Below, piece after piece: positions 1-64,000 of a DNA stretch of 64,000 nt. How positions within the stretch are numbered: the stretch's first letter is position 1; every line of letters begins with the position of its first letter. The position numbers were made by a program, and so were the translations under genes. The notes below the pieces were generated by a model. That model had not been told where the DNA came from and ran no database searches. It was given only the letters and a program-made list of their open reading frames with translations. The DNA lies in contig OZ242374.1 in NCBI GenBank assembly GCA_965209055.1, positions 5,856,001 to 5,920,000 of the forward strand, written 5' to 3'. Source of the stretch: Acidobacteriota bacterium. Lineage in GTDB: Bacteria > Acidobacteriota > UBA6911 > RPQK01 > JAJDTT01.

Positions 1-253
1 CTCCCGCCGCCGCCGCCCGGGACCCGGTGAGAATGGTCTCCTTGTCCTCCCGGCCCGGTTCCCGCAGGTGGACGTGCATGTCGACGAAACCGGGGGTGAC
101 CACACAGCCGTCGACGTCGATGGTCTCGCCGCTCTTGCGAGTGGCCAGGTTCCCCACGCCCGCCACTTTCCCATCCTCGACGAGAATGTCCGTCCGCCGA
201 TCCAGATCCTGGGACGGGTCCACGACCCGGCCTCCGCGCAACAACAGGCTCAC
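1..253 (-). CDS. pyrC: Dihydroorotase (5' part; runs off window)
   Basis: Not in ORF track. Manual translation from GTG at 253 gives [15 protein letters not shown]...[33 protein letters not shown], with the D-x-H-V-H-L-R-E-P-G amidohydrolase motif; GTGA overlap with the pyrB stop. Confidence 0.93.
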
Positions 254-1185
254 GACTCCTCCTCGCCGGCTCCCAAAAGGAGATACAGGACCGCCATTCG
301 CACCGCCAGTCCGTTGGTCACCTGATTCAGTATGACCGAATGGTCGCCGTCGGCGACATCCGGATCGATCTCGACGCCGCGATTGATGGGTCCCGGATGC
401 ATGATGATGGCGTCCTTGCGGGCGGACCGCATCCTCTCCCGGCTCAGTCCGAAGAGACGGAAATATTCCCGGACCGAAGGAAAGAAGACTTCATGCTGCC
501 TCTCCCTCTGGGTCCTGAGCATCATCACCACGTCCGCGTCCGCCAGGGCCTCCTCCAGATGGAAGGTGACGGTGGCTCCCAACTGTCCGAACTCCAGCGG
601 TATCAGTGTCGGAGGGCCGCAAATCGAGACCCGGGCCCCCATCTTGTTCAACAGGTAGGTGTTGGACCGGGCGACCCGGCTGTGAGAGATGTCCCCGACA
701 ATGGCGACCTTCAGGTCCCGGATGGAACCCTTGCGCTCCAGGATGGTGTAGGCGTCCAGCAGCGCCTGGGTCGGATGTTCGTGCATTCCGTCCCCGGCAT
801 TGACGATGGAGCACTCCCGGCAGGCCTCGGCCAGCAACCAGGGCGCTCCGGCCGCATGATGCCGCAGGACGATGATCTCGGGACTCATGGATTCCAGGTT
901 GCGGGCCGTGTCGACGAGGGTCTCCCCCTTTCCCACGCTGCTGGTGGAAACGCTGAAGTTCAGGATGTCGGCGCTCAGGCGCTTGGCCGCGATCTCGAAC
1001 GACGAGCGGGTGCGGGTCGACGCCTCGTAGAAGAGGTTGATGATGGATCTGCCTCGAAGCGTCGGCACCTTCTTGATTGGACGGGTGGCGATCTCACCGA
1101 AGCCCCGCGCCGTGTTCAGGATCAGCTCGATGTCGCCGACCGGCATCCCTTCGATTCCCAGAAGATGCCTGCTGCTGAGCGGCAT
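250..1185 (-). CDS. pyrB: Aspartate carbamoyltransferase catalytic subunit
   Basis: [29 protein letters not shown] and [12 protein letters not shown] motifs; lies between pyrR and pyrC. Confidence 0.97.
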
Positions 1186-1188
1186 GGG

Positions 1189-1722
1189 TTAAGCGCCCTT
1201 CCGGGTGAGAAACACCCCCTCGTCCCGGTCCACAGGGGCGATGTGCACGTCGACCGTCTGGTCTTCACGGGTCGCAACCCGGCGGCCCGTGAAGTCCGCC
1301 TGGATGGGAAGCTCGCGGTGTCCCCGGTCGATGAGCACCACCAACTCCACCCGTTCGGGCCGGCCGTAGTCCAGAAGACTCTCCAGGGCCGCCCGCACGG
1401 TACGGCCAGTGTAGAGCACGTCGTCCACCAGCAGCAGGGTCCGGCCGGTGACGGAAAAATCCAACTGGGACGCTCCGACGATGGGCTGCGGCCCGACCAG
1501 TGACAAGTCGTCCCGATAGAAGTTGATGTCCAGGATCCCCAGCGGCAGGCGGTGCCCCGTCAGATCTTCGATATTCTGCTTCAGACGCCGTGCCAGGGGA
1601 ACTCCGCGGCGGCGGATCCCCACCAGAGCCGCCTCCTGGATATCCGGATGGGATTCGACCAGGTCCCTGGAGATCTTCAGGAGCGTGCGCTCCATCTCAC
1701 GATTCGTCATCAACAGTTGCAA
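1189..1722 (-). CDS. pyrR: Bifunctional pyrimidine regulator / uracil phosphoribosyltransferase
   Basis: GIRRRGVPLA, LDINFYRDD, VDDVLYTGRTVRAAL, DRGHRELPIQADF; TTG start with GGAGGAG RBS. Confidence 0.96.
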   Translation of the reverse strand: MQLLMTNREMERTLLKISRDLVESHPDIQEAALVGIRRRGVPLARRLKQNIEDLTGHRLPLGILDINFYRDDLSLVGPQPIVGASQLDFSVTGRTLLLVDDVLYTGRTVRAALESLLDYGRPERVELVVLIDRGHRELPIQADFTGRRVATREDQTVDVHIAPVDRDEGVFLTRKGA

Positions 1723-1763
1723 CGGACTCCTCCGGCACTAACTGAGGGCGGCCTGAGATTTTG

Positions 1764-1902
1764 AGGTTAGCACAGGGATGGCCCGGCGAGAATGAGTTCC
1801 GGCGAATTCGAAAGAGAGAAGGCCGGCGGGCGAACCCGGTGCTCAGCCGGAGACCTCCCCTTCCCCCACTCCTCTCACACTTTCACTGCCCTGTGCTATC
1901 GT
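1764..1902. promoter_or_regulatory. Back-to-back extended -10 promoters for pyrR (-) and pyrK (+)
   Basis: CCCTGTGCTAACCT on - (1764-1777) and CCCTGTGCTATCGT on + (1889-1902); both fit TGnTAnnnT. Confidence 0.6.
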
Positions 1903-1908
1903 GAAGTG

Positions 1909-2736
1909 GTGATTCACGTGGTCCAGGCGCCGGTCGTCGGGAGCGTCGGCTATCCCGGTTTCAACCACCTCTTGGCGCTTCGTTCCCGTGAGATTGCCGA
2001 CAGCGCCAAACCCGGCCAGTTCGTCATGGCCGGTCTGGCGGACTGCTCTTCCGACCCCCTTCTCAAGCGCGCCCTGGCCGTCTACTCGATCCCTCGCATG
2101 TCCGGCGACGGCGATCTCCTCACGCTGCTGATCAAGGTGGTGGGACCGGGGACCCGCCGGTTGGCGGCGCTCCGGAAAGACGACCGGGTCAGCCTGATCG
2201 GCCCGCTGGGAAACGGATTTGACACCTCCCGGGCCAAGGGCCGGGTCAGCGTTCTGGTCGCGGGGGGAGTGGGCATCGCCTCCGTCTTCCTGTTGGCCAA
2301 GGAACTCAGCGAGGCCGGGGAGGAAGTCCATCTTCTGTACGGCGCCCGCAGGGCCCGGGACCTGGTGGGACTCGAGGACTTTCAGGACCTGGGGATCCAG
2401 GTCCAGGTCGCGACGGAAGACGGCAGCCGAGGTTTCCGGGGACGGGTCACCCAGATTCTGGAGCCTTACTTCCGCTCCTATCCGGCTCGGAGACTGGCCG
2501 TTTACACCTGCGGACCCAATCCCATGATGCAGGCCGTCTCCAGGCTGGCCTCCGCTCACGGAGCCGGTTGCCAGGTATCGGTGGAGACCCCCATGGCCTG
2601 CGGTTTCGGCGTCTGCCTGGGGTGCAGCGTAAGAACCGTCCGCTCCTATCGCCTGGCCTGCACCCACGGCCCCGTGTTCGATGCCCGGGAGGTGGTCTGG
2701 GACACGGCAACGGAAGGGGAAGGGGTCCATGCCTGA
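1909..2736 (+). CDS. pyrK: Dihydroorotate dehydrogenase B electron-transfer subunit
   Basis: PGQFVM, GPLGNGF, AGGVGIA, TEDGSRG, CGPNPMM, MACGFGVCLGC...LACTHGPVF (2Fe-2S). Start moved from 1792 to GTG 1909 (or 1906). Confidence 0.93.
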   Translation: MIHVVQAPVVGSVGYPGFNHLLALRSREIADSAKPGQFVMAGLADCSSDPLLKRALAVYSIPRMSGDGDLLTLLIKVVGPGTRRLAALRKDDRVSLIGPLGNGFDTSRAKGRVSVLVAGGVGIASVFLLAKELSEAGEEVHLLYGARRARDLVGLEDFQDLGIQVQVATEDGSRGFRGRVTQILEPYFRSYPARRLAVYTCGPNPMMQAVSRLASAHGAGCQVSVETPMACGFGVCLGCSVRTVRSYRLACTHGPVFDAREVVWDTATEGEGVHA

Positions 2737-3691
2737 GCCGGTCAACCTTGCCGTCGAGATCTCCGGCATCCGTTTCAAGAACCCGGTGCTGACGGCCTCA
2801 GGCACCTTCGGCTACGGACTGGAGTTCACCCGCTTCTTCGACATCTCCCGGCTGGGCGGCTTCTGCACCAAGGGACTCTCCCTCCTTCCCCGACCGGGTA
2901 ACGCGCCCGGCCGGATCTTCGAGACTCCGTCGGGGATGCTCAATGCCATCGGATTGGAAAACGTCGGTGTGGAGGCATTCGTCCAGGACAAGCTTCCACG
3001 GCTGGAACCCTACGAGACCCACGTCATCGCCAACATCTTCGGCAAGAGCATCGGCGAATTCACCGCCCTCACCGACCGGCTCAACCCCTGTCCCAAGGTG
3101 AGCGCCCTGGAGTTGAACATCTCCTGTCCCAACATCTCCGAGGGAGGAATCGAATTCGGACACGATCCGGACCTGACCTTCCAAGTGGTCCAGGCCGTGA
3201 CCCGGGTGTCGGCCAAACCGGTCTGGGTGAAGCTGTCGCCCAATGTCACCGACATCGGCATCTTTGCCCGAGCCTGCCAGGAGGCGGGCGCCGACGCCGT
3301 CACTCTGGTCAACACCTTCGTGGGTATGAGCGTGGACGTTCACCGGCGCCGCCCCATGATCTCCAATGTGACCGCCGGCCTCTCGGGGCCTGCCATCCGG
3401 CCCTTGGCCGTTCGGCTGGTCCATCAGGTCGCCGAGAGCGTGGAGATTCCCGTCATCGGCATCGGCGGCATCGCCACCACCCGGGACGCCCTGGAGTTTC
3501 TCATTGCCGGAGCCCGGGCGGTCCAACTCGGGACCGCCAACTTCTCGGATCCGTTGGCTGCCCCGAAGGTGATCCAGGGCCTGGAGGACTATTGCCGGAG
3601 TCACGGAATTCGGGACATCAACCAGATCTCCGGCTCGTTGCGAACCCGGGAGCGGCCGATCCCATCCGGTGCGGCCGGCGGAGGCGCGTAA
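2729..3691 (+). CDS. pyrD: Dihydroorotate dehydrogenase B catalytic subunit
   Basis: KNPVLTASGTFGYG, GMLNAIGLENVG, ELNISCPN, VKLSPNVTDI, GLSGPAIRP; ATG 2729 overlaps the pyrK end. Confidence 0.96.
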   Translation: MPEPVNLAVEISGIRFKNPVLTASGTFGYGLEFTRFFDISRLGGFCTKGLSLLPRPGNAPGRIFETPSGMLNAIGLENVGVEAFVQDKLPRLEPYETHVIANIFGKSIGEFTALTDRLNPCPKVSALELNISCPNISEGGIEFGHDPDLTFQVVQAVTRVSAKPVWVKLSPNVTDIGIFARACQEAGADAVTLVNTFVGMSVDVHRRRPMISNVTAGLSGPAIRPLAVRLVHQVAESVEIPVIGIGGIATTRDALEFLIAGARAVQLGTANFSDPLAAPKVIQGLEDYCRSHGIRDINQISGSLRTRERPIPSGAAGGGA

Positions 3692-3694
3692 GAC

Positions 3695-4312
3695 ATGGGA
3701 GTCCACCAGCGCGGACTGAGGCATGGTTTGAGCGTGCTCCTGGCCGGCCTCCACCTGGCCCTGGCGGCTCCGGCGGCCGCCGGACAGTTGTCGCCGACGG
3801 ATACGGCCGAACCGGCGGAGGCCTCGGCCTGCCATGCCTTCGTCGACTACGAGAACATCTGGACCATCGAGCTGATCCGATCGCAAGACGAGAACATCAC
3901 TCCCATCCTGAACATCGTCACGTTCACCAAGGGAGAGTGGGACCTGAGACCCGATCAGATCCACATTTTCAACCGCAAGGGAAAGGAAGCGCGAATCAAA
4001 CGCTTCGCCATGGATACGGGCGTTCCCGGCGACGCCTACAAGAGCAACTACCTGAAGGTCCTGGGAAACAGCTTCGTCGGAGTCGACCTGGAGGGCAAGC
4101 TCAAGGACTTCCCGACTTCACCCCGCGTCACCATCGACCTGGCCCATTATCGCTTCGAGCTCCAGCCTCTGGACTGCCAAGCCTTCGACAACCTGGCCCA
4201 CCGGATCAACAAGATCAATTTCAACAGCCCCGACATCCGGGAAGACTTCGACCTGATCAAGATCCCCCACATGGGACGCAGGCTGCCCCGGCCCAAGCCT
4301 CACGAATGGTAA
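3695..4312 (+). CDS. Hypothetical exported protein
   Basis: Hydrophobic signal peptide (LSVLLAGLHLALAAPAAA); typical codon usage; starts 3 nt after pyrD. Confidence 0.75.
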   Translation: MGVHQRGLRHGLSVLLAGLHLALAAPAAAGQLSPTDTAEPAEASACHAFVDYENIWTIELIRSQDENITPILNIVTFTKGEWDLRPDQIHIFNRKGKEARIKRFAMDTGVPGDAYKSNYLKVLGNSFVGVDLEGKLKDFPTSPRVTIDLAHYRFELQPLDCQAFDNLAHRINKINFNSPDIREDFDLIKIPHMGRRLPRPKPHEW

Positions 4313-4314
4313 AA

Positions 4315-4389
4315 GGAGGCAATTTCCAATCGCCCGTGCGCCGGGTTCCCTGACGTTCCAAGAATCGGCGGTTGGGAAACCGCCGCTCC
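4315..4389. repeat. REP-like palindrome pair
   Basis: GGAGGCAATTTCCAATCGCC (4315-4334) and GGCGGTTGGGAAACCGCCGCTCC (4367-4389) in opposite orientation between convergent genes. Confidence 0.6.
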
Positions 4390-4449
4390 GCTCCCGCTCC
4401 GTTTGGCCGGGCATGGCCCGACGGGGGAGCCTTCCTCTTTCCCGGCGTT

Positions 4450-6093
4450 TTACCTCCTTCCGAGCCGGTCCAGCACCTCACGCGGCGGCGTCCAGCCGTA
4501 GCTTCGGGTTACGTCGGGCCGGTAGGCGACGGTCAGGACGAAGATGCGAAGGTCCCGCGCTTTCTCGGGTGGAACGTTGACCTGAACCTGGGTGAAACCG
4601 TTTCCGAACCAGCTCTGGTAGCCGTCGTCCGGACTCTCGGTGAGAGCGTGTCCGTTCAGACGGACGTCCACCAGTTGAGGCCGGCGGTACGGGATCCGGA
4701 ACCGGAAGCCGATTCCATGCAGGATCCGGGAGGAACCGGGCGCGTCGGACTGGTTTCCCCTGTCCAGCACGACCAGGACTTCGGGGCCCGCCCGGACGAA
4801 GGTCTCCACGGACTGGGCATCGATTCCCGGCCGACCCCGGAGGTTGGATAGGAAGACCTCCGGATCCGAGTCCAGAACCCGGGACGCGTCCCTGTCCACT
4901 GCGACCAAGTAGCTGTCGCGGCCCGCGGTCTGGGGATAGAGGATGCCCTGAAGGAATCGCTCCTGCTTCTCCCAGAGCTCGACGCGGCTTCTGCGGCGCT
5001 CGGCGGCGGTCCGGCCCCAGGCCGTGACGTAGTGCCCGGTGAACGACTTCACCCGGTTTACGGGGTAGCCGGAGATGGGCTGGTCCTGCCAGAATCCGTT
5101 TCCGATCAGCAGAAGCCCCTTCAGCCGGGCGACCCCGGCTTCCTCCCAGCCCACCTCCAGGACGGTCTGAAGGGTATGGTAGCGGGCGTATCCAATTTGG
5201 GCCGTGTAGAAGCGGGTCCGGCCCCGCCACAAGCGGCCGGACAACGCGTCCAGGGCCGGAGCCCAGAACCCCCGCTGGGCATCGGCCTCGGCCCGGTCCG
5301 ATCCATACCCCGCTTCGACCCCCGCCTGAATCATGGCGTCGGTGATCCGCGGATCCCAGGGACGCAGCAGGAAGTTGGAATATGCGGATCCGGTGGACTC
5401 GAACATGGTCTGTCCGCGATAGGACCGCCGGTCCCCCAGCTTGTCCACCGGATACTCCTGAAGTCCGGTGCCATGGATGTCGGCGTGGACCTCCGGACGG
5501 TAACGGTCCATCACGGAAAGGACCGCCCGGATCTCCGGGACCTTGTCCGGTTGCTTGAAGGAGAGGTTCTCCAGATCCCAATTTTCGTCGCCCCCTCCGT
5601 AGGGATTCATGCCTTGAGACGTGCCGAAGCGATCGGTCACGAAGAAGGCGTATGGATTCACGATGGGCATCAGAAGCAGGACCTGCTTGCGCCGGGTCTC
5701 GGCGGCCTCGTCACTGCCGCCCAGGAGCCATTCGGCCAAATGCAAAATGGTGGTGGTGCCGGAACGCTCGGGACCGCCGTGCAGCGCGGTGACGAGGCAG
5801 ACCTGCTTGTCTTCGTCCGGTACGGTCGAATCGGTGATCTTGAGAAGAAAGATGGGCATCTTCTCCGCCGACTCGGCCACACGTTCGACCTGGAGGATCT
5901 TCCCGTGCCGCTCGGACCAGTATTCCAACGTCGCTTCGTACTCCTGGAGCGTGATGCGATGCATCTTCTGCTTCCAGGGTTGGGGCAGTCCGGCCAGCAA
6001 CCGGTCGAGATTCGTGCCGGGTTCCTGGCTCGCGGACAGCCCGCCGGCGAACAATGGAAGTGACGTCAACAGGATCAAAGAAATCTTCTTCAT
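4450..6093 (-). CDS. Exported M14-like zinc carboxypeptidase
   Basis: C-terminal part of track ORF 4450..8076; true start MKKISLILLTSLPLFAGG (signal peptide) at 6093; LHGGPE, LLMPIVNP and HADIHG motifs. Confidence 0.75.
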   Translation of the reverse strand: MKKISLILLTSLPLFAGGLSASQEPGTNLDRLLAGLPQPWKQKMHRITLQEYEATLEYWSERHGKILQVERVAESAEKMPIFLLKITDSTVPDEDKQVCLVTALHGGPERSGTTTILHLAEWLLGGSDEAAETRRKQVLLLMPIVNPYAFFVTDRFGTSQGMNPYGGGDENWDLENLSFKQPDKVPEIRAVLSVMDRYRPEVHADIHGTGLQEYPVDKLGDRRSYRGQTMFESTGSAYSNFLLRPWDPRITDAMIQAGVEAGYGSDRAEADAQRGFWAPALDALSGRLWRGRTRFYTAQIGYARYHTLQTVLEVGWEEAGVARLKGLLLIGNGFWQDQPISGYPVNRVKSFTGHYVTAWGRTAAERRRSRVELWEKQERFLQGILYPQTAGRDSYLVAVDRDASRVLDSDPEVFLSNLRGRPGIDAQSVETFVRAGPEVLVVLDRGNQSDAPGSSRILHGIGFRFRIPYRRPQLVDVRLNGHALTESPDDGYQSWFGNGFTQVQVNVPPEKARDLRIFVLTVAYRPDVTRSYGWTPPREVLDRLGRR

Positions 6094-6174
6094 ACCGATC
6101 CACCTCCTGACACGGCACCGGACTGGCCGCGCGTCCCCGCTTCCCAATAAACTGGCGCGCACGACTGGGAGAAT

Positions 6175-8298
6175 ATGAAGCCCTTGCCCAAATTTCTCAT
6201 ATCGATCTGGATACCGGTTATGTGCTCGTCCATTCCGTCCGAGGCCTCCCAAACTTTGAGGGTTCTCCCCGAAAGGATCAACCGGGTAGAAACCAGGAAG
6301 ATGGTACGCCAGTATCTCCTGGACCAGGCCGAGAAGGCGTTCCTGCGCCGCGAGGCGGCGTTCGAGGAACTCAAGACTCCCGCGGAAATGCGGGAGCACC
6401 AGCGCCGGATGCGGGAATTCCTGCGGGCCCAACTCGGGGGCTTTCCCGAAAGGACGCCGCTTCAGGCTCGCGTCGTGGGCCGCCACCGGCGCGACGGCTA
6501 CAGCGTGGAGCGCGTCCTGTACCAGAGCCGTCCCGGGCATTACGTCACGGCGCTCCTCTACCTCCCCGACGGTCCGCCCCCCTATCCCGGGGTCCTGATC
6601 GCCTGCGGGCACGCGCCCAGCGCCAAATCGTCGGAAATGTACCAGCGGGCGGCTGTCCTTCTGGCCAAAGGGGGAATGGCCGCGTTGTGCTACGACCCCA
6701 TCGGGCAAGGGGAGCGCCACCAGATTCTCCATCCCGACGGAAGGCCCCGCTTCGAGAACGGAATCGAGCACATGCTGGTGGCGGTGAGTTCCATTCCCCT
6801 GGGCCTCAGCGCCGCCACCTACCGGATCTGGGACGGGATCAGGAGTATCGACTACCTGACGAGCCGCGAGGAGATCGATCCGGACCGGATCGGCCTCACG
6901 GGCAACTCGGGGGGCGGATTGGTGACCACCCTTCTCATGGCGCTGGACGAGCGCATTGCCTGCGCTGCTCCCTCCTGCTACATCACTCACGTGAAGGAGC
7001 TGCTGCACACGCAGGGGCCGGGAGACTCGGAGCAACAGGTCTACGGCGAAATCGCCCAGGGTCTCGGGCATGCCGACTACCTCATGATCCGGGCGCCGAA
7101 ACCGACTCTCATCTGCGCCGCCACCCGCGACGACATGTTCGACATCTCCGGATCTTGGCGGTCCCTGCGGGAGGCCAAACGTTTCTACGGACGCCTGGGA
7201 TACCCGGAAAGAGTCGACCTGGTGGAAGCCGACGTGGTCCACGGTTTTTTTCGACCCCTGCGGGAGGGCATGGCCCGCTGGATGCGCCGCTGGCTCCTGG
7301 GAATCGACGACGCCCTCCGCGAGGACGACTCCCGTCTCCTGAGTGAGGAAGAAGGGTCCATGCAGGAGTTCATCACGGCCTCGGGGCCGGACTACAGCGA
7401 GTTCCGCCCGGTTCGGCTTCCGGTGGTCCGTTCCAGTCCCGAAGGCCAGGTGCAGCTCATCCCCGGCGCCCGAACCGTCTTCCAATTCAATCGGGAGCGG
7501 GAAAAGGAGCTCGCCGCTGTGAGGCGCGCCTTTTGGCGGCGGACTCCCAGAGACGAGGCGCTGAAGGAGGTGCGGCGCCTGGCGGGAATCCGCCGTCTGG
7601 ACGAACTGCCCCTCTTGACGGTGGAAGATTCGGGAACCCTGCCCCGGCCCGGGTATGCGATTCACAAGCAGGTCCTTCACCCGGAGCCGGGCATCCGGCT
7701 CCCCGCCCTGCGCTTCGTGCCCGACGCCGGCGGCCGGGACGTGGTCCTGTACCTTCATGGCGAAGGCAAGCAGGTGGATGCCGAACCCGAGGGCCCCATC
7801 GAGAAGCTGGTGCTGGACGGGCGCGAAGTCCTGGCCGTCGATCTGCGAGGCGTGGGCGAGACTCAGCCGGCCAAGGGGAAGTGGGGCTACGGTCCGTTGT
7901 TCGGAGCGGACTGGGAAGAATTCTACATGGCCTACATGCTGGGCCGATCGTACCTGGGGATGCGGGCCGAGGAGATTCTCGTCATCGCCCGCCATCTGGC
8001 CGAGAGCACGGGGTCCGATGCCGCAAGCAGGGTTCACCTGGTGGGGATCGGCGAGGCCGGACCCGCCGCCCTCCATGCCGCGGCCCTGGAGCCGGCGCTG
8101 TTCGCTTCACTGGAACTGCGCCGGTCGCTGGTCTCCTGGACCAACGTGATTCAGTCCGAGGTGCCCGTCAACCAGTTGGTGAACACGGTCCACGGGTCGT
8201 TGCGGAAGTACGATCTCCCGGACCTCCTGATGAGCCTCTCTGCAATGAAGGTCAGAGTCATCGACCCGGCCGACGCCACCGGTCAGAGGCTGCCGTAG
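6175..8298 (+). CDS. Exported two-domain alpha/beta hydrolase (acetylxylan esterase-like)
   Basis: CGH, YDPIGQGER, GLTGNSGGG nucleophile elbow; second domain has VDLRGVGET but GIGEAG lacks the catalytic Ser. Confidence 0.85.
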   Translation: MKPLPKFLISIWIPVMCSSIPSEASQTLRVLPERINRVETRKMVRQYLLDQAEKAFLRREAAFEELKTPAEMREHQRRMREFLRAQLGGFPERTPLQARVVGRHRRDGYSVERVLYQSRPGHYVTALLYLPDGPPPYPGVLIACGHAPSAKSSEMYQRAAVLLAKGGMAALCYDPIGQGERHQILHPDGRPRFENGIEHMLVAVSSIPLGLSAATYRIWDGIRSIDYLTSREEIDPDRIGLTGNSGGGLVTTLLMALDERIACAAPSCYITHVKELLHTQGPGDSEQQVYGEIAQGLGHADYLMIRAPKPTLICAATRDDMFDISGSWRSLREAKRFYGRLGYPERVDLVEADVVHGFFRPLREGMARWMRRWLLGIDDALREDDSRLLSEEEGSMQEFITASGPDYSEFRPVRLPVVRSSPEGQVQLIPGARTVFQFNREREKELAAVRRAFWRRTPRDEALKEVRRLAGIRRLDELPLLTVEDSGTLPRPGYAIHKQVLHPEPGIRLPALRFVPDAGGRDVVLYLHGEGKQVDAEPEGPIEKLVLDGREVLAVDLRGVGETQPAKGKWGYGPLFGADWEEFYMAYMLGRSYLGMRAEEILVIARHLAESTGSDAASRVHLVGIGEAGPAALHAAALEPALFASLELRRSLVSWTNVIQSEVPVNQLVNTVHGSLRKYDLPDLLMSLSAMKVRVIDPADATGQRLP

Positions 8299-8317
8299 GT
8301 CTTCTGTCCATCTTCCT

Positions 8318-8338
8318 GGAGGCGACATTCGAGTCGCC
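8318..8338. repeat. REP-like hairpin
   Basis: GGAGGCGAC-ATTCGA-GTCGCC, resembling the 4315 element, just after the hydrolase stop. Confidence 0.4.
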
Positions 8339-8647
8339 CCTCTTCTCCATCCCGGATGCTCCCGGCGGAGCGCGGGGATCAAGACCTTCCGCCCTCAGTC
8401 GGGCCCCGCCCCATTGAGACGCGGGAGTTGCGTCACGACGATTTCCCCGCGCCCAATTCCCGAATCTGTGCGAAAATATCCATCAGCGAGCGTCCCTTGA
8501 AACGCGCCGCGGCAGGAGGTCACCGGCTCCACCCCAGCAGATTTCCACCACACCGACCGAGCGAATCAGCCCTCAGATAGAAGCGCCCCCGGCAGCAGCC
8601 GGCTGGAGACGGACAGCAAGACCTGAAATCCGCAGGAATCGACGCAG

Positions 8648-9967
8648 ATGGCCCAGGACATCAAGAAACTCTACCTCTTCCATCTGTTGCTCTCGGTCTC
8701 TCTGACCGCGGTGGGTTCGTTCCTCTTCATCGATCGGCTTTTTCTCCGCCTGGGGCTGAGCATGTCCCAATTCGGGCTGATCAAGGGGACCGCCTTCCTG
8801 GTTCCCGTCACCCTGAACCTTGTGCTGTCCCCCTATATCGCACGTCTGGGACGAGACCGTGAGATCGTGGCCGTCAGTTACGGGCTCCGGGTCTTTCTCC
8901 CCTACCTGTTTCTGCTACTGCCCTGGTTCCCGGTATCGGCGTCGCTCCTCACGCTCATCTGTGCCCTGATCTTCATGGTCACCCTGATCTGTCCGGTCGT
9001 CGCCCATACCAGCCTTTCGTCACTGTGCAGATACCACATCCCGCAAGAGAAGCTGGGAATGCACATGGGTTACATCCTCTCGTTGATGACGGTTCCCAGT
9101 GTCATTCTGGCCGTTCCCGCCAGTTGGTACATTGATCTCCATACCGCCGAGAGCGACTCGCGGTTCTACGGTGCTTTTCTGCACGTTTTCCTGGCGACGA
9201 CACTGTTCATCCTGGCGGCTGCCTGGTTCATTCTCCGCCTCAATCCGCGGAAGGAGTCCGCCCCCAGACGCAGACGGCCGGGATTCACCGATATCGCGGA
9301 GCCCTTCCGTAATCGTCCCTATCGCGTTTTCCTGCACGCCTCCTTCATGCTCAGCATGGTCGGGACCATGATCACCTCCTTCATCAATCCCTACCTTCTG
9401 GGTCCTCAGAACCTGAGCATGTTCCAGGTCAGCCTGATCACGGTATTGGTCTCCACGGTGGGAGTGGGCTTGAGGCGCCTCTGGGGCCACATGTGCGATG
9501 AGTATGGCGGCAAGAATGTCCTGCGGATCTCGGTGGTGGGGGTCGCAGCCGCGCTATTCGTCCTTACCGGCAAGGGACTGATTCCGATTTTGATCTACGC
9601 CGTCATGGCCTGGAATGTGACCGAGGGTCTGTTCGGCGCGGGACTGTTCACGGGACAGCAGTACCTGAGCCTGGCCCTGAGCGACGGGGAAAGAACCAAC
9701 GTCTACATCGCCGCCACCTCCTTCGCCAATGGCACCGGGATGTTCGCCGGGTCTCTGCTGGGAGGCTTTCTGCTGGACTGGCTGGCCGGTCAGATACGAG
9801 TCGAGCAAACCGGCGCCCACTACGCCATCTACTTCACCTACTGCGCCCTTTTGTACCTGGTCGTGGGCCATTTCGTCACTGCGCTGCGAGAGCGCAGGCG
9901 GCGCGTGAGATCTACGGAACTGGTCCTGAGAATGTACCGGGCGCTCCGGTCCAAAATGCGACGGTAG
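8648..9967 (+). CDS. MFS transporter
   Basis: 439 aa with about 12 hydrophobic segments; WGHMCDEYGGK motif A variant. Confidence 0.85.
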   Translation: MAQDIKKLYLFHLLLSVSLTAVGSFLFIDRLFLRLGLSMSQFGLIKGTAFLVPVTLNLVLSPYIARLGRDREIVAVSYGLRVFLPYLFLLLPWFPVSASLLTLICALIFMVTLICPVVAHTSLSSLCRYHIPQEKLGMHMGYILSLMTVPSVILAVPASWYIDLHTAESDSRFYGAFLHVFLATTLFILAAAWFILRLNPRKESAPRRRRPGFTDIAEPFRNRPYRVFLHASFMLSMVGTMITSFINPYLLGPQNLSMFQVSLITVLVSTVGVGLRRLWGHMCDEYGGKNVLRISVVGVAAALFVLTGKGLIPILIYAVMAWNVTEGLFGAGLFTGQQYLSLALSDGERTNVYIAATSFANGTGMFAGSLLGGFLLDWLAGQIRVEQTGAHYAIYFTYCALLYLVVGHFVTALRERRRRVRSTELVLRMYRALRSKMRR

Positions 9968-10081
9968 CATGACCGCCGTCGAGTGCTATGCGGCCTCCAG
10001 CGGAACGGGAAACGACAGAAACCGGATTCGGATGGAGGCGGGGCCGGCGTTCCAGGTCAGCGGCTACCCGCCTCGCCGCCC

Positions 10082-11410
10082 CTATCCGGTCTTGGCCTTG
10101 CGGGTGAAATACCCGGCCTTGGCGGGAAATGAACTCAGACGCTGCATCAGGTCGTTTCTGACGCCCCGAAAGGTGTCCAGATGCTGCGGAGCCACCGGTT
10201 TTTCGGGCGGGAATTTGAGCTTGGAGGGATTCCGGTACCGGCCGGTCTGATCCTGGATTCGATAGTCCAGATGGGGCCCCGTGGAAAGGCCGGTGGATCC
10301 GACTCTCCCGATGACGTCCCCCTGATCCACGCGCTGGCCCCGGCGAACCTGGATCCGGGACAGGTGCGCGTAGCTGGTGGAATACTGTCCATGGCCGATC
10401 TTCACCATCTTCCCGTAGCCCCCTTTGCGGCCGGCGAACGAGACGGTCCCGGAAGCGACCGAGATCACCTCGGTGCCGGTGGGAGCGCCATAATCGACTC
10501 CCAGGTGCGGACGGCGGCGCTTCAATATGGGATGGAAACGGGAATAGGAGAAGCCGGAAGTGATGCGGGGATCGAACTTGAAAGGCACCCGGAGGAACGC
10601 TTTCCGCAATGAGTTCCCCTTCTCGTCGAAGTAATCCTGCTTGCCCGTCTCGGGATCAGTGAACAGAATCCCGAACAAACTCCTGTCCATCTGGTCGAAC
10701 CGGACGGCCAGCACATCGCCGTACTTGACGAACCGGCCCGCCCGATACTTCTTCTCCACCAGCAGCGTAAACGAATCTTGAGGCTGCAACTGGGTGAAGT
10801 CGAGGTCCCAGCCGAGAATATCCAGCACCTTGAAGACCAGGGCGTACTTCTCGCCCTGGGAGATCAGGGCTTGCGTCAGACTGGTCCGGATCTCCCCGAA
10901 GACCCGTTTCTCCTCCAACTGGAAATCGTATTTGTGACGAGTCGCCACGTACCGGTCGCGCTCCTGACGGACGACCAGGTACTCCTCTTCGTCGATGTCG
11001 TAGCGGACGCTCCGAAACGATCCGTCGAGTTCCAGCTCCAGCACCAGGCGATTCCCCGGCCGGACCCGGTCCAGGTTGTAGACGGACCGGGTATCCTCCA
11101 CCAGCCGGTGGATCTCCGAACCCGAAACGTCGAATCCGCGGAGTACGGTCGCCAAAGTGGCGCCGCGAGGGATGCCGGCCTTTCGAACCGTCACGGGCTC
11201 GGGCTCGGGAACCTGGGGTCCGGCGTCGGACACCGTCTCGGAAACCGCCGGAGAGGGCGATCCTCCCAACCTGAGGTCGATCCGGTGTCTCTGAAACAAC
11301 ACCACCACGACCAGCACAACCGATACCACGGCCAGAAGGCCAAGACCGTACCTGCTCTTTATCGGACCCACAGGACTATCCCATTCGTTGCGAGACCCGG
11401 ACTCTACCAC
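10082..11410 (-). CDS. M23 family peptidoglycan DD-endopeptidase (MepM-like)
   Basis: N-terminal TM; RFHPILKRRRPHLGVDYGAPTGT, YAHLS, STGPHLDY (HxxxD and HxH/HxD metal motifs). Confidence 0.92.
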   Translation of the reverse strand: MVESGSRNEWDSPVGPIKSRYGLGLLAVVSVVLVVVVLFQRHRIDLRLGGSPSPAVSETVSDAGPQVPEPEPVTVRKAGIPRGATLATVLRGFDVSGSEIHRLVEDTRSVYNLDRVRPGNRLVLELELDGSFRSVRYDIDEEEYLVVRQERDRYVATRHKYDFQLEEKRVFGEIRTSLTQALISQGEKYALVFKVLDILGWDLDFTQLQPQDSFTLLVEKKYRAGRFVKYGDVLAVRFDQMDRSLFGILFTDPETGKQDYFDEKGNSLRKAFLRVPFKFDPRITSGFSYSRFHPILKRRRPHLGVDYGAPTGTEVISVASGTVSFAGRKGGYGKMVKIGHGQYSTSYAHLSRIQVRRGQRVDQGDVIGRVGSTGLSTGPHLDYRIQDQTGRYRNPSKLKFPPEKPVAPQHLDTFRGVRNDLMQRLSSFPAKAGYFTRKAKTG

Positions 11411-11420
11411 AGAGATCCCG

Positions 11421-11906
11421 TTATCCGTCCAAAGCGCGCAGACTCGACTCTACGACCTCAGGCACCAGGCCGGTGATCTCCCCTCCCAAGGTGTAGACCT
11501 CCTTGACCAGGCTGGAACTCAGGTACGAGTACTCGGAGGAAGGCAGCATGAATATGGTTTCGATGCAAGACTCCATCCTCCGGTTCATCAGGGCCATCTG
11601 GAATTCGTATTCGTAATCGGTGACGGCCCGGATGCCGCGGACGATGACCCGGGCACCCTTCTCCACTGCGTAACTCACCAAAAGGCCATCGAAAGAATTC
11701 ACCTTAACATTTGGCCATGACCTGGTGACTTGCCGCAGCATGGCGAGCCTCTTCTGGGCGCTGAAAAGTGGTTTCTTTTCCAGGTTTTGCAGCACCGCCA
11801 CGATCACCGTGTCGAAGACGTTCCGGCTCCGGCGGATGATGTCGAGATGCCCGTTGGTCACGGGATCGAAGGATCCCGGATAGATTGCGATGACCGGCTC
11901 ACCCAT
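11421..11906 (-). CDS. coaD: Phosphopantetheine adenylyltransferase
   Basis: YPGSFDPVTNGHLDII, RGIRAVTDYEYE, LSSSLVKE. Confidence 0.97.
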   Translation of the reverse strand: MGEPVIAIYPGSFDPVTNGHLDIIRRSRNVFDTVIVAVLQNLEKKPLFSAQKRLAMLRQVTRSWPNVKVNSFDGLLVSYAVEKGARVIVRGIRAVTDYEYEFQMALMNRRMESCIETIFMLPSSEYSYLSSSLVKEVYTLGGEITGLVPEVVESSLRALDG

Positions 11907-12064
11907 GAGATCCGCATCATGTTACGCAGGCCATGATTGAATGACAACCGCGGCGGGGACAGGCAGAGCGTCCGGCAGACCGAGGGGAACGGCGCGGCAG
12001 GTGCCGCAACACCAGCCGCCTGCGCCGTCCATCTGCAGGCCCGAACCAGGACTCGAAATCGGCG

Positions 12065-12094
12065 TTGACACCGCTGGGACCGAATCCCTACAAT
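12065..12094 (+). promoter_or_regulatory. Sigma70-type promoter of the ECF sigma gene
   Basis: TTGACA-N18-TACAAT about 90 nt upstream of ATG 12187. Confidence 0.7.
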
Positions 12095-12186
12095 AGCCGG
12101 CCTGTTTCGCTGCAGGTTTCTCCCACCCCCTGATCGGCCTGCAGCGGCTTGCTAATTTCCGTTTCTGCGAAGCGGGTGTAGACCGC

Positions 12187-12753
12187 ATGCTGGAACGGGT
12201 TTGGCAAAAAAAGTACATCGCTCTTCGCTCCATTGTTCGCAGCTTCCTGTTCGACGACGCACGCGTCGAGGACATCCTCCAGGACGCTCTTTCCCAGGTG
12301 TTAGCCTCGGGGCGGAGCTTTCCTGACGAGCTGGAAACCTACCGCTACCTGCGCCGGTCCGTCTTCAACGCCAGCATCGACCACTACCGCGCTTCCCGGC
12401 GCCGTATCTATCTGCCACTGCCGGAGGAACCGGGTGAGTTCACGCTTCCGATCCACAACGTTCCTGCCGACCCCCTCACTCTCCTGCTCCAACGAGAGAG
12501 GAAGAACCTCAGACATGACGTTCTCCAGGAGATCACGGCGGCCATGTCCGAGCTTCCGGGCGTTCAGCAGGAGGCGATCCGGATGATCATGGGACCGCGG
12601 GAAATGAAGCTGAAGGACCTCTGCCGGATCAAGGGAATTCCCTACAGCACGCTGCGCAGCCGCATGCTGGCCGGCGTCGAACGATTGCGCCGCCGGCTCA
12701 AGGCCAGGAGCCTCTATCGCGAGTACGTGAACCTGGGTCGGAGGAGGAGGTGA
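12187..12753 (+). CDS. ECF (sigma-70 group 4) sigma factor
   Basis: Region 2 (VEDILQD...FNASIDHYR) and region 4 (LPGVQQEAI...GIPYSTLRSRM...LRRRL). Confidence 0.88.
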   Translation: MLERVWQKKYIALRSIVRSFLFDDARVEDILQDALSQVLASGRSFPDELETYRYLRRSVFNASIDHYRASRRRIYLPLPEEPGEFTLPIHNVPADPLTLLLQRERKNLRHDVLQEITAAMSELPGVQQEAIRMIMGPREMKLKDLCRIKGIPYSTLRSRMLAGVERLRRRLKARSLYREYVNLGRRRR

Positions 12754-12757
12754 CAAC

Positions 12758-13360
12758 TCAAGGATCGACCGCGGACCCGGTTTCATCCGGCCGTCCGCTG
12801 CCCGGATCCCGCGGCTCTCCTGCAATCGCGTAGAAGAGAAGCTTGTTGTCGCCGACCCGCACCGTGCGGGTCCAAGTGATCCGGTGGGACGTTTCCGGAC
12901 GCGGAGTCTTCTTGAACACCTCCAGGACGATGGTGCTCTCCGGGCGCATCCAGGGCATGGCCGAGAGCCTCTCCAGAAGCTTGGCGTGGCGTTTGAACTT
13001 GTAGGGCGGATCCAAAAAGACGAAGTCGACGGCGGGAGGCCGGAGATTCCTCAGCAGGGTGAAGGAATCCTTCTGGTGAATCTCGAATCCCTCCTCCACG
13101 CGGCAAAGGGCCAGATTCTTCCGGACCAGCGCCGTGGATTCCCGGAACCGGTCGTTGAAGATCACGTATCGGGCGCCCCGGCTGATGGCCTCGATTCCCA
13201 CGGCTCCCGACCCCGTGAACAGGTCGAGCCAGACGGAACCCGGGACCCGGTCGCGAACGACGTTGAAGAGTGTCTCCCGGGCCCGGTCGGTGGTGGGCCG
13301 GATATCGGCCCTGAAACCGGCCAGCCTCTTGCCGCGGAATCTACCGGCGATGATCCTCAT
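12758..13360 (-). CDS. rsmD: 16S rRNA m2G966 methyltransferase
   Basis: MRIIAGRFRG, RPTTDRARETLFN, LDLFTGSGAVGIEAISRGA, FLDPPY. Confidence 0.95.
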   Translation of the reverse strand: MRIIAGRFRGKRLAGFRADIRPTTDRARETLFNVVRDRVPGSVWLDLFTGSGAVGIEAISRGARYVIFNDRFRESTALVRKNLALCRVEEGFEIHQKDSFTLLRNLRPPAVDFVFLDPPYKFKRHAKLLERLSAMPWMRPESTIVLEVFKKTPRPETSHRITWTRTVRVGDNKLLFYAIAGEPRDPGSGRPDETGSAVDP

Positions 13361-13376
13361 GCCCGTTCCAGCGGAA

Positions 13377-15500
13377 TCAACCGACGTCGAAGAGACCGAA
13401 TCGGCTCCGCCACTGGTCCGCCAACCGGACCAGTTGGTCCTTGCCCTCTCCCTTTGCGTCTTCTGTCAGGACGCTGAAGTGATGCCGTGCCTCCCGGGCC
13501 GCCAACTCCAGCAGGCGGCGGTCCCGGACGATGTTGCCGAACCGGAACTGGGGAATCCCCGACTGCCGGGTCCCCACGAACTCCCCGGGCCCCCGAATCT
13601 CCAGGTCCTTCTCGGCGATGCGGAAGCCGTCGGAAGTCCGGCACATGATATCCAAGCGGCGGAAGGCATTCTCGGATCGAGCCCCGCCGGTCAAGAGAAC
13701 GCAGGTCCCCCGGTGGCCACCGCGCCCGATCCGGCCCCGCAACTGGTGAAGCTGGGAGAGGCCGAAACGTTCGGCATGCTCCACCACCATGACCGTCGCA
13801 TTGGGAACGTCCAGACCCACCTCCACGACCGTCGTCGCCACCAGAATCTGTATCGTGCCGTCGCGCAGGGCCTGCATCTGCGCATCTTTCTCCTCACTCT
13901 TGAGACGGCCGTGGATCAGGCCCAGCCCGTAGCCCGGGAACACTTCCCGGAGTTGACCGGCCATCTCCTCGGCGGCGCGCAGTTCCAGCTTGTCCGATTC
14001 CTCGATCAACGGATACACCACGTACGCTTGACGGCCCTGGGCCAGTTCCCGCTTCAGGAGGCCGTAGACCCGGTCCCGGTCCGGTTCCGAGTAGAGGACC
14101 GTCTCGACCGGCTGGCGCCCCGGAGGCAACTCGTCCAGGACCGAGAGGTCCAGGTCGCCGTACACCGTCAGGGCGAGGCTTCTTGGAATCGGAGTGGCCG
14201 TCATGATCAATACGTCGGGTTGATCCCCCTTGCCCATGAGCCGCGACCGTTGCAGCACCCCGAAACGGTGTTGCTCGTCGATCACCGCCAGACCCAGGTC
14301 CCGAAACCGGACCGGCGCCTCGATCAGGGCGTGAGTCCCGATGACCAGTTGGACGGCGCCCGAACGGATCTGTTCCAGGATGCCCTGGCGCCGCTTGCCC
14401 CGGACCCGTCCCGTGAGCAGCGCCAACCGGTAACCGGTGTCCCGCAGGTATCGCGAAAGCGTCTGGAAGTGCTGCTCGGCCAGGATCTCCGTCGGCGCCA
14501 TGAGAGCGGCCTGCAATCCGTTCTCCAGCACCACCACCATGGCCTGGAGGGCGACGATGGTCTTGCCCGAGCCCACGTCCCCATGGAGCAGCCGTCTCAT
14601 GACGTTGCCGCTGAGCAGATCGTCGACGATCTCGCCCACCACTCTCTTCTGGGCGGACGTGGGATGGAAGGGAAGGATCCCCTTCACCACCTCCCGAACC
14701 CCATCGTTGATCTCGATCCGACGGGTCTTGGGCAGAGACTCCCGGTCCCGGCGCACCACCTGGAGACCCAGGTGAAACAGGAAGAACTCCTCGAAGACGA
14801 ATCTGCGCTGCGCCGGAGTCGCGCTCGACTCCAGGTCCTCCAGGAAAGCCTCCCGCTTCCGGTCTTCCGGCCGGACGGGGAAATGGAGTTCGCGCCACGC
14901 CCGGCGGCGGTCCGGCAGGCCGTGCTTCTCCAGCAACCGGTCCGGAATCGGGTCCTGGATGTCCCGCTGCAACCCGGTCACGGCGCGATGGACGATGGCG
15001 CGCAGCGACCGGGTCGTCAGTTTTCCCACCCGCCGGTAGATGGGAACGATCCGCCCGGAATGGATGGCCGAGTCCGACGAGGAAATCACGAGCTCCCATT
15101 CCGGGTTCAGGAGCACCGGGCGGAGAGTGTAGTCGTCGCGGCGAACCTGGCCATAGAGAATCAGCCGCTGTCCGTTGCGGAGGACGTGTTGGAGGTAGGG
15201 TTGGTTGAAGAACTTGACCGCAAGCGCTCCCGAACGGTCCTCCACCACCATTTCGAAGATCCGGACCTTCTTCATCGGGGTGGAGTAGTTCCCGCAAACG
15301 GCGATCTCGCCCTCCACCAGGGCGTCCTCACCGACCTGTAGCTGGTTCACGAGCCGGAAGCTGGACCGGTCCTCGTAGCGAAACGGCTTGTAGTTGAGGA
15401 GATCCTCGACGGTGCCGATCCGGGCTTTCTGCAGCATGGCGGCCCGGGCCGGCCCCACTCCCTTCACGTACTGAACCGGCACTTCCAACCGCAGCGGCAT
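13377..15500 (-). CDS. recG: ATP-dependent DNA helicase RecG
   Basis: GVGPARA wedge start, GDVGSGKT, APTEILAEQH, DEQHRFG, TATPIPR, LHQLRGRIGRG, DLEIRGPGE. Confidence 0.97.
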   Translation of the reverse strand: MPLRLEVPVQYVKGVGPARAAMLQKARIGTVEDLLNYKPFRYEDRSSFRLVNQLQVGEDALVEGEIAVCGNYSTPMKKVRIFEMVVEDRSGALAVKFFNQPYLQHVLRNGQRLILYGQVRRDDYTLRPVLLNPEWELVISSSDSAIHSGRIVPIYRRVGKLTTRSLRAIVHRAVTGLQRDIQDPIPDRLLEKHGLPDRRRAWRELHFPVRPEDRKREAFLEDLESSATPAQRRFVFEEFFLFHLGLQVVRRDRESLPKTRRIEINDGVREVVKGILPFHPTSAQKRVVGEIVDDLLSGNVMRRLLHGDVGSGKTIVALQAMVVVLENGLQAALMAPTEILAEQHFQTLSRYLRDTGYRLALLTGRVRGKRRQGILEQIRSGAVQLVIGTHALIEAPVRFRDLGLAVIDEQHRFGVLQRSRLMGKGDQPDVLIMTATPIPRSLALTVYGDLDLSVLDELPPGRQPVETVLYSEPDRDRVYGLLKRELAQGRQAYVVYPLIEESDKLELRAAEEMAGQLREVFPGYGLGLIHGRLKSEEKDAQMQALRDGTIQILVATTVVEVGLDVPNATVMVVEHAERFGLSQLHQLRGRIGRGGHRGTCVLLTGGARSENAFRRLDIMCRTSDGFRIAEKDLEIRGPGEFVGTRQSGIPQFRFGNIVRDRRLLELAAREARHHFSVLTEDAKGEGKDQLVRLADQWRSRFGLFDVG

Positions 15501-15571
15501 CCGGTCAATCTACCACTCCGGTACGGCAGGACACGCCGGGTGCATAGCGAGAGTCGCGGCGCGCTGCTAAC

Positions 15572-16141
15572 ATGAAGAATGTGAAGCGGATACTCATGGC
15601 AGTGTTCTTTCTGCCTCTCCTGGCTTGCGGCAAGAGTCTGGAGAGGCAGATCGTCGACGACCTGAGCAACATGGACCAGGCCCGGCTCGGCAAGGGGCAG
15701 GTCCGCATCGACAAGCTGAGACGAACCGGGAACCATGCCGTCGCCGAGGTGACCCTCAAGACCGCAGTCAAGCTCATTCGACGAGACCGCGCGTGGGTCA
15801 TCGAAGAGATCCGGCTGGGCGACCGGAGATGGGAAAGGGTGGAGAACATTCTGGCGGCGTTGGACGAGGAAAGGTCGCTGCGCACGCGCTCCGACCTGAA
15901 GCTGATCGACTCTGCCATCAGCCGCTACCGGCTGGAACGCGGGGAGCTGCCGCCGGCCGGGAGCTACCGTGAGCTCATGGACCACCTGACCCCGGAATAC
16001 ATGCAGCCCACCACCGAGCTGGATGGATGGTTCAAGCAGTACGTTTATCGGACCCTGTCGGCCGAGGACTACGATCTCCGTTCGGCGGGACCCGACGGGA
16101 TCGCCCGAACCTCGGATGACGTGACATTGGAGCAACCCTGA
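15572..16141 (+). CDS. Lipoprotein with C-terminal T2SS GspG-like (T2SSG) domain
   Basis: Lipobox LLAC; C-terminal DGWFKQYVY...YDLRSAGPDG...TSDD typical of GspG; no prepilin G|FTLxE. Start may be GTG 15581. Confidence 0.75.
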   Translation: MKNVKRILMAVFFLPLLACGKSLERQIVDDLSNMDQARLGKGQVRIDKLRRTGNHAVAEVTLKTAVKLIRRDRAWVIEEIRLGDRRWERVENILAALDEERSLRTRSDLKLIDSAISRYRLERGELPPAGSYRELMDHLTPEYMQPTTELDGWFKQYVYRTLSAEDYDLRSAGPDGIARTSDDVTLEQP

Positions 16142-17010
16142 TGCGAAAAGACACCAGTGTTCTGCTCGCGACTCTGGGACTTTGCCTGGTGCTGCTGGTG
16201 GGGTTCTCCCTCTACCGGTCCCTGCCCGACCGGCTCCCCTGGATTCAGAGCTATCAACAGGCCCTGAAGCAGGCGCAGCAGGAAGGCAAGTTCGTCCTGG
16301 CGTACCTCTATACGGATTGGTGCGGATACTGCAAGAAGATGGAGGCGGAGACCTTCACCGACCAGGCGGTCATCGACGAGATGTCCGACAGCTACGTCTG
16401 GCTCAAGCTCAACGCCGAAACGGACCGTGAGGGCCAGCAACTCCAGGAGAGGTTCAACATCACCGGCTATCCGGGTCTGATTCTGCTCGACGGCGACGGG
16501 CAGGAGATGGAGCGGATCTCGGGTTTCGTCCCTGCGGAAGCATTTCGGCAGCGCGTGGCGGCCGCGGCAGGCGGCCCGGGCTCCTTCGCCAGCCTCTTGC
16601 GAACGGCGAGCCGGGAACCCGATTCCATCGATGTCCAATATCGCCTGGCCGAGGAATACATCGAACGCCAGGATTTCTCCGCCGCCATCGAACGGCTGCG
16701 CCGGGTCATCGAGCTGGATCCTGAGAACAGCTCGGGGAAGGCCGACTTGAGCTACTACTACCTGGCTCTGAGCCTGGCCTCCCAGGGGAACGAGGAACTG
16801 GCGCTCGTGGAACTCGATTCCCTGCAATCCAACTTCCCCGGGAGCGACTACATCGCCGACAGCACTTTCCTGAGGGGCCAGATCTACTACCACTCAGGGA
16901 ACCGGGATCAGGCCGAGAAGGTCCTCGCGGCCTACGTGCAGGATTTTCCGGAGCACATCCACGTTTCCAAGGCCCGCGACATTCTGGCGGAAAGAGAAGA
17001 AGCGGAGTAG
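16141..17010 (+). CDS. Membrane-anchored thioredoxin-like protein with TPR repeats
   Basis: N-terminal TM; YTDWCGYCKKM (CxxC) and GYP cis-Pro; C-terminal TPRs resembling CpoB/YbgF; TGATG overlap with the upstream gene. Confidence 0.88.
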   Translation: MRKDTSVLLATLGLCLVLLVGFSLYRSLPDRLPWIQSYQQALKQAQQEGKFVLAYLYTDWCGYCKKMEAETFTDQAVIDEMSDSYVWLKLNAETDREGQQLQERFNITGYPGLILLDGDGQEMERISGFVPAEAFRQRVAAAAGGPGSFASLLRTASREPDSIDVQYRLAEEYIERQDFSAAIERLRRVIELDPENSSGKADLSYYYLALSLASQGNEELALVELDSLQSNFPGSDYIADSTFLRGQIYYHSGNRDQAEKVLAAYVQDFPEHIHVSKARDILAEREEAE

Positions 17011-17064
17011 GAAACCGGAAGGCGGCGCCGGGACCCCGATCGCCGCGCCCGAGACGATCTCCCT

Positions 17065-17664
17065 CTACAACAGGTGCCCGAGCTTTTCCTTCTTGGTCTT
17101 CAGGTACTCTTGCGAGACCGGTGAGGGCTCCACGACCAGGGGAACCCGTTCCACCACCTGGAGCCCTTCGGCCTCCAGGCCGCGAATCTTGGCGGGGTTG
17201 TTGGACATGAGGCGAATCCGGGAGATTCCCAATCGGAGGAGCACCACCGCGCAAAAGCGATAGGAGCGCAGGTCCGCCTCGAAACCCAGCCGGGCGTTGG
17301 CCTCCACCGTATCGGCCCCCTGATCCTGGAACTGATACGCGTGAAGTTTGTTGATGAGGCCGATTCCCCGGCCTTCTTGAAACTGATAGAGCAGGACGCC
17401 GCTGCCGGCCTCGGCGATCATCTGAAGGGCCCGTTCCAACTGTTCCCCGCAATCGCAGCGGAGCGAGTGAAAGATGTCGCCGGTGACGCACTGCGAGTGG
17501 ATCCGCACCAGGGTGGGCCTCTGGTCACTCAGAGGCTGGCGGACCAGCGCCACCAACTGTTCGTCGTCTTCCTCGCTTTCGAACCCGTAGATCCGGAACG
17601 GTCCGAAACGAGTCGGCAGCGCCGCATTGGGCACCGTATCGAGACTCGCCAGGACCTCACTCAT
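17065..17664 (-). CDS. ribA: GTP cyclohydrolase II
   Basis: [53 protein letters not shown]. Confidence 0.97.
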
Positions 17665-17676
17665 GGGCTGATAGTA

Positions 17677-18273
17677 TCACTCCGCGCGGCGAGCGAGTGA
17701 ACTCGACGGCGTGGCCCAGCGCTTCATTCCCTTGACGGAGATGTCGAAGACATCCAGGGCCCGGCCCAGGCTGTGGTCCACCAGATCCTGGAGACTTTCG
17801 GGATGATGGTAGAAGGAGGGGATGGGCGGGGCGACGATCGCTCCCAGCTCCGCCACTTCCACCAGCCGCCGGAGATGTCCCAGGTGCAATGGAGACTCGC
17901 GCACCAGCAGCACCAGCGGCCTTCTCTCTTTCAGGGTCACGTCCGCCGCCCGGGTCAGGAGGTCCTTGGTAATGGAATTGGCCAGGCAGGAGACGGTATG
18001 GATCGAGCAGGGGGCGACGATCATGCCCCGGGTCTTGAAGGAACCACTGGAAATCGCGGCCGCCATGTCGCCCGGTTCATGGACCACGTCAGCCAGATTC
18101 CGCACCTGGTCCAGTTCGTAGCCGGTTTCCAGTTCGACGGTCCTGGGCACGGTCCGGGTGTAGACCAGGTGAGTCTCCACCTCCGGGACGGCGCTCAGAA
18201 GCTCCAGCAGCCGGATTCCGTAGATGGGCGCCGACGCGCCTGACAACCCGACCACCAGTGGAAGAGAATTCAT
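17677..18273 (-). CDS. ubiX: Flavin prenyltransferase
   Basis: VGLSGASAPIYG, ISSGSF, APCS, RAADVTLKERRPL, RESPL, PSFYHHP; start set at ATG 18273 (ATGA overlap with the radical SAM stop). Confidence 0.94.
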   Translation of the reverse strand: MNSLPLVVGLSGASAPIYGIRLLELLSAVPEVETHLVYTRTVPRTVELETGYELDQVRNLADVVHEPGDMAAAISSGSFKTRGMIVAPCSIHTVSCLANSITKDLLTRAADVTLKERRPLVLLVRESPLHLGHLRRLVEVAELGAIVAPPIPSFYHHPESLQDLVDHSLGRALDVFDISVKGMKRWATPSSSLARRAE

Positions 18274-19250
18274 GCCCCCGATTCCGGGAGGATTTCGAGC
18301 CCCTGGGGAGCCCGCCACTCGTCGACCAGGGAGGCTTGGTGGACACAGGAAACGGTGCAGTACGGAGCGCAACTTTTTGGGGTCCGGTGCTCCCGCCGGA
18401 TATCCGCCAGAGTGTATTCCGCCAGAGGAATTCCCGGGTGGCCGCGTTGCTGGGAACAGTAGTGCACGAGCCCGTCTTCGCAGACATACAGGTACCGGGA
18501 CCCCGCCCGGCAGCGCCAGTCGTTGGGCCGGCCGGCAGCCAGGTTCTCCTGAAAGACCCGGTTCAGACGGGAATAGCCCCTTTTCGCCATGCTCTTGACC
18601 TGGTGGAAGATGTGCACTTCCTCGGAGCTGAGGGGCTTGAGCCCGCCATGCCCGTCATGGATGACGCCGACGGTGCAAGTGAACCCCAACGCAACGGCCC
18701 GGCGCGCGATGACCAGGGCATCTTGGGGATGATTCACGCCGGAACCCAGAACCGTATTGATGTTGACCTGGAACTCCGCCAATTCCGACAGGTAGAGGAG
18801 CTTCTTGTCCAGCACCTTCAGGCTCTTCATGGAGTTCTTGTCGGGCTTCACGTTGTCGATGCTGATCTGCAGATGCTCCAGCCCGGCCCGGTTCAGGGAC
18901 CGGATCCTCTTGCGCGCCAGGAGGTATCCGTTGGTGATGAGACCGGCGATCATGTTGCGGTCCCGGATCCGGGTGATGACGGCCTCCAACTCCCGATGCA
19001 TCAAAGGCTCACCGCCGCTGATGGTGACAATGGAGGTCCCCAGGCGGGCCAGTTGATCGATCCGCTCCAGCATCACTTCGGTGGGGATGGGCGGGGAGAA
19101 GTCATCGTACTCGTTGCAGTAGGAGCAGGAGAGATTGCAACGCCGCATGGGGATGATGTGCGCCAGAATCGGGTGACTCTGCGAGAGCAGGGCGCGACCC
19201 ACCATCTTCAACTCACGCACGCGGATCTTGACGGATTGGAGTCTGCGCAT
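18270..19250 (-). CDS. Radical SAM protein with C-terminal SPASM/twitch-like Cys cluster
   Basis: CNLSCSYC, SGGEPL, LITNG, ISID; C-terminal CRAG...C...C...CAPYCTVSC. Start uncertain (19250-19313); the TGCTATGAT near 19289 looks like a -10 element. Confidence 0.9.
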   Translation of the reverse strand: MRRLQSVKIRVRELKMVGRALLSQSHPILAHIIPMRRCNLSCSYCNEYDDFSPPIPTEVMLERIDQLARLGTSIVTISGGEPLMHRELEAVITRIRDRNMIAGLITNGYLLARKRIRSLNRAGLEHLQISIDNVKPDKNSMKSLKVLDKKLLYLSELAEFQVNINTVLGSGVNHPQDALVIARRAVALGFTCTVGVIHDGHGGLKPLSSEEVHIFHQVKSMAKRGYSRLNRVFQENLAAGRPNDWRCRAGSRYLYVCEDGLVHYCSQQRGHPGIPLAEYTLADIRREHRTPKSCAPYCTVSCVHQASLVDEWRAPQGLEILPESGA

Positions 19251-19309
19251 GGGCCTGTGGCGGGCGCCGTTGGAACGGGTGCGGATCATAGCAGCCTGGT
19301 CCGGGGCCG

Positions 19310-20260
19310 TCAACGGCCGGCCGGACCGGACCCGTCGTCCTTGCGAGCCTTCTGAACCACCGTCATGGCCGAGGCGATCATGCCGGCCATGTCGGACAGG
19401 TTGGAGGGAATGATCAGGGAATTGTTGGTCCGCGCCAGATTGCCGAACTGCTTGATGTACTGCTCCGCGACCCGCAGGTTGACGGCATCCTGACCGCCCT
19501 GCTCATTGATGGCGGAGGCGATTTCCCGGATTCCCTTGGCCGTGGCCTCGGCCACCTTCTCGATCTCCGTCGCTTGCCCCACGGCTTCGTTGATCCGGCG
19601 CTGTTTCTCCCCCTCGGAGCGCTTGATCAACTCCTGCTTTTCCCCCTCGGCAACGTTGATCTTCGCCTGTTTCTCCCCTTCCGACTGCGCCACCAAGGCC
19701 CGCTTCTCCCGCTCGGCCCGCATCTGCTTCTCCATGGCGCTCTTGATGCTCTGCGGAGGAATGATGTTCTTGACCTCGTAGCGGGTCACCTTCACGCCCC
19801 AGGGATCGGACGCCTTGTCCACCGCGTCGACGATCTCCGAGTTGATGGTCTCCCGCTCCTCGAAGGTGCGGTCCAGCTCCAGCCGGCCGATGACGCTTCG
19901 CATGGTGGTCTGGGCCAACTGCGTGGACGCGAACTGGTAGTTGTTGATTCCGTAGGAGGCCTTGCCGGCGTCGATCACCTGCAGATAGAGAATGCCGTCC
20001 ACCTCCACCGAGATGTTGTCCTGCGTGATGCAGGTCTGAGGCGGAACGTCCACCGCCTGCTCCTTGAGCGTATGCCGGTAGGCGACCTTGTCCACGAACG
20101 GCGTCAGGACATGGAACCCGGCCTTCAACGTGGCCCGATACTTGCCCAGGCGCTCCACGATGAAGGCGGACCTCTGTGGAACGATCCGGATGGTCTTGAA
20201 AAACGCGATCAGCGCCAACAGGATCAGGCCGATCAGAACAACCGTGCTCATGTCCACCAT
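19310..20260 (-). CDS. SPFH/stomatin-like (paraslipin) protein
   Basis: IVERLGKY, ITQDNISVEVDG, QTTMRSVIG, WGVKVTRYE, AMEKQMRAEREKRA; GGAGG RBS before ATG 20260. Confidence 0.95.
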   Translation of the reverse strand: MVDMSTVVLIGLILLALIAFFKTIRIVPQRSAFIVERLGKYRATLKAGFHVLTPFVDKVAYRHTLKEQAVDVPPQTCITQDNISVEVDGILYLQVIDAGKASYGINNYQFASTQLAQTTMRSVIGRLELDRTFEERETINSEIVDAVDKASDPWGVKVTRYEVKNIIPPQSIKSAMEKQMRAEREKRALVAQSEGEKQAKINVAEGEKQELIKRSEGEKQRRINEAVGQATEIEKVAEATAKGIREIASAINEQGGQDAVNLRVAEQYIKQFGNLARTNNSLIIPSNLSDMAGMIASAMTVVQKARKDDGSGPAGR

Positions 20261-20293
20261 GGTCACCTCCCGGCATTTCCGATGCCGATGAAA

Positions 20294-20746
20294 TCAGATC
20301 TTCTTCACTGTCAGCGTCAGATTTTCCTTGTCCAGGATCTCGACCGCCGCGCCTTCGGGAATCCTCTCCCCGGACTCGGCTTCCCACGTGGTGCCCCGGT
20401 AATCGACGCGGCCGGAGCGGTCGGACCGGATCTCACGGGTCACCAGCGCGCGCCCGCCCACGAATTCGTCGGAGTCGACGCCGCCGGCCGCCGGCCGAGG
20501 GCGGTTGATCCTCCCCTTGATCCGGTTTCGGAAGATTAGCAGCAGCACGACGGACGAAACCACGAACACTCCCAACTGCAGGTTCAGGGAGACCTCCGCC
20601 GTTATGCAGAGGAGGGCCACCAGCCAGGCGCCCAAAGCGAAGAAGATGAGGACCACTCCGGGATTGGCGAACTCCATGAGCAGCAGGACGACTCCCAGCC
20701 CGAACCAGAGGAATTGGGGTCTGAGCCATTCCTGAAGAGAATCCAT
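20294..20746 (-). CDS. NfeD family membrane protein (short form)
   Basis: Three N-terminal TMs plus OB-like C-terminus (GRVDYRGTTWEA); canonical partner upstream of the SPFH gene. Confidence 0.9.
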   Translation of the reverse strand: MDSLQEWLRPQFLWFGLGVVLLLMEFANPGVVLIFFALGAWLVALLCITAEVSLNLQLGVFVVSSVVLLLIFRNRIKGRINRPRPAAGGVDSDEFVGGRALVTREIRSDRSGRVDYRGTTWEAESGERIPEGAAVEILDKENLTLTVKKI

Positions 20747-20958
20747 CCATCCACCTCCGTTTCGCCGCTTGCCGCTCCTACTAGCCTATCAGTCCGCAGC
20801 CAAGGCCGTGGGGGCCTGCCCCCGGTGGCAAGGCGCCTCTGTCCTCCCTTGTCGCCGGCTGTATCATGTGGACGCCCACGCCGAACTGCGGGAGAGCGGA
20901 TCTTGCGGCGTCAGGGCCCATGGTCACGCCGCGCCGGGCGGACCGGAAGGATCTTCAG

Positions 20959-21888
20959 ATGGCCGGTTCCAAACTCGACCGGGACGTTCCCGAAACCTCC
21001 GCATCGAGTGGACTTCGCCTGGGTCTGGTCCAGAGCCGCTGCACTCCCGATCCGGAGGAGAACCTGCAGCGGGCGCTGGACGGAGCGCGGGAAGCGGCCG
21101 CCGGAGGAGCCCACGTCGTCTGCCTGCAGGAACTCTTCCAGTTTCCCTACTTCTGCCAGCGGGAGGACCCGGCGTTCTTCGACTGGGCGGAGCCGATCCC
21201 GGGACCGGCGTCCCGGCGGCTGTCGGTGCTGGCCCGCGAACTCGGCGTGATTCTCGTCGCTCCCCTCTTCGAGCGGCGCGCTCCCGGCCTCTACCACAAC
21301 ACGGCCCTGATCCTGGACGCCGGCGGCCGATCCCTGGGGCTGTACCGCAAGATGCACATTCCCGACGACCCCTTCTACTACGAGAAGTTCTACTTCACCC
21401 CGGGGGACCTGGGCTTCCAGGCTCATGCCACTCCCCACGGATCCGTCGGCGTGCTCATCTGCTGGGACCAGTGGTTCCCCGAAGCCGCCCGGGCGACAGC
21501 CTTGGCCGGCGCCCGGTTGCTCCTCTACCCCAGCGCCATCGGCTGGTTCCGGGACGACTCGCCCCGGGAGCGGCACGAGCAACAGGACGCCTGGGAGACC
21601 GTTCAACGCGCGCACGCCATCGCCAACGGGGTCTTCGTGGCGGCGGTCAACCGGGTGGGCAACGAGGGCGCCATCGGGTTCTGGGGACGCTCCTTCGTCT
21701 GCGACCCCTGGGGAAGGGTCCTGGCCCGCGCACCGGATGACCGCGGCCAGGTCCTGGTCGTGGAATGCCGGTTGCCGGAGGTGGAGGCCACCCGCAGGAC
21801 CTGGCCGTTTCTCCGGGATCGGCGGATCGAGAGCTATGACGGCCTCCTGTCGCGGTGGGGTTCCAAGCCGGATTTGCCGGACCTCTGA
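20959..21888 (+). CDS. aguB: N-carbamoylputrescine amidase (carbon-nitrogen hydrolase)
   Basis: CLQELF, YRKMHIPDDPFYYEKFYF, ICWDQWFPE (E-K-C triad); adjacent to agmatine deiminase. Confidence 0.88.
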   Translation: MAGSKLDRDVPETSASSGLRLGLVQSRCTPDPEENLQRALDGAREAAAGGAHVVCLQELFQFPYFCQREDPAFFDWAEPIPGPASRRLSVLARELGVILVAPLFERRAPGLYHNTALILDAGGRSLGLYRKMHIPDDPFYYEKFYFTPGDLGFQAHATPHGSVGVLICWDQWFPEAARATALAGARLLLYPSAIGWFRDDSPRERHEQQDAWETVQRAHAIANGVFVAAVNRVGNEGAIGFWGRSFVCDPWGRVLARAPDDRGQVLVVECRLPEVEATRRTWPFLRDRRIESYDGLLSRWGSKPDLPDL

Positions 21889-21889
21889 G

Positions 21890-22954
21890 ATGGCGTCCGG
21901 AACCGGCGCGCCGACTCCTCGAAGACTCGGCTACTTCATGCCTCCCGAGTGGCATCCCCACGAGTCCACTTGGCTGGCCTGGCCCACGAACCGGGAGACG
22001 TGGCCCGGACGCGTGAGGCGAATCCAGTCGCTCTTCCTGGAGATGATGCGGCTCCTGGCGTCCGGAGAGAGAATCGACCTGCTGGTGGACCACCGCGAGC
22101 AGGAGGAGGAAGTCCGCGGCCGTTTGGACCCGGCCGCGCGGCGGAGGGTTCGATTCCACTGGATCGCTACGGGCGACGCGTGGATCCGGGATTACGGTCC
22201 CAACTTTCTGATTCGATCCGGCGGCGAACAGGCCGCCGCCGGCTTCAACCAGTGGCGCTTCAACGCCTGGGGAGGCCGATACCCGGAATTGGCGGTGGAC
22301 GGAGACGTCCCGAGCCGGCTGGCCCCGTTGTTGGACATGCCTCGTTTCCGGCCCGGGCTGATGCTGGAGGGAGGCGCCATCGACGTGGACGGCCGGGGCG
22401 GGGTCCTGGCCTCTGAAACCTGCCTGCTCAATCCCAACCGAAACCCGGGACGAAGCCGGAAGGTCGTGGAGGACGGCCTGAGGAGCCATCTGGGCGCGTG
22501 CCGGACGATCTGGCTGGGAGACGGGTTGCCGGGTGACGACACCGACGGCCACGTGGACAACCTGGCGCGGTTCGTGCGCCCGGACACCATCGTCTGCGCG
22601 GTGGAGGAGGACTCCAGTCGACCCCATCACCACATACTCGAGGACAACCGACGGCGCCTGACGCTGGCCCGGCGGACGGACGGCCGCCGGTACCGGATCC
22701 TGACCCTGCCGCTGCCCTCCCCGCGTGAGACCGGACTCGAAGGACTCCCGGCTTCCTACTTGAACTTCTACATCGCCAACCGGAGGATAATAGTCCCGGC
22801 GTTCGGATGCCGGCAGGACGAACTGGCCCGCAAGACCGTACAGGAGCTGTTCCCGCGGCGGCGGGCCGTCAGCCTGAATTGCCGGGACCTGATCCGGGGA
22901 CTGGGAGGCATCCATTGCATCACGTTGCAACAGCCCCGGGCCGTCAGGGGTTGA
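21890..22954 (+). CDS. aguA: Agmatine deiminase family protein
   Basis: MPPEWHPHESTWLAWP, DAWIRDYGP, FNAWG, EGGAIDVDG, DDTDGHVD, GGIHCITLQQP; start ATG 21890. Confidence 0.92.
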   Translation: MASGTGAPTPRRLGYFMPPEWHPHESTWLAWPTNRETWPGRVRRIQSLFLEMMRLLASGERIDLLVDHREQEEEVRGRLDPAARRRVRFHWIATGDAWIRDYGPNFLIRSGGEQAAAGFNQWRFNAWGGRYPELAVDGDVPSRLAPLLDMPRFRPGLMLEGGAIDVDGRGGVLASETCLLNPNRNPGRSRKVVEDGLRSHLGACRTIWLGDGLPGDDTDGHVDNLARFVRPDTIVCAVEEDSSRPHHHILEDNRRRLTLARRTDGRRYRILTLPLPSPRETGLEGLPASYLNFYIANRRIIVPAFGCRQDELARKTVQELFPRRRAVSLNCRDLIRGLGGIHCITLQQPRAVRG

Positions 22955-22997
22955 GGAAGCGTTGGCCGGACGCGGTGGTCACGCTCCTGAGGGATCA

Positions 22998-23903
22998 ATG
23001 ATGCGACAATTTTTGTGGTTCCTGCTGGTCTTGGCATCCGGATTCTTTGCCGGCTCATACGACGGCGGCCTTGCCGGCGAAAGCCGCACGCGGCAGCAGC
23101 GACAGGTCGAGGAAAACCCTCCTGTTCTCAGGCCGGGGGAAGCTGCAGGCGTGAGGATCGCGCCCGGGATGTGGCGGCCGCACTATCCCTACGAGCAGAT
23201 CGTCTGGATCAGCCCTCCCTGGCCCAGCGCCGATTACATCTGGTTGGATTTCCCGGAGGCCATCTTCTCCGATCAGGGGCTCCTCTACCTGAGTCATGTC
23301 AATTCGGACTATCCCCCGCTGTTTCCCGATCTACCGCGGACCCCATGGCGGGAGATCCCGAATGGGGTGGCCTTCGAACGGCAATTGCCGAATGGAGTCC
23401 GTTTCGGAGGAAGAGTGGTCAAGACGGACGACACGACCGTCGCACTGGAACTCCACATCGAAAACGGCAGTCCCCGTCCTCTGACCAATATCCGACTGCA
23501 AACCTGCGGCTATCTGCGGGCCATCCGCGAGTTCGCCGATTTCACCAATGACAACAAGTTCGTTCATCTGCCGGGCCAGGGCTGGCAATCTCTTCGGAAG
23601 TCAATCGAAACCAGGGCTTCGGCGGGGAGATATGCCATTGGATTTCGGGGTATCGGCCTGCCGGGAGCCGACCTGCCGGTCATCGCTGCACTCTCCAGCC
23701 TCGGTCAACGTTTCGTGACCATGACCTGGTTCGATGACACGTTGTCGCTGACCGGGAATTACAGGCACCCCTGCTTCCACGCGGATCCCGGTTTTGCGGA
23801 CCTCTCACCCGGAGAATACGCTTCCATCGAGGGGACGATCCTTTTCTTCGAAGGGACTCTCGACCAGCTCGAAGCACGGATGAAGGCGAGCCGATCGCCT
23901 TAG
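22998..23903 (+). CDS. Hypothetical exported protein
   Basis: Signal-peptide-like N-terminus (MMRQFLWFLLVLASGFFAG); aromatic- and beta-rich body; HPCFHADP motif; no family recognised. Confidence 0.7.
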   Translation: MMRQFLWFLLVLASGFFAGSYDGGLAGESRTRQQRQVEENPPVLRPGEAAGVRIAPGMWRPHYPYEQIVWISPPWPSADYIWLDFPEAIFSDQGLLYLSHVNSDYPPLFPDLPRTPWREIPNGVAFERQLPNGVRFGGRVVKTDDTTVALELHIENGSPRPLTNIRLQTCGYLRAIREFADFTNDNKFVHLPGQGWQSLRKSIETRASAGRYAIGFRGIGLPGADLPVIAALSSLGQRFVTMTWFDDTLSLTGNYRHPCFHADPGFADLSPGEYASIEGTILFFEGTLDQLEARMKASRSP

Positions 23904-23947
23904 ACTCATGCTGTGGGACCGTTGTGCCCCCGGCGAGCAATGCGGGC

Positions 23948-24397
23948 CTACGGGTGCGCGTCCGTCCATGGATTCACCGTGATCACGCCGGTATTGCGAA
24001 AGTCCCGTTGGTTTCGTGTGACGACGGTCAGGCCGTGGCGTTTCGCCGTGCCCGCCAACATGGCATCGGGAAGATGCCCGTCGAGCGGCTCGCCCAGCCG
24101 CCGTTTGGCTTCCATGATGCGGGCACAGACCCGGGCATCGGCGGCCGTCCAATCGAACACTCGATCCTGAAAAAGGCGATCCAGAACGCCTTCAAACCGG
24201 TGGGCAATGTCCTCCCGGAGCCGGCCAGGCTCGATTCGTCCGATTCCGTTGAAAATCTCCCAGACGGTGATGGACGCAAGTCCGATCCCCTGTCCGGCGA
24301 TTCGGTCCAGAAACCTTTCGACGCGCCGCTCCGGACGAGGCCGCATCATTTCGGAAACGACGTTCGTGTCGAGGAGCCAGGCTATGGGAGCCCTCAC
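23948..24397 (-). CDS. vapC: PIN-domain toxin (VapC/FitB-like)
   Basis: WLLDTNVVSE, ITVWE, DAMLAGTA, VVTRNQRDF...VNPW; GTGA overlap with the antitoxin. Confidence 0.93.
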   Translation of the reverse strand: MRAPIAWLLDTNVVSEMMRPRPERRVERFLDRIAGQGIGLASITVWEIFNGIGRIEPGRLREDIAHRFEGVLDRLFQDRVFDWTAADARVCARIMEAKRRLGEPLDGHLPDAMLAGTAKRHGLTVVTRNQRDFRNTGVITVNPWTDAHP

Positions 24398-24651
24398 ACG
24401 CCGTCCTCGTCTGCGAATTCCACTGGCTTGTAGCCATAGCGGTCCGGCGGCGGCAGATCGATTCCGTCCTCCGGCCCGAAGTACCGCTTGAACACCTCGG
24501 ACGGCTTGGTGCGCCGTTCGGCCCTCTCCCGTCCTTCACGAATGAGCCGGCGGACGAACTCTTCCATGGAGACGCCGGCATCCCGCGCTGCCCTTTTCAG
24601 CCAGGACTTGTCCCCGGGTTCGATTCCACGGACGGTGATAACGGTACTCAT
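24394..24651 (-). CDS. FitA-like ribbon-helix-helix antitoxin
   Basis: MSTVITVRGIE...LKRAARDAGVSMEEFVRRLI is a FitA-type RHH N-terminus; directly upstream of the PIN toxin. Confidence 0.88.
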   Translation of the reverse strand: MSTVITVRGIEPGDKSWLKRAARDAGVSMEEFVRRLIREGRERAERRTKPSEVFKRYFGPEDGIDLPPPDRYGYKPVEFADEDGV

Positions 24652-24698
24652 CGTGGTGATTCCCTCGGACTGCATTTTTCACACCTGAGGCGGACCCT

Positions 24699-24720
24699 AT
24701 GCTAGCACAAAATGCTGTCA
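24699..24720 (-). promoter_or_regulatory. TA promoter/operator
   Basis: TGTGCTAGCAT extended -10 on -, overlapping two 8-mers TGCTAGCA (24700-24707) and TGCTGTCA (24713-24720). Confidence 0.6.
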
Positions 24721-24723
24721 CCA

Positions 24724-24785
24724 CTGGGACGAGTCCTGCCGTTGTTCGTACGAACGGCGAGATGGAGGTTACTGTGAAGAAAACG
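24724..24785. repeat. 62-bp imperfect direct repeat, copy 1
   Basis: Aligns without gaps to 25168-25229 at about 47/62 identities (manual count). Confidence 0.75.
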
Positions 24786-24826
24786 GACGTAGACTCGAAG
24801 CGCGGCGTAATCCCATGCCGCCTCGA

Positions 24827-25093
24827 CTAGGGTCCGAGCGTTCCTTCGGGGAGATAGCGATCCAGGAAACAGGCCACGGCAATTGCGGTGCCGACCAGGC
24901 CGACAAGCGCACCCACGATCCCTCCGGCCTGGACCCAGAGTGCCCGGTAGAGTCTGGTTTCCAGCCGCGCGATGTCCTGCTTCGTGGCCAAATGCTCACC
25001 GATTGGAACGGCTGCCGCTGCCGCTCTCGCCTTGGCCTCTTCCACACCTGCGTCAATAAACGCGTCGTAAATCTCGCTGACCATAACTCCCAT
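24827..25093 (-). CDS. Small coiled-coil/TM protein (DUF1640/CCDC90-like)
   Basis: EIYDAFIDAGVEEAKARAAA...LATKQDIARLETRL followed by a C-terminal TM helix. Confidence 0.7.
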   Translation of the reverse strand: MGVMVSEIYDAFIDAGVEEAKARAAAAAVPIGEHLATKQDIARLETRLYRALWVQAGGIVGALVGLVGTAIAVACFLDRYLPEGTLGP

Positions 25094-25167
25094 GAGCGCC
25101 CCTGCTCAGTCCAGTCTACCTTCTTGCTGATGAATCAGACAGCTTCCGCGGCAAATGCCCAGCACTG

Positions 25168-25229
25168 CTGCGACGAGTCTGATCCCTGTTTGTAGGAACG
25201 GCGGGACGGAGGAAACTGCGAAGAAAATG
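25168..25229. repeat. 62-bp imperfect direct repeat, copy 2
   Basis: CTGCGACGAGTC...GAACGGCGGGACGGAGGAAACTGCGAAGAAAATG versus copy 1 CTGGGACGAGTC...GAACGGCGAGATGGAGGTTACTGTGAAGAAAACG. Confidence 0.75.
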
Positions 25230-25231
25230 AG

Positions 25232-25525
25232 CTACTCGCCGCGGATTTTGCGGAGCTCCCGCTCCATCTGGCGATTCAGGCGGGACTTGTCCCGGGAAAG
25301 CTGCTGGTTCAGTTCCTGGATCTTGTCCGCGGCCCCCGTCTCGGCGGCCGCAGCGATCTGAGCCTGCTTGTGGATCTCCACCTCGGCGATGCGGGCCTGG
25401 TACTTGTTTCGGACCCGGGCAATGGCATCCCGCTGCTCGTCGTTCAGGCTTACGACCGAATATTCTTCCTGAGCCTCCAGCTTCTCGAGAGCCAGTTCCC
25501 AAGCGGACTTCAACTCGCCAGGCAT
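25232..25525 (-). CDS. Hypothetical coiled-coil protein
   Basis: LKSAWELALEKL...LNDEQRDAIARVRNKYQARIAE; AAAGGA RBS; downstream of ilvB. Confidence 0.8.
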   Translation of the reverse strand: MPGELKSAWELALEKLEAQEEYSVVSLNDEQRDAIARVRNKYQARIAEVEIHKQAQIAAAAETGAADKIQELNQQLSRDKSRLNRQMERELRKIRGE

Positions 25526-25549
25526 CGGCAGATCCTTTCCAGCTCGGCC

Positions 25550-27301
25550 CTAGGCCTCGTCGTAGATGGTATCGGCGAAGGTGTGTCCCGACGGAATCAT
25601 GGGCAGGACGTGCTCCGTATAGGGGATCACGACGTCCAGAACGTAGGCGGTCTTGCTGGCCAGCATCTCGTCCAGGGCATCGGAAACTTCCTCCCGCCGG
25701 GTGATTCGGCGCGCCGGGAGCCCGAACCCCTGGGCCAGAGAGACGAAGTCGGGATAGATGTTCTTCGGATCCCGGGGATCGCCGATGAAGGTGTGAGCCC
25801 GATTGCTGGAGTAGAAGCGATCCTCCCACTGGACCACCATGCCCAGGTGCTGGTTGTTCAGGATCAGCGCCTTGACCGGGATTTCCTCGGCATAGGCGGT
25901 GGCCAGCTCCTGGATGTTCATGACGAAGCTTCCGTCTCCGTCCACGTCGATGACCTCCCAGTCGGGGCAGCCCAGCTTCGCGCCCAGCGCCGCCGGATAG
26001 CCGAATCCCATGGCCCCGAGGCCTGCCGAAGTCAGGAGCGTGCGAGGATAGACGAACTTGAAGTACTGCGCGGCCCACATCTGGTGCTGGCCCACCCCGG
26101 TGGTGAGAATGGCCTTGCCCCGGGTTTTCCGGGAGAGGAGGTCCAGAACGTACTGCGGCATGATCTGGTCTCCCTCCTGACGATAGTGGAAGGGCTTGGA
26201 ACGCTTCACCTCCATCAAGTTCCACAACCAACCGGAGTAGTCCGTCTTGCCCAGGTCCATCCGGTTGAGACGCCGCAAGAGGTCGTGGACGTCCCCGGTC
26301 ACCGGAATCTGGGCCGGCTTGATCTTGTTGATCTCGGAAGAATCGATGTCCACGTGGACGATGGTGCCGTGCTTGGCGAATTCCTCGGCCTTTCCGGTGA
26401 CGCGGTCATCGAAGCGAACTCCGAAGGCCAGCAGCAGATCGGCGTTGTTGACCGCGTAGTTGGCGTAGACGGCGCCATGCATGCCCAGCATGTCGAAGCA
26501 GAGAGGATGGCCGGCCGGGAAACTGCCCAGGCCCAGGACCGTCATCACCGTGGGAATGCCCGTCTTCTCGACGAAGCGCCGCAACTCTCCGGAGGCATTG
26601 GAGCAGATGATGCCGTTGCCGGCGTAGATGATGGGGCGCCTGGACGTGCGAATCGCCCGTGCGATCTGACCCAGTTCCCGGTCCCTGGCCTTGATTTTCG
26701 GGCGATAGCTCCGGAGGTCCACGCGGGACGGCCACTTGGGCTTGGCGCTGGACTGTTGGACGTCCTTGGGAATGTCGATCAGAACCGGACCGGGCCGCCC
26801 GCTGGACGCCACGTGGAAGGCCTCCTTGACGATGTGGGGCAGGTCCGAGACCTTCTGGACCAGGTAGTTGTGCTTGGTGATGGGACGGGTGATCCCGACA
26901 ATGTCGGTCTCCTGAAAGGCGTCCTTCCCGATCATGGTCTGGGGCACCTGTCCGGTGACGGCCACGATGGGGACCGAGTCCATCTTGGCGTCGGCGATTC
27001 CCGTCACCAGGTTGGTCGCCCCGGGACCGGACGTCGCCAGGGCAACGCCCACCTTTCCCGTGGCCTTGGCATACCCTTCCGCCATGAAGATGCCGCCTTG
27101 CTCATGACGGGGAAGGATGACCCGGATCTTGTCCTGGACTCCCAGCCGGGTCAGAGCCTGATGAATCTCCATCGAGGCTCCGCCGGGATACCCGAAAATC
27201 ACCTCTACGTTCTCCCGCACCAGAGCCTCGGCCAGAATGTCCGAGCCCTGGAGTGTCTGCACTCGGGAGGGGGCGCTGGGGGAGACACTTGAGGAAGCCA
27301 T
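25550..27301 (-). CDS. ilvB: Acetolactate synthase large subunit, biosynthetic type
   Basis: IFGYPGG, RHEQGG, TSGPGATN, DAFQETD, MLGMHG, GVRFDDRVTGK, GDGSFVMNIQEL; start 27301 or 27307. Confidence 0.95.
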   Translation of the reverse strand: MASSSVSPSAPSRVQTLQGSDILAEALVRENVEVIFGYPGGASMEIHQALTRLGVQDKIRVILPRHEQGGIFMAEGYAKATGKVGVALATSGPGATNLVTGIADAKMDSVPIVAVTGQVPQTMIGKDAFQETDIVGITRPITKHNYLVQKVSDLPHIVKEAFHVASSGRPGPVLIDIPKDVQQSSAKPKWPSRVDLRSYRPKIKARDRELGQIARAIRTSRRPIIYAGNGIICSNASGELRRFVEKTGIPTVMTVLGLGSFPAGHPLCFDMLGMHGAVYANYAVNNADLLLAFGVRFDDRVTGKAEEFAKHGTIVHVDIDSSEINKIKPAQIPVTGDVHDLLRRLNRMDLGKTDYSGWLWNLMEVKRSKPFHYRQEGDQIMPQYVLDLLSRKTRGKAILTTGVGQHQMWAAQYFKFVYPRTLLTSAGLGAMGFGYPAALGAKLGCPDWEVIDVDGDGSFVMNIQELATAYAEEIPVKALILNNQHLGMVVQWEDRFYSSNRAHTFIGDPRDPKNIYPDFVSLAQGFGLPARRITRREEVSDALDEMLASKTAYVLDVVIPYTEHVLPMIPSGHTFADTIYDEA

Positions 27302-27516
27302 GACCATGTAACCTGTCAGTTGTTCCGATTTCAGGGAATTCCTATCGTCACCAGACGAATCTCGGATTCTATCACCAAATTTCAGCGGCGGCGCAAATGG
27401 GCGGGATTCGCGGATCGGCAACCAGGGACTGTGCTTAGGAGAATTATGTTTGGAATTCAGGTGAGGCCGGACAGCTTGCGAAGCTTCGGAACCGGGTGAT
27501 AAAACTGGCCTTCGAC

Positions 27517-28275
27517 ATGCGCCTCAAGGACAAGGTCGCCATCATCACGGGAGCCGCAGCCGGCATCGGAGAGGCCTCCTCCCGCCTGTTCGCCGCCGAA
27601 GGAGCCACGGTCGTGGCGCTGGACCTCGACCCGGCGGGTCTGGAGCGGTTGGTGGACGATCTTCGGGACCAGGGATTCGCCTGCCACGGCCTCTGCGTCG
27701 ACGTGACCTCCTCCTCCCGGTGCCGGGAAGCCATGGAGTGGACGGCCCGGGAACTGGGCCGGATCGACATATTGTTCAACAACGCCGGCTTCGTGCACCA
27801 AGGGACGCTGCTGGAGGCTACGGAGGAGGACTGGGACCAGGCCCTGGACCTCAATGTCAAGAGCATGTTCCGAACCTGCCGCCATGCGCTTCCCGTCATG
27901 CTGCGCCAGGGCTCGGGAAACATCATCAACACCGCGTCCGTCGCCGGCCTCTCCGGAGTCGTGAAACGGGGCGTCTACTCGGTCTCCAAAGCGGCGGTCG
28001 TGGGCCTGACCAAGAGCCTGGCCATCGATTACGTCAACAACGGGATTCGCGCCAACTGCATCTGTCCGGGGACGGTGGACACGCCCTCGCTTCAGTCCCG
28101 GATCAACACTGCGGCGGATCCCGTGCAGGCCAGGAAGGACTTCATCGCCCGCCAGCCCCTGGGCCGCCTCTGCCAAGCCGAGGAGATCGCGGCGCTGGCC
28201 CTCTACCTGGCCTCCGACGATTCCGTTTTCATGACCGGCCAGGCGGTGATCATCGATGGAGCCATGACCCTCTAA
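27517..28275 (+). CDS. SDR oxidoreductase (BDH2 / 2-keto-3-deoxy-L-fuconate dehydrogenase-like)
   Basis: TGAAAGIG, NNAGFVHQG, YSVSK, ICPGTVDTPSL, FIARQPLGR. Confidence 0.88.
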   Translation: MRLKDKVAIITGAAAGIGEASSRLFAAEGATVVALDLDPAGLERLVDDLRDQGFACHGLCVDVTSSSRCREAMEWTARELGRIDILFNNAGFVHQGTLLEATEEDWDQALDLNVKSMFRTCRHALPVMLRQGSGNIINTASVAGLSGVVKRGVYSVSKAAVVGLTKSLAIDYVNNGIRANCICPGTVDTPSLQSRINTAADPVQARKDFIARQPLGRLCQAEEIAALALYLASDDSVFMTGQAVIIDGAMTL

Positions 28276-28288
28276 AGGAGAGTTCGGC

Positions 28289-30565
28289 ATGGGCAGAAAA
28301 ACTCTGCTGGTTGCAATCTTGGCCGCGGTTCTGGCGGGGATCATCCTCTGGTTGCCGCTGTCGGATCCGGCTCCCGTCGGCATCGAGCACCGGGAAGCGT
28401 GGACCACCTCGCGGGTCCACGGCACGCCGGATCCGCCCGATCCCTACACCACGGAAGTCGCGTTTCCGGAGATTCGCTTCGACCAGCCTCTGGAGGTGAC
28501 GACCGTTCCCGGCACCAACCTCATCGCCGTGGTCGAGCGTTTCGGCAAGATCTACGTCTTCGAGAATCGTCCCGGAGTCACCGAGACGCACCTGTTCATG
28601 GACGTCGGGAAGCCGGTCTACGGACTGGAGTTCCACCCCGACTTCCAGGAGAACCGGTACTTCTACGTGAGCCAGGTGGACCATCACACGAAGGAACTGC
28701 CGGAAGGCAGCCAACTCTCCCGCTACCGGGCGAATCCGGGGCACCCCCTCACCGGCGACCGGGACTCGGAAACGGTCCTCCTCGTCTGGCCTTCGGGTGG
28801 CCACAACGGAGGCTGCATCCGGTTCGGTCCGGACGGATACCTCTATCTGGGCACCGGCGACGCGAGCGGCATCGCCGACAGCCTGGTGACCGGCCAGAAC
28901 CCCGACGACTTCCCGGGATCGATCCTCCGAATCGACGTGAACCGTCCCGATCCCGGGAAAAACTACGGCATCCCGTCCGACAATCCCTATGTGGGGAGAG
29001 AAGGATTTCGACCGGAGGTCTGGGCCTACGGACTCCGTCAGCCCTGGAAGTTCAGCTTCGGTCCGGCCCGCCGCCTGTGGGTCGGCGAGATCGGCCAGGA
29101 CCTCTGGGAGATGATCCACATCATCGAGAAGGGAGGAAACTACGGCTGGAGCGTGATGGAGGCGACCCATCCCTTCCGGCCCGAGCGCCCCCTGGGTCCC
29201 ACGCCCATCCTGCCTCCGTTGGTGGAACACTCCCACACCGACTTCCGTTCCATCACCGGCGGCTACGTCTACCGGGGAACGCGCCTGGAGTCGCTGGCGG
29301 ACAGCTACGTCTACGGAGACCACGACACCGGGAAGATCTGGTCCCTCGATTACGACGGCACGCGGGTTGAGAATCACCGCCAACTGGCCGACACGCTGCT
29401 GCGAATCGTCGCCATCGGTCAGGACCAGAACCACGAACTCCTGTTCTTGGACTTCGTCGGCGGCCAGTTCCACCGATTGGTTCCACGCCCCGAATCCCCC
29501 GGTCAAACGGCGGATTTTCCCCGGTTGCTGAGCGAGACCGGGCTGTTCACCTCCACCAGGGAGATGACCCCCGCCCCGGGCCTGATCCCCTATTCGGTCA
29601 ACGCCGCCCTCTGGTCGGACCACGCCGCCAAGGAACGCTACATCGCGTTGCCGGACCTGTCGCAGATCGAGTACGACACGGTGATCTACCCGCAGCCGGC
29701 GCCGGGCGTCCCCCCAGGTTGGAAATTCCCCGACGGAACCGTCCTGGTCAAGACCTTCTCCCTGGAGATGGAGAGGGGAAACCCCGACAGCCTCAGGCGA
29801 TTGGAGACGCGGCTTCTTCACCACGAGCGGATTCCCGGAACCGATGAAGTGGGAGCGCAGGTCTGGAAGGGATATGTCTACCTCTGGAACGAGGAGCAGA
29901 CCGACGCCGAGTTGTTGGAAAGCGAGGGCCTGGATCGGGCGTTCACCATTCGGGAGGCGGACGGCGGCACCAGCGAGCAGACCTGGCGGTTCCCCAGCCG
30001 CGCCGAGTGCACCCTCTGCCACACCACTGCCGCCAGGTACATCCTGGGCATCAGCACCCTGCAGATGAACAAGGACCACGACTACGGGGGAGTGGTGGCC
30101 AACCAGCTTCGGACCTTGGACCATCTGGGCGTCTTCACCAAACCTCTACCGGCTTCGCCGGAGAAGCTGGCCCGGCTCGTCGACTACGGGAATCCCGATC
30201 TGGAAACCGATCTGCGGGCGCGCGCCTATCTTCACGCCAACTGCTCCCACTGTCACGTGAAGTGGGGGGGCGGCAACGCCGATTTCCAATTGATCGGCAC
30301 CATGCCGCTGGAGCAGACCGGCATCGTCGACACCGTCGCCGCTCATGGCGGATTCGACCTGGATCAGCCGCGGCTGGTGGTCCCGGGACACCCGAACCGG
30401 TCCATCATCCCCCATCGCATGGCCATGCTGGGCCTGGGCCGCATGCCCCACATCGCCTCCAACGTGGTGGATGAAGAGGGAGTTCGCCTGGTTCGGGAGT
30501 GGATCCGGAGTCTGCCGGTCCAACAGACGCGGAACCGTTCCAAGGATGGCAACGGACCCGGTTAA
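28289..30565 (+). CDS. Exported PQQ-dependent sugar dehydrogenase (GSDH) domain fused to a di-heme cytochrome c
   Basis: HNGGCIRFGPDGYLYLGTGD, WAYGLRQPWKFSF, NYGW; CTLCH and CSHCH heme motifs, distal MP; N-terminal signal/TM. Confidence 0.88.
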   Translation: MGRKTLLVAILAAVLAGIILWLPLSDPAPVGIEHREAWTTSRVHGTPDPPDPYTTEVAFPEIRFDQPLEVTTVPGTNLIAVVERFGKIYVFENRPGVTETHLFMDVGKPVYGLEFHPDFQENRYFYVSQVDHHTKELPEGSQLSRYRANPGHPLTGDRDSETVLLVWPSGGHNGGCIRFGPDGYLYLGTGDASGIADSLVTGQNPDDFPGSILRIDVNRPDPGKNYGIPSDNPYVGREGFRPEVWAYGLRQPWKFSFGPARRLWVGEIGQDLWEMIHIIEKGGNYGWSVMEATHPFRPERPLGPTPILPPLVEHSHTDFRSITGGYVYRGTRLESLADSYVYGDHDTGKIWSLDYDGTRVENHRQLADTLLRIVAIGQDQNHELLFLDFVGGQFHRLVPRPESPGQTADFPRLLSETGLFTSTREMTPAPGLIPYSVNAALWSDHAAKERYIALPDLSQIEYDTVIYPQPAPGVPPGWKFPDGTVLVKTFSLEMERGNPDSLRRLETRLLHHERIPGTDEVGAQVWKGYVYLWNEEQTDAELLESEGLDRAFTIREADGGTSEQTWRFPSRAECTLCHTTAARYILGISTLQMNKDHDYGGVVANQLRTLDHLGVFTKPLPASPEKLARLVDYGNPDLETDLRARAYLHANCSHCHVKWGGGNADFQLIGTMPLEQTGIVDTVAAHGGFDLDQPRLVVPGHPNRSIIPHRMAMLGLGRMPHIASNVVDEEGVRLVREWIRSLPVQQTRNRSKDGNGPG

Positions 30566-31251
30566 CCCGCAGTTCTCAAGTACGTGAGCAACTCCACCAT
30601 CAGTCCGTTGACGGCCCGGTAGTTCCCGGCCGGGGCGTGGAGCAGTTCGCCCTCCGACTGCACGTACTTGGAAGGGATGAGTTCCGCCCGGCAGTTGACG
30701 ACCAGTTTCCTTGCCGCGTCCGGCGTCGTCTCCAGGTGGAACTGCATGCCGACGGCCGATCTCCCGATCTGGAAGGCCTGATTCTCGCAGCCGTCGCTTC
30801 GCGCCAGATGGACCGCGCCGGGAGGCAGATCGAAGGTCTCCCCGTGCCAGTGAAATGCCTGGATGACCTCGGGAAACCGGAAGCAGTCCGGTCCTCCGTC
30901 GATTCCACGCAGCGGAAGCCAGCCGATCTCCTTCAGCTCGTTGGGGTAGACCCGGGCGCCCAGGGCGCTGGCGATGAGCTGTGCACCGAGGCAGATCCCC
31001 AAGACCGGCTTCCCGGCCTCGATGGCCCGGCGGATGAACCGCTTCTCGGAGACCAGCCAGGGAAGCTCCTCCTCGTCGTTGACGCTCATGGGGCCGCCCA
31101 TGGCGATGAGGAAGTCGACGTCGTCCAGCTCGGGCACCTCTGCCGATTCAAAGAATCTCGTGCAGGTCACCTCGTAGCCGGCGTCGACCAGCCAGGGCCG
31201 GATGCATCCGAGGCCTTCGAAGGGAACGTGCTGGAAATAGTGAGCGCGCAT
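30562..31251 (-). CDS. Class I glutamine amidotransferase
   Basis: QHVPFEG, GGPMSVND, GICLGAQL, QFHLE (Cys-His-Glu). Confidence 0.92.
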   Translation of the reverse strand: MRAHYFQHVPFEGLGCIRPWLVDAGYEVTCTRFFESAEVPELDDVDFLIAMGGPMSVNDEEELPWLVSEKRFIRRAIEAGKPVLGICLGAQLIASALGARVYPNELKEIGWLPLRGIDGGPDCFRFPEVIQAFHWHGETFDLPPGAVHLARSDGCENQAFQIGRSAVGMQFHLETTPDAARKLVVNCRAELIPSKYVQSEGELLHAPAGNYRAVNGLMVELLTYLRTAG

Positions 31252-31351
31252 GGGATTGTCAATTGACGGTCCGTGCTGAAATTCGTGACGGGCTGTGGAG
31301 TTTGTATCTGCAACGGATCAAGAAGGCAAGCTGGGGGTCACGGACGACGAC

Positions 31352-32602
31352 TCAACCGCGGCGGACGGCCAGCGCCAGCACGACCCACAATCCTGCCAGT
31401 ACGATGATCGCCATGCTGATCCAGTTGACCGAAAAGTGCAGGAAAGAGGTGAGGACCAGCAGCAATCCCCCGGCCAGACCTCTCGACCATCGATCCACGA
31501 AGAGGTCGATGAACACCTTGGCCCGCTTCTTGACCTCGAGGGGCACCGGCAGGAAGAGCAGTTCCCTGCCCGTCTTGTCGACGGAGGGACGGAGGCTGCC
31601 GTCGATACCCCGCAATATGACGGCGCCCCAGAGAGTGGGGACTGCCAGCATGCCCACTGAAGTAAACAGCAGCCCCAGCGGGAGCAACAGGATAGCCCCG
31701 GACACGCCCCAGAACCGGATCAGCCGGTAGGTCAGAAAGGTCTGTAGAAGCAAGGATACGATGTTGAGTCGCCCGTAGAACTTTCCCAGGAAGGCTGCCA
31801 GCGCCTGCTGGTCCGGATACGCCTGGACGGCGACGGTCTTGAACTGGAAAACCACCAACGTGGCCACCACCGCGCTGAGGAAAAGCAGGCCCCCGATGCC
31901 GGCGAGATGGCGGTGGTCCCGGAGCATTGAGCGCACTTCCCGCAAAGAGTTTCGCACCGGTTCCTGGAGAGGGGCCGCCGTTGCGGGAGTCCGGCCGGGC
32001 GGCCGGGCGAGCCTTCCGGCGCGGTTCAGGAGTATTGTTGAGAGCGTCAGGAAACCGGCGCAGAACAGCAGCAGGTCCCGGGTCGGGATCTCCACGACTC
32101 CGACCAGAAAGCCGGCCGACTCGCCTCCGATGATGGCTCCCAGGATGCCGCCGAGATTCACGACTGCGAAAATCCGCTTGGCCTGGGCCGAGTTCAGGAC
32201 CGAATTGGCGAAGAGCCAGAACTGCGAAGTGGTCAGGATTCCGAAGATGTCGACCCAGATGTAGAAGGCGTAGTAGATCCACGAGATCTCCAGCGCCAGC
32301 AACCAATGCAAGAGCAGCAGGCAGCCGATCAAAACGGCGCTGGTTCCCATGATCATCCGGTTCAGGTCCAGAACCCGGGCCAGCCTTCCGTAAATGAGCG
32401 TGACGGGCAAAGCCACGAGGGCGATCAGGACAAAGACCACGGGAAGGTTGTGGGGACCGGGTCCAACCAGAAACAGGCTGTCTCTGGCCGGCTTGAGGAA
32501 GAAATAGGTCAGGACGATGAGGCCGTAGCCGGAGAACAGGACGGCGGCGAGTCGGACTTCCTCCTTGCGGACCCCGAAGAGGAAGTCCACCAGCCGTATC
32601 AT
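31352..32602 (-). CDS. NTT/TLC (Npt1/Npt2-like) nucleotide transporter, membrane domain only
   Basis: YFFLKPARDSLFL, AFYIWV...SQFWLFAN...QAKRIF, LRPSVDKTGRELLFLPVPLEVKKRAKVFID. Confidence 0.85.
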   Translation of the reverse strand: MIRLVDFLFGVRKEEVRLAAVLFSGYGLIVLTYFFLKPARDSLFLVGPGPHNLPVVFVLIALVALPVTLIYGRLARVLDLNRMIMGTSAVLIGCLLLLHWLLALEISWIYYAFYIWVDIFGILTTSQFWLFANSVLNSAQAKRIFAVVNLGGILGAIIGGESAGFLVGVVEIPTRDLLLFCAGFLTLSTILLNRAGRLARPPGRTPATAAPLQEPVRNSLREVRSMLRDHRHLAGIGGLLFLSAVVATLVVFQFKTVAVQAYPDQQALAAFLGKFYGRLNIVSLLLQTFLTYRLIRFWGVSGAILLLPLGLLFTSVGMLAVPTLWGAVILRGIDGSLRPSVDKTGRELLFLPVPLEVKKRAKVFIDLFVDRWSRGLAGGLLLVLTSFLHFSVNWISMAIIVLAGLWVVLALAVRRG

Positions 32603-32620
32603 GGATCAGCCCGCCTTCAA

Positions 32621-33991
32621 TTACCGGGCTGCAGTCTCCGCGGCTGCGACTCCGGAGACCGGCCAACCCTCCCGAATCAGGGCGCGGAGCGCTCTCTCAT
32701 AAGCTTCTACGGTGAAGTCCACGTCCTCGTCGGTGTGGGCCGCGGTCATCCGCCAACTCACCCCTCCCTGGGTGTCCACCCCCTCATTCAGGAGGGCCTT
32801 CCGGAGAACGCCGGCCCGGGTCGGATCGTTGGCGGCTTTGAGCTGTTCATGGGGAACGGTGCACCCGTTCGCTTCATCCCACTCTCCCTCGACCCCCAGC
32901 GCCACGAACAGGCCCGAGGCAAGACCGTAAGCGAGGCCGGGGATTCCCAGCCGGTCCAGTACTCCTTGCAGACCCGACCGGAGCTGTTCGTTCACGGCCT
33001 CGACCCGTTCGTTGACCGGTTCCCGGTCCAGGATCTCGAGACACGCGGCCCCCGCTACGGCGGACAGCGGATTGGCATTGAAAGTGCCGGGATGGGCGAC
33101 CCGGCGCCGGGCATCCCATTCGGGGTCGCCACGGTGCTGGATCATGTCCAGGATCTCCGCCTTGCCCACGACGGCCGCCCCGGGAAGGCCTCCGGCCAGG
33201 ATCTTGGCGTGGGTGCTCAGATCGGGCGTGATTCCGTAGCGTTGCTGGACTCCTCCCAGGGAGGCTCGAAATCCGGTAATGACCTCGTCGAAGATCAGCA
33301 GCACCCCTTTATCCCGGGTGACCTCCCTCAACCGGCGAAGGAACCCCGGTGTGATGGGCAGAAGACCGCCGATGGCCCCCGTGGGCTCTACGATCACCGC
33401 CGCAATGTCGCGGTCATTCTCCAGGACCCGCTCCACCTCGTCGATTTCCGGCGCCACCTGAACCACGGTTCCTGCCGTTCCCTGGGGAACTCCGGCGGCC
33501 TCCCCCTCGGGACTCAGGACGACGTAGTCGCTCCAGCCGTGGAAATGGTGGTGAAACTTGAGGATTTTGTTCCGTCCCGTGTAGGCCCGGACCAGGCGGA
33601 AGGCCATCAGGTCCGCCTCGGTCCCCGACGAGTGAAAACGGACCTTCTCGGAACAGGGGACCAGCTTGTTCACGATCTCGGCCCACCGGATCTCCTGCTC
33701 GGTGGCGCCGCCCACGTGGGTGCCCCGCCCCATCTGCTCCCTGACCGCCTCAACGATGGCGGGGTAGGAGTGTCCCAGAACGATCGCCCCGTGCCCGACG
33801 ACGTAGTCGATGTACCGGTTCCCGTCCACGTCCCATTTGTAGGCCCCCTCGGAATGAGTCATGTAGAGGGGAAAGGGCGTGATCCAACGCGAGTCGTGGG
33901 TGGCGCCGTCGGGAAAGGCGCGGCGTCCTCCGCCGGCCAGGCGGAAGGACCCGGGATGGTCGTCGTAGTATCGCTCGTCCACGGACTTCAT
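32621..33991 (-). CDS. Class III aminotransferase (GSA aminomutase-like)
   Basis: WDVDGNRYIDY, SSGTEA, FHGWSD, LIFDEVITGFR, PDLSTHAKILAGG, HPGTFNANP. Confidence 0.9.
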   Translation of the reverse strand: MKSVDERYYDDHPGSFRLAGGGRRAFPDGATHDSRWITPFPLYMTHSEGAYKWDVDGNRYIDYVVGHGAIVLGHSYPAIVEAVREQMGRGTHVGGATEQEIRWAEIVNKLVPCSEKVRFHSSGTEADLMAFRLVRAYTGRNKILKFHHHFHGWSDYVVLSPEGEAAGVPQGTAGTVVQVAPEIDEVERVLENDRDIAAVIVEPTGAIGGLLPITPGFLRRLREVTRDKGVLLIFDEVITGFRASLGGVQQRYGITPDLSTHAKILAGGLPGAAVVGKAEILDMIQHRGDPEWDARRRVAHPGTFNANPLSAVAGAACLEILDREPVNERVEAVNEQLRSGLQGVLDRLGIPGLAYGLASGLFVALGVEGEWDEANGCTVPHEQLKAANDPTRAGVLRKALLNEGVDTQGGVSWRMTAAHTDEDVDFTVEAYERALRALIREGWPVSGVAAAETAAR

Positions 33992-34099
33992 AAATGTGCT
34001 CCTGTTTTACTGATGCAGGCCAAGTCTACTGACAGGCCGCGGCAAAAGTCACCACCGGCAGCGGGAGGCTTCGTCAGGCTGAAGCGCGATCTTCACCGG

Positions 34100-35281
34100 T
34101 CACGAGATCCCTTCCAGGCTCTGCTCAAAATCTTCCAACAGATCTCCGGGGTCCTCGATGCCCACCGAGACCCGCACCAGCGAGTCGGAGATTCCCATCC
34201 GAATCCGCTCCGAAGCCGGCACTCCGGCATGTGAGGTCGTGGCCGGACGGGTGACCAGGGTCTCCACTCCTCCCAGGCTGGGAGCCGACCGGGGAATTCG
34301 AAGACGACTCAGCAACGATTCGGCCGTTGCCACCCCTCCCCGCGCCTCGAAGCTCAGCATCCCGCCGAAGCCGGAAAAGAGCTCCCGGGCCCGCCCATGT
34401 TGGGGATGGGACTCCAGACCGGGGTAGTTGACCTCTTCGACCGCCGGGTGCGCCTCCAGAAAACGGGCCAATGCCAAGGCGTTCCCGTTGTGCCGGCCCA
34501 CCCGCAGGACCAGGGTCTTGATCCCCCGATGCAGCAGGAAGCAGGCATGAGGGTCCAGGACGCCTCCCAGGTGATTCAACCGGTGGGTCACCCGGCGCAC
34601 CAGCTCCCGGGGCCCGATGACGGCCCCCGCCGCCAGGTCCGAATGGCCGTTGAGGTACTTGGTGCCGCTGTGGACGACGAGATCGAAGCCCGATTCCACG
34701 GGCCGATAGTTGACGGGCGTGGCGAAGGTGCTGTCGATGATGGAGACCAGGCCATGTTTCCGGGCGAATCGAACCAACCGCTCCAGGTCCGGAACCTGCA
34801 TCAGGGGATTGGTGATGGTCTCCACGTAGATGGCGCGCGTGGACGGTTTCAGGAGAGCGGACCAGGTCTCGGGGCGGTTGCCGTCCATGAGGTCGTGACC
34901 GATCCCGAAATCGGCCAGGTCGCGGGTAACGAAGGTGTGAGACCCGCCGTAGAGCCCTTCCAACGCCAACAGGTGGTCTCCATGGGCGAGCAACGCCAAC
35001 AGCGTGGTGGTGATGGCGGCCATTCCGCTGGAGGCGACGACGGCCGCCTCGCCCCCCTCCAGCGAAGCCAGCTTGGCGTGGAGGGCCTGGTGATTGGGGG
35101 TGTTGTTGAGGCGGACATAGCGAACCGCGTCGTAGCTCTCCTCACCCGCGGTCTCGAAAGTGGCCGACTGGAAAATGGGGATGCTCACCGCGCCCTCGAT
35201 TCGAGGCTCGGGCTCGCCGGCATGGACGGCGCGCGTGGCCAGCCGGCGGTTTAACTCGGAATGATCACTTTGATCCGACAT
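34100..35281 (-). CDS. Cys/Met metabolism PLP enzyme (cystathionine/methionine gamma-lyase family)
   Basis: PIFQSATF, SSGMAAI, YGGS, ETITNP, DSTFATP, HSGTKYLNGHSD, SLGGVETL, VRVSVGIED; GGAGG RBS before ATG 35281. Confidence 0.92.
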   Translation of the reverse strand: MSDQSDHSELNRRLATRAVHAGEPEPRIEGAVSIPIFQSATFETAGEESYDAVRYVRLNNTPNHQALHAKLASLEGGEAAVVASSGMAAITTTLLALLAHGDHLLALEGLYGGSHTFVTRDLADFGIGHDLMDGNRPETWSALLKPSTRAIYVETITNPLMQVPDLERLVRFARKHGLVSIIDSTFATPVNYRPVESGFDLVVHSGTKYLNGHSDLAAGAVIGPRELVRRVTHRLNHLGGVLDPHACFLLHRGIKTLVLRVGRHNGNALALARFLEAHPAVEEVNYPGLESHPQHGRARELFSGFGGMLSFEARGGVATAESLLSRLRIPRSAPSLGGVETLVTRPATTSHAGVPASERIRMGISDSLVRVSVGIEDPGDLLEDFEQSLEGIS

Positions 35282-35447
35282 TCGACCTCCTGAATGCAAC
35301 TCCATTTCTGCACGGAGCCAGCTACCATCCGCTCGGATCTTGTAGCCGTCTCGCCCCGCGGATACTCTAACGATCCGTGTCTTATGTCCTCACGGGCGGT
35401 CGACGCGGTTCGAATCAACCCGAAAAAACGTCTACCCGCAGGAGTCC

Positions 35448-36614
35448 ATGATACCCATGAAATTGAATCGGCGAGAGATGATCCGAACCGCCGCCGCCGT
35501 CACTTCCATCACCACGTTCTCCAGCGGCCGCAGTGTCCGCGCCGGCGCCGTCCAGGAGACTTCGGTGGTCAGCCTCCGTCCCCACCTCTATCACGGGTGG
35601 CCCACCGTCGCCCGGCGCTCCGGCGGCGAGTTGCTCGTAGTCTGCTCCGGAGGACGGGAAGGCCATGTCTGCCCCTTCGGGTGGGTGGAATTGATGCGCT
35701 CCCACGACGAAGGCCGAACCTGGACCTGGCCCCGGATCCTGATGGACGGCCCCCTCGACGATCGGGACGCCGGAGTCGTGGAAACCCAAAAGGGCAGCCT
35801 GCTGGTCACCACCTTCACCTCGGTGGCCTACCAGAAGCTGCTGGCCGGGGCCCAGGACAAGAGTCCGGGAAGTGACGGAGCCTGGCCGCAAGAAAAGCTG
35901 GCTCGCTGGCAATCCGCCCACGCCCGAATCCCGGTCCATCGCCGCGAGGCCTTGTTGGGAGGGTGGATGCTGCGTTCCACCGACGGTGGGGACACCTGGT
36001 CGGCCCCTTACCGGGTCCCCGTCAACAGCCCCCACGGACCCATTCCGCTCTCAGACGGTCGATTGCTCTACCCGGGAAAGCAGTTCGGCCACGGCGAGGG
36101 CCGGATCGGGGCGTGCGAATCCACCGACGACGGCAAGAGCTGGCGCTGGGCCGGAGGGATTCCCGTCCGTCCGGGCGACAGCCAGCACAACTATCACGAG
36201 CTGCATGGCGTCGAGGCCGCCGACGGCACCCTCATCATCCAGATCCGGAACCACAACGAAGCCAACGAACGGGAGACCCTCCAATCCGAGTCAAGCGACG
36301 GCGGCAGAACCTGGTCGATGCCCCATCCCATAGGCGTCTGGGGCCTTCCCTCCCACCTGCTCCGCCTCCGGGACGGCCGGCTGGTCATGACCTACGGGTA
36401 CCGGCGCCAGCCTTACGGCAACCAGGCCCGGATGAGCACGGACCACGGCCGATCCTGGTCCGAACCGGTTACGCTTTCGGCGGACGGCCACTCGGGAGAC
36501 CTGGGCTACCCGTCCACGGTCGAACTGAACGACGGCACCCTGTTGAGCATCTGGTACGAGAAGCTGGCCAGTTCGCCCCGGGCGGTGCTGCGCCAGGCCC
36601 GCTGGTCGCTCTAG
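35448..36614 (+). CDS. Tat-exported BNR/Asp-box sialidase-like protein
   Basis: LNRREMI Tat motif; five Asp boxes (SHDEGRTW, STDGGDTW, STDDGKSW, SSDGGRTW, STDHGRSW); DLGYP. Confidence 0.87.
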   Translation: MIPMKLNRREMIRTAAAVTSITTFSSGRSVRAGAVQETSVVSLRPHLYHGWPTVARRSGGELLVVCSGGREGHVCPFGWVELMRSHDEGRTWTWPRILMDGPLDDRDAGVVETQKGSLLVTTFTSVAYQKLLAGAQDKSPGSDGAWPQEKLARWQSAHARIPVHRREALLGGWMLRSTDGGDTWSAPYRVPVNSPHGPIPLSDGRLLYPGKQFGHGEGRIGACESTDDGKSWRWAGGIPVRPGDSQHNYHELHGVEAADGTLIIQIRNHNEANERETLQSESSDGGRTWSMPHPIGVWGLPSHLLRLRDGRLVMTYGYRRQPYGNQARMSTDHGRSWSEPVTLSADGHSGDLGYPSTVELNDGTLLSIWYEKLASSPRAVLRQARWSL

Positions 36615-36617
36615 CGG

Positions 36618-38135
36618 CTACCGCGCCACTCTCCCCCGGCTCCGCCGGTGCTGCCAGTAGCTGATGAGAGTCCCGGCGGAGAGGTCCACGGCCAGGGCGG
36701 AGGGCGCCACCCACATGAAGCTGACCGGGTCCTCTCCCGTCACCGGATCCATGCCGAAGAGGGGCCCGGAGAAGGCGATCAACCCGGCGGCCAGAATCCC
36801 CAGCATCGTCCCGGCCCAGACCCCCAGCGGCTTGGCGAAGGGAATGAAGAAGGCATAGACGAAGAGCCCGAAAATCGGCGCCACGAATAGAGACGACGTC
36901 TTGTTGCTGACCGCCCAGATGTTTCCGGGCACCTGCTCCAGAAACGAGCTGCCCACCACGATGAGGCCCCCGATGACGAAGGCCAGTATCTTGGCAATAC
37001 GGGTTCTCGCCCGCTCGCTCTCGGGGAGCCTGCCGAATCGCGCCAGAAAGTCCCTGCTGACGACCGCCGTCATGGAATTGACCCCGGAATCGATGCTGGA
37101 CATGGCCGCAGCAAACATGGCGGAGACCACCAGTCCCGAAACGCCCGGCGGCAGCATGTAGGCGATGTAGTAGGGAAAGACGTTGTCCCCGTTCCTGGTG
37201 AGGTCGATCCCTTCAGACAAATTCCCGGGGAACTCCTGGAAGAATCCCAACAGGGCGAATCCCACCATCCAGAGGGATACGAGGATGACGACGTTCACAA
37301 TCTGGTGGGTCAGGTAGGCCCGGCGGGCCGCACGGGGGTCCCGGGTCGCCATGAAGCGCTGGACCATGGTCTGGTCCCCACCGGCGATGCAGACGGTGAG
37401 GACGAAGACGTAGAAAATGGATCCAAGGATGCTGATCCGGACGCCGGGATCGAAGCTGAAGAGAGGTTGAACGTCCCAGTGAGGCTGCCATCCGGAGGGA
37501 ACCCAACCCAAGCCCCCCAAGTTCCAGGTCACCAGGCCGATGGCCAGGCAGGCGCCGCCGAACATGAGGAGCGTTTGGATGGTGTCGGTGATCACCACCG
37601 CGCGAAGACCCCCCAGAGACGTGTAAAGAACCGCCACCAGCCCGGTCAGGAGGGTGACCAGCGGGATCTAGGACTCGTCCACGCCCATCATGACGGTCAT
37701 GGCCTTGGCCGACAGGTAGATCAGGAGCGACATCCAGATGAGGCGGACCAGCAGGAACAGCACCGATCCCAACAGGCGGACACCCAGACCCAGCCGCTCT
37801 TCCAGGAGCTCGTAGGCGCTGGTCACCCGGCTCCTCATATAGACGGGAATGATGACGTAAGCCACGATCAGGAAGGCGAAGGGATAGGCCAGCAGGTTGC
37901 ACAGCGCACCGGGCCCCTTGGAGATGGCTTCTCCAGGGACGGCCAGATACGAAATGGTGCTCAGCAGCGTGGCGAACATGGAGAACCCGATGAGAATCGG
38001 GTTCATCCGGCCGCTGCCGGTAAAGTACTCCCGGGTCGTCTTCTGCCGGCGGCCGCAGGCGTAGCCCAGGACGACGGTTCCCAGGGCGTAGAGGAGGAGG
38101 ATGGCCCAGTCGACCGCCGTCAGTCCGCCCGGCAA
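36618..38135 (-). pseudogene. Sodium:solute symporter interrupted by one in-frame TAG (37668-37670)
   Basis: Track ORFs 37668..38135 and 36618..37637 share a frame; reading through gives ...GVDES*IPLVTLLTGLVAVLYTSLGGLRAVVITD..., a 505-codon SSS with DQTMVQRFM and FAAAMSSIDS motifs. Confidence 0.85.
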
Positions 38136-38188
38136 GCGTCTACCCTATCCCGCCGGACCTCGCGAGGAGCCTCCCGCGGCGCTGGACT

Positions 38189-38776
38189 CTACTGCTCGGA
38201 GAGTTTGCTCTCGATCAGGCTGACGACCGCGGGGTCGTCGGGGCGTGTCCGGGGCTGGAACCGGGCCACGACGTTTCCGGACCGGTCCAGAACGAACTTC
38301 TCGAAGTTCCAACTGATCTCGCCGGTCCCCTTGGGCGAGGTCGGGACCGACTTGAGGTACTTGTAGAGACCGGCCGCGCCGTCGCCGTTGACCTCGATCT
38401 TGGAAAACATGTCGAACTCGACGCCGTAGTTGGCGGTGCAGAACGTGCGAATCTCTGCGTCGGTTCCCGGTTCCTGGCCCTTGAACTGGTTGCACGGGAA
38501 TCCCAGGATCGCCAGGCCCTGTCCCGAGTACTTCTCGTGCAGGTCCTGAAGCTGCTCGTATTGCGGCGTCAGTCCGCACTTGCTGGCCACGTTCACGATC
38601 ATCACGACCTTGCCCTTGTACGCGCTCAGGTCCACGGCCTTGCCGTCCAGGGACTTCAGGGTGAAGTCGAGTGCGGGAGCGGACTTTTCGCCCGCCTCGA
38701 CGCTGACGGTTCCCGCCAGCAGGACAGCCACAACCAGACAGGCGGCAAATGGGGACAGATCAGAGAAACTGGACAT
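38189..38776 (-). CDS. Cys-type glutathione peroxidase with signal peptide
   Basis: NVASKCGLTPQY, LGFPCNQFKGQEPG, WNFEKF; N-terminal hydrophobic signal; GAGGAGG RBS. Confidence 0.94.
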   Translation of the reverse strand: MSSFSDLSPFAACLVVAVLLAGTVSVEAGEKSAPALDFTLKSLDGKAVDLSAYKGKVVMIVNVASKCGLTPQYEQLQDLHEKYSGQGLAILGFPCNQFKGQEPGTDAEIRTFCTANYGVEFDMFSKIEVNGDGAAGLYKYLKSVPTSPKGTGEISWNFEKFVLDRSGNVVARFQPRTRPDDPAVVSLIESKLSEQ

Positions 38777-38913
38777 GAGAAATCCTCCTCACAACAACCC
38801 GGCGTCCACCGGAAACACAAACCTGAACCTCAGTTTACGCTGTCTGGGCGCGAGAAATCCAGGTTGACCACCGGCCCCTGTTATCAAAACGTTGACCCGG
38901 CTATCATCTGCGA

Positions 38914-40017
38914 ATGAGCAAACCACTGATCGTCGACCTGCATCTGGACCTGGCCTGGGACGCGCTCTACTGGAATCGGGACCTGACTCTTACGGCGGAA
39001 CAGGTCCGGGAGCAGGAACGGCGGGAACCGCCTCAAGTCGCTCCCGGCCACACTTGCGGCACCTGCACCACCACCTTCCCCGAACTCCGCCAGGGTGGCG
39101 TCGGCGTCATCCTCAGCACCATCATGTCGCGGACCCAGACCCGATCGGGGCGCATGAAGGACGGCCTGCGGACCCAGGAACAGTGCATCGGCATGGGACG
39201 GGGACACCTGGCGTACTACCAGGCCATGGCCCGCCGGGGCCAGCTCAAGCCGGTGCACGGTTGGGCCGATCTGGAAGAGGCCGTCGAGGCTTGGAAGGAT
39301 CCGCAGCCGGACACCCCCATCTACCATGTCCTGTCCATGGAGAGCGCCGATCCCATCGCCGACCCCGACGACGTCCAGTTCTGGTGGGACGCCGGACTGC
39401 GCGTGGTGGGGCCCGCTCACTTCGGCGACAACACCTACATCCACGGCACCGGCACCGAAGGGGGCATCAAGGCTCCCGCCCCGGCTCTCTACCGGGCCAT
39501 GCGCGAGGCCGGGATCATCCTGGACATCACCCACATGGCCGACCAGGCGGTCTGGGAGTCCCTGGAGATCTGGGACGGTCCCATCTGCGCCACCCATTGC
39601 TCCGCCCGGGCGCTGATCAAGGGCCAGCGCCATCTGACCGACGACATGATCCGAGAGGTGATCCGGCGGGACGGCGTCATCGGCATGGTCTTCTGCCAGA
39701 GCTTCATCGATCCGGCCATCGAATGGGGAAACCGACCGGCCATCGACGGCAGCGGCGGCAAGTACGGCATGGACGGGTTCATTCCCATCATCGAGCACAT
39801 CGGCGACCTGGCCGGCGGCACGCTGGAGCACGTCGGCGTCGGGACCGACATGGACGGCGGTTTCGGAGCCGAGATGACTCCCAAGGACGTGGACACCATG
39901 GCGGACGTGGCCAATTTCGCAAACGTCCTGTCCGACGCCGGCTATCGCGCCGACGAGGTCGAAGGGATTCTGAGCGGCAATGCGCTCAGGCTGTTCAAAC
40001 GGGTCTGGAATTCCTGA
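38914..40017 (+). CDS. Membrane dipeptidase family (M19) protein
   Basis: VDLHLD, SMESAD, LDITHMAD, ATH, GTDMDGG, GNALR. Confidence 0.9.
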   Translation: MSKPLIVDLHLDLAWDALYWNRDLTLTAEQVREQERREPPQVAPGHTCGTCTTTFPELRQGGVGVILSTIMSRTQTRSGRMKDGLRTQEQCIGMGRGHLAYYQAMARRGQLKPVHGWADLEEAVEAWKDPQPDTPIYHVLSMESADPIADPDDVQFWWDAGLRVVGPAHFGDNTYIHGTGTEGGIKAPAPALYRAMREAGIILDITHMADQAVWESLEIWDGPICATHCSARALIKGQRHLTDDMIREVIRRDGVIGMVFCQSFIDPAIEWGNRPAIDGSGGKYGMDGFIPIIEHIGDLAGGTLEHVGVGTDMDGGFGAEMTPKDVDTMADVANFANVLSDAGYRADEVEGILSGNALRLFKRVWNS

Positions 40018-40020
40018 TTT

Positions 40021-40782
40021 TCAGTATTCGATCTTCACCCAGTCGAACATGATCAGACCCTTGGGCAGGCGATCCTGGTCCACCGGATAGTCCATGCCCG
40101 CCCTCTGAGCGTGAAGGTCCGTCACCTCGTCCGAGAGGGGAACGATCTCCAACGGGAACAGGACAAAGATGAGGTCGATGTTCACGTCCTCCAGCACCTT
40201 CCCGATCTCGTCGCAACCGTAGAGCCCGGTCCGGTCGTGACGCGAACCCAGGCAGGTCCACTGGCCGGGGTCGGGGGCCAGAGTCACGGTCTGCTCGCTC
40301 CACTCCCTCGTGACCCGGAAGGGTTGTCCGGTCAGGACCATGTTGGCCGTGGTCTTGTCGGTCTCGGATTGGGCCAGCAGCAGAAGCTCGGCTCCCCGGG
40401 CCTGCAACTCTCCCCGCAGGCGGACCGTCATTCGGGCGTTGGCCAAGCGCGTGGAGTAGCCCTGCTCCACGAACGAGTTGTTGGTGTAGGGCAGGCGCGA
40501 GGCCGCCGTGGGATGCTCGTACCATCTCCCGTCGGTGTACAGCCACATCACCAGGTGGAGATATCCGGCTCCGGGCGGGGCGTGGTTGGAGTCCAGAAAC
40601 CAGGGGCCGTGGCAATAGGCCACACCGTCCCACACGGGGAGCGCGTAGTGGCGGTCGGCGTACCAGCCGCCGTTGCCGTGATTGAAGTCTTCGAAATAGA
40701 CCCGGGGGTTTCCAACCTGTCCGGGGTCGCAACCGGTCAGGACTGCCACACAACCCATCAGCAAGAGTTGTCTCATTCTCAT
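40021..40782 (-). CDS. Hypothetical lipoprotein
   Basis: Lipobox VLTGC; beta- and aromatic-rich body ending FDWVKIEY; start moved to ATG 40782 (GAGG RBS). Confidence 0.72.
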   Translation of the reverse strand: MRMRQLLLMGCVAVLTGCDPGQVGNPRVYFEDFNHGNGGWYADRHYALPVWDGVAYCHGPWFLDSNHAPPGAGYLHLVMWLYTDGRWYEHPTAASRLPYTNNSFVEQGYSTRLANARMTVRLRGELQARGAELLLLAQSETDKTTANMVLTGQPFRVTREWSEQTVTLAPDPGQWTCLGSRHDRTGLYGCDEIGKVLEDVNIDLIFVLFPLEIVPLSDEVTDLHAQRAGMDYPVDQDRLPKGLIMFDWVKIEY

Positions 40783-40847
40783 TGGGAACCTCACATTGTG
40801 GGGCGATTATCGTTTGCGCCTGTTCCGAAGGCCACGTCCAAGTGTAA

Positions 40848-40925
40848 AGGGGGGACTGCCGTCCCCCCTAACCCCCATCGGCGGTTGGAAACTGCCGCTC
40901 CCGGCGGCAAGGATGCCGCCGCTCC
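40848..40925. repeat. Cluster of three intergenic hairpins (REP-like)
   Basis: AGGGGGGAC-TGCC-GTCCCCCCT (40848-40869), GGCGGTTGGAAACTGCCGCTCC (40880-40901), GGCGGCAAGGATGCCGCCGCTCC (40903-40925). Confidence 0.7.
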
Positions 40926-40938
40926 TTTGGCCGCTCCC

Positions 40939-43770
40939 TCAGCGGCGGCGGTAGGGGTACAGGTCGAGAATCCGCTCCTCCTCGGGCCTCCAGGGCGGCC
41001 GGGCGAATCGTTCTTCCTCCACGGGAAGATGCGCTATCCAGATGTCTCCCCTCCGCTCTTTCAGAGTGAAAACGAGCTTGTCGCGCGCGACGTTGGTCCG
41101 CAGTGAGCTGAGCGAGACGCCGGCCAGCGACAGACGGGTCTCGCGAAAATGCCAGACCATCCTGGGATCTCCCACCGGCCTCCTGTCTGCCGGGTTCAAC
41201 TCCTGCACCCAGATGCCGCGGGCTCCCCCGCGATTGGAGACGAAGTACAGGAGATTTCCGTTCGGGGACCAGCCGGTCATCCCGTCCCTGTCCTGTCCGT
41301 CCGTGACGGCCACCCATCGCTCCGGCGGGATGCCGCCGCTCTCATGAAGATCTTCCTGGCGGAAGGGCGCAACGTAGATTCTGGCCTGAAGCGGACCCTC
41401 GGAAACCGTGAACGCGACCCATTTGTCGGCAGGATCGAGCCTGGCCTGGACCACGCTGTACTGGGGATGCTCCAGCAGCTTGAGCTGTCTTCCGCTGGTC
41501 ACGTCGAGAAGATCGACTCTTGACCTTCTTCCTCCATCTGCCCGGCGCACCACCAGGATGTCGTCTCCCTGGGAAGACCAGTCCAGGGGATGCCCGCAAT
41601 CCTGACAAACCGTTGTCCTGGGAGTCTGTCTCCGGGCCTCCACTCGATAGATTCCCCGGCTCTCCGAGTCGGACTCGCCGGCGCTGTACGCCACCTGGCT
41701 TCCATCGATCCGGATCCTGGGACGGCGCTCGTCTCCCGGACTCTCGGTGAGGTTGGTCTTCGCACCCGATCCCAGGTCCATGAGCCAGATATCCCGATTC
41801 CCGGAGCGGGTGGACTCGAAGGCCATCCGGCCTCCGTCCTCGGAAAGGGACGGATGGGAATCTTCTCCCGCATGTTGCGTGAGCCTCTCCAGACGCGCCC
41901 CCTCCGGCACACGTCCCCGGTCTGTGTCGATGGCCAGACTCCAGAGATCCAGGTTCTCGATCTGCGAGGAAAAGGCGATCCGGCCGGGCCGGACCGAGAA
42001 AGGCTCCAGCTCGGGGCCGACACCTGAAGTGATCTGGCGGGGTTCGCCCGAGAGGGTCAGGGTTCGGGGCGAGACCGCGATACGCCACAGGTTGACGCTG
42101 TCCCCGCGGCGGGCGGAGAAGACGATGAAGTTGTCGAGAGGCACCCAGACACCAGGGATCACCAGACCGGAAATCCCGGCCCGGGGCAACATGGCCGCCA
42201 GACCAAGCTTTCGAATCTCACCGTCCTCCAGCCGAAGAATCCACCAGTCGAAATCTTCGTCGCGTCTGGAGGATTCCCAGCCCAGGAATACGATGTGATC
42301 CCCGCGGGGAGACCAGATGGGATGACTCGCGACCGCGAAACTCTCCGCCAGTTGAGTCTGGGGCCGGCCGGAACTCCAGCCGGTGGTAAAGAGAGAGCCC
42401 CGCTTGAGATCGGCGCCGATCCGCCCCCTCCAATAGGCGATCCGGTCGCCTCGGGGCGAGACTCTGGGACGCCGCCCCCCATCGACGATGAACCGGGCGC
42501 CGGCCTCGTCTCCCAGGGTCGTGGTCCAGTAGAGACCCCCTCCGCGCCGCTCCGATCGGAATACCATCCTGGTCCCGTCGGGATGAAAGGAAGGCTGGTG
42601 GTCGTCGGCCGGGTCCCGAGTCCGGCGGGAACCGCCTCCGCCCAGTTGCTGTACCCAGATGTCCAGGTTTCCCCCGCCGCTCCGGTCCGACGCATACCCC
42701 AGCAGCCGTCCCCGGCGGGAGATGGCCGGATCGACCGTGAGCCCGGAAACCGACGTCACCCGGGTCAACATGGGTGGCGGAACCAGCCTGGAAGGATCCC
42801 CGGCGGTTCCCCACCACAACCCCCCGAACAGAATCGCCGCCAGCGCCAGACCCGCGACGGCGATCTCCCGGATGGTCAACGACGTGACCCGGAGTCCCCA
42901 CCGGCGGGGGCTTTGCAACTCCTGGAGCACATCTTCCAGCGCGAGACGCAGGTCCCGCATGTGCTGGAATCGCCGCTCGGGATCCTTCCGAAGGCAACGA
43001 TCCACGACCCATTCCAATTGCCGGGGGACGCCGCGCACCCGGTTTCCCAGGGGCTTGGGCTCCTTCTCCAGAATCCCCGCCAGCACCCTCGCCTGAGTCT
43101 TTCCCGGAAAGGCCTTGCGGCCGGTGACCATCTCGTAGATCAGCGACCCGAAGGAAAAAATGTCCGTCCGCGGGTCCGGGGGGATCCCTTCCACCTGTTC
43201 GGGGCTCATGTAGGGAGCCGTCCCCAGGATCACGCCCTCTCTCGTCTTCTCGTCCATCAGGGTGGGAGAATGAGTCAGGTCCGAGGGTTCGGAACTCTCG
43301 GCGATCGCCTTGGCCAGACCGAAGTCCAGAACCTTGACCCGATCATCGGGCGTAATCATCACGTTGGCCGGCTTCAGATCCCGGTGGATGACCCCTTTTT
43401 CGTGGGCGGCCTCCACGCCTCGCGCAATTTCCACCGCGTAACCCACGGCTTTCTTCAAGGGCAGAGAACCTTCTGCCAGGAGCTCCGCCAACGTCCGCCC
43501 ATCCACCAGCTCCAGAATGAAGAACTTCCGGTCGTTCGCCTCCTCGAATCCGTAGATGGCGGCGATATTGGAGTGGTTGAGCGATGCCAGAACCCGCGCT
43601 TCCCGCTGGAATCGGGACAGGCGTTCCGAGTCCTCGGCGTAGCCCGGAGGGAGGACTTTGATGGCGACTTGCCGGTTCAGGCGCGTATCCCGGGCGCGGT
43701 AGACCTCGCCCATTCCCCCTGCCCCGAGAGGTCCGATGATCTCGTAGCTGCCGAGCAGATCGTCAGGCAT
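40939..43770 (-). CDS. Hanks-type Ser/Thr kinase with TM and PD40/TolB-like beta-propellers
   Basis: LGAGGMGEVY, VAIKVL, HRDLKPAN, DFGLAK, GTAPYMSPEQ; TM; repeated PxxSPDG-like PD40 units; start ATG 43770. Confidence 0.95.
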   Translation of the reverse strand: MPDDLLGSYEIIGPLGAGGMGEVYRARDTRLNRQVAIKVLPPGYAEDSERLSRFQREARVLASLNHSNIAAIYGFEEANDRKFFILELVDGRTLAELLAEGSLPLKKAVGYAVEIARGVEAAHEKGVIHRDLKPANVMITPDDRVKVLDFGLAKAIAESSEPSDLTHSPTLMDEKTREGVILGTAPYMSPEQVEGIPPDPRTDIFSFGSLIYEMVTGRKAFPGKTQARVLAGILEKEPKPLGNRVRGVPRQLEWVVDRCLRKDPERRFQHMRDLRLALEDVLQELQSPRRWGLRVTSLTIREIAVAGLALAAILFGGLWWGTAGDPSRLVPPPMLTRVTSVSGLTVDPAISRRGRLLGYASDRSGGGNLDIWVQQLGGGGSRRTRDPADDHQPSFHPDGTRMVFRSERRGGGLYWTTTLGDEAGARFIVDGGRRPRVSPRGDRIAYWRGRIGADLKRGSLFTTGWSSGRPQTQLAESFAVASHPIWSPRGDHIVFLGWESSRRDEDFDWWILRLEDGEIRKLGLAAMLPRAGISGLVIPGVWVPLDNFIVFSARRGDSVNLWRIAVSPRTLTLSGEPRQITSGVGPELEPFSVRPGRIAFSSQIENLDLWSLAIDTDRGRVPEGARLERLTQHAGEDSHPSLSEDGGRMAFESTRSGNRDIWLMDLGSGAKTNLTESPGDERRPRIRIDGSQVAYSAGESDSESRGIYRVEARRQTPRTTVCQDCGHPLDWSSQGDDILVVRRADGGRRSRVDLLDVTSGRQLKLLEHPQYSVVQARLDPADKWVAFTVSEGPLQARIYVAPFRQEDLHESGGIPPERWVAVTDGQDRDGMTGWSPNGNLLYFVSNRGGARGIWVQELNPADRRPVGDPRMVWHFRETRLSLAGVSLSSLRTNVARDKLVFTLKERRGDIWIAHLPVEEERFARPPWRPEEERILDLYPYRRR

Positions 43771-45409
43771 TTCCGGCGTCCAGCCTCTCCACCACCAAAA
43801 CCGTGAGATCGTCGTAGGCCGAGGCGGTACCCATGAAACCCTGGACGGCTGCCAGGATGGCCTCCTGGACCGCGGCCCCGCCGGACGCCGCCGATTCACG
43901 GACAACGTCCTTCAGACGCGCTTCGCCGAACATCTCCCCATTCGGATCCATGGCCTCGGTCACCCCATCCGAATATACGACGAGAATGTCTCCGGCGTTC
44001 AGGCGAAAGGCAACAGACTCGTAGGTGACGTTTTCGAAGGCGCCCAGAATCATGCCGCACGGATCAAGCTCCTCGATCCCGCCCGTCGACGCCCGGCAGA
44101 CGTATGCGGGATTGTGGCCGGCGCTCACGTACTCCCCCTCGCCCGACGGATTGACCCGGAAGAGAAAAAGGGTGACGAAACGGTTGCTGGGAGTCTTCCG
44201 GAAGAGGTGGTCGTTGGCTCTGCTGACGGCGTCCCCCAAGGACAAACTGGAGCCGAATCCAACCTCCAGGACCCCTTGGAGAAAAGAACTCAACAAGGCC
44301 GCGGGGACGCCCTTGCCCGACACGTCCGCCAGGACGCCGGTCAGGTCATCGCCGTCCGGACCGAGAAAGTCATAGTAGTCGCCCCCCACGTAACGCGTCG
44401 GAGTGCTGGAGGCATGGACGCTGAAGGACGGGGAATGGGGAAGGTCCTGCGGCAGAAGAGCGCGTTGCGTCGCCTGGGCCAGGGACAGTTCCTGCTGGAC
44501 CCGCTTCCGCTCCTCCAGGCTCTGGATCAGTTCCAGCTTTTCGAAGACGTTCGAGGCCTCCAGGGCCAGCCGGCTCAGGATCTTCTGATCCAGGCCGCTG
44601 AGCATGTGCATGGCCTTCCGGCTGTCCAGGTAGAGGATGCCCCGGACCGCCGGCCGGTCGCCGTCGCCGGAGATCCACTTCAGGGGCATGCAGGCCACGG
44701 CTCGAAGCCGCATATTGACGATGCTCTCCTGGGCGGCGAACTGCTGGTCGATTCCCTCGGTCATCAGCAGCGGCTCCCCTTGTTTGGCCACCTGCTCGAC
44801 CACGGTATGGCTGGTTTTGAACTCACTCTCGGAAAGGTGATCGCCCCCGTGGTCCATCCCCACCACGTATTCGAAGTTCTGCCCCGAGAAGGTCAGCAGA
44901 AATCCCCGCTCCGCTCCGCTCACCCGCAACGCCGATTCCAGCAGTTGACCCAACATCCGGTCCGCCGAGAACGTCTGGCCCCATTGATATTGGAAATCCA
45001 GGATGTGGGAGATCTTCTCCAACTCCGAGGCAACCGACGCAACGGGGGGAAGGACCGACGAAAGCTGCAGGACGGACTCCTCCAGGTTCAGGGTCCGGTT
45101 CCCGGCCTGTTCCACCAGTCCCGTGTAATGGAACTCGCTGTGACCGGGTCCCATCCGGATCTTGTCACCGGCCTCCAGGAGCCGTTCCCGGACACGGATC
45201 CCATTGACGAAGGTCCCGTGGGTGCTGTCCAGATCGATGACCTTGTAGACCCGGTCCTGCTGCTGCAACCGGGCGTGGCGCCGCGAGACGTAGGGATCGG
45301 TCAGGACGATGTCCGAATCGGATCTGCGGCCGATGAACAGCTCCTTCTTCCGCAACTCCATCCGGCAGGGCCGGCCGCCCTGCCGCCATTCCAGGTAATG
45401 AGCGTTCAT
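43763..45409 (-). CDS. FHA-GAF-PP2C(SpoIIE) phosphatase
   Basis: FHA (IGRRSDSDI...VSRRHA...DLDSTHGTFVNG), GAF (AERGFLL...GILYLDSR), SpoIIE (VGGDYYDF, ADVSGKG, YSDGVTEA, DDLT); start ATG 45409. Confidence 0.93.
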   Translation of the reverse strand: MNAHYLEWRQGGRPCRMELRKKELFIGRRSDSDIVLTDPYVSRRHARLQQQDRVYKVIDLDSTHGTFVNGIRVRERLLEAGDKIRMGPGHSEFHYTGLVEQAGNRTLNLEESVLQLSSVLPPVASVASELEKISHILDFQYQWGQTFSADRMLGQLLESALRVSGAERGFLLTFSGQNFEYVVGMDHGGDHLSESEFKTSHTVVEQVAKQGEPLLMTEGIDQQFAAQESIVNMRLRAVACMPLKWISGDGDRPAVRGILYLDSRKAMHMLSGLDQKILSRLALEASNVFEKLELIQSLEERKRVQQELSLAQATQRALLPQDLPHSPSFSVHASSTPTRYVGGDYYDFLGPDGDDLTGVLADVSGKGVPAALLSSFLQGVLEVGFGSSLSLGDAVSRANDHLFRKTPSNRFVTLFLFRVNPSGEGEYVSAGHNPAYVCRASTGGIEELDPCGMILGAFENVTYESVAFRLNAGDILVVYSDGVTEAMDPNGEMFGEARLKDVVRESAASGGAAVQEAILAAVQGFMGTASAYDDLTVLVVERLDAGNA

Positions 45410-45831
45410 TTCTTCTCTCACGGCCACCGGCGGCAAGAATCCCTTCTCGGAATTCAACCGATGCTCCCATCTTGGCGGACCGCGCCGGTCATCGGTCGGA
45501 TACGGGTTCGTATGGCCGATGTTTCGCCTGGCCGGGCGGCCGCCTTCCGGCATCGTTGCCCGGCGGAAGTCCCGTGCGCATTATAGACACGCCTTGATCC
45601 CTAAAGCGCACAGGTCGACGGTGAATCCCCGGAATCCCGCGGCAGGCTCCTCAAGGAGGCGATTTGGAGTTGACTTTCCCAGGTTTTTCCAGAATATGAG
45701 TGGGAGTGCGCAGGGCTTCTGCACCCAGGCTATTCGACGGTGTAGAATAACCTCTCCGGATTGAACCACGCCGATTGCAGGCAGTCGAACGGGATGACGT
45801 TACCCCACAATCGAGAGGAGAAGACAACACT

Positions 45832-46707
45832 GTGAAGGCACTAGGCTACGCATGCCCCGAGACGCTGGAGGAGGCGATCGCGCTCATGGCCGAATACGAC
45901 GGCCGCGCGCGCCCTCTGGCCGGGGGAACCGACATCATCGTCCAAGTGAGGGAGGGCCATCGCGACCTGGACCTGATGGTGGACGTCAAGCGGATTCCCC
46001 AACTCAGACAACTGACTCACGATGCCGCGGAAGGACTGGTCCTGGGGGCCGCGGTCCCCTGCTGCGAATTCTACGAGCACGCCGAAATCGCATCCCTGTA
46101 CCCGGGCCTCGTGGACGCCGCCGAGCTGGTGGGAGGAACGGCCATCCAGAGCCGCGCTTCCTTCGGCGGCAACCTCTGCAACTCCTCCCCGGCAGCGGAC
46201 ACCATTCCCGCCCTGATCGCCCACCGGGCCTCGTGCGTGATCGCCGGTCCCGGCGGCCAGCGCGAAGTCCCCGTGGAAGGCTTCTGCACCGCGCCCGGCC
46301 GCAATGTGCTGGGGCGGGGAGAGTTGCTGGTCTCCTTGCGGATCCCGACCCCGGGCCCGAACTCGGGAGCGCACTATCTCCGGTTCATCCCCCGCAACGA
46401 AATGGATATCGCCGTCGTCGGGGCGGGGTCGTCAGTCGTGCTGAATGACGCCGGCGACACCTTCGTCTCCGGCCGCGTGGGATTGGGCGCGGTGGCCCCC
46501 ACCCCGTTGTTGGTGGAGGAAGCCGGCGAAATATTGTCGGGGAGTCCGGTCTCGGACGCCGTTATCGAAGCGGCCGCCGCGGCGGCCGGCAGGGCGGCCC
46601 GCCCCATCAGCGACATGCGGGGAACCATCGAGCAGCGGATACACTTGTCCGGGGTCCTGACCCGCAGGACACTCGTGAAGGCCGTCGCCCGCGCCAGAGG
46701 AGAGTGA
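45832..46707 (+). CDS. Mo-hydroxylase FAD-binding subunit (CoxM/XdhB family)
   Basis: LAGGTDI, IQSRASFGGNLCNSSPAADT, ARPISDMRG; GTG 45832 after GAGGAG. Confidence 0.92.
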   Translation: MKALGYACPETLEEAIALMAEYDGRARPLAGGTDIIVQVREGHRDLDLMVDVKRIPQLRQLTHDAAEGLVLGAAVPCCEFYEHAEIASLYPGLVDAAELVGGTAIQSRASFGGNLCNSSPAADTIPALIAHRASCVIAGPGGQREVPVEGFCTAPGRNVLGRGELLVSLRIPTPGPNSGAHYLRFIPRNEMDIAVVGAGSSVVLNDAGDTFVSGRVGLGAVAPTPLLVEEAGEILSGSPVSDAVIEAAAAAAGRAARPISDMRGTIEQRIHLSGVLTRRTLVKAVARARGE

Positions 46708-46712
46708 GATTC

Positions 46713-47213
46713 ATGAGCGTGACAGCCGCCGATCAAAAGCTACATATTCAGACCCGGATCAACGACGAAAACACCGAGTTCCTGTGCGAGCCGCGCCACA
46801 GCCTGTTGGAGGTTCTTCGCGACATTCTCCAACTGACCGGCAGCAAGGAAGGGTGCAACAACGGCAATTGCGGCGCCTGCAGCGTCATCCTGGACGGGCG
46901 CCTCGTCAACTCCTGCGTGGTCATGGCCGGCGAGGTTCAGGGCGCCGAGGTCACCACCATCGAGGGGTTGGCGTCGGAATCGGGCGAGCTGCACCCCTTG
47001 CAGCAGAATTTCCTGGAACACGCCGCCCTCCAGTGCGGCGTCTGCACGCCCGGCTTCATCGTCGCCGCCAAGGCCCTTCTGGACCGGAATCCCGATCCTT
47101 CCGAACATGACGTTCGCCTTTGGCTGGCGGGAAATCTCTGCCGCTGCACAGGTTACGACAAGATCATTCGAGCCGTATTGGACACTGCCGCGCCGGCCAA
47201 CGGCAACGGTTAA
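46713..47213 (+). CDS. Mo-hydroxylase 2x[2Fe-2S] subunit (CoxS family)
   Basis: GSKEGCNNGNCGACSV, QCGVCTPG, NLCRCTGY. Confidence 0.94.
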   Translation: MSVTAADQKLHIQTRINDENTEFLCEPRHSLLEVLRDILQLTGSKEGCNNGNCGACSVILDGRLVNSCVVMAGEVQGAEVTTIEGLASESGELHPLQQNFLEHAALQCGVCTPGFIVAAKALLDRNPDPSEHDVRLWLAGNLCRCTGYDKIIRAVLDTAAPANGNG

Positions 47214-47233
47214 CCGAGGGGGAGTCAAGACTG

Positions 47234-49531
47234 ATGGCTACAGCAATCAAAACCGCACCGGAAACCCAATCCGAATACAAGGTCATCGGCACCCGTCCCA
47301 TCCGCCACGACGGAGTGGACAAGGTCACCGGAAGAGCCCAATACGGCGCCGACGTGTACCTGACGGGCATGCTGCACGGCAACGTCCTGCGCAGCCCCCA
47401 CGCCCACGCCAGGATCGTCTCCATCGACGCCGGCAAGGCGCTGGCGCTGCCCGGCGTGAAGGCGGTGGTCACGGGTCAGGACCTGCCCGATCCGGGGGAC
47501 AAGATCGCGAACCTGGGGGAGGCGGCAGCGCCGCTGCGCCATCTCTCCCTCAACGTCCTGGCCCGGGACAAGGTTCTTTACCAGGGACACGCCGTCGCCG
47601 CCGTGGCGGCCACCGATCCTCACCTGGCCGAGGAAGCCGCGGGCTTGATCGAGGTGGAATACGAACTGCTTCCCCCCGTGATGGACGTGATGGAGGCCAT
47701 GAAGGACGGGGCGCCGCTGCTGGATGAGAGCCTCCGCACCAAGTCCTTCGGGACCGTCGGAGACAAGCCGACCAACGTCGCGGACCATATCCACTTCGAG
47801 TTGGGTGACGTGGAGCAGGGATTCGCCGAAGCGGACATCGTGGTGGAGAGGGAGTTCACCACCCAGACCGTGCACCAGGGATACATCGAACCCCACAACT
47901 GTACGGCCTTCTGGAACTCCGACGGCCAGCTCACCATCTGGCTGAGCACCCAGGGCTCCTTCACCAGCCGCGCCCAGACTTCCGAGATCCTGGGGGTCCC
48001 CATCTCCCAGGTGAAGGTCGTCCCCACCGAGATCGGCGGCGGCTTCGGCGGGAAGATCGCCACCTACCTGGAGCCGACGGCGGCGTTGTTGTCCAAGGCC
48101 ACCGGCCGGCCGGTGAAGATCCTCATGACCCGGGAGGAAGTCCTGCAGGCCACCGGTCCGACGCCGGCTTCGTTCATGCGCGTCAAGATGGGCGCCAAGA
48201 AGGACGGGACCCTCACCGCCGGAAGCTTCTGGGCCGCCTTCGACGCCGGCGGATTTCCGGGATCGCCCATCGGCGCCGCCTGCATGTGCGTGTTCGCACC
48301 CTACAACCTTCCCAACGGCGTCATCGACGGCTTCGACGTGCTGGTCAACAAGCCCAAGTCATCCGCCTACCGGGCACCGGGAGCGACTCACGCCGAGTTC
48401 GCCTCGGAGACGGTAGTGGACGAGATCTGCGAAGAGTTGGGCATGGACCCCATCGAATTCCGCCTCAAGAACGCCTCCCAGGAAGGTGACCGGCGGGTCG
48501 ACGGACCGGTCTGGCCGCGGATCGGATGCGTGGAAACGACCGAAGCCGCCCGCGAACACCCGCACTATTCGGCGCCTCTGGAAGGACCCAACCGGGGCCG
48601 CGGCGTGGCCAGCGGATTCTGGTTCAACGTGGGACTCAAATCCAGCGTCCACGCCAGCGTGAACCCCGACGGCCAGGTGAGCCTGGTGGAGGGCTCCACC
48701 GACATCGGCGGCACCCGGACCTCCGTGGCCATGCAAATGGCGGAGGTTCTGGGCATTCCGGCCGAGAGCGTCCGGCCCATCGTCGTGGACACGGACGCCG
48801 TCGGTTATACGGACGTGACCGGAGGCAGCCGGGTCACCTTCTCCACCGGCTATGCGGCGTACGAGGCGGGCAAGGACATTCAGAAGCAGATGATCGGCCG
48901 GGCTGGCGTCCTCTGGGAGATTTCCGCGGATCAGGTCGAGGCCGTCGACGGCGAATACCGGGCCACCGATGGATCGGGCCGCAGCATTTCATTCGCCGAG
49001 TTGGCCGCCAAGATGGACGAGACCGGCGGACCCATCGTGGGCCGGGCCACCGTCGATCCCAAGGGAGTGGGCGGCGCTTTCTGCACCCAGATCGCCGACG
49101 TGGAAGTGGACCCGGATACCGGGAAGATCGAGATCCTCCGCTTCACCGTGGTCCAGGATGCCGGACGGGCCATCCACCCGGCTTACGTCGAGGGCCAGAT
49201 GCAGGGCGGAGCCGTCCAGGGCATCGGCTGGGCCCTGAACGAAGAGTACGTCTACAACGAACAGGGCCATCTCCTGAACGGCAGCTTTCTGGACTACCGG
49301 ATGCCCACGAGCCTGGACCTCCCCATGATCGACACCAAGATCGTGGAGGTGCCGAATCCGGGACATCCCTTCGGCGTGCGGGGAGTCGGAGAGGTCCCCA
49401 TCGTGCCTCCGCCGGCCGCTATCGCCAACGCCGTCTACCAGGCGACGGGTTTGAGGCTCAGGGACCTGCCCATGAGCCCGCCCAGGGTGTTGAACTCGAT
49501 CCTGGAGAAAAAAGGAAACGGTTCCGGTTGA
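47234..49531 (+). CDS. Mo-hydroxylase molybdopterin-binding large subunit (CoxL/XdhA family)
   Basis: KVTGRAQY, LRSPHAHA, GGGFGGK, AYRAPG, EGQMQGGAVQGIG, RGVGE; ATG 47234. Confidence 0.94.
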   Translation: MATAIKTAPETQSEYKVIGTRPIRHDGVDKVTGRAQYGADVYLTGMLHGNVLRSPHAHARIVSIDAGKALALPGVKAVVTGQDLPDPGDKIANLGEAAAPLRHLSLNVLARDKVLYQGHAVAAVAATDPHLAEEAAGLIEVEYELLPPVMDVMEAMKDGAPLLDESLRTKSFGTVGDKPTNVADHIHFELGDVEQGFAEADIVVEREFTTQTVHQGYIEPHNCTAFWNSDGQLTIWLSTQGSFTSRAQTSEILGVPISQVKVVPTEIGGGFGGKIATYLEPTAALLSKATGRPVKILMTREEVLQATGPTPASFMRVKMGAKKDGTLTAGSFWAAFDAGGFPGSPIGAACMCVFAPYNLPNGVIDGFDVLVNKPKSSAYRAPGATHAEFASETVVDEICEELGMDPIEFRLKNASQEGDRRVDGPVWPRIGCVETTEAAREHPHYSAPLEGPNRGRGVASGFWFNVGLKSSVHASVNPDGQVSLVEGSTDIGGTRTSVAMQMAEVLGIPAESVRPIVVDTDAVGYTDVTGGSRVTFSTGYAAYEAGKDIQKQMIGRAGVLWEISADQVEAVDGEYRATDGSGRSISFAELAAKMDETGGPIVGRATVDPKGVGGAFCTQIADVEVDPDTGKIEILRFTVVQDAGRAIHPAYVEGQMQGGAVQGIGWALNEEYVYNEQGHLLNGSFLDYRMPTSLDLPMIDTKIVEVPNPGHPFGVRGVGEVPIVPPPAAIANAVYQATGLRLRDLPMSPPRVLNSILEKKGNGSG

Positions 49532-49573
49532 ACCGCCGCCCGGCTCCGAGCCGGGGGGCCGCACAAGAGCTCC

Positions 49574-49852
49574 ATGCCGACAGCCTGGATTCCTCCGCCG
49601 ATGCGAGAGCTCACGGATGGACGGGTGCAGGTCGAGGTTCGAGGACAGACCGTTCGACAACTCATCGATCAGTTGGACCAGGAATACCCTGGTATCGGGG
49701 AGCGTCTTTGCGAGGGCGATCGGCTGCGCAGCGGCGTCGCGGTTTCCATCGACGGCGTGATTTCGCCTGAAGGCCTTCGAGCCCGCCTGGAGCCCGGCAG
49801 CGAAGTCCATTTTCTGCCCGCCATCGCCGGAGGAAACCGGAGGAGGACGTAG
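49574..49852 (+). CDS. MoaD/ThiS-like sulfur carrier with a C-terminal extension
   Basis: Ubiquitin-like fold motifs (GQTVRQLIDQLD..YPGI; EVHFLPAIAGG) followed by NRRRT. Confidence 0.88.
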   Translation: MPTAWIPPPMRELTDGRVQVEVRGQTVRQLIDQLDQEYPGIGERLCEGDRLRSGVAVSIDGVISPEGLRARLEPGSEVHFLPAIAGGNRRRT

Positions 49853-49856
49853 CGCC

Positions 49857-50207
49857 ATGGGGCTGAGGGTTCTGAGCCGCGTCATGCTCATCCTCTATTC
49901 CGCCGCCACCGTTCTTCAGTACAACGATCCCGACCTCCTTTTCTGGATGCCGGTCTACGGTTTGGCGGCGCTCTGGTCCTGGATGCATTGGACGGGAAGG
50001 AGGCTGCCCCAGCCCTGGGTGGAGCTCTTCGCGGGCGCGTGCCTCGCGTCGGCGCTCTACGTGGGCGCCACACTCCCCGAAGGAACTTTGAACTACCGCC
50101 AGGAGGAACTCAGCGAGTCGGGCGGCCTCCTGGTCACCGCCGTCTGGTCCCTGGTCCTGGCGAGGCGCCAGCGATTGGCGAGAAAAGGACAGGCAGCATC
50201 GTCATGA
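49857..50207 (+). CDS. TMEM220-family membrane protein
   Basis: LQYNDPDLLFWMPVYG and EELSESGGL motifs; four TM-like segments. Confidence 0.75.
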   Translation: MGLRVLSRVMLILYSAATVLQYNDPDLLFWMPVYGLAALWSWMHWTGRRLPQPWVELFAGACLASALYVGATLPEGTLNYRQEELSESGGLLVTAVWSLVLARRQRLARKGQAASS

Positions 50208-50512
50208 ATCTTCCCGAAGCGGCGGTCGTCATTTATGGAGCCCTGGTGACCCTGGGAGGGCTGATCGGGTATCTGAAGGCTCGCAGCCTGCCTTCCCTCG
50301 TCCTGGGCGTTCTCTTTGGAGCGGCTCTCATTCTCTCGGCGCTGTTTGCCGGCGCCGATAGCGGGATCCCGGCAGACCTGCCGCTGTGGCTGGTTCTGGG
50401 ACTGACCGTACTGTCCCTCTATCGCCTCAATAGGACGCGGCGTTTCATGCCGGCCGGACTTCTGGTCCTCCTCGGGGCCGTCGTCGCCGCGATTCTGTTG
50501 GCCACCAAGTAA
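50204..50512 (+). CDS. TMEM14/FAX-family small membrane protein
   Basis: YGALVTLGGLIGYLKARSLPSL...RFMPAGL; ATGA overlap with the upstream gene. Confidence 0.8.
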   Translation: MNLPEAAVVIYGALVTLGGLIGYLKARSLPSLVLGVLFGAALILSALFAGADSGIPADLPLWLVLGLTVLSLYRLNRTRRFMPAGLLVLLGAVVAAILLATK

Positions 50513-50532
50513 CCTCTCAGCGCGCGGAACGT

Positions 50533-51414
50533 GTGACCATGATGAATTCCCTGCCCCTGATCCTGCTGCTGGCCCTCGGCTCTCCCTCGTCAGAAGTCGA
50601 GAAGGGGGTATTGACCAAGATCCAGGTCCTGCTTCGCCAAGGAACCGAAGTCAGCTTCTCCCAACTCCAGAACGATCCTCATTTCGACAGGGAGGAGAAG
50701 GAGTTCATCGGAAGGCTGTTCGAGATCCTGTTCCGGATCCCCGCTTTGGTCAAGAGCGAACTGGATCGGACCGGCGAGCCCCCGACGCGGACGCAGATCG
50801 GAGAACAGTTCGGCGTCGGCGTCCAGTCCATCGAGCTGTTGCTCACCGTCATGGAAATCGATCGCCGGGTTCCCAAGATGTTCGACCGGGACCAGGCCGG
50901 AGAGATCACCAATGTTCACCGGCGGGGAGTGGCGGCCTTTTTGCAGCGTCACGGCAACCCGGTCCGCGTCACCGGCTGGGAAGGAAAACCCGCACCCGGC
51001 TTCGATTTGCTGACGCTGAAGGGCACGAAGCTGTCCAGCGAGAGCCTGAGAGGGTCCAACGCCCTCCTCTATTTCTGGTTCACCGGCTGCCCGCCCTGCT
51101 CCCGCATCTCGCCCATCCTGGAATCGCTCCACCAGCGGTACGAAGACGATCAACTCCGGGTGGTGGGCCTGAACGCCGACCGGATCCTGGAGTTGACGGT
51201 GAACGACCGGGAACGCATCGAATACCTGGAAAAGCACGGGGTCTCCTTTCCCAACGTCCACCTGACCCCGGCGGCCCAAGAGGCCTTCGGCAACGTCAAC
51301 GTCTTCCCCACTCTCTTTCTCCTGGATTCGTCCGGAACGGTGGTCCGGCGCCTGATCAACTACCAGAATCAGGAGACCATGGACCAGGTGGTCTCCGAAC
51401 TGGTGGGACACTGA
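50533..51414 (+). CDS. Exported TlpA/ResA-like thiol-disulfide oxidoreductase with N-terminal helical domain
   Basis: Signal peptide; APGFDL, FWFTGCPPC, FPTLFLLD. Confidence 0.87.
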   Translation: MTMMNSLPLILLLALGSPSSEVEKGVLTKIQVLLRQGTEVSFSQLQNDPHFDREEKEFIGRLFEILFRIPALVKSELDRTGEPPTRTQIGEQFGVGVQSIELLLTVMEIDRRVPKMFDRDQAGEITNVHRRGVAAFLQRHGNPVRVTGWEGKPAPGFDLLTLKGTKLSSESLRGSNALLYFWFTGCPPCSRISPILESLHQRYEDDQLRVVGLNADRILELTVNDRERIEYLEKHGVSFPNVHLTPAAQEAFGNVNVFPTLFLLDSSGTVVRRLINYQNQETMDQVVSELVGH

Positions 51415-51472
51415 TGCCGGCCGGCGAGCGGCGGCGGCATTCCCAGGCGGCCCCACCCGCATCAGGCATGGA

Positions 51473-52786
51473 ATGAAGCTCTTTCGGGAAATCGGCCTCG
51501 CTTCCGCCGTCTTCCTGGTGGTGGGAAACATCGTCGGAACGGGCATCTACACCACCTCCGGACTCATCGCCCAGGAGATCGGGAGTTCTTCGTGGCTCGT
51601 GGGAATCTGGGTGGCCGGCGGCCTGCTGTCCCTGACCGGAGCCCTCTGCTACGCCCAGTTGGGCGCCCGGACCCCCAGGGCCGGAGGAGAGTTCGCCTTC
51701 CTCTACCCGGTCTACGGCCCCCTGCCCGCATTCCTCTCCGGCTGGGCTTCCCTGATCATCGGATTCTCGGGCCCCGTGGCCGCCGCTTCGCTGGGACTCG
51801 CCATCTACCTGGAACCCTACCTGCCCCTCGCATCGGGACCTCTGGGGAACCAGACGGTGGCGACCTTGGTTCTCCTGGCGGTCACCACCTTGCTCACCGT
51901 GGGGCTCAGGTTCGGAACCCGCCTCCATTCCACGGTGACCCTCCTGAACCTGGGACTGCTCGCCGGGTTCACCTGCCTGGTGCTTTACAACACCCGGAAA
52001 ACCGGTGTCCTCCACGAGTTGAGTGCGGCCGGCGCCTGGGATCCGGAGACGCTGGTCCCCGTGGCTTCGGCTCTGGTCCTGGTCATGTTCTCCTACAGCG
52101 GCTGGAACGCCGCGGCCTACATCGCGGAAGAGATTCGGGACCCGGCCCGCAATCTCCCCAGGTCCCTGTTGCTGGGGACGGTGCTGGTCACCATCCTCTA
52201 CGTCGGGGTCAATCTCGCCTACCTGACGGCGCTTCCCCTCGACCGGCTGCAGGGGGAGGTGGCCGTCGCCCAGTTGGCCGCCGCGGCCGTGTTGCCGTCG
52301 GGGGAATGGATCGTGACGCTACTGATTCTGGCCTCGATCCTGAGTTCCGTCACCGCCATGTCCATCGCCGGTCCACGAATCTACTTCGCCATGTCCCGGG
52401 AACGGCTCTTTCCCTCCTGGTTGGGCGAAGTGCACCTGCGGAAGAAGATCCCCCTGAAGGCCATCTGGTTCCAGAGCGGCATCGCTCTGGCTCTGGTCTG
52501 GATGGGGACCTTGAGGCAGATCCTGCTGTTTTCGGGATTCGTGGTCATCCTCTTCTCGGCAGTGACGGTCTCGGCGCTGCTCCGATTGCCTGTCGACGCC
52601 GGCTCGAGCCGCGGAGCCTGGATCTTGCAGCGGTTTCTGCCCTGGGTCTTCGTCTTGACGAGTCTCACCATCCTGGCCAGCGTGGCGCTCTCCCATCCTG
52701 GAGAATCGCTGGCCGGCGTGGCCACGGTCTGCGCCGGGCTGCCCGTTTACTACTATTACCGGAGGCGCGTCGGATCCGGGGCGTGA
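51473..52786 (+). CDS. APC-family amino acid permease
   Basis: GNIVGTGIY, GGEFAFL, FSYSGWNAAAYIAEEIRDPARNLPR, GPRIYFAM. Confidence 0.93.
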   Translation: MKLFREIGLASAVFLVVGNIVGTGIYTTSGLIAQEIGSSSWLVGIWVAGGLLSLTGALCYAQLGARTPRAGGEFAFLYPVYGPLPAFLSGWASLIIGFSGPVAAASLGLAIYLEPYLPLASGPLGNQTVATLVLLAVTTLLTVGLRFGTRLHSTVTLLNLGLLAGFTCLVLYNTRKTGVLHELSAAGAWDPETLVPVASALVLVMFSYSGWNAAAYIAEEIRDPARNLPRSLLLGTVLVTILYVGVNLAYLTALPLDRLQGEVAVAQLAAAAVLPSGEWIVTLLILASILSSVTAMSIAGPRIYFAMSRERLFPSWLGEVHLRKKIPLKAIWFQSGIALALVWMGTLRQILLFSGFVVILFSAVTVSALLRLPVDAGSSRGAWILQRFLPWVFVLTSLTILASVALSHPGESLAGVATVCAGLPVYYYYRRRVGSGA

Positions 52787-53566
52787 TTATTCCTGGACCT
52801 TCCCGGTCATGGGGACGAAACGGACGGCGAGCACGTCCTGGCGGCGGATCTTGCCCTCCTCCTTCGTCAACAGGAGCAGCTTCTGCACGGTTCCCGGATC
52901 ACCCACGGGAATGACCAGGCGCCCTCCCTCGGCCAATTGTTGCTGAAGGGGCTCGGGAACCCGGCCGGCGGCGGCCGTCACCAGGATGACGTCGAAGGGA
53001 GCCGCCTCGGGCCACCCCAGATAGCCGTCTCCCGCCCGGGCGTGAACGTTCTCGTAGCCGAGCCGTTTGAGCAGGGCCACCGACCTGCGGGCCAGCTCGG
53101 GGACGATCTCGATGGTGTAGACCTGATCCACCAACTCCGCCAGGACGGCCGCCTGGTATCCGGACCCGGTCCCGATCTCCAGAGCCCGGGCGCCCTCTCT
53201 CGGATCCGCCAACTGGGTCATCAGAGCCACGATGTAGGGCTGGGAAATGGTCTGTCCCAGGCCGATGGGCAGCGGGTGATCCTCGTATGCATATTTCTTC
53301 ACGCGCTGGGGGACGAATTCGTGCCTGGGAACCTTGCCCATGGCCTCCAGGACACGACGGTCCCAGATGTCTCGCGCACGGAGTTGGGTGGACACCATCT
53401 TCCGGCGCAGCCGGGGGTAGTCGGCGGCTGCGACCGCAAAATCTCCAGAGTCGCCGGAACCGCAGGCGGCGGCGAGCGGGAACAGAAGAACGGCCAGGAG
53501 CAGCAGGATTCCCCCGGTTCGGGACCGGAGAGCAGCAAAGGCGAGACCGAAGTTTGGCACCATCAT
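52787..53566 (-). CDS. pcm: Protein-L-isoaspartate O-methyltransferase with a putative lipoprotein signal
   Basis: VPRHEFVP, GQTISQPYIVA, LEIGTGSGYQAA, FVPMTG; N-terminal hydrophobic stretch ending LAAAC. Confidence 0.93.
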   Translation of the reverse strand: MMVPNFGLAFAALRSRTGGILLLLAVLLFPLAAACGSGDSGDFAVAAADYPRLRRKMVSTQLRARDIWDRRVLEAMGKVPRHEFVPQRVKKYAYEDHPLPIGLGQTISQPYIVALMTQLADPREGARALEIGTGSGYQAAVLAELVDQVYTIEIVPELARRSVALLKRLGYENVHARAGDGYLGWPEAAPFDVILVTAAAGRVPEPLQQQLAEGGRLVIPVGDPGTVQKLLLLTKEEGKIRRQDVLAVRFVPMTGKVQE

Positions 53567-53691
53567 GCGGAATCTCTCCGACTCGAACTGGACACGGACC
53601 GAGTCAGAACTGACTATCGGAAGAGTCTATCCCAGGAGCGTGGGCTACGGAAAATTTGCGGGATGATTTGAATCGCCCTTCCGCTCGTCTC

Positions 53692-56379
53692 TCAAAAGGA
53701 GTACTTGAGCGCGACCTCGATCTCGCGGGAGCGATGGGCCCCGAAGATCTTTCCGAAGAGCGAGGTCCCGACGACGGCGTTGGGCTGGCGGAAGTTGACC
53801 TGGTTAAAGGCGTTGAAGAGTTCCACGCGAAGCTCCACGAGATCTCCGTTGACCAACCGGGTCTGCTTGATCAGGCTGATGTCCCAAGCATGATATCCGG
53901 GACGCCTCAGGATGTTCCTTCCCGAATTGCCGAAGGAGTAGGGCGCCGGCTCGGCGAAGTCCTCCACCGGGAACCACATGTCCACCGAGGAGTCGAACCG
54001 GTCGCCCGGCGTCATGGCAATTCGATCCGCCCGGTCTCCTCCGAGTCCATCGTTATTCCCGTCGCCCGGCACAAAAACGCTGAAGGGCGTCCCGTCCTGG
54101 ATTCGGGTGATGCCCGAGAGCCGCCAGCCGTCCACCAGCTGCAGCAGCGGGTTCCGTCCCTCGCCACCCAGCGTCCGCTCCCTTCCCGGCGGCAGGTCGA
54201 TGATGTAGTTCAAGGAGAACTGGCGAATGGGAACCCCCCGGGCGGAAGCTCGTTCGGCCTTCAGATCTCGCGGGTTCGACGGTTCGCGGCGATAGCGGTC
54301 GTCCAGTGAACGGTGGAACGTAAAGGCGGAACGGAGAGACATGCCGTCGCTCAGACGGCGCTCCGCCGACATAATCATCCGGTGGCTGCTCCCGGATGAT
54401 GCGCCGGTCAAGATCCGAAACCGGCCGAAATCAGGATTCGGCCGCCGGGACTGGATCGGACCGGGCGCCGGGAGCGGTATGTTTCCCGGGAGGACCCGGC
54501 TCCACCCGGTCCTCTTGTTTCCATAGTAGGAGGCCCGCAGGTGCCACACCTCCTGGAAGTCGTTCTCGAGAATCAACGTCCAGGCCTGCACATAAGGCGT
54601 TCTCAGTCCGGTCTCGATCCCGCGGACCACCAGTTCGGGAGGCGCCACGTTCTCGAAGGGGTTCGCCAGGTCCAGATCGGGACTGTCCACGGGGGATTGG
54701 GCGCTTTCCGTGTAGTAGAAGGGATAGTTCTTCCCCAGATAGCGGCTGAAATTACTGCTCCCCACCACCGAATAGTAGAGAGAGTACGAGGCCCGGAACA
54801 CCAATCTGTTGGTCCTGAAGGGCCGGTAGGACAACCCGATCCGGGGGGCCCAGTCGTTGCGGTCGGGGAACACCATTCCGCCCCGTCCCGCCCTCTCCAG
54901 GCCCAGGGACCGGGCTTCGAAGCTGTCGGCAACGACGATCCGGCCCGAGGCCGGGGGCTCGAAGAGGAGCGGAAAGAAACCGGAGATGGTATCGGTGTTG
55001 GACCGGTAGGGAGACGCGTAATGGTAGGCAACGCCGCCTGTCAGCGCCAAAATCGGACTCAACCGCCAGCGGTCCCGGATATAGGCCTGCCACTGGTTGC
55101 GCCGCAAGTCGGTCCTGTCCGATCCCACCGTCCGCGAGGCCACACTGGGCAGACCCAGAACGAAATCCGCAAACCCGTCACCGGTGTAGAACCCGCTGAA
55201 TTCGAATTCGCCGCGGCCGCGGCCTTCGATGTGCGTGTCGTTGACCTGGCGTTGGGTCAGGCTCGTTCCCATGGTCAGGGTGTGATCCCCCAACGCCGTG
55301 GTGGTGGAGAACGAACCGGAGTACCGGTTGCTGAGCCACTTGTAAGGAGATGATGAATCCCCGAAGGAGGCGTAACCCGTGACTTCGAAATCCGGATATC
55401 CTTCGGTCAGGGCGTCGGGAGCGGCCAGGCCCGAAATCCCCACCGAATCCAGCAAACCCACTTGGCCGGAGTTGGGAGACACGCTCAGGCTCAGGTAGCG
55501 GTTGTATCCTATGGAGCCTTCGGTGACCCAGCGGGTCCCCAAGGTCCGGTTGTGGGAGAGGCTCACGGATTGGCTGCGGAGCGTCCGATCCCAGCCGAAG
55601 GCGGGAAGCGGATGAACCAACTTCCCGTCACCGTCGGTCAGCTCGTACTGGAGATAGCTCCTGGCATCGTCGTCGCCGGTATAGTCGACGCGAAAGAGGT
55701 AGGTATCCCGGTTGGTCACCCGGGGCTGGTTGTTGACGAAGTTCCGGTCGGGGTCCGGGCTATTGGGGTCGGGAATGACCCGGAATAGATTCCTGGCGAC
55801 CGGATGCAGCCGGCTCCGGGGAATCTGATTTCCCGGAAACGGCTCTCCCGTCAGCGGATCGACGATGGGGGCTTCGAGACTGCTGAAATCGCCCTGCTTC
55901 ATCTCCGGCGCCGGCACATGCGAGAGCAGAGTCGAACCCTTGATGATGCGCAGGCTCTGGAGACTTCCGAAGAGTTGGATCTTGTCTCCGACCCGGGCGC
56001 CCAGGCTGGCTCCGAACTCGTTCCTCTTGTACTCGGGAAGCGGTTTCCCTCCGGGATCGAAGAAGTTTCGGGCGTCGAGGTTGTCGTTCCGGTGAAACCA
56101 GTACACCGAGCCGTTCAGTCTCCCGGCCTGTTTCGCCGGAAAAGGGTTGATCATCTCCGATAGCGAGGGGGCCGGAGTCGAGGCGGCCGTTTCGCGAGCC
56201 AGTCCGACCTGGTAGTCGCGGATCTGATCCAGGGCGCTCTTCCCGGAACGTCCGCCACTCTCCTGGGAGGCGACTTCGGCCTTCTTGGGCTCGGCCCGGG
56301 CCGAACCCTGATGCCAGAGGCCGAGCACGAGCCCGAAGACGAGCATCGATTTCAAGAGGCGGGAAACACTGGTGCCCAT
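53692..56379 (-). CDS. Oar-type TonB-dependent-receptor-like barrel lacking the N-terminal domains
   Basis: Signal peptide from ATG 56379; GSVYWFHRNDNLDARNFF, DRNDWAPRIG, FGNSGRNIL, ELFNAFNQVNF; C-terminal beta-signal ALKYSF. Confidence 0.85.
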   Translation of the reverse strand: MGTSVSRLLKSMLVFGLVLGLWHQGSARAEPKKAEVASQESGGRSGKSALDQIRDYQVGLARETAASTPAPSLSEMINPFPAKQAGRLNGSVYWFHRNDNLDARNFFDPGGKPLPEYKRNEFGASLGARVGDKIQLFGSLQSLRIIKGSTLLSHVPAPEMKQGDFSSLEAPIVDPLTGEPFPGNQIPRSRLHPVARNLFRVIPDPNSPDPDRNFVNNQPRVTNRDTYLFRVDYTGDDDARSYLQYELTDGDGKLVHPLPAFGWDRTLRSQSVSLSHNRTLGTRWVTEGSIGYNRYLSLSVSPNSGQVGLLDSVGISGLAAPDALTEGYPDFEVTGYASFGDSSSPYKWLSNRYSGSFSTTTALGDHTLTMGTSLTQRQVNDTHIEGRGRGEFEFSGFYTGDGFADFVLGLPSVASRTVGSDRTDLRRNQWQAYIRDRWRLSPILALTGGVAYHYASPYRSNTDTISGFFPLLFEPPASGRIVVADSFEARSLGLERAGRGGMVFPDRNDWAPRIGLSYRPFRTNRLVFRASYSLYYSVVGSSNFSRYLGKNYPFYYTESAQSPVDSPDLDLANPFENVAPPELVVRGIETGLRTPYVQAWTLILENDFQEVWHLRASYYGNKRTGWSRVLPGNIPLPAPGPIQSRRPNPDFGRFRILTGASSGSSHRMIMSAERRLSDGMSLRSAFTFHRSLDDRYRREPSNPRDLKAERASARGVPIRQFSLNYIIDLPPGRERTLGGEGRNPLLQLVDGWRLSGITRIQDGTPFSVFVPGDGNNDGLGGDRADRIAMTPGDRFDSSVDMWFPVEDFAEPAPYSFGNSGRNILRRPGYHAWDISLIKQTRLVNGDLVELRVELFNAFNQVNFRQPNAVVGTSLFGKIFGAHRSREIEVALKYSF

Positions 56380-56441
56380 CCAGATTCGGTGATGCGCGTT
56401 CCTCTGGCGGAACGAAGGATCAGCAGAGCGATGGGGTGGGA

Positions 56442-57146
56442 TCACAACACGAGCGCCCCTTCCACCAACATGTCGGAAACCGAGAAATTGACGCGCAACC
56501 GGCGGTAAACCGACGGGATGTTGACCTCGAAGTTGACTTCCTTCTGGTCCGGCGAGACGACCGGGACACCATCGATCCGGCGGGGAAAGACGAACTTGGC
56601 CCCCACCGCCTCCTCCCGGGGGGCAAAATAGGCGGCCAGTTCGACCCGCGGAAAGCTCTCGGTGGCCAGATACGCCCGGTCTCTCATGGTCTCCAGCGTC
56701 TGGGAATCGAAGAAACGCTTCACTCTGAGTTCCATGTTGGGGTTGTTGGACCGGAAACTGATGGTGACCACGATCCAATGGCTCACGTCCATGTTCAGGC
56801 CGGGGGCAATGCCGGCATCGAGACGGCTCTTTGCCGCCGGGGTCATCTCGTCGTAGCCGTTCTGAATCTGTTGAATGCGGGCATAGGCCCGGCGAATGGG
56901 CGGGGCCGAAAGCAGCCGCACGAAGAAGGAATTGAAGATCTCCTTCTCCCCGTGAATCCCGCTGCCGACGCCTCCTACGACCCGGGTATAGGTCTGCTTT
57001 CGGGCCCAGGGAGACCGGTTCAGAATCCGGGTGGCTTCAGCCAGCGTCCAATTGGAAAATTTTCTTTGCAGAATCTGCTGCGGGTCCGGGACGGCGGCGC
57101 CCACCGACAGGAAGAGCGACAAGATCAGACCCGTTCGCAGCAGCAA
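56442..57146 (-). CDS. Hypothetical exported protein
   Basis: Signal-like N-terminus; WTLAEATRILNRSPWAR motif; probable TTG start at 57146 after GAGGAG (track start 57173). Confidence 0.75.
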   Translation of the reverse strand: MLLRTGLILSLFLSVGAAVPDPQQILQRKFSNWTLAEATRILNRSPWARKQTYTRVVGGVGSGIHGEKEIFNSFFVRLLSAPPIRRAYARIQQIQNGYDEMTPAAKSRLDAGIAPGLNMDVSHWIVVTISFRSNNPNMELRVKRFFDSQTLETMRDRAYLATESFPRVELAAYFAPREEAVGAKFVFPRRIDGVPVVSPDQKEVNFEVNIPSVYRRLRVNFSVSDMLVEGALVL

Positions 57147-57199
57147 TGGAACTCCTCGAAAGATTCCGGCCAATCCCCTCGTTCAGGAACTCACACTCC

Positions 57200-57269
57200 G
57201 CCGGACCGCGCCTGTCACACCCGGCGACGGCTTGCAAAAATTTTAACACAGGGGACTGCGCGGTCCGGC
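57200..57269. promoter_or_regulatory. Extended -10 promoter (-) enclosed by a perfect 12-bp inverted repeat
   Basis: GCCGGACCGCGC (57200-57211) and GCGCGGTCCGGC (57258-57269) flank 46 bp containing CCCTGTGTTAAAAT on -. Confidence 0.6.
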
Positions 57270-57317
57270 TGCCCGGACGGAAAGAGAAGCGAATCACTAC
57301 GGGAGCCCGGTGCCCCG

Positions 57318-58853
57318 TCAGGTTCCCGACGAACCGATGGTTTCGGGCTTGTAGCCTCCCCGCGAGCGGAAATAGCCGATCAGGACCAGGTAGCAGGCCA
57401 GCATGACGAGGGGAAGCACGGCGATCCTGGCCAGCGTTCCCTGCTTGGAAACCACCACAACCTCGCCGACGCGCTCCCGGTTCTCCTGGTCGAGACTTCC
57501 CAGAGCGGCCTGATCCAAGGCGTTGTACCGGCCCAGAAGCCCCAGCTTCTCGGTCATGACCCGGGCATGCAGGGCCTGGTCTTCCTGTTTCATCAGGCGA
57601 TCGAACGCCTGGTCCTGAAAGGTGCCGATGAGGGGTCCGCCCAGGACCCCCACCGCCAGCATCCCGACCCCGGCGATGGCGTTCAGGGTCAAGGCCCCGC
57701 CGCGGGGAAAGGACTCGCTCACGACCCCCAGGGTCGCCGGCCAGAAGAAGGTCTTGCCCACGCCGTAGAGCGTGGCGGCCAGGAAAATCACGGAGGCGGC
57801 CTGGCCGGCGGAAGACAACCAGAAAAGGCCGGCGGCGGCGATGAGGGCCGAAACGGCCAGCAGGCCCAAGGGGGAGATTCGGTGGATGATGGGGCCCGCG
57901 AAGAAGCGGAGGACGAACATGATGAGGGACGTGTAGATCAGGACCAGGGCGCCGGCGTCGGGACTGGCCAGCACGGAACTCATCAGGTCGGCGATCCAAC
58001 TGTCGGTTCCCAGTTCGGTCGTCGCCAGGGGCATCATGATCAGCAGCAGGAAGACGAACATGGGCCGTCCCAACGAGCGGACGAAGTAGACGAACGCGGC
58101 CGTCGGCGCCACCACCAGCACCACCTTCATCCAGGGCTCGAGCGCGCTCTGGTGGACCAGCAGGATCTGGTCCAGTCCCTGCACCAGCAGATAGCAGACG
58201 ATCAGGCAGCTCGCCGCGCCGAATTCCCGGAGCATGTCCAGGTAGGGGACGCCGGCGGCCACCCGCTCCTGAACGGGAAACTTCCGGCCCAGCAACAGGA
58301 ACCCGTAAAGGACGGTGGGAATCACCACCAGGCCCACTTTCCATTGCCACAGGCTGCCGGAAAGCCCTCCCGGCGTGTCCCCCGTTCCCAGGGTCATGGC
58401 CAGGAGGCCGCCCAGGACCAGGCCTCCGGGCCAGCCGGCGTGGAGCACGCTCAGGTAGTGCGTTTTCTGCTTGTCGTAGATGGTGGCCACCACGGGATTG
58501 ATCACCGCTTCGACGATCCCGTTGGAAAGGGCGAACAGGAAGGTGCCCAAGTACAGAGTCGAGAAGTCTTCGGCGAAAATGGTGATCACGGCCGACGCCA
58601 AGTGACCCGCGAAGGCGAGCACCATGGAGACTCCGTAACCGATCCGGTCCACTACCAGACTGAAGAGAATGATGGAGATGGCGAAGGGATAGAGGCCCGC
58701 TCCCACCAGGTACCCGATCTGCTCTCCGCTGAGATTGAACTGGGCCCGCCAGTCATCCAGGATCATGGCCCGCACGACGAATCCGAACGCGGTGGCCACC
58801 AGCGCAAAGAAACATCCCAGAAACAGCCTTCGCCCACCGCTTCCATTCGACAT
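57318..58853 (-). CDS. MFS transporter (probable sugar transporter)
   Basis: VDRIGYG, NGIVEAVINP, LHAGWPGGL, ELGTDSWI, GKTFFWPATLG; multiple TMs; GAGGTGG RBS. Confidence 0.88.
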   Translation of the reverse strand: MSNGSGGRRLFLGCFFALVATAFGFVVRAMILDDWRAQFNLSGEQIGYLVGAGLYPFAISIILFSLVVDRIGYGVSMVLAFAGHLASAVITIFAEDFSTLYLGTFLFALSNGIVEAVINPVVATIYDKQKTHYLSVLHAGWPGGLVLGGLLAMTLGTGDTPGGLSGSLWQWKVGLVVIPTVLYGFLLLGRKFPVQERVAAGVPYLDMLREFGAASCLIVCYLLVQGLDQILLVHQSALEPWMKVVLVVAPTAAFVYFVRSLGRPMFVFLLLIMMPLATTELGTDSWIADLMSSVLASPDAGALVLIYTSLIMFVLRFFAGPIIHRISPLGLLAVSALIAAAGLFWLSSAGQAASVIFLAATLYGVGKTFFWPATLGVVSESFPRGGALTLNAIAGVGMLAVGVLGGPLIGTFQDQAFDRLMKQEDQALHARVMTEKLGLLGRYNALDQAALGSLDQENRERVGEVVVVSKQGTLARIAVLPLVMLACYLVLIGYFRSRGGYKPETIGSSGT

Positions 58854-58988
58854 GAATCCACCTCTCTTCTGTTGAACCGGAACCGGAGCCGGTCCCGCCG
58901 CACCCGGAAATTTTGAGGGACACCCCGCCGAGAGTCAATCGACCCGGCAAGCCACGGACAGCACCCGCTAGGGGTGCCCCAATGCGCC

Positions 58989-59011
58989 GGCGGCTGGAAA
59001 GCCGCCGCTCC
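58989..59011. repeat. REP-like palindrome
   Basis: GGCGGCTGGAAAGCCGCCGCTCC, same family as the 4367 and 40880 copies. Confidence 0.7.
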
Positions 59012-59046
59012 ACCTTGGTAGGATTTCGGCGGCAAGACCACGCGAG

Positions 59047-61515
59047 ATGGAGACCACCTGCGTCATTCTCTGCGGCGGACACGGTAGGCGCATGGGCTCC
59101 TCCCGGCACCACAAGGTCTGTTTCCCCATCGCCGGAGTCCCCGCCATCGTCCGCATCATCGACACTCTCAAGTCCGCCGGACTGAAGCATTTTCTCCTGG
59201 TCGTGGGCCAACGGGCCGTCGACGTCATGGAAACGGTGACCCGGGTCCACCCCGATGTCTCCTTCGCATACCAACCCGAAGCGCTGGGGACAGGGCACGC
59301 GGCCAGGTGCGCCGCCCGGGTCCTGCGCGACCGGCGTGCCGGCGGCGACGTCCTGATCACCATGGGAGACAAGGTCATCGAGGCCCAGGTGGTGCGGGAC
59401 CTGATGGAACGCCACCGGTCGGAAGCTGCGGACCTGACGCTCGCGGCTCTCCCCAAGGAGACGGAAAGCAGCGCCGGCCGGATCCTGCTGAACTCGGAAT
59501 CGAGACCCCTGGCCGTGGTCGAGGTGGCCGACATCCACCGCTCGTCGGAGACCGGGATCCCCATCACGGTCGCGGGAAAGGAATTGTCCGCCGCCGGGAT
59601 CGAGTCGGGAAGCCGATTGCTCAACACCTCCCTCTATCTCTTCAGAGGCGAATCCCTGCACTCCTCCCTGGCGGCCCTCGCGGCCGACAACGCCCAGCAG
59701 GAACTCTACCTGACGGACACGGTCGAGCAGGTTTCCGCCCACGGAGGCGCCACTTCGGTGCTGGAGGTGGCCGACCCACAGGATCTCATGGGGTTCAACA
59801 CCCCGGAGGAGTTGCTCCGGATCGAGGAGGCGCTGGGCCGGCGCAAGCCTCTTGGCGGGGGTCCCGCGGAGCCTCTCCCGCAGATCGACCCGAGCCGTCT
59901 GAAACCGGCCGGCGAGTGGTTGGAGATCCTGAACCGGAACCCCCCGTCCCTGCGGCGGTCTCTCTCGCAGGTATACGGCTCCGGCGGAGTCCTCCTGGAA
60001 CCGCGCATTCGCGCCTGCCGTCGCCTGGTGGAACGTTTCGTCGAGAGCCACGGCGCGGCGCGCCCCATGGTGCTGGCGCGGGCTCCGGGACGTCTCAACC
60101 TCATGGGACGGCACGTGGACCACCGGGGCGGGTACGTGAACACCATGGCCATCAACCGGGAGATCCTGTTGGCCGCCTCTCCCCGGGCAGACGACAGCGT
60201 CACTCTTCGGCACCTCTCTTCGGACGAATTTCCCGAAAGGACCTTTCGCATCCGCGATCTGTTGCCCGACACCGACTGGCTGGCCTGGATGGACTTCATC
60301 AGTTCCTACACCGTCAACCAGTTTCTCAGCGTCTCACGGGGAGATTGGAGCAACTACGCCCGGGCCGCCGTGCTGCGACTCCAGCACGCCTACCCTCACC
60401 GCAGGTTGCGGGGAATGGACTGCGTCGTCTGGGGGGACATCCCCCTGGGCGCCGGCCTCTCCAGCAGCTCGGCTCTGGTGGTGGCCATGGCGGAGGCGTC
60501 GGTGGCCCTCAATCAACTGGCTCTGAGCACACGGCAATTCGTGGATCTGTGCGGCGAGGGGGAATGGTTCGTCGGGTCCCGCGGCGGAATCGCCGACCAG
60601 GCCGCCATCCGCGGCGGGGAGAAGGACAAGGTCAGCAAGATCGGGTTCTTTCCGTTCCGGATCGAAGAGACCATCGACCTGCCCCGGGAGCTGTCGGTCA
60701 TCATCGCCAACAGCCGGACCGCCGTATCCAAGAGCCACGAGGCCCGGCACACCTTCAATCACCGGGTGGCCTGCTACGACCTCGCGGAGATGTTGCTGCG
60801 CAAGCACGCTTCCTTTCTGGGAGCCATGAAGCACCTCAGGGACCTGGACCCCGGCAAGCTGGGCCTGTCTCAGGCCGAGATCTACCGCCTGCTGAAACAG
60901 TTGCCCCAGCAGACCGGCCGCCGCGGCATTTTGAAGCAGTTGCCGGACCAGACCGAACGAGTCGGGGAGATCTTCTCGACTCACGACGACCTGGGGGAAT
61001 ATCCCCTGAGGGGGGTCGCTCTCTTCGGCGTCACCGAGTGCCGGCGCAGCGACCGGTTCTCCCGGCTCCTGAAGGACCGCCGGTTCGCCCGGATCGGAGA
61101 GATGATGCGGGTCAGCCACGACGGCGACCGCATCGTCCGGCATGACCAGGACCGGCCCCGTCCTCATTCCACCGCCTGCGGCGACCTGCAGTTGGACCGC
61201 CTGATCCGGGACTCCTTCTCCCCGGATCCCGCCAGGAGAGAGCGCGCCCGCCTCTGGATGCAGCCGGGCAGCTATGCCTGCTCCACGCCCAAAATCGATC
61301 GGATCGTGGATCTGGCCTGTGCCCAACCGGGGGTCGTGGGGGCTCAACTTTCAGGTGCGGGCCTGGGGGGCTGCGCCATGATCCTGGTCCGAAGCGCGGC
61401 GGTGGAGCGGACACTGAAACATCTGACCCGTGCCTGGCATGAAGCCCAGGGCCTGGAGGTCGATGCCTATGTCTGCCGGCCGGTGGCGGGAAGCGGACTC
61501 ATCGACTGCCGGTGA
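59047..61515 (+). CDS. Fusion of a GlmU-type nucleotidyltransferase domain and a galactokinase-like GHMP kinase
   Basis: N-terminal ILCGGHGRRM..HKV, QPEALGTGHA, DNAQQELYLTD, GFNT; C-terminal APGRLNLMGRHVDHRGG, IPLGAGLSSS, GIADQ, GAQLSGAGLGGC. Confidence 0.9.
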   Translation: METTCVILCGGHGRRMGSSRHHKVCFPIAGVPAIVRIIDTLKSAGLKHFLLVVGQRAVDVMETVTRVHPDVSFAYQPEALGTGHAARCAARVLRDRRAGGDVLITMGDKVIEAQVVRDLMERHRSEAADLTLAALPKETESSAGRILLNSESRPLAVVEVADIHRSSETGIPITVAGKELSAAGIESGSRLLNTSLYLFRGESLHSSLAALAADNAQQELYLTDTVEQVSAHGGATSVLEVADPQDLMGFNTPEELLRIEEALGRRKPLGGGPAEPLPQIDPSRLKPAGEWLEILNRNPPSLRRSLSQVYGSGGVLLEPRIRACRRLVERFVESHGAARPMVLARAPGRLNLMGRHVDHRGGYVNTMAINREILLAASPRADDSVTLRHLSSDEFPERTFRIRDLLPDTDWLAWMDFISSYTVNQFLSVSRGDWSNYARAAVLRLQHAYPHRRLRGMDCVVWGDIPLGAGLSSSSALVVAMAEASVALNQLALSTRQFVDLCGEGEWFVGSRGGIADQAAIRGGEKDKVSKIGFFPFRIEETIDLPRELSVIIANSRTAVSKSHEARHTFNHRVACYDLAEMLLRKHASFLGAMKHLRDLDPGKLGLSQAEIYRLLKQLPQQTGRRGILKQLPDQTERVGEIFSTHDDLGEYPLRGVALFGVTECRRSDRFSRLLKDRRFARIGEMMRVSHDGDRIVRHDQDRPRPHSTACGDLQLDRLIRDSFSPDPARRERARLWMQPGSYACSTPKIDRIVDLACAQPGVVGAQLSGAGLGGCAMILVRSAAVERTLKHLTRAWHEAQGLEVDAYVCRPVAGSGLIDCR

Positions 61516-61539
61516 ACGGCGGGAGGAAGACGGGAAAAC

Positions 61540-62697
61540 ATGGAACCCACCCGCTTTGAAGGACGAGACGTTCGGACCGGGCGATCCATCTCCGTGGGCG
61601 TGACGGGTGAGACCATCGCCGATGTCCGGACCGGGAATCGCGCCGGGTCCGGACCCTGGATCGCTCCGGCCCTGTTGGACATCCAGCTCAACGGCTTCGG
61701 CGGTTACGGGTTCAATGAAGCGGAGACCTCGCCGGAATCGGTGGCGAGGGTGGTCCGAAGTCAGTGGAGGGCCGGGATCGGCGCCTTCCTGCCGACCGTC
61801 ACCACCCACTCCCAGGACAGGATGCTCCATTCCCTGAGGGCCATCACGGCCGCTTGCCGGGACCCCGGCACCCGCCGCTCGATCCTGGGAATCCATGTGG
61901 AGGGTCCCCACATCTCACGGCTGGACGGCCCCAGGGGAGCCCACCCGCTGGAACATGTCCGGCTGCCCTCGTGGGACGAATTCCTCCGGATGCAGGAAGC
62001 CGCCGAAGGCGGAATCCTCCTGGTGACGCTGGCGCCGGAGCTGGAGGGGGCCATCCCCTTCATCGAACGCTTGGCGGAAGCAGGGGTCGTGGTCGCCATC
62101 GGTCACACCAACGCCTCGGCGCACGATCTGGACACCGCCATCAGGGCCGGCGCCCGTCTCTCGACCCACCTGGGAAACGGAGCCCACTCATTGCTTCCGC
62201 GGCATCCCAACTACATCTGGGAGCAACTGTCCAGAGACCGGCTCGACTGCAGCGTCATCGCCGACGGGCATCACCTCCCCGCCTCGGTTCTCAAGTGCAT
62301 TCTGCGGTGCAAGGGAGTGGAGCGCACCATCCTCATCAGCGACGCCGTCACCCCCGCCGGACTCCCCCCCGGCACCTACCCGGCGGCGGGAGGAGCGGTG
62401 GAGGTGGCCGCCAACGGCCGGATCTCCCTGGCCGGTACGCCATACCTGGCCGGGGCCGGGGCCCACTTGTGCCAGGGCGTCTCCAACCTGGTCCGCATGG
62501 GCGTGGCCTCCCGTCGGGACGCCCTTCGGATGGCGAGCCTGAATCCCGCCCGCCTCCTGGCTCGGGACGACCGGATGGGAGCCCTGGAAGCGGGAAAGCT
62601 GGCCCACCTGATTCAGTTCTCATGGACGGAGGAAGGGATCCGGGTCCATCGAACGGTACTCGGCGGTCAGGTGGTCTTCGACGACGGCGCCGTCTGA
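61540..62697 (+). CDS. nagA: N-acetylhexosamine-6-phosphate deacetylase family
   Basis: DIQLNG, GIHVEGP, GAH, TLAPE, GHT, THLGNG, IADGHH, ISDA, NPA. Confidence 0.85.
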   Translation: MEPTRFEGRDVRTGRSISVGVTGETIADVRTGNRAGSGPWIAPALLDIQLNGFGGYGFNEAETSPESVARVVRSQWRAGIGAFLPTVTTHSQDRMLHSLRAITAACRDPGTRRSILGIHVEGPHISRLDGPRGAHPLEHVRLPSWDEFLRMQEAAEGGILLVTLAPELEGAIPFIERLAEAGVVVAIGHTNASAHDLDTAIRAGARLSTHLGNGAHSLLPRHPNYIWEQLSRDRLDCSVIADGHHLPASVLKCILRCKGVERTILISDAVTPAGLPPGTYPAAGGAVEVAANGRISLAGTPYLAGAGAHLCQGVSNLVRMGVASRRDALRMASLNPARLLARDDRMGALEAGKLAHLIQFSWTEEGIRVHRTVLGGQVVFDDGAV

Positions 62698-64000
62698 GCC
62701 CCGGCGACGATCTCCAGCAGTTCCTCGCCGTAGCGGCCGATCTTCGCCGGACCCAGTCCCTTGATGCTCTCCAGCTCCGCCAGCCGGTGGGGCCGGGCGG
62801 CGGCCAGAAGCTTCAAGGTGGCGTCGTGAAGCACGGTGTAGGGGGGAATCCGAGCCTCGCGCGCCCGGTTCGTCCTCCACGTTCTCAGTTCCTCGAAAAG
62901 GGCTTCATCGTAGGTCAGGTCGTCGGTCACGGGCGCCGCCGCCCGGGCCTTGGGCTTGGCCCGCTTTCGGGGCGGGACAGGCCAGGAGAGCTCCACCGGG
63001 TCCTGGCGCAACATGACGCGTCGGCCCCGGGGCGTGATGGAGACCACGGGGTACTCACCGGAAGAGACGCGGACGCACCCGTCCCGAATCAGCTCCTCCA
63101 TGATGGCCCGCAGGTAGGTTTGCCCGTGGCTCTTGAGCAGACCGTGGGTCGAGAGCCGGTCAAGACCGCGGTCCATGATCTCCTGCGCTTTCGATCCCCT
63201 CAGCACCTGGAGCACCTTGGCCAGTCCGAACCGGCCCTGCATGCGGGCCACGCAGCTCAGGGCCTTCTGCAGAACGACCCACTCCTCTTCCGTCGGTTCC
63301 CGGATCTCACCCGTCGAGAAGCGGCGGCAACGATCGCAGTTGTCGCACTCGGCGGCCGCCTCCCGGTCGCCGAAGTAGCCCAGGATGTAGCCGTGCCGGC
63401 AGCGCGTCGAATTGACGTAGCCGAGGATGTCCCTCAATTTCCTCCGGTCGCGGCGGCGCTTCTCCACCAGATAGGAGGCCTCCCGGTCCAGGCGGACACG
63501 GCCGGCGTCCTGCAACAGGGAGATGGCGATCTGCCCACCCGGGGCCGGCTCCTGCCGGATCAGCTCGCTCCGCTCCAGCAGGGAGAAGAGGGTCCGAATC
63601 GACAAGTCGCTGGCTTCAGACGAGATTTCCCGGGTCCATGCCGTGAACGGCTGGACTCGCGGTTCCTCCCGGGAACAGGTTCTCCGCAGCACTCTCCAGG
63701 TCCGCTCCAGGAGCAAGGGCTCCGGATTGGCGGCATCCAGAAAAAACTCCTGGGTCCGCACGTCGGCGTAGTTGTAGAGAAGCTCGCAAAGCGCCGGCGA
63801 CCCGTCCCGGCCGGCCCGTCCGATCTCCTGGTAGTAGGCTTCGACGCTGCCCGGCAGGTCCCAATGCACCACGAAGCGAAGATCGGTCCGGTCCACGCCC
63901 ATGCCGAACGCGTTGGTGGCCACCACGACCGGAACGTCCTTCCCCATGAACCGATCCTGGACCGCCTGGCGCTCCTGGTCCGGCAAGCCCGCGTGATAGA
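62667..64000 (-). CDS. recQ: RecQ family DNA helicase (3' part; 5' end beyond window)
   Basis: VVVATNAFGMGVD, YYQEIGRAGRDG, Zn site CRH...CDNCDRC, RQC (GRFG...LSTHGLL) and HRDC (LFEELRTWR...KIGRYGE). Confidence 0.93.
   Translation of the reverse strand, partial: YHAGLPDQERQAVQDRFMGKDVPVVVATNAFGMGVDRTDLRFVVHWDLPGSVEAYYQEIGRAGRDGSPALCELLYNYADVRTQEFFLDAANPEPLLLERTWRVLRRTCSREEPRVQPFTAWTREISSEASDLSIRTLFSLLERSELIRQEPAPGGQIAISLLQDAGRVRLDREASYLVEKRRRDRRKLRDILGYVNSTRCRHGYILGYFGDREAAAECDNCDRCRRFSTGEIREPTEEEWVVLQKALSCVARMQGRFGLAKVLQVLRGSKAQEIMDRGLDRLSTHGLLKSHGQTYLRAIMEELIRDGCVRVSSGEYPVVSITPRGRRVMLRQDPVELSWPVPPRKRAKPKARAAAPVTDDLTYDEALFEELRTWRTNRAREARIPPYTVLHDATLKLLAAARPHRLAELESIKGLGPAKIGRYGEELLEIVAGAQTAPSSKTT

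Follow-up and report, generated by a model that had tools for sequence, protein, structure and literature searches.

A GlmU-type uridylyltransferase fused to a GalK-like kinase, a putative bifunctional enzyme of UDP-N-acetylhexosamine synthesis, in an Acidobacteriota genus lacking canonical glmU

Within the window (the whole stretch of DNA analysed, 64,000 nucleotides), one gene encodes an 822-aa protein in which a GlmU-type uridylyltransferase domain precedes a GHMP kinase of the GalK/GalNAc-kinase type. With confidence slightly better than even, we consider this protein to be a bifunctional N-acetylhexosamine 1-kinase/UDP-N-acetylhexosamine pyrophosphorylase, which would convert GlcNAc (or another HexNAc) into HexNAc-1-P and then into UDP-HexNAc. 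This reading draws on domain identities, catalytic motif conservation, the taxonomic spread of the family, the genes around the fusion, and the lack of canonical glmU, all of which were observed directly. The features of the locus are the following:

53692..56778, minus strand: 1028-aa outer-membrane beta-barrel protein (PF25183), TonB-dependent-receptor-like, 3' of the MFS gene (Pfam)
57318..58853, minus strand: 511-aa MFS transporter, divergent from the fusion gene (Pfam, NCBIfam)
58854..59046, no strand: divergent intergenic region, 193 bp (sequence)
59047..61515, plus strand: 822-aa fusion protein, GlmU-type sugar-1-P uridylyltransferase plus GalK/GalNAc-kinase-like GHMP kinase (ORF call, Pfam, NCBIfam, AF2, Foldseek)
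59047..59847, plus strand: N-terminal uridylyltransferase domain, residues 1-267, without the LbH acetyltransferase domain (Pfam, NCBIfam, alignment)
59848..59874, plus strand: interdomain linker, residues 268-276, low-confidence with pLDDT <50 (AF2 model)
59875..61512, plus strand: GHMP kinase domain, long eukaryote-like GalK/GALK2 type (Pfam, PDB alignment, Foldseek)
60106..60132, plus strand: GRHVDHRGG sugar-binding signature, residues 354-362, opposite GEHxDY of GalK and GALK2 (alignment)
61540..62697, plus strand: nagA, N-acetylglucosamine-6-phosphate deacetylase, 24 nt 3' of the fusion gene (NCBIfam, alignment)

An earlier note on this DNA had described the ORF as a GlmU N-terminal domain followed by a GalK-like kinase that takes the place of the beta-helix acetyltransferase, and HMM domain scans with Pfam and NCBIfam confirmed both points. 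Pfam located NTP_transf_3/NTP_transferase at residues 5-233, GalKase_gal_bdg at 329-379, GHMP_kinases_N at 436-521, and GHMP_kinases_C at 734-797, with no match to a hexapeptide/LbH domain anywhere in the 822 residues, while the NCBIfam GlmU models covered residues 2-267 only, corresponding to profile positions about 2-249, where the match stops. In the AF2 model (pLDDT 90.3), residue 277 is followed by helices and then by the kinase fold, with no beta-helix. The ORF, which closes with a TGA stop codon at 61513-61515, is not a chance frame, since it has 1914 homologues at E<=0.001, the best 120 of which share its architecture, and since the AF2 model is of high confidence.

The GlmU motifs quoted in the earlier note were found as QPEALGTGHA (76-85), DNAQQELYLTD (214-224), and GFN (249-251). 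Moreover, alignment with the canonical GlmU of the sister genus recovered every GlmU motif (LxxGxGxR, K, Q..GTGHA, GD, GR, E, N, and NAQxEYYxTD); the residues in common are L8, G11, G13, R15, K23, Q76, G81, T82, G83, A85, G107, D108, G144, R145, E159, N193, N215, E219, Y221, D224, N251, and E255. Each of these motif positions is retained by 44-50 of the 50 fused members in the alignment; they are GlmU-specific rather than GalU-type. GlmU models also gave the top profile scores for the isolated domain (127 bits), and the TIGR01173 (GlmU) cut-off of 366.85 bits was not reached by either the whole fusion (109.8) or the N-domain alone (115.2).

In the kinase domain, PF10509, PF00288, and PF08544 all scored above their own Pfam cut-offs. 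GHMP motifs II (P466..S475) and III (G770-G775) are conserved, as are the catalytic Arg349 and Asp517: R349, P466, G470, S474, S475, G770, G772, and G775 are invariant, and D517 occurs in 48/50 aligned fused members. The closest solved relative is human GalNAc kinase, both by sequence (HMMER against solved structures, E 1.7e-32) and by fold (Foldseek, E 1.8e-26, TM 0.83 on target); on GalK targets, the Foldseek TM was 0.82-0.87. At aligned residues 570-573 the fusion carries F-N-x-R, as in GALK2, where GalK presumably has a Tyr. Several family members are named 'N-acetylgalactosamine kinase' by JGI, AbGHMP (PDB 9ULX) was a weak match in the PDB search, and the ESM Atlas matches were GHMP clusters without names. 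Among NCBIfam kinase models the top match was galactokinase TIGR00131, at 164.1 bits for the whole protein and 166.7 for the kinase domain. This match and the Pfam galactose-binding signature would suit a neutral-hexose or broad-range salvage of UDP-sugars (galactose and other hexoses), with the GlmU-like domain serving as a promiscuous UDP-sugar pyrophosphorylase; nevertheless, we regard such a role as very improbable, given that 164-167 bits falls under the TIGR00131 cut-off of 226.65, that the Glu of GEHxDY is missing, that no marked GalT or GalM association emerged (a single aldose 1-epimerase among 105 adjacent ORFs), and that the transferase motifs are those of GlmU and not of GalU.

In HMMER alignments to solved structures, GRHVDHRGG faces G-E-H-I-D-Y of human GalNAc kinase and yeast Gal1p and G-E-H-T-D-Y of human GALK1, with G-R-H-V-D-H at the aligned position of the fusion. 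In GalK, the Glu of this motif contacts the sugar at the C6-OH. The exchange of E for R and Y for H relative to GalK, previously read from one protein, is in fact a signature of the whole fusion family, Arg355 being kept in 49/50 aligned fused members and in 58/59 motif-bearing fused representatives. From it the earlier note had inferred a substrate with an anionic C6 (GalNAcA, GlcNAcA, GalA, GlcA, or a 6-sulfo sugar), whose charged group Arg355 would bind and which would be salvaged to its UDP form. The position and conservation of this residue speak for that idea, and so does the family motif H-[IV]-D-H-[QR]-G-G, which we take to resemble that of plant galacturonokinase. A precedent for the idea exists in the zebrafish pyrophosphorylase::glucuronokinase fusion (PMC3938481). 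On the other hand, 17/51 motif-bearing representatives of the subfamily's stand-alone kinases have Met, Val, Lys, or another residue instead of this Arg, and the transferase domain resembles GlmU at all its conserved sites.

As the earlier note had described, a nagA-type gene begins 24 nt after the fusion gene, across a spacer with a GGGAGGAAG stretch, and the MFS gene is divergent; the coordinates agree. nagA is probably co-transcribed with the fusion gene, and the genome holds no second nagA besides this copy. Its product scored 222.3 bits against TIGR00221, just below the cut-off of 225.65. When aligned to E. coli NagA (1YMY), it keeps counterparts of QxN, Glu, His143, His195, His216, Arg227, His251, and Asp273, which we take to be metal, catalytic, and phosphate-binding (Arg) residues, and has Ser in place of Tyr223; judged by its residues, the protein qualifies as a predicted NagA despite its marginal score. 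The transporter is named just 'MFS transporter' in databases and gave weak NCBIfam matches to several unrelated subfamilies. One sigma-70-like match lies ahead of the MFS gene (58938-58910, minus strand), in a promoter and terminator scan that was overall at chance level. No GH20 hexosaminidase was found in this genome.

Linkage was sampled in 80 distant metagenome loci, with fusions 36-50% identical to ours. A NagA homologue occurred near the fusion in 6/80, adjoining it in 4, and also in both genera of the family, whereas the MFS gene was near the fusion in 0/80 and in neither of the sister-genus loci examined. The conserved MFS/fusion/nagA synteny that had been expected is thus not borne out across lineages: nagA is linked in part only, and the MFS linkage is confined to the genus itself. 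The outer-membrane receptor was likewise near the fusion in 0/80 distant loci, and near it only in the two genera of the family. Direct neighbours were otherwise very diverse across the 105 adjacent ORFs.

Five loci place the fusion in operons with UDP-GlcNAc-using enzymes. In L099 the gene order is TviB-like, fusion, TviC-like, FnlA-like, and WbcJ-like; the start of the fusion in L079 is overlapped by a TviB-like gene; and L070, L080, and L010 carry a UDP-ManNAc-dehydrogenase-like, a TviC-like, and a UDP-GlcNAc 3-dehydrogenase-like gene, respectively. Since TviB/TviC-like genes are makers of UDP-GalNAcA, their position beside the fusion in L099, L079, and L080 would also suit an acidic sugar. 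The NagA, FnlA-like, and UDP-GlcNAc 3-dehydrogenase-like neighbours, however, indicate GlcNAc itself, and the 25 commonest Pfam families of the 105 adjacent ORFs include none for uronate catabolism. Together with the GlmU motifs, the GALK2 match, and a genus without canonical GlmU, whose deletion would be hard to explain with a domain specific for acidic sugars, these neighbourhoods leave the anionic-C6 proposal unsupported, and we consider it quite unlikely.

NAD-dependent epimerase/dehydratase genes lie within 5 genes of the fusion in 8/86 loci, and within 2 genes in 6 of these. They would fit a GalNAc-specific Leloir-like route, in which GalNAc is converted into GalNAc-1-P and UDP-GalNAc, as by GALK2 and AGX1, and a 4-epimerase then yields UDP-GlcNAc; human GalNAc kinase as the top solved match and the JGI names point the same way. 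Nevertheless, the typed epimerases gave their top score as TviC-like, not GalE-like, and the loss of glmU in the genus requires a transferase domain that accepts GlcNAc-1-P, and we therefore judge this route unlikely.

The genome containing the window (98.4% complete, one contig) has the fusion as its top TIGR01173 match (108.5 bits), and in 6/6 genomes of the genus canonical glmU is absent and the fusion is the best GlmU homologue. All five genomes of the sister genus have a canonical GlmU (548-561 bits) plus the fusion, which in one of these GlmU-bearing genomes is split by a DDE transposase. The sister-genus glmU slot corresponds in our genome to two genes 168 bp apart, and glmU is cleanly deleted in the genus; glmS and glmM are present in our genome. 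Furthermore, in a sample of 301 Planctomycetota genomes, a GlmU match (E<=1e-55) was missing in 9/15 genomes with the kinase subfamily vs 54/286 others (Fisher p 0.0008, uncorrected for relatedness or completeness).

These patterns suggest to us, tentatively and with confidence somewhat short of even, that the fusion displaced GlmU in this genus, and probably in several lineages among planctomycetes and spirochaetes as well, leaving the sole GlmU-type uridylyltransferase tethered to a HexNAc 1-kinase and the acetylation of GlcN-1-P to an unlinked protein. If true, de novo and salvage routes to UDP-GlcNAc would converge on one enzyme, a rewired form of a pathway usually held universal and essential in bacteria. 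A gap in this argument is a MurU/Arch_glmU-like nucleotidyltransferase (at 1733766-1734776 in our genome, G000), which 61/61 genomes of the order carry and which could be a source of UDP-GlcNAc. No GlmU match at E<=1e-20 turned up in three genomes of the order without the fusion (G112, G631, and G635), and a fourth (G033) yielded a C-terminal piece only. The best candidate for the GlcN-1-P acetyltransferase is just 26.5% identical to the GlmU C-domain; our genome encodes an LbH protein at 4271848-4272591 that may be relevant to this step. The UDPGP profile (PF01704) had no match in our genome, and control genomes were equally silent, which makes the result uninformative.

Recycling of MurNAc by an AmgK/MurU analogue was also considered. 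In GalK, an Asp pairs with the sugar O3/O4; because this Asp is kept in the fusion, and because a separate MurU-like gene is present, this possibility was set aside.

The fusion family comprises 443 clusters at 50% identity, mostly from Planctomycetota and relatives, and has no family name; in its long members (1022-1314 aa), Pfam yields nothing informative for the extra domains. The comparison with kinase-pyrophosphorylase fusions of the Fkp type, made in the earlier note, holds, as the domain order agrees and both catalytic motif sets are conserved in the 50 aligned members; most probably, therefore, the protein turns a free sugar into its UDP form.

We infer the identity of the sugar and both activities as follows. 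The C-terminal kinase would phosphorylate the anomeric hydroxyl of free GlcNAc, possibly GalNAc, with ATP, and the N-terminal domain would then join HexNAc-1-phosphate and UMP from UTP into UDP-GlcNAc, which in most lineages would supply envelope and surface-polysaccharide synthesis. In the genus studied here, where canonical glmU is deleted, the transferase domain probably also serves as uridylyltransferase of the de novo route. NagA may represent the catabolic branch of the same sugar, from GlcNAc-6-P to GlcN-6-P. Against this preferred reading, NagA requires a 6-phosphate, which is not a product of the fusion; Arg355, in place of the GalK/GALK2 Glu, would suit an anionic C6 group; and the TviB/TviC-like pairing at three loci would be consistent with acidic HexNAc salvage as well. 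The diverse direct neighbours of the fusion and the lack of a GH20 hexosaminidase match in the genome likewise count against it.

Peptidoglycan, lipid A, and numerous surface polysaccharides draw on UDP-GlcNAc, and GlmU is usually seen as the universal bacterial route to it and a drug target. A widespread one-chain enzyme from free HexNAc to UDP-HexNAc would, if our reading is true, be an uncharacterised amino-sugar branch in some Acidobacteriota and in Planctomycetota with their relatives, and for certain lineages perhaps the sole uridylyltransferase for the UDP-GlcNAc step. It would also offer a one-enzyme catalyst for UDP-HexNAc analogues, now made with NahK plus GlmU or AGX1, and the conserved Arg predicted in its sugar pocket makes an obvious starting point for work on specificity.

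Compared with known systems, the fusion shares every conserved uridylyltransferase motif with GlmU but has a GHMP kinase in place of the LbH acetyltransferase and scores 110-115 bits against a cut-off of 366.85. Human GALK2 (PDB 2A2C/2A2D) is the top kinase-domain match in sequence and fold, likewise a long GalK-type kinase that has similar insertions and aligned F-N-x-R residues, and with AGX1/UAP1 it forms a two-step HexNAc salvage to the UDP form; it differs in having G-E-H-I-D-Y rather than G-R-H-V-D-H and in a Foldseek identity of just 23-24%, and AGX1/UAP1 is a polypeptide of its own that belongs to the UDPGP family instead of being GlmU-type. Bifidobacterium NahK (N-acetylhexosamine 1-kinase) and GlmU, used jointly and as engineered fusions, and the Pseudomonas AmgK-MurU pair convert HexNAc or MurNAc through the 1-phosphate to the UDP-sugar, as proposed here; their natural proteins are separate, however, and NahK and AmgK are aminoglycoside-kinase-fold phosphotransferases, not GHMP kinases. 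Bacteroides Fkp and Arabidopsis FKGP, like the fusion, combine an N-terminal pyrophosphorylase and a C-terminal GHMP anomeric kinase in one chain that converts a free sugar into an NDP-sugar, and this order is typical according to PMC11267548; unlike it, they belong to other kinase and transferase subfamilies and use GDP, and no fucokinase by name was among the 39 PDB matches to the fusion (E<=0.001). Zebrafish DrGKUP, a glucuronokinase/UDP-GlcA pyrophosphorylase, likewise joins an N-terminal bacterial-type nucleotidyltransferase of ~260 aa to a C-terminal GHMP sugar-1-kinase and uses UTP, but has 619 aa, a plant glucuronokinase-type kinase, and GlcA as substrate; bacterial homologues of its transferase domain were reported there as stand-alone proteins only (PMC3938481). 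Fkp and zebrafish GKUP are established examples of kinase-pyrophosphorylase fusions, to which the present family adds an uncharacterised form.

The earlier note had described a GlmU-type uridylyltransferase joined to a galactokinase-like kinase, with a nagA-type gene 24 nt downstream and a divergent MFS gene, and this observation was right in every detail. The features concerned are as follows.

59047-61515, plus strand: fusion open reading frame, 822 aa
60106-60132, plus strand: motif GRHVDHRGG of the fusion kinase, residues 354-362

Pfam placed a nucleotidyltransferase domain at residues 5-233, a galactokinase signature at 329-379, GHMP N at 436-521 and GHMP C at 734-797, and detected no hexapeptide repeat in the protein. 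NCBIfam GlmU models covered only residues 2-267, equivalent to the first ~249 profile positions, with scores (110-127 bits) far under their cut-offs; the galactokinase model TIGR00131 scored 164-167 bits (cut-off 226.65). The nagA homologue, convergent with recQ, begins 24 nt past the fusion stop codon with a purine-rich stretch ahead of it, and the MFS gene (511 aa), divergent from the fusion across 193 bp, is followed on the minus strand by a gene for a 1028-aa, TonB-dependent-receptor-like outer-membrane barrel. Most close database relatives are annotated as 807 aa, seemingly from Met16, a start that would lose the conserved LxGGxGxRM motif; since the first 15 codons (59047-59091) were conserved in tblastn, these starts are probably miscalled.

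An AF2 model of the fusion, built from an alignment of 50 family members (mean pLDDT 90.3, pTM 0.70), showed a disordered linker at residues 268-276. Human GalNAc kinase (2A2C) was the top match in Foldseek (E 1.8e-26, TM 0.83 on target), ahead of Gal3p, Gal1p and then human, lactococcal and archaeal galactokinases, and also ranked first by sequence (E 1.7e-32), with GlmU chains matching the N-domain among solved structures. Aligned with a canonical sister-genus GlmU and with four distantly related fusions, the N-domain has in common with them L8, G11, G13, R15, K23, Q76, G81-T82-G83, A85, G107-D108, G144-R145, E159, N193, N215, E219, Y221, D224, N251 and E255, which match positions that bind UTP, Mg and GlcNAc in E. 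coli GlmU. The most economical reading is that the fusion would act as a HexNAc 1-kinase and GlcNAc-1-P uridylyltransferase delivering UDP-GlcNAc; its sugar may have the C4 configuration of either GlcNAc or GalNAc.

The window's genome (one contig, 98.4% complete) gave the fusion itself as top match to the GlmU model TIGR01173 (108.5 bits), followed by MobA-, RmlA-, GalU- and IspD-like proteins and hexapeptide-repeat (LbH) proteins. Among 61 genomes of the order, the fusion was the sole GlmU match in 6/6 genomes of the genus (105-115 bits), and 5/5 sister-genus genomes carried the fusion together with a canonical GlmU (548-561 bits). In a sister-genus locus (L115, G250:C12 8332-12348), a 196-aa ORF, glmU and a 577-aa gene lie between two conserved genes; the genes flanking sister-genus glmU map to 5107262-5108563 and 5108732-5111947 of the window's genome, only 168 bp apart, pointing to a clean glmU deletion, and the 577-aa gene has its homologue elsewhere (5422235-5423929). 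The N-half of the sister-genus GlmU found the fusion as its best match (28% identity, E 1.9e-21), and the C-half a 247-aa LbH protein (26.5% identity, E 8.6e-9). The genome has glmS (775 bits) and glmM in two copies, so that a uridylyltransferase is still required for a de novo route. The glmM copies (contig C1, 25356-26672 and 621716-623032; 467.5 and 465.9 bits) may reflect duplication or an assembly effect, the genome being flagged with 7.4% contamination.

Replacement of GlmU by the fusion has to be weighed against other findings. A 336-aa MurU/mannose-1-P-guanylyltransferase/Arch_glmU-like protein could supply UDP-GlcNAc instead; it occurs in 61/61 genomes of the order and is thus not genus-specific. 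Moreover, no GlcN-1-P acetyltransferase was found with confidence, and a few fusion-less genomes of the order also lack a GlmU match: among the other 50 genomes, 21 scored above the GlmU cut-off and ~24 had N-only, split or partial GlmU (236-340 bits), but G112, G631 and G635 had no match, G033 matched with a C-terminal piece only and G617 with just a fragment. GlmU seems naturally split in two families of the order, f5 and f6, where many genomes have the N-domain alone (~250-aa frames, 236-266 bits) and several a separate ~310-aa frame matching just the C-terminal hexapeptide region. Outside the phylum, the fusion was the sole GlmU-like match in two genomes (G588, G304), accompanied GlmU in two others (G302, G443) and an N-only GlmU in a further one (G301). 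In the Planctomycetota sample, 238/301 genomes had a GlmU match at E<=1e-55; such a match was missing from 9/15 genomes with the kinase subfamily vs 54/286 others (Fisher p 0.0008, uncorrected for relatedness or genome completeness).

Homologues of the whole fusion numbered 1914 at E<=0.001. The best 120 of these were 721-876 aa long (118/120 within 798-876 aa), and all had nucleotidyltransferase, galactokinase-signature and GHMP-N domains, with GHMP-C in 108/120; the few source names given were Planctomycetota, Phycisphaerae or Lentisphaerae, and several carried the JGI label 'N-acetylgalactosamine kinase'. Within 301 sampled Acidobacteriota, in tallies that take in the unpublished genome G049 but do not hinge on it, the full-length fusion was confined to the window's own family (7/7 genomes besides the window's), all other matches being to a single domain. 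One sister-genus copy (L015, G230:C5 9051-13076) is in two pieces of 298 and 572 aa with a 419-aa DDE-transposase ORF between them, in a genome with a canonical GlmU. Matches at E<=1e-60 were found in 15/301 Planctomycetota genomes, some fused and some kinase-only, and fused copies also occurred in Armatimonadota, one Spirochaetaceae genome and one candidate phylum.

The kinase domain alone gave 443 clusters (50% identity, E<=1e-30), which include both fused proteins (~790-910 aa) and kinases standing alone (~500-560 aa); for a handful of longer members Pfam gave nothing informative. HMMER alignments to solved structures set GRHVDHRGG against G-E-H-I-D-Y in yeast Gal1p as well as human GalNAc kinase; human GALK1 has G-E-H-T-D-Y there. 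R349, H356, G361, E506 and the GHMP motifs did not vary across an alignment of 50 fused members; R355 was present in 49, H359 and D517 in 48 each, and position 360 was R in 32 and Q in 17. A regular expression recovered the motif in 59/69 representatives of at least 700 aa (Arg in 58/59) and in 51/79 shorter ones (34 Arg, 7 Met, 4 Val, 3 Lys, 3 others), so that Arg is a signature of the fused forms and not universal in the kinase subfamily. Stand-alone kinases of Planctomycetota adjoin LbH proteins in 2/7 loci (L121 9828-10775, L122 5606-6319) and inositol-monophosphatase-family proteins in another 2/7 (L119 1877-2875, L121 10842-12005).

The block of PCMT, barrel, MFS, fusion, nagA and recQ genes was kept throughout the genus, which says little at 86-96% identity; two sister-genus loci kept barrel, fusion, nagA and recQ, without the MFS. 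Across 80 distant metagenome loci, whose fusions share 33-58% identity with that of the window, neither MFS nor barrel was found near the fusion (0/80 each), and a NagA homologue flanked it in 6/80 (L038, L045, L072, L089, L108, L111), adjacent or almost adjacent to it in four, a lower bound since many contigs span just 3-6 kb. The conserved MFS-fusion-nagA linkage proposed earlier was thus not borne out. When 762 ORFs taken from 86 loci were clustered without bias, the recurrent neighbours were GFO/IDH/MocA oxidoreductases (9 loci), NAD-dependent epimerase/dehydratases (8), NagA (6), nucleotide-sugar dehydrogenases (5, in 3 adjacent), a Wzz-like protein (4) and Wzy, flippase and FGGY kinase (3 each). 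Of the 131 ORFs adjacent to the fusion, 105 were tallied by Pfam family, after 26 that were short or truncated had been set aside; no partner dominated, the top families being GFO_IDH_MocA (4), Amidohydro_1 (4) and UDP-sugar dehydrogenase (3). In four loci (L048, L049, L050, L058) a 639-654-aa protein with weak Wzz/GNVR matches directly follows the fusion, and nearby Wzy- and flippase-like genes suggest surface-polysaccharide clusters. The nucleotide-sugar neighbours, typed by best matches all under equivalog cut-offs, were:

L099, in gene order: TviB-like UDP-GlcNAc 6-dehydrogenase (469 bits), fusion, TviC-like gene (296), FnlA-like UDP-GlcNAc 4,6-dehydratase (504), WbcJ-like reductase (417)
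L079: TviB-like gene overlapping the fusion start
L070 and L081: UDP-ManNAc-dehydrogenase-like genes
L080: TviC-like gene
L010: UDP-GlcNAc 3-dehydrogenase-like gene

The substrate of all of these is UDP-GlcNAc or a direct derivative. The proposal that the kinase takes an acidic sugar, to which the conserved Arg355 and the TviB/TviC neighbours lend weight, is possible but less likely: against it stand a transferase domain of GlmU type, gene contexts with NagA and FnlA, and the deletion of glmU in the genus.

The nagA beside the fusion is the sole nagA in the genome. Its product can be aligned over residues 33-378 to E. coli NagA. Conserved there are the Q-x-N motif, a Glu that binds metal, and the counterparts of His143, His195, His216, Arg227, His251 and Asp273, which include metal, catalytic and phosphate-binding residues, with Ser in place of Tyr223; it is predicted to be a standard GlcNAc-6-P deacetylase rather than a specialised paralogue. 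One ROK kinase and a NagB-like gene (140 bits) were found in the genome, and no GH20 hexosaminidase. The fusion is not the source of the NagA substrate: the two would have a sugar in common and do not form a linear pathway. As for the MFS, its nearest relatives beyond the genus (57-71% identical), a few named by taxon as Pirellulales or other Planctomycetes, have 'MFS transporter' as sole functional name, and NCBIfam gave just weak matches to unrelated subfamilies; neither names nor matches support import of the kinase substrate. The MFS belongs to an uncharacterised family of ~510-570 aa and is unusually well conserved (57318-58853, minus strand), with 94-97% identity within the genus vs 86-96% for the fusion; a terminator-like site follows its gene, in a scan at chance level.

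Our literature searches found no natural GlmU-type::GalK-type fusion. Related published proteins are Fkp (PMC11982464), zebrafish DrGKUP (PMC3938481) and an engineered GalK-uridylyltransferase chimera (PMC11267548), and a non-GlmU uridylyltransferase is described as in use in S. aureus in a 2026 preprint (10.64898/2026.06.23.733835). As in the window's fusion, the pyrophosphorylase of natural salvage fusions is described at the N-terminus (PMC11267548).
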